Source of the DNA: a virus
Taxonomy: Duplodnaviria; Heunggongvirae; Uroviricota; Caudoviricetes
DNA length: 5,652 bases
Strand: one strand, 5' to 3'
IMG/VR virus record: IMGVR_UViG_2531839668_000014
Coordinates: 1-5,652 of that record
Shown here: positions 1 to 5,652 of the stretch, one piece after another
Layout: each line of letters opens with the position of its first letter
How positions within the stretch are numbered: the stretch's first letter is position 1
Program-made: the position numbers and the translations under genes
Notes under the pieces: generated by a model
Database searches by the model: none
What the model saw: only the letters and a program-made list of their open reading frames with translations
What the model was told of the DNA's origin: nothing

Positions 1-112
1 AACTGAAGTTGCCCTGAAAATGAAATTTTTTTGCACAACCGCAGAACTTTTCCGCAGGGCATCAGTCTTAATTAGTGCCACTGCTTTTCTTTGATGTCCC
101 CATTTTGTGGAG

Positions 113-155
113 CCCATCAACCCCGCCATTTCGGTTCAAGGTTGATGGGTTTTTT
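113..155 (+). terminator. Rho-independent terminator: 10-bp perfect stem CCCATCAACC (113-122) / GGTTGATGGG (140-149), 17-nt loop, then TTTTTT (150-155)
   Basis: Read directly from the sequence. The T-run follows the hairpin only on the plus strand; on the minus strand the hairpin is followed by CTCCACAAAATGG, which is not U-rich. It therefore most likely terminates a plus-strand gene lying to the left of the window, not ogr. Confidence 0.55.
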
Positions 156-235
156 GTTGCCTGAAATTTAAGCTGTTTAAAATCATGATGTTAGAAGCAC
201 TATTCTTTAACGATGGCGACAAAATGGCGGCAGCG

Positions 236-454
236 TCAAAGAGAGAGCGCCACCTGTCCTGATTTCATTGGATGCGGCTGAACCGGATTTGACTCTTTTG
301 GCGTTGCAATCGAACGAACAAAAGTTTCATGGGTAACAAAAGTATGGCTGCAGTTAATGTTCTGGCACTGGTTGTAACGCTCTTTGGTCAATGAAGATAC
401 CTGAAAACTGCTGCGAGTATGGGCGGCACTTCCACACAGTGGGCAAATCATCAT
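236..454 (-). CDS. ogr: Ogr/Delta-family zinc-finger late-gene transcriptional activator (P2 Ogr-like), 72 aa from ATG 454
   Basis: The translation MMICPLCGSAAHTRSS...KERYNQCQNINCSHTF...VQPHP carries the C-x2-C ... C-x4-C zinc-finger spacing and the KERY(H/N)QCQN(V/I)NC motif of P2 Ogr / 186 B / P4 Delta. The ORF track starts at GTG 487 (83 aa), but ATG 454 is preceded by GGGGAGAG 8 nt upstream and gives the canonical 72-aa length. It lies downstream of D, as in P2. Confidence 0.85.
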   Translation of the reverse strand: MMICPLCGSAAHTRSSFQVSSLTKERYNQCQNINCSHTFVTHETFVRSIATPKESNPVQPHPMKSGQVALSL

Positions 455-491
455 TTTTCGAGCTCTCCCCATTTTTGCTAAATTCACAATA

Positions 492-519
492 ATGATACCG
501 CATTATTCCATTTTGAAAA
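492..519 (-). promoter_or_regulatory. Candidate sigma70 promoter for ogr (-35 TTTTCA at 519-514, 16-nt spacer, -10 TATCAT at 497-492)
   Basis: Hexamers read on the minus strand in the D-ogr intergenic region. The -35 is weak, so this is a sequence-only guess. Confidence 0.25.
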
Positions 520-544
520 CTTAAAAGTTTTCCATTGCGAAGAA

Positions 545-1645
545 TCATTCCATTTCGAAATCATCAATCCTCACTTCAAGCTCCAGACTGGTCGTAAAAC
601 CGTTATCCGGGCTGACATTATGCGTCAGGGTGGTAATGGTCCATTCCGCATCATCTATTGGCTGTTTAAAGCCACTGACTTTCACTGGCATTTCCGTGTA
701 GAGATCTGCCCGACCTTCCGCCAGTTGTAGCGAGAATGACGCAACACCGCGTTGCAGGCGTTCCCACTGCATTTTCGCCGCACGTTCGGCGTTGCTCCGG
801 TTGGCATAAGTGCGATTAAGTACCAGCACGTTTTCATCCGTACCCACCAGGTAATCGCCCTGCTTCGCTTCCGGCTCTTTCTTCTGCTTTGCAGTCCTGC
901 GCTTACGCTTCACCGTGGTGCTTTCTTTCTTCGCGGGTTCGCGGGTATGCAACCAGCTGGCAATTACGCCCGTGTAGGCTCCGCGATCTGCCAGGGTAAA
1001 GCGGTGACTGTCGCCGTCCTTACGTGTGATAGTGATAACCGGTAATGGTTTACCACTGGCGCTTTTACCCTGCCCCTGCCGGATGAATAACAGATTGCCA
1101 TTTTTCACCGACGCAATAGCACCGTACTGGCGCGCCAGCCGCATCAGAAAACTGCCGTCACTCTCATTAGTCTGGTCTATATGCTCCACGGGTTTATCCG
1201 ACAGGTCCTCACCCAGTGCCATCTTCAGTTTGTGCCGCGCAGCTATTTCCTTCACCACTTCCCCAACGGTGGTCTTGTGCCACGATTTTTCACGGCGGGT
1301 ATTCAGCGTTTCACGAAAATCAGCACTTCGCGCCCGGATAGTCAGGCGGTCCGGTGCGCCAGTGTGTTCAATCTCGTCCACCGTGAATGCCCCTTTCGGG
1401 AAAAGCGGCTGCCCCTTCCAGCCCAGCGCCAGCGTAATGACCGCACCACGGCGCGGCAGCGCTATTTTTCCATCGGCGTCGTCCAGCTCCAGATCAAGCT
1501 GGTCCGCTTCAAAGCCCCGGTTATCCGTCAGCGTCAGCCTCATCAGGCGGTTATCCAGCACAGTGGTGATATCCCTGCCCTCAATACTGATGCTGAATGC
1601 GGGAGTTTTGTTGCCTTTGTTAAGCAGTTCAGAGCTGAAATTCAC
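545..1645 (-). CDS. D: P2 gpD-like tail protein (late control gene D family), 366 aa
   Basis: The translation contains blocks I recall from P2 gpD (LTLTDNRGFEADQLD, TIRARSADFR, GAYTGV, a lysine/arginine-rich linker, VKVSGFK, GFTTSLELEVR). It starts at GTG 1645, which overlaps the TGA stop of the upstream gene (GTGA), with GGGAGGG 9 nt upstream. The length is close to full-length P2 D. Confidence 0.9.
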   Translation of the reverse strand: MNFSSELLNKGNKTPAFSISIEGRDITTVLDNRLMRLTLTDNRGFEADQLDLELDDADGKIALPRRGAVITLALGWKGQPLFPKGAFTVDEIEHTGAPDRLTIRARSADFRETLNTRREKSWHKTTVGEVVKEIAARHKLKMALGEDLSDKPVEHIDQTNESDGSFLMRLARQYGAIASVKNGNLLFIRQGQGKSASGKPLPVITITRKDGDSHRFTLADRGAYTGVIASWLHTREPAKKESTTVKRKRRTAKQKKEPEAKQGDYLVGTDENVLVLNRTYANRSNAERAAKMQWERLQRGVASFSLQLAEGRADLYTEMPVKVSGFKQPIDDAEWTITTLTHNVSPDNGFTTSLELEVRIDDFEME

Positions 1646-2127
1646 GACAGCAGCCCTCCCACCGTTTTACTGATATCACTTAAGGCAGATGTTGCCGTGT
1701 CCTGCAGATTATTCAGTTGCGTACTGAGATCACCGAACATATCGGACAAGGATTCATCCACCCGTTTGAGCGACAGGGTGAACTCAATCCGGCGCGGCAT
1801 ACCGTCGCGGAAAAACTCCGTTTTAGTCAGATTCAGTCCCTCAATCACATACATGCCGTAAATCGTGCCGCTGCCTTCAATCAGGGGCCATGCTTTTCCC
1901 TGTTCTGCCATCTGCTCCAGAGCCAGCAACGACAGCCTGCCGCCCGTTATCTCCGGCATAAGAACTCCAGAAAGCGTCAGCATGTCGTTGTCCGGTCCCA
2001 GAAACTGCGTGGACGGACGACGGTTTACCCGGCTGTTTGCCGCATGTCGCCAGCTGCGTTGATACTGCAGTTCCTGATACGGAACGGTGCGCAGCATAAA
2101 CACGTACAATCCCAGCACCATCATCAT
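1642..2127 (-). CDS. U: P2 gpU-like tail protein, 161 aa
   Basis: Its size and position between tape measure and D match P2 gpU. The ATG start at 2127 overlaps the stop of the upstream ORF (ATGA). Confidence 0.85.
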   Translation of the reverse strand: MMMVLGLYVFMLRTVPYQELQYQRSWRHAANSRVNRRPSTQFLGPDNDMLTLSGVLMPEITGGRLSLLALEQMAEQGKAWPLIEGSGTIYGMYVIEGLNLTKTEFFRDGMPRRIEFTLSLKRVDESLSDMFGDLSTQLNNLQDTATSALSDISKTVGGLLS

Positions 2128-3404
2128 GCGTCGTATCCCCCCTGATCGCTGTAGTTACTCCTGGCTTTTGCCTTCAGCCTGCGTTCACGTTCATCAAGCT
2201 GGCGTGCCACCTCCCGCGCAATATCCTGCGCACTTTGTCCTGGCTGCGTCTGGATGATGATCTGCGTCGGTGCCTCAATCCGGTAAACGGGCGGCACAGT
2301 GGCTGCGCGACTCACCATCGCTTCACCGCCTTTCGCGGGAAGCGCCACAGGATGCAACGGTGGAAGCTCTGCTGGCGCGGCAGCAACGCCCATCATTCCG
2401 GCAACAACGGCAGCTAGTGCAGCTGTATTTCTCCGGCTGGTCACATTTGCCGGGCCGTTAACAATTTCCGGCCCGTTTTCACCGACGATGCCAAACTGCC
2501 CGCGCGGGATATAGCCGCCGCTGTCATACATCCCCGCAAAGCCATATCCCCATGACGGAAAACCACCCGATGGCATCATCACTTTACCGTCTGCATTCAC
2601 CGTCGCAGGTTGCTGACGCGTCACGCTTTCCGGCAGTTTCGCCTTTGCAGCCTCTTTACTGACAATGCCGAGTTTCTCCAGCAACCAGGAAACGCCGGAT
2701 TTCAGGGAGTCCAGCGGATGCATGACCATATTCAGCCCTTCCGCCAGTGCCTCCCCGAATCGTCGCCCCATTGCCGCTGCACTCTGCAGTTCGGCAGAGG
2801 TCGACTTAACGGGCGTCAGCAGATCAGTAAACCAGCCCCACAGCGCCTGTACTTTGTCGCCAATCCACTGAAACACAGGCTTAAGTGGTTCGAATGCAGC
2901 ACTGATGGGACCTGCCGCCGCTTTGAATCCTTCCACCACGCCGCCGAGAAATGCGGTGATGGGTTGCCAGTATTTCCAGACAACCAGCGCCACGCCCGCC
3001 AGTGCAGTAACCACAAGACCTATCGGACTGAGCAGAGCACCTAACAGACCAGATAACAGGGCTTTCATGCCTGTTTTTTTACCTTCAGCAGTCACTGCGC
3101 CGATGATATTGGTCGTGGTTTCTTCTTCCGTTTCACCCTGCGGCACACGCACAACAACGGTCACGGGTTTTGCCTGGTCAGCGATGGCATCCAGCGAACG
3201 GGCCAGCGTGCCGGACTCACCCGCTTTACCGCTGGCAGTCAGCACATCAGTGATCAGCACGGGTTTATTAAGAGGAAACATTTTTGCATCGGCATCATCG
3301 CCCGTGCAGACCATACCCACGATGGCGGTGCTCACCGTGGTAATGGATCGGGTGCCTTCGTTGATTTCAACAACGCGCACCCCGTGGTGGTAATCCTGAG
3401 CCAT
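2124..3404 (-). CDS. In-frame fusion ORF (426 aa): N-terminal ~115 aa of tail sheath (P2 FI-like) joined to C-terminal ~310 aa of tail tape-measure protein (P2 T-like)
   Basis: The N-terminus MAQDYHHGVRVVEINEGTRSITTVSTAIVGMVCT...FPLNKPVLIT...KPVTVV matches the P2 sheath N-terminus (MSDYHHGVQVLEINEGTR...) as I recall it. After about residue 117 (...GMKALL) the sequence becomes hydrophobic and Gly/Ala-rich, like a tape-measure C-terminal region, and the ORF ends translationally coupled to gpU. A strong RBS (AGGAGG, 9 nt) precedes ATG 3404. At 426 aa it is too short for either a sheath plus tube or an intact tape measure. Confidence 0.75.
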   Translation of the reverse strand: MAQDYHHGVRVVEINEGTRSITTVSTAIVGMVCTGDDADAKMFPLNKPVLITDVLTASGKAGESGTLARSLDAIADQAKPVTVVVRVPQGETEEETTTNIIGAVTAEGKKTGMKALLSGLLGALLSPIGLVVTALAGVALVVWKYWQPITAFLGGVVEGFKAAAGPISAAFEPLKPVFQWIGDKVQALWGWFTDLLTPVKSTSAELQSAAAMGRRFGEALAEGLNMVMHPLDSLKSGVSWLLEKLGIVSKEAAKAKLPESVTRQQPATVNADGKVMMPSGGFPSWGYGFAGMYDSGGYIPRGQFGIVGENGPEIVNGPANVTSRRNTAALAAVVAGMMGVAAAPAELPPLHPVALPAKGGEAMVSRAATVPPVYRIEAPTQIIIQTQPGQSAQDIAREVARQLDERERRLKAKARSNYSDQGGYDA

Positions 3405-3480
3405 AGCGGCGAACCTCCTGATTGGATTAGGCTTCGCCCTATGTTGAAGTGATTGTGCCCGACAAACAGCTAAGTGTAGT

Positions 3481-3498
3481 TGTACAGTTATTCACACA
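3481..3498 (-). promoter_or_regulatory. TGT-N12-ACA dyad, candidate Ogr/Delta binding site of a P2-type late promoter driving the sheath-fusion/U/D operon
   Basis: TGTACAGTTATTCACACA at 3481-3498 lies 78-95 bp upstream of the sheath-type ATG at 3404. P2/186/P4 late promoters carry a TGT-N12-ACA element centred near -55. The -10 hexamer is not confidently assigned (CACAAT at 3457-3452 on the minus strand is one option). Confidence 0.45.
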
Positions 3499-3546
3499 AA
3501 ATGACGGTATTTGTCTACTTGCAGGGATAATCAAAATTATGCTGAT

Positions 3547-4113
3547 TCAGGGGGATTCACTGCTCTTATTTGCCGGAAATTTTCTATAAATGGTAGAAAC
3601 GCCCACATCAAAAATCAGTGCAATACGCTGTCTTGATTCTCCGGCCTCTAGTAAACGTCCAATCTGTGCCCACTGTTCGGTGGTCAACTTAGGACGGCGT
3701 CCACCTACTCTGCCTTTGTCGCGAGCTGCAGCAATCCCCGCTCTGGTACGTTCAACTATCAGTTCGCGTTCCATTTCAGCCAGGGCACCCATGACATGAA
3801 AAAAGAAACGGCCCATTGGGGTACTGGTATCAATACTGTCAGTCAGGCTTCGGAAATTCACGCCACGCTGGCGCAACTCTTCTATCAGCGTAACAAGATG
3901 CCGCATACTGCGTCCCAACCTGTCCAGCTTCCAGACAACCAGCGTGTCTCCTGCCGATAGTGTCCTGAGTAGTTTTTTCAGCCCCGGTCTGTCGGACTTA
4001 GTGCCACTGATTTTGTCCTCAAAAATCCGCTCACATCCCGCGCAGTTCAGTGCATTACGTTGCAAATCGGTGTTCTGGTCATTTGTTGACACGCGTACAT
4101 AGCCAATAAGCAT
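3547..4113 (-). CDS. Serine DNA invertase, Gin/Pin/Cin/Hin family, 188 aa from ATG 4113
   Basis: From the third codon the translation reads MLIGYVRVSTNDQNTDLQRNAL...GDTLVVWKLDRLGRSM...PMGRFFFHVMGALAEMERELI...GRRPKL, near-identical in its motifs to Gin/Pin, including the catalytic serine in VRVSTNDQ and a C-terminal HTH. The ORF track starts at ATG 4119, but the SD AGGGGG is better spaced for ATG 4113, which gives the canonical MLIGY N-terminus. Confidence 0.9.
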   Translation of the reverse strand: MLIGYVRVSTNDQNTDLQRNALNCAGCERIFEDKISGTKSDRPGLKKLLRTLSAGDTLVVWKLDRLGRSMRHLVTLIEELRQRGVNFRSLTDSIDTSTPMGRFFFHVMGALAEMERELIVERTRAGIAAARDKGRVGGRRPKLTTEQWAQIGRLLEAGESRQRIALIFDVGVSTIYRKFPANKSSESP

Positions 4114-4140
4114 GATCATCCCCCTGAATAAAAACCGGAG

Positions 4141-4674
4141 ATGATGCCAGTTAGCTGTTACCTCTGCATTTTCTTAAACGTTGGTTTGGGAGAAGGCTCA
4201 GCATTACCTGTTGGGGTGCCTGTTCCGTGGCCTTCAGCCACTCCGCCAACAGGCTGGTTGAAATGCAATGGTGCGGCTTTTTCTGCTGAAGAATACCCGG
4301 AACTGGCAAAGGCTTACCCGACAAATAAATTGCCTGATTTACGCGGTGAGTTTATTCGTGGCTGGGATGACGGACGTGGAGTGGATAACGGAAGGGGATT
4401 ATTAACGCTTCAGGACGGTGCGATTGTCAGTCATAACCACTATTGGGGAATCTGGACTTCACGAACTAACGACCAGACTCTGGAAAGTTTTACAGGCACC
4501 ACGATTTTAAAACAAATCACGCCCCTGTCTCCGGCCATTGACTTCGATAATTACCCAATTCCCAACCCGGCTATTACAGAGGGTGGTGTTGTTGCGGCAA
4601 CGACTAAACCTGCAGGTGCGAATGAAACACGCCCACGAAATGTCGCTTTTAACTATATTGTGAGGGCTGCATAA
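4141..4674 (+). CDS. Tail-fibre C-terminal variable (receptor-binding) cassette, Mu S / P1 S / P2 H C-terminus-like; silent alternate cassette in this orientation
   Basis: It contains PVGVPVPWPS...GW...G..F...YP.L...YP...LPDLRGEFIRGW and ends NVAFNYIVRAA, matching the Mu S C-terminal ending (NIAFNYIVRLA) as I recall it. The frame is open across the crossover site. The ATG at 4141 has GGAG immediately adjacent with no spacer, so independent initiation is unlikely; the functional extent is probably about 4195-4674. Confidence 0.7.
   Translation: MMPVSCYLCIFLNVGLGEGSALPVGVPVPWPSATPPTGWLKCNGAAFSAEEYPELAKAYPTNKLPDLRGEFIRGWDDGRGVDNGRGLLTLQDGAIVSHNHYWGIWTSRTNDQTLESFTGTTILKQITPLSPAIDFDNYPIPNPAITEGGVVAATTKPAGANETRPRNVAFNYIVRAA
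4169..4194. other. gix/cix/hix-like 26-bp invertase crossover site (TTTTCTTAAACG-TT-GGTTTGGGAGAA), left boundary of the invertible segment
   Basis: On the bottom strand this reads TTCTCCCAAACC-AA-CGTTTAAGAAAA. One half-site matches the recalled TTATCCAAAACC half-site at 10 of 12 positions, with the inner AAACC/GGTTT-type palindrome and a 2-bp core. It sits between the invertase start and the fibre C-terminal cassette, just upstream of the conserved LPVGVPVPWPS start of the variable fibre domain, as in the Mu G segment. Confidence 0.5.
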
Positions 4675-5276
4675 TGAATAACGCAGAATTAAACAGTGAA
4701 TTAATTGCCACTATGGCAGGAGAAATTACTGTTTATAACTTTGATGTCATGAGTCGGGAATATATTTCAGCTTCAACTGAATATCTTGCTATTGGTGTCG
4801 GCATTCCGGCATATTCCTGTTTAGATGCCCCAGGCGCATACAAAGCTGGTTATGCAATCTGCCGATCTGCAGATTTTAACTCATGGGAATATGTGCCAGA
4901 CCATCGCGGTGAAATCGTCTTTAGCACCGAAACAGGAGAATCAAAAGAAATCACAGCTCCGGGTGATTACCCTGATAATACAACCACTATCGCCCCGTTA
5001 ACGCCATACGATAAATGGGATGGTGAGAAATGGGTGACAGATACTGAGGCACAGCATAATGCCGCAGTAGACGCGGCAGAAGCACTGCGCCAGTCACTTA
5101 TTGATGCAGCAATGGCTTCCATTAGTCTGATTCAACTGAAACTACAGGCCGGACGGAAGCTGACGCAGGCAGAAACCACCCGACTTAACGCTGTGCTGGA
5201 TTACATTGACGCGGTGACGGCAACAGATACCAGCACCGCGCCGGATGTCATCTGGCCTGAACTGCCGGAGGCGTAG
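4674..5276 (+). CDS. Tail fibre assembly chaperone (Tfa; Mu U / P2 G / lambda Tfa family), alternate cassette, 200 aa
   Basis: The start overlaps the upstream stop (TAATG), with GAGGG 6-7 nt upstream. The C-terminal motif RLNAVLDYIDAV...APDVIWPELP is typical of Tfa chaperones, and the gene is positioned directly after the fibre C-terminal cassette. Confidence 0.8.
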   Translation: MNNAELNSELIATMAGEITVYNFDVMSREYISASTEYLAIGVGIPAYSCLDAPGAYKAGYAICRSADFNSWEYVPDHRGEIVFSTETGESKEITAPGDYPDNTTTIAPLTPYDKWDGEKWVTDTEAQHNAAVDAAEALRQSLIDAAMASISLIQLKLQAGRKLTQAETTRLNAVLDYIDAVTATDTSTAPDVIWPELPEA

Positions 5277-5652
5277 GCCATTCAATATCTGGCGCACTGG
5301 AGGAATCAACCAGTTCCAGTGCGTCCAGATAATCCAGCCACAAATTATATTGCGCCAGTTCATCATCTTTCAGACGACCAATAGCGGCTTTACCGGGCCA
5401 TTGCTTACTGTTCATGTATTCGTTGGCCTGGTTAATTAGTAGCTGTCTTTCTGATTCAGTAATTTCAATAAGTTCTTCATGCGTGGGTGGAGGAATATCT
5501 GCCCACGCAGGCAGCCCATCATCTCCGGCAATACGGATTTTTCCTTGTGGCGGTTCAGCCATAAACTCACTGATAATATTTTGATTTACTTCCTTAGCGT
5601 CTGATAAATCCCATCCCTCTGATTTATATTTATCAATCATATCCACAGGGAA
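5248..5652 (-). CDS. Tail fibre assembly chaperone (Tfa), opposite orientation and probably the currently expressed copy; 5' end at or beyond the window edge
   Basis: The C-terminal motif QYNLWLDYLDAL...SAPDIEWPTPP parallels the plus-strand Tfa. The frame remains open to the window end (the ORF track starts at GTG 5646; an ATG lies at 5640), so the true start is uncertain. Confidence 0.7.
   Translation of the reverse strand, partial: FPVDMIDKYKSEGWDLSDAKEVNQNIISEFMAEPPQGKIRIAGDDGLPAWADIPPPTHEELIEITESERQLLINQANEYMNSKQWPGKAAIGRLKDDELAQYNLWLDYLDALELVDSSSAPDIEWPTPPAVQAR

Follow-up and report, generated by a model that had tools for sequence, protein, structure and literature searches.

Here, we propose that a 426-aa open reading frame (ORF) in prophage DNA of Escherichia coli 3.2303 is a deletion scar. 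The ORF lies within a 5,652-nt stretch that we analysed as a whole (hereafter the window), and with high confidence we place it in a defective Elveevirus-type P2-like prophage at ybjL, as the product of a TATCTG joint between recurrent break sites and as most likely functionless. Judged from alignment with intact relatives, the ORF is the remnant of a 3,978-bp in-frame deletion that joined the start of the tail sheath gene (FI) to the end of the tape-measure gene (T). By the same comparisons it is a clean and fully resolved example of such a fusion, in which the two parents, the precise joint, and the set of lost genes are all established.

The two parental genes and the missing block

A preliminary description of the window had reported a 426-aa ORF, at coordinates that proved exact (minus strand; Table 1), and had read it as a P2-like sheath N-terminus up to about residue 115, switching near residue 117 (nt ~3040-3060) to the C-terminal part of a tape measure. 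Database comparison bore this out on both sides. The ORF (first residues MAQDYHHGVRVVEINEGTR; database name ‘phage tail sheath-like protein’) aligns over residues 4-118 with residues 3-123 of P2 gpFI (64% identity, E 2e-46, BLASTP), and with residues 3-120 of the pyocin R2 sheath PA0622 (PDB 3j9q, E 3.7e-11), so that its first 118 residues, N-terminal arm included, are colinear with these sheath proteins. The tail sheath family phrog_23 (PHROG) covers residues 1-119, and the sole Pfam match in the fusion is Gp18_domIII_N (PF22671) at residues 27-87. Beyond this, residues 121-268 match residues 591-736 of P2 gpT (45% identity, E 2e-39), and over residues 117-426 the fusion shares 98-99% identity with the final 310 residues of the T protein (1025 aa) of Elveevirus-type phages (Cartapus among them), the last 309 running colinear to the stop. 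The switch was located at nt 3050-3055, in codons 117-119. A hydrophobic, Gly/Ala/Leu-rich sequence had also been reported past the switch, and both composition (Gly 16%, Ala 12%, Leu 19%, and Val 16% over residues 118-160) and Kyte-Doolittle hydropathy (19-residue peak of 2.4, centred on residues 122-137) agree with this; helix-like hydrophobic stretches occupy residues about 113-146 and about 327-347 of the fusion. These searches found no single protein family colinear with the whole ORF, the full-length matches all being sheath-tape-measure deletion fusions joined here or within a few dozen codons.

Table 1. Features of the window discussed in the text
Feature	Position	Strand	Details
Chimeric ORF gpFI(1-118)::gpT(717-1025)	2124..3404	-	426 aa; GenBank EII76423.1
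Sheath-derived segment, codons 1 to about 117	3056..3404	-	Pfam, BLASTP, PHROG
Tape-measure-derived segment, final ~309 T codons and stop	2124..3049	-	BLASTP, PHROG, hydropathy
Deletion junction, 6-bp microhomology TATCTG	3050..3055	-	One copy here; both endpoints in intact relatives
Shine-Dalgarno AGGAGG	3414..3419	-	9 nt 5' of ATG; same as intact sheath genes
TGT-N12-ACA dyad	3481..3498	-	Centre about 86 nt 5' of ATG; Ogr-site position of promoter pF
gpU, tube initiator	1642..2127	-	161 aa; start overlaps fusion stop as ATGA
gpD, baseplate hub	545..1645	-	366 aa; ORF and Pfam
ogr late-gene activator	236..454	-	72 aa from ATG; final prophage gene before host ybjL
Gin/Pin-family DNA invertase	3547..4113	-	188 aa; upstream of fusion, as in intact relatives
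cix/gix-like crossover site of invertible tail-fibre segment	4169..4195	+	TTTTCTTAAACGTTGGTTTGGGAGAAG; Cartapus homology ends here

The lost block is defined by comparison with intact phages. Colinear blastn against Cartapus gives one match on the side of the invertase and the sheath 5' end (97.1% identity) and a second from the T 3' end to ogr (93.9% identity), the two overlapping by 6 bases in the query and lying 3,978 bp apart in the phage. The closest intact prophage (E. coli 31B19CPO012, also at the ybjL site) is 99.1% and 97.0% identical on the two sides and likewise has TATCTG at either endpoint. Microhomology at the endpoints had been suggested as something to look for, and TATCTG is indeed found in both parents, at sheath codons 117-119 and tape-measure codons 716-718, both in Cartapus and in L007. 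Between the two copies, 3,978 bp (1,326 codons, a multiple of three) are gone as one contiguous block, made up in intact relatives of codons 119-390 of the sheath gene, FII, E, E', and the first 716 codons of T. The in-frame removal of the sheath C-terminus, the tube, E/E', and the tape-measure N-terminus, as first described, is thus seen against both Cartapus and 31B19CPO012. Neither an ORF nor homology corresponding to FII, E, or E' was found in the window (by ORF list and Cartapus comparison), and no mobile element or recombinase site was found at the junction. With flanks that lie at two places in relatives and one repeat copy retained, this is the arrangement that a microhomology-mediated deletion would leave, and in short-homology illegitimate recombination in E. 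coli, too, a short direct repeat is reduced to a single copy at the joint. The earlier description of a single deletion stands as the simplest reading of one contiguous missing block, but not as the only one, since a two-step route (discussed below) could also produce it.

The sheath of an intact relative has PF22671, the subtilisin-like domain PF04984 (residues 108-273), and the C-terminal domain PF17482 (residues 275-377), and the T protein of an intact relative has PF10145 at residues 246-457; in the fusion, Pfam found none of PF04984, PF17482, and PF10145. The retained N-terminal arm includes the strand equivalent to gpFI residues 7-10, which in P2 forms an inter-subunit handshake sheet with residues 374-382 (preprint 10.64898/2026.09.14.750843). 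In gpFI and PA0622, however, the body of the sheath is built from PF04984 and PF17482, which also receive the handshake strands, and a fusion without both cannot polymerise as a sheath. Nor can it set tail length, being without T residues 1-716 (the PF10145 region) and without the upstream E/E' chaperone genes, whose programmed frameshift is typical of P2 gpT-type systems and which are missing from the window. Because the fusion is without all the parts needed to build a sheath or measure a tail, tail assembly from this prophage is impossible.

The surroundings of the fusion are otherwise those of a P2-like late operon. The gene order in the window is ogr-D-U-T'-FI'-invertase-tail fibre segment, in which gpU and gpD come after the tape-measure end, the arrangement of the FETUD operon, and both gpD and ogr are intact. 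This late-operon synteny beside a host gene, together with the loss of essential morphogenesis genes, makes the locus a defective P2-like (Peduoviridae) prophage. The expression signals that had been pointed out were all recovered: the strong ribosome-binding site is intact (AGGAGG, 9 nt before the ATG), the end of the ORF is coupled to gpU by an ATGA overlap at 2127-2124, and the operon, said to be still expressible, has an upstream region 97% identical to that of intact phages. The late-promoter dyad listed in Table 1 is intact as well and may be compared with the Ogr activator site of P2 pF, which lies 83 nt upstream; the TGT-N12-ACA pattern alone is not significant (1 found vs 1.6 expected by chance), and the upstream region is too diverged from P2 pF for an informative alignment.

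Probable recurrence of the junction

The 426-aa form is represented by 18 protein variants on about 82 contigs (NCBI and SRA-derived assemblies). All eight protein variants that were looked up, five of them 426 aa long, lie at ybjL, and each prophage has additional, differing deletions. The junction was found neither in 5,426 complete E. coli genomes nor in the GTDB representative genomes. Among the loci that carry it, at least five DNA haplotypes were distinguished, which differ from one another within 14-59 nt to the left and 20-107 nt to the right of the joint, and whose flanking sequences correspond to different intact phages; in some prophages with the junction, the gene beside the fusion is not an invertase. 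One example (L016) differs from the intact phage L177 by 2 mismatches in 349 nt on one flank and 0 mismatches in 500 nt on the other. Over a 600-nt tract that spans the junction, haplotypes A and B are identical, which indicates that this pair is of common descent. Overall, the haplotypes and the spectrum of breakpoints lead us to infer that the same junction very probably arose more than once, because both endpoints belong to recurrently used break sites.

Multiple haplotypes could also follow from a single old deletion and patchy recombination with incoming P2-like phages. In its explicit form, this would mean that the FI118-T717 deletion occurred once in a ybjL-site prophage, and that the flanks and the upstream regions (invertase, acyltransferase, and gpR-adjacent types) were swapped in later by homologous recombination with such phages, for example in tandem lysogens. 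We consider this history possible, although on balance the less probable one. Every examined locus does lie at one chromosomal site, P2-like phages are highly mosaic (with one boundary at Cartapus 18385 and another at about T722), and the window and B-type loci show no difference between -148 and +445 relative to the junction, beyond which they diverge by ~3%, a clear signature of recombination. However, in haplotypes C to F standing polymorphisms of the phages come as near to the junction as 14-29 nt on its left and 20-56 nt on its right, so that a single origin needs exchange end points squeezed against both of its sides. Moreover, both L016 flanks match one intact phage almost perfectly, and both sites are used independently with other partners and are hence intrinsically break-prone.

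A deletion hot spot in the tail genes

Repeated formation of the junction, the reading we favour, draws on the wider distribution of breakpoints. Given its recurrence in many independent prophages, the breakpoint is located at a deletion hot spot. Among 26 mapped breakpoints, 7 fall within 14 nt at T codons 717-721 (0.14 expected; P about 2e-10), each with a different left partner and mostly meeting it at a shared TA. More than 20 different partners are joined to these codons, and the protein fusions with this endpoint involve A, CII, J, W, V, L, the invertase, H, and other sheath positions. The sheath site, CTGTTA/TCTG (a slash marks the break), is in turn joined to five different T sites. 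A joint within the same 14 nt occurs in about 6% of the sampled prophage-derived contigs that retain flanking T sequence.

The recurrent T sites also allow a two-step origin to be formulated. Sheath codon 118 would first have been joined to T codon about 670 (at TTATC), giving a 472-aa form (L018), and 138 nt would then have been lost between the S-G-L-coding repeats TATCCGGT and TATCTGGT, giving the 426-aa form; in a further step, a third deletion of 12 nt (CTGTTA..CTGTTA) would yield a 422-aa form. The 472-, 426-, and 422-aa forms do all exist with a common left endpoint, and parallel series are seen elsewhere (CII to T670/T717/T721; J111 to T670/T717; FI165 to T670/T721). Even so, we think this scheme unlikely, as each form could equally have come from joining the left site directly with any of three T hot sites, T721 is also joined to partners that share only TA and have no repeat there for a 12-nt slippage, and the 472-aa form is on one contig as against about 82 for the 426-aa form.

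In light of a direct join between two hot sites, what might concentrate the breaks? The strength of the microhomology was rejected as an answer. The same region, when intact, contains 709 exact direct repeats of at least 8 nt, which are longer than the 6-bp joint, and therefore microhomology alone cannot explain the use of this site pair. Here the pattern departs from short-homology recombination, site usage being far more concentrated than repeat length predicts. One option, which we offer tentatively and consider rather doubtful, is that a site-preferring DNA-breaking or strand-exchanging activity (of host or phage) acts at GNTA/ sites in the T and sheath genes and repeatedly grounds Elveevirus-type prophages by tail-gene deletion, the fusion being one product of a previously undescribed route. 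Sites of the GNTA/ form were seen at T601, T670, T717, T721, T727, and FI118, and our literature search found no relevant account of such a hot spot.

More specific mechanisms were tried and rejected, and none of them altered how the fusion is read. Action of an invertase (Gin/Cin/Pin) at a secondary site fits poorly, as the local site is TTTTCTTAAACG-TT-GGTTTGGGAGAA with core TT, and the junction parents AAAGCCCTGTTATCTGCC and GCCATATCTGGTCTG bear no resemblance to it. As to Chi-limited RecBCD resection, GCTGGTGG is on neither strand of the window nor of the whole Cartapus genome. No notable inverted repeat that might form a hairpin or quasi-palindrome was found at the T site (fold z-score -1.5). 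A pseudo-origin for the phage A nickase is contradicted by the P2 nick site (GCGCCTCG/GAGTCC), which is unlike the hot site, and by the left endpoints within gene A, which lie at three different positions. The type III restriction enzyme EcoP1I recognises AGACC; by our reckoning, a cut 25-27 bp from the downstream GGTCT would come 4-6 nt off T721, with no fit to T717 or T670. For CRISPR self-targeting, a search of 5,426 complete genomes with a 75-nt query speaks mildly against it, the matches in a sample of 60 all being in tape-measure genes. Finally, quinolone-poisoned gyrase prefers scission before G (PMC6379681), whereas position +1 at the break sites is T, C, A, or G.

On its own, the fusion is a record of how one prophage lost its tail genes. 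The wider pattern is that deletion endpoints pile up at a few nucleotides, with many partners, in a widespread group of E. coli P2-like prophages. If a specific breakage or joining activity, and not chance, were at work, it would offer a testable mechanism by which a bacterium could disarm its prophages yet retain a part of their genes. It would also account for the truncated ‘sheath’ and ‘tape measure’ ORF families of the databases, which carry wrong names such as ‘tolA’ or ‘CII family’.

Fate of the prophage and its chimeric gene

Sequence comparison shows that illegitimate recombination between the two TATCTG copies excised the 3,978 bp, both endpoints being among the few break sites that are used recurrently in this phage group. 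This cost the prophage the C-terminal two thirds of its sheath, the tube gene, the chaperones E/E', and the first 716 T codons, with the reading frame preserved by chance. Since the fusion has kept the late-promoter region of the sheath gene together with its ribosome-binding site, it would be made only when late transcription is switched on, by Ogr or by the activator of a satellite or superinfecting phage.

The event itself is ordinary prophage decay, and what is left, the fusion, most likely has no function. In decaying cryptic E. coli prophages the right end (here T', U, D, and ogr) is likewise kept beside the attachment site while internal genes are lost, and relatives of the window prophage show further deletions in a stepwise manner. 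E. coli K-12 carries a cryptic P2 remnant with ogrK and a gpD fragment. What distinguishes the present case from cryptic prophages generally is that the deletion is in frame, that the chimeric gene is expressible, and that the breakpoints recur across independent prophages.

Could the product instead have been retained for a function, such as a dominant-negative poison of superinfecting P2-like tails or a host-useful membrane protein? This would explain the persistence of in-frame copies across many strains; besides the frame, the fusion has its promoter region, its ribosome-binding site, and its translational coupling intact, and in-frame fusions are frequent among relatives. The retained part of T is, moreover, the spike- and hub-contacting one, with candidate membrane helices, the tape-measure C-terminal region of P2 having been modelled at the spike, by the spike protein's C-terminal end (preprint 10.64898/2026.09.14.750843). 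Nevertheless, we regard a retained function as very unlikely. The abundance of in-frame fusions is an ascertainment effect, because a protein search detects in-frame ORFs only, and DNA-anchored samples join the same T endpoint to antisense and out-of-frame partners (e.g. L003). The PADLOC defence models gave no match for the fusion, gpU, or gpD, and an NCBIfam scan gave none for the fusion. In addition, related loci keep losing D and other genes, variation in the fusion sequences mirrors standing phage polymorphism, and the junction is missing from the 5,426 complete E. coli genomes.

Lastly, an assembly or sequencing artefact in the draft genome can be practically dismissed, even though the contig ends 2 bases beyond the window (inside the invertible tail-fibre segment) and the exact protein sequence of the window is on record from one contig only, for a 6-bp overlap is unable to mislead an assembler, dozens of independent assemblies, from NCBI or derived from SRA data, share the junction (on contigs that reach 479 kb), and analogous TA-type junctions occur in complete genomes (L003, L191).

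The deletion and its product

The 426-aa ORF is of a familiar type: a chimeric gene produced by deletion within a defective P2-like prophage, known to the nucleotide. A six-frame ORF list and a Pfam scan of the window place a P2-type late-gene block on the minus strand, with an invertible tail-fibre segment beside it.

Features of the window
Feature	Position	Strand	Remark
ogr	236-454	-	ORF list and Pfam; intact
gpD	545-1645	-	ORF list and Pfam
gpU	1642-2127	-	ORF list and Pfam
426-aa ORF	2124-3404	-	ORF list and Pfam
Gin/Pin-family invertase	3547-4113	-	ORF list and Pfam
Collar-domain fragment of invertible tail-fibre segment	4141-4674		
cix/gix-like crossover site	4169-4195		core TT; in invertible tail-fibre segment 4141-5652
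Tail-fibre assembly genes, invertible segment	4674-5276 and 5248-5646		

The preliminary description held that this ORF joins the sheath N-terminus in frame to the C-terminus of the tape measure. Alignment to P2 bears this out: residues 4-118 match residues 3-123 of gpFI (64% identity, E 2e-46), as well as residues 3-120 of the pyocin sheath PA0622, and residues 121-268 match residues 591-736 of gpT (45% identity, E 2e-39). PHROG profiles assign residues 1-119 to tail sheath and about 97 to 426 to tape measure, the only Pfam match being a small domain, Gp18_domIII_N (residues 27-87). Residues 118-160, the hydrophobic stretch noted earlier past the switch, are rich in Gly, Ala, Leu and Val and carry a strong hydrophobic peak. 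By tblastn against 50,697 phage records, the ends of tape-measure genes match the last 284 residues at 98-99% identity, and full-length homology to one family was looked for, but in no record did a single place account for 80% of the query. The same 284 residues recur at 98-99% identity in many phages and prophages of Klebsiella pneumoniae (Kp48xx series, 4LV2017, KP12); this tail module is common to more than one genus.

In Cartapus, an intact Elveevirus-type reference phage, locus positions 1806-2951 correspond to the invertase and sheath 5' part of the window (97.1% identity) and 6924-9633 to the stretch from the T 3' end through ogr (93.9%); six bases of the window (minus strand) belong to both matches, which in Cartapus itself lie 3,978 bp apart. 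E. coli 31B19CPO012 carries the closest intact relative, a prophage likewise at ybjL (99.1% and 97.0% identity), which gives the same picture. Its sheath gene reads ...GCCCTGT TATCTG CCCAG... and its T gene ...TATGCCA TATCTG GTCTG..., the window's joint being ...GCCCTGT TATCTG GTCTG..., which fixes the endpoints and the microhomology, TATCTG. The missing 1,326 codons comprise sheath 119-390, FII, E, E' and T 1-716, and with them the Pfam domains that the intact proteins carry (sheath PF04984 and PF17482, Phage_tube, the TAC_7 chaperone and PF10145 of T). The finding is thus confirmed: every detail that could be checked is right, the location of the switch among them, and its interpretation as an in-frame loss is supported.

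The strong ribosome-binding site was also kept, with AGGAGG 9 nt 5' of the ATG and the 140 nt ahead of it nearly identical to intact phages. A TGT-N12-ACA dyad has its centre about 86 nt before the ATG, against 83 nt upstream of FI for the annotated P2 pF activator site; the pattern by itself has no significance in a window of this size, and hence only its position argues for an activator site. P2 late promoters require Ogr or a satellite activator, so the fusion would be silent in a quiescent lysogen.

The sole exact record of the protein is EII76423.1 of E. coli 3.2303 ('phage tail sheath-like protein'). The contig, AFAE02000017.1, stops 2 bases past the window inside the invertible segment, probably because of inverted repeats, and the host gene ybjL adjoins the opposite side. 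The 177-aa Collar-domain ORF begins just ahead of the crossover site, which marks it as an alternative fibre C-terminus that is unfused. The 16-nt sequence CGCTGGTTGTCTGGAA forms an exact direct repeat, with one copy at 2974-2989 in the retained T part and one at 3929-3944 in the invertase gene (minus strand, 955 nt apart; chance expectation, none); both copies encode LVVWK in the same frame, so that a further in-frame deletion between them would take out the sheath fragment and its promoter. ybjL (L005 5655-7339, host DNA flanking the window; also L010) is a gene of the aspartate:alanine antiporter family whose product has 561 aa in other strains; two ORFs take its place in E. coli 3.2303 (468 + 92 aa) and in SRR30408873 (468 + 111 aa), either through a frameshift or through a sequencing error common to related strains.

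Recurrent deletion sites

Beyond the preliminary description, we find that the window's breakpoints are among deletion sites that recur in this phage group and are sharply localised. Among the best 120 protein matches (BLASTP, compared with the Cartapus proteome), T starts at residues 710-721 behind gpA (three positions), CII, gpJ, gpW, gpV, gpL, invertase, tail fibre, four sheath positions, internal T positions and unidentified reading frames, with a second cluster at T670. Because protein searches show only open frames and favour the query's relatives, DNA-anchored samples were taken from IMG/VR. With a 35-mer just right of T721, 7 of 120 contigs had a joint within 14 nt, and no two of these joints had the same left partner; a gpU anchor gave seven breakpoints scattered across the 930 nt to the right, none recurrent, and a 30-mer left of the site gave no breakpoint there in 120 contigs. 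Overall, 7 of 26 mapped breakpoints fall within 14 of 2,532 nt (expected 0.14, P about 2e-10).

Endpoints cluster at codons T601, T670, T717, T721 and T727 (Cartapus 19988-20001, 19851 and about 19645). Joints at the hot site lie mostly directly behind a TA found in both parents, and one complete genome retains the left side instead, its T1-721 leading into the end of D, once more at a TA. The window's sheath site is likewise reused, joined out of frame to T318 in the complete genome OY754392 and elsewhere to T670, T717, T721 and T727; a PHROG family of sheath N-fragments of about 118 residues exists. Across 23 sites, G stands at -4 in 17, C at +2 in 13 and G at +4 in 16, a tentative consensus since the sites are mutually non-independent. 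Non-recurrent joints use ordinary microhomologies (e.g. TGGC, GTCATG, CAACG).

As causes of the hot spot we rejected repeat length (709 exact repeats of at least 8 nt are available in the region), Chi (none present), the invertase site, secondary structure, the phage replication nick site and quinolone-poisoned gyrase, whose reported preference for G after the cut does not explain it; no CRISPR spacer for the hot site was among the matches listed. In L161, an IMG/VR phage, T diverges before about codon 722 and is nearly identical after it, placing a natural mosaic boundary within a few codons of the hot spot.

Relatives and the origin of the joint

The junction is absent from 5,426 complete E. 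coli genomes and from GTDB representative genomes. A large protein collection contains the 426-aa form in 18 sequence variants, spread over about 82 contigs, which rules out an assembly artefact or singleton. It also contains a 422-aa form (13 contigs) and forms of 415, 470 and 472 aa; all come from E. coli, and 'tolA' is a frequent source name. Source names of deletion chimeras with the T C-terminus (P0002-P0120: 'tolA', 'phage regulatory CII family protein', 'replication endonuclease', 'baseplate assembly protein V', 'head completion protein') describe just one part of each.

All eight variants looked up sit at ybjL, each with additional, different damage: gpO fused to an invertase remnant (L008-L013), a methylase joined to tail fibre (L014), gpR adjoining the sheath promoter (L016), gpD truncated or missing (L017, L019, L020) and CII adjoining the invertase (L021). 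These loci are prophages at various stages of decay. In L008-L012 a reverse-transcriptase (RVT_1) gene of 586-626 aa occupies the cargo position, upstream of the portal gene, and other related ybjL-site prophages have KAP NTPase, SNIPE/T5orf172, AAA_15 or HIRAN genes by the integrase or portal gene; all are typical variable defence cargo of P2-like phages.

Did the joint arise once? Among eleven aligned loci, the 426-aa form shows five haplotypes and the 422-aa form one more. Between -148 and +445 relative to the ATG the L008 group matches the window throughout, and beyond that the two are about 3% different; their junction is common by descent, and recombination followed on the right. Very near the joint, the remaining haplotypes depart from the window at known phage polymorphisms (L016 at +335; L017 at +314, +317 and +320; L014 at +281, +290, +374 and +377); upstream, L014 carries another gene, an acyltransferase, and its promoter region is unrelated. 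The flanks of L016 fit one intact phage contig, L177 (2 mismatches in 349 nt, 0 in 500 nt), and those of the others match other intact phages. From these comparisons, we read the same joint as having formed repeatedly, one old deletion reshuffled by recombination being the less likely alternative.

Possible activity of the fusion

What might the protein do? In a recent P2 structure, the inter-subunit handshake sheet is made up of gpFI residues 7-10 and 374-382, the hub is gpD and the tube initiator gpU, and the tape measure, whose C-terminal region was modelled at the spike, bears candidate membrane helices (preprint 10.64898/2026.09.14.750843). The fusion retains one donor strand of the sheath and the hydrophobic tape-measure end near the spike, parts that sit on opposite sides of the tube wall in the virion. 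The chaperones normally handling T are deleted, and the fusion cannot build a tail. That it would act as a dominant-negative on another phage's tails is conceivable, but no observation favours it: it matches no defence model, the same T endpoint is also joined to antisense and out-of-frame partners, and the related loci keep losing genes.

Follow-up and report, generated by a model that had tools for sequence, protein, structure and literature searches.

The right-hand part of the window, ie of the 5,652-nt stretch of DNA that was analysed, raises the question of why a DNA invertase gene should lie beside tail-fibre chaperone genes on both strands inside a P2-like tail module. Positions 3547-5652 very probably belong to an invertible tail-fibre (host-range) switch of the Pin/Gin family, of which they form the part nearest the invertase; the switch is placed in the slot between the fibre and sheath genes of a decayed P2-like prophage. 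The device itself, a DNA invertase acting on a flip-flop segment with alternative tail-fibre tips, is already known and common. The window covers the left two-thirds of the switch, and the source contig stops 2 nt beyond 5652, inside the segment. All of the parts visible in the window are intact. An earlier note on this DNA had described a Gin/Pin/Cin-type invertase between the fibre genes and the sheath gene, tail-fibre assembly (Tfa) genes on both strands, a plus-strand fibre C-terminal cassette and a crossover site; each is present, displaced by a few bases at most from the position given there (Table 1).

Table 1. Features of the switch and of the adjoining prophage remnant (window coordinates).
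Feature	Position	Strand	Basis
Fusion ORF, sheath (FI) N-terminus and tape-measure (T) C-terminus	2124-3404	-	Gp18_domIII_N, residues 27-87 only
Intergenic region, invertase/sheath remnant, with P2 late-promoter-type dyad TGT-N12-ACA at 3498->3481	3405-3546	-	Motif
Serine DNA invertase, Pin/Gin/Cin/Hin group, 188 aa, intact	3547-4113	-	Pfam, Gin structure match, identity
Candidate recombinational enhancer (Fis-bound), first ~210 nt of invertase gene	3904-4113	-	Inferred
Leader with ATG ATG, opening an ORF through the crossover site into the adjoining cassette	4141-4194	+	ORF 4141-4674
Invertase-proximal crossover site, pix/gix type, 26 bp	4169-4194		Sequence match, breakpoints in relatives
Fibre C-terminal tip 1, Collar domain, stfE-like	4195-4674	+	Pfam Collar, E = 9e-16
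Assembly chaperone for tip 1, TfaE-like, 200 aa	4674-5276	+	Caudo_TAP, E = 4e-32
Assembly chaperone for tip 2, 147 aa in relatives (Tfa147 of L003)	5248-5652	-	Caudo_TAP, E = 1e-29

The invertase lies in an ORF extending over 3547-4119 on the minus strand, and its start is likely to be the ATG at 4113 (MLIGYVRVS...), as in Gin and Pin. Resolvase (PF00239, residues 5-137, E = 7e-53) and HTH_7 (PF02796, residues 140-183, E = 1e-15) domains were both detected, and residues 1-184 match the Mu Gin structures 3UJ3 and 4M6F (E = 7e-93). The catalytic Ser9 is kept, with MLIGYVRVSTNDQ aligning with Gin in 4M6F. Identity is 84.6% to PinE of e14, compared to 75.3% to Mu Gin. The gene adjoins the invertible segment without being part of it and is transcribed in the direction leading away; its start is 55 nt from the crossover site at 4169. 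The invertases of L003 and L008, relatives that hold the segment in opposite orientations, are 100% identical to that of the window, and this enzyme probably catalyses the inversion. The enhancers of gin, cin and hin sit in the 5' part of the invertase gene. When six diverged invertase genes were compared, 13 of 51 synonymous third positions were invariant in nucleotides 1-210, against 3 of 65 in nucleotides 211-540 (Fisher p = 0.002); dependence of the switch on Fis and on an enhancer in this region is suggested. A scan of 3400-5652 found no sigma-70-like promoter for the invertase, the promoter and terminator counts over that interval were not above those of shuffled sequence, and a hairpin at 4152->4133 was not significant.

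The crossover site has the composition TTTTCTTAAACG TT GGTTTGGGAGAA, ie a 12-bp outer half, a central TT and a 12-bp inner half, with imperfect symmetry. The 26-bp sequence is single in the window, where the chance expectation is 0 at up to 3 mismatches. Of its 26 positions, 25 are the same in the pinE-proximal site of e14, and the inner half-site is identical throughout. Upstream of the first tip, the short leader that runs through the site corresponds to the start of K-12 stfE, and its ATG(ATG)CCA is kept in P2-like, e14-type and Mu-like versions; it would open the ORF at 4141-4674. The 177-aa product of that ORF, a 'phage tail protein', is a detached fibre tip and not a complete gene. With one residue differing, the tip itself is found at the C-terminal end of the H protein of L004 (513 aa), and it also ends a 286-aa H remnant in L008. 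In the window orientation it should be silent and is separated from any constant part of a fibre. The chaperone that follows it is 87.5% identical to K-12 TfaE, and exactly the same protein occurs in 206 blocks of the collection, with P2-like, Mu-like and a third kind of tail module among the places listed. The 3' ends of the two convergent Tfa genes overlap by 29 nt. The minus-strand Tfa is cut off by the end of the window and of the source contig, so that 13 codons are missing from its start. Thus the window holds the first cassette, its Tfa and most of the second Tfa, and the second cassette, a gp53-like_C tip in relatives, would lie beyond it together with the constant part of H.

The inversion was established by comparison with relatives. 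Against those in which the segment is flipped (L004, L007 and L008), positions 3050-4195 of the window align reversed and 4178-5652 forward. The two alignments share only an 18-bp core, and homology breaks exactly at the central TT, which places the breakpoints within the crossover site. The orientation of the window is found in L003, L009, L013, L001 and phage pro483, with L003 and L009 collinear with the window throughout. In every uninterrupted relative a second, inverted site is located 1872-1929 bp away; L003 and L001, both with an IS element inside the segment, have spacings of 2997 bp and about 2.7 kb, respectively. The inner half GGTTTGGGAGAA is common to both sites of each relative, and the outer halves with their flanks, one on the invertase side and one on the H side, swap partners between the two orientations. 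No third site of the shufflon type was found: one P2-like locus of the enteropathogenic E. coli (EPEC) strain E2348/69 has three sites, whereas the relatives of the window that hold the whole segment have two each. The relatives prove reciprocal exchange exactly at the 26-bp sites, and the segment is invertible. The proposal of a G-segment-like host-range switch is upheld by this site-exact inversion among near-identical relatives.

The same comparison supplies what lies to the right of the window in other genomes. A single H constant part is found with two ends: in L004 and L008 it runs into the Collar tip, and L003, L001 and pro483 have the gp53-like tip there. In L004, L001 and pro483, translation of H across the site gives ...AGLLAYLGLGE, continuing into one tip or the other. 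A fibre gene had been forecast to the right of 5652; relatives in the window orientation have one on the minus strand, in the order H(-), second site, gp53-like tip and 147-aa Tfa. Two of the relatives, L003 and L008, are the same decayed remnant in opposite orientations, with 0 mismatches in 2000 nt outside the H-side site and a shared scar where H is truncated. The switch therefore appears to keep flipping in remnants unable to make tails. The two junction types are about equally frequent in 5426 complete E. coli genomes (801 and 850 genomes). Inversion has been shown by sequencing and PCR in P2-like prophages of EPEC (PMC4272514), and Fels-2 is inverted between Salmonella LT2 and LT7 (PMC7953296).

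From these comparisons the following mechanism is proposed. The 188-aa invertase would bind two inverted 26-bp sites, that at 4169-4194 and another within fibre gene H. The second is estimated to lie 1.87-1.93 kb to the right and would carry ...TTGGTTTGGGAGAA in inverted copy near an H-type constant region; like the second tip and the constant fibre part, it is expected about 0.4-0.45 kb or more past 5652. With the assistance of host Fis, bound at the enhancer in the 5' end of the invertase gene, the enzyme would cut at the central TT, the strands would rotate and rejoin, and the segment, in which two alternative tips are arranged head to head each with its own chaperone, would be flipped. Translation of the site gives ...LLAYLGLGE..., so that H, from its constant N-terminal part, would read in frame into whichever tip faces it. 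In the state represented by the window, the Collar tip and the TfaE-like chaperone on the plus strand would point away from H, and the gp53-like tip with the minus-strand Tfa would be joined to it. Everything to the right of 5652, and the current activity of the switch in the source strain, are what we infer from the relatives; that strain may have lost the second site, the second tip and the H constant part, or may have them interrupted.

The earlier note had called the switch Mu-type. The architecture is indeed that of Mu (S, U, U', S', gin), in which the constant part lies outside the segment, two tips with their chaperones are head to head inside it, and gin is likewise outside, adjoining, and transcribed away. 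Judged by its site (25/26) and its invertase (85% identity compared to 75% for Gin), the closest relative is the Pin/P segment of e14, and Mu was rejected in that role. The gix sites of Mu differ (TTCCTGTAAACCGAGGTTTTGGATAA), no DNA similarity was detectable between the G segment and that of the window, and the segment here is about 1.9 kb compared to about 3 kb in Mu. In e14 (pinE, stfE, tfaE, tfaP, stfP) the gene order is that of the window, ie invertase, site, silent Collar-type tip (stfE), tfaE and a convergent tfaP-type chaperone, and the MG1655 reference has the same orientation. The DNA is 84-88% identical over the invertase, the 5' part of stfE and tfaE. The middle of the Collar tip has diverged from stfE, however (58.6% identity overall), and the partner tip of the relatives is only about 25% identical to StfP of e14. 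The setting also differs, as e14 is lambdoid and the window belongs to a P2-like myovirus tail module, with a constant fibre part of the P2 H type and an outer half-site TTCTCGCATACC where e14 has CTCTCGAAAACC.

Among P2-like phages (Peduoviridae), Escherichia phage pro483 (Peduovirus pro483) matches the window in gene order and orientation, with sheath, invertase, Collar tip, Tfa, Tfa(-), H(-), I and J in succession, and the identity over 3575-5652 of the window is 92%; a literature search found no paper on its invertase. In Fels-2 the invertase (fin) adjoins the inverted fibre segment (PMC7953296). Compared to pro483, Fels-2 and the EPEC prophages, the copy in the window differs in being located in a deletion remnant. 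P2 itself shares the order of the tail genes (ogr, D, U, T ... FI) and has the same accessory slot, flanked by the fibre genes and FI. The earlier contrast with P2 was correct in that the H-G pair of P2 is fixed and fun(Z) occupies this slot, between G and FI, where the window has the invertase; in the P2-like relatives of the window H ends in the invertible segment, whereas H of P2 is fixed. An invertase switch is not unusual in P2-like phages. The junction between sheath gene and invertase is present in 698 of 5426 complete E. coli genomes (about 13%, or one in eight), and since a Pin-type switch fills the Z/fun slot of P2 so often, a P2-like prophage with an invertase should not be read as an oddity.

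The prophage around the switch is clearly decayed. Genes in P2 order (ogr, D, U, T ... FI) are present, as judged by the Pfam families Ogr_Delta, Phage_GPD and Phage_P2_GpU and the sheath N-terminal domain, and the remnant adjoins rybB/ybjL. A deletion of 3972 bp, with its junction at 3050-3055 and a microhomology CAGATA, removed FII, E and E' entirely, together with the greater part of FI and the 5' part of T. By fusing sheath codons to the 3' part of T it confirms the expectation that the remnant is unable to build tails; the tail gene set (sheath, tube, E/E', full tape measure) is incomplete, and this is a remnant and not a functional module. In the collection one contig, the source contig, was found to encode the fusion protein of 2124-3404, and the deletion remnant occurs in 0 of 5426 complete E. 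coli genomes. A full P2-like prophage of 34 kb, located at the same chromosomal site, has 99.1% identity to positions 1-3055. The closest prophage at that site (L013) has 99.1% identity on the left, 97% over 3050-4386 and 92% over 4623-5652, and the window is a mosaic. There is no full-length proxy for it, because no complete E. coli genome holds at least 80% of the window in one place. A literature search on the accession of the source assembly found nothing.

Other readings of the locus were weighed against an invertible switch. Viewed alone, the window has neither a second site nor a long inverted repeat, as might be expected if a resolvase-family gene had come to lie by chance beside duplicated fibre-gene fragments in a static arrangement with no inversion system. 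The probability of this is negligible: the site matches the characterised pix site at 25 of 26 positions, both junction types occur in hundreds of genomes, and the reciprocal, site-exact inversions among relatives, L003 and L008 included, refute it. A more serious alternative accepts the switch and supposes that it is now locked, the right-hand site or the H constant part having been deleted or disrupted in the source strain so that flipping is impossible or without consequence. The intact invertase would then persist by chance or act in trans on the segments of other prophages. The 3972-bp deletion testifies to decay, the contig ends inside the segment and draft ends often mark an IS element or repeat, and IS elements lie within the segment in L001 and L003. 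Action in trans would fit the cross-reaction of invertases of this group, as PinQ and PinE each flip the P segment of e14 (PMC12529663), and the occurrence in Mu-like prophages of the same segment, 99.5-99.6% identical, with identical inner half-sites. On the other hand every visible part is intact, the invertase is the same as that of remnants found in both orientations, and the IS element inside the segment of L003 removes neither site. We regard a locked switch as unlikely, if still a reading to be taken seriously.

A different possibility is that the host, and not the phage, benefits. Kirigo et al. (2025, PMC12529663) report that in e14 a protein joining the pinE-proximal leader to the gp53-like tip, StfE2, prevents T2 from adsorbing. 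By analogy, a flip would put the gp53-like tip behind the leader (ATG 4141/4144) and produce a small StfE2-like protein that would block adsorption of T-even or other phages. The ATG of the leader is kept across diverged versions, flipped relatives encode a 136-aa ORF of leader and gp53-like tip, and flipping continues in dead remnants. However, the gp53-like tip of the relatives is only about 25% identical to the StfP tip of K-12, so the activity against T2 cannot be transferred to this switch by homology, and its transfer was rejected. Furthermore, the scan of 3400-5652 gave no promoter for the leader ORF, the conserved stretch at the leader includes the ribosome-binding site of the invertase and sequence upstream of it, which could account for the conservation, and the gp53-like tip lies outside the window. 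A domesticated anti-phage switch of this kind is considered very doubtful. The broader proposition, that a switch in a dead P2-like remnant is kept by the host either as such a device or as a source of trans-acting invertase for co-resident Mu-like or P2-like prophages, is itself improbable. The finding of the same decayed remnant in both orientations and the conserved leader ATG are compatible with it.

Read as a Pin/Gin-family fibre switch, the locus matters chiefly for annotation. Both Tfa genes belong with the invertase to one phase-variable unit, and draft assemblies tend to break or to be mis-oriented at such invertible fibre units. Flipping in tail-less remnants fits recent claims that segments of this type have been co-opted for phage defence. 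A minor feature is the intergenic dyad at 3498->3481, which may act as a late promoter element of the P2 type; its centre is 85.5 nt from the ATG, and the activator site that is annotated ahead of FI in P2 lies at 82.5 nt.

The decisive comparison was with contigs encoding an identical 200-aa tail-fibre assembly chaperone (Tfa). Two of these prophage loci, L003 and L009, are collinear with the entire stretch; against L004, L007 and L008, window positions 3050-4195 align in reverse and 4178-5652 forward. The direction changes at 4178-4195, in keeping with the crossover site that the earlier note had placed at 4169-4194 (TTTTCTTAAACG, TT and GGTTTGGGAGAA in succession), which is present as a single copy where chance is expected to give none at up to three mismatches. 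Every relative holding the whole segment has two inverted sites, with the inner half GGTTTGGGAGAA common to both and an outer half of TTTTC(T/A)TAAACG on the invertase side and TTCTC(G/A)CATACC inside the fibre gene H. The inner sequences of the two alternative fibre ends, the Collar tip (ggctctgcattacc...) and the gp53-like tip (gcggcaaaacggga...), exchange partners between two groups of loci, and a common H constant part is completed by the Collar tip at L004 and L008 and, at L003, L001 and in Escherichia phage pro483, by the gp53-like tip. Inversion among the relatives is reciprocal and site-exact, and the switch originally proposed is supported by near-identical relatives in both orientations, exchanged at the crossover sites. 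Enzyme class and site are likewise established, as are, in relatives, in-frame read-through of the site (translated as ...AGLLAYLGLGE...) and two tips with a chaperone each. The uninterrupted segment measures 1929 bp (1872 bp in L013), which puts the expected position of the missing right-hand site about 0.4-0.45 kb past position 5652.

The window has the Collar tip and its TfaE-like chaperone beside the invertase, both directed away from the expected position of H. In pro483, L001 and L013, which have the same orientation, a minus-strand H runs into the gp53-like tip and is followed by a 147-aa Tfa, matching the prediction of a minus-strand Tfa and a fibre gene past 5652. The end of the contig alone accounts for the 13 N-terminal codons missing from the minus-strand Tfa of the window; position 5652 is 2 nt from the end of AFAE02000017.1 (GCA_000194645.2), where the source assembly stops. 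To the left the contig runs into ybjL, ybjM, grxA, nfsA and rimK, so the chromosome around the prophage is of E. coli type. The window genes were called by ORF listing and Pfam scans. Their order, ogr-D-U-T...FI, is that of P2, which carries fun(Z) between G and FI, the slot the earlier note had named.

Genes called in the window
Feature	Position	Strand	Basis or remark
ogr	236-487	minus	ORF + Pfam
gpD	545-1645	minus	ORF + Pfam
gpU	1642-2127	minus	ORF + Pfam
426-aa ORF	2124-3404	minus	tail-sheath resemblance limited to residues 27-87
resolvase-family gene	3547-4119	minus	Resolvase E 7e-53, HTH_7 E 1e-15
phage Collar domain ORF	4141-4674	plus	ORF + Pfam
Tfa chaperone	4674-5276	plus	ORF + Pfam
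second Tfa, convergent	5248 to window end	minus	ORF + Pfam

At their 3' ends the convergent Tfa genes share 29 nt (5248-5276), the C-terminal codons of each lying on the strand opposite the other's. All relatives retain this overlap (10575-10603 in L003-L010), as does e14 tfaP/tfaE, and both C-termini have similar ...APD(V/I)(I/E)WP(E/T)(L/P)P... motifs.

Counted from the ATG at 4113, the invertase is 188 aa long, with the N-terminus MLIGYVRVSTNDQ and Ser9 as the catalytic residue. Its alignment with the solved structures of Mu Gin (3UJ3 and 4M6F, E 7e-93) runs end to end, and the protein is 100% identical to the invertases of L003 and L008. By analogy with the family, Ser9 would cut at the central dinucleotide, and Fis would be required together with an enhancer in the 5'-terminal part of the invertase gene. 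When six diverged invertase genes were compared, synonymous third positions were invariant at 13 of 51 in nt 1-210 and at 3 of 65 afterwards (p = 0.002), which lends indirect support to the Fis-bound enhancer that we infer there. A scan of the region identified no invertase promoter. Between the crossover site and the start of the invertase is a terminator-like hairpin (4133-4152, minus, with a T-run at 4123-4132) that could shield the invertase from segment read-through; terminator-like hits in the region were no more numerous than chance would give (4 found against 2.2 expected).

Among characterised systems the e14 Pin/P segment of K-12 comes closest, with its parts in matching order: pinE, site, stfE, tfaE, tfaP, stfP. 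Its site matches at 25 of 26 positions, and DNA identity is 84-88% across the invertase, tfaE and the 5' part of stfE. The description "Mu-type" holds for the architecture, which is that of Mu G/gin, but the Mu sites differ, no DNA similarity to Mu was found in the segment, and the invertase is nearer to e14 PinE (84.6% identity) than to Gin (75.3%). The kind of system is already known. In EPEC E2348/69, inversions of segments of about 1.8-2.2 kb in two P2-like prophages were found by sequencing and the variants confirmed by PCR (Goldberg et al. 2014, PMC4272514), and the Fels-2 fibre segment, adjoining fin, is inverted between Salmonella LT2 and LT7 (Zaworski et al. 2021, PMC7953296).

The system is also common in P2-like prophages. 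Among 5426 complete E. coli genomes, the junction of a P2-type sheath start with the invertase 3' end occurs in 698, that of the invertase flank with the Collar tip in 801 (at least 80% query coverage), and the flipped junction with the gp53-like tip in 850. Phage pro483, classified as a Peduovirus, is annotated with the layout and orientation of the window, and strain 31B19CPO012 has, at the chromosomal position occupied by the remnant, a full P2-like prophage of 34 kb that carries the switch (99.1% identity to window 1-3055). Copies of the segment 99.5-99.6% identical are found in the Mu-like prophages L005 and L010, and a third tail module, L006, is 94.7% identical across invertase and segment; in all three, the constant part and the outer half-site are particular to the element. 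The segment itself is modular.

Compared with intact relatives, 3972 bp are absent, comprising most of FI, all of FII, E and E', and the 5' part of T. The deletion ends meet at a 6-bp microhomology, CAGATA (3050-3055), and the 426-aa ORF is the scar, an in-frame fusion of the FI N-terminus and the T C-terminus. The remnant is therefore unable to make tails, as the earlier note had held. The exact fusion protein was found on one contig in the collection, AFAE02000017.1, and the deletion remnant was absent from all the complete E. coli genomes searched. A perfect TGT-N12-ACA dyad (3481-3498; minus, 3498 to 3481) has its centre 85.5 nt ahead of the FI' start, a spacing matching that of the annotated P2 activator site, 82.5 nt upstream of FI. 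With ogr intact, Ogr-type activators supplied by other P2-like or P4-like elements may therefore still act on the late promoter of the truncated FI'-T/U/D operon.

Decay has not stopped inversion elsewhere. L003 and L008 hold one and the same degraded P2-like prophage, adjoining ssrA in two genomes. Outside the H-side site they agree over 2000 nt with 0 mismatches, a stretch that takes in the scar joining a truncated H to a portal-gene fragment, and both H remnants share the starting residues VLVRMLHFTAIG. The segment orientation is nevertheless opposite (L003 9496-12492, L008 9496-11424), and inversion therefore continued once the N-terminus of H was gone. The finding speaks against such remnants being simply inert, and concerns L003 and L008 rather than the window's own copy. 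In L003 an IS with a DDE_Tnp_1 transposase lies between the gp53-like tip and its Tfa, stretching the segment to 2997 bp. TIR-domain genes adjoin the fibre scar in both remnants.

A short leader (ATG at 4141/4144) starts the ORF that crosses the invertase-proximal site. In e14, the P-segment flip is reported to join the pinE-proximal leader to the gp53-like tip as StfE2, which blocks T2 adsorption (Kirigo et al. 2025, PMC12529663). The formal counterpart in flipped relatives is a predicted 136-aa leader plus gp53-like tip protein, and with the leader conserved in P2-like, e14-type and Mu-like versions a defence role for it is conceivable. The suggestion is a tentative one, since the relatives' tip is only about 25% identical to that of K-12 and the conserved leader stretch also contains the invertase translation signals.

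Window 1-3055 is 99.1% identical to L013, at the same rybB/ybjL site, and 94.7% to L003; from the sheath remnant through invertase and segment (3050-5652) identity is 99.8% to L003 and 92-97% to L013. By these identities the window is a mosaic, a pattern suggesting that P2-like prophages resident together have recombined. Immediately left of the prophage end is a full-length RybB sRNA gene (80-158, plus; Rfam RF00110, 105 bits), the last 14 nt of which, ATGGGTTTTTTGTT (145-158), are repeated at the far end of the intact L013 prophage (39271-39284), between the integrase gene and rcdA. The P2-like phage therefore appears to use the 3' end of rybB as its integration site, restoring the terminator of the gene.
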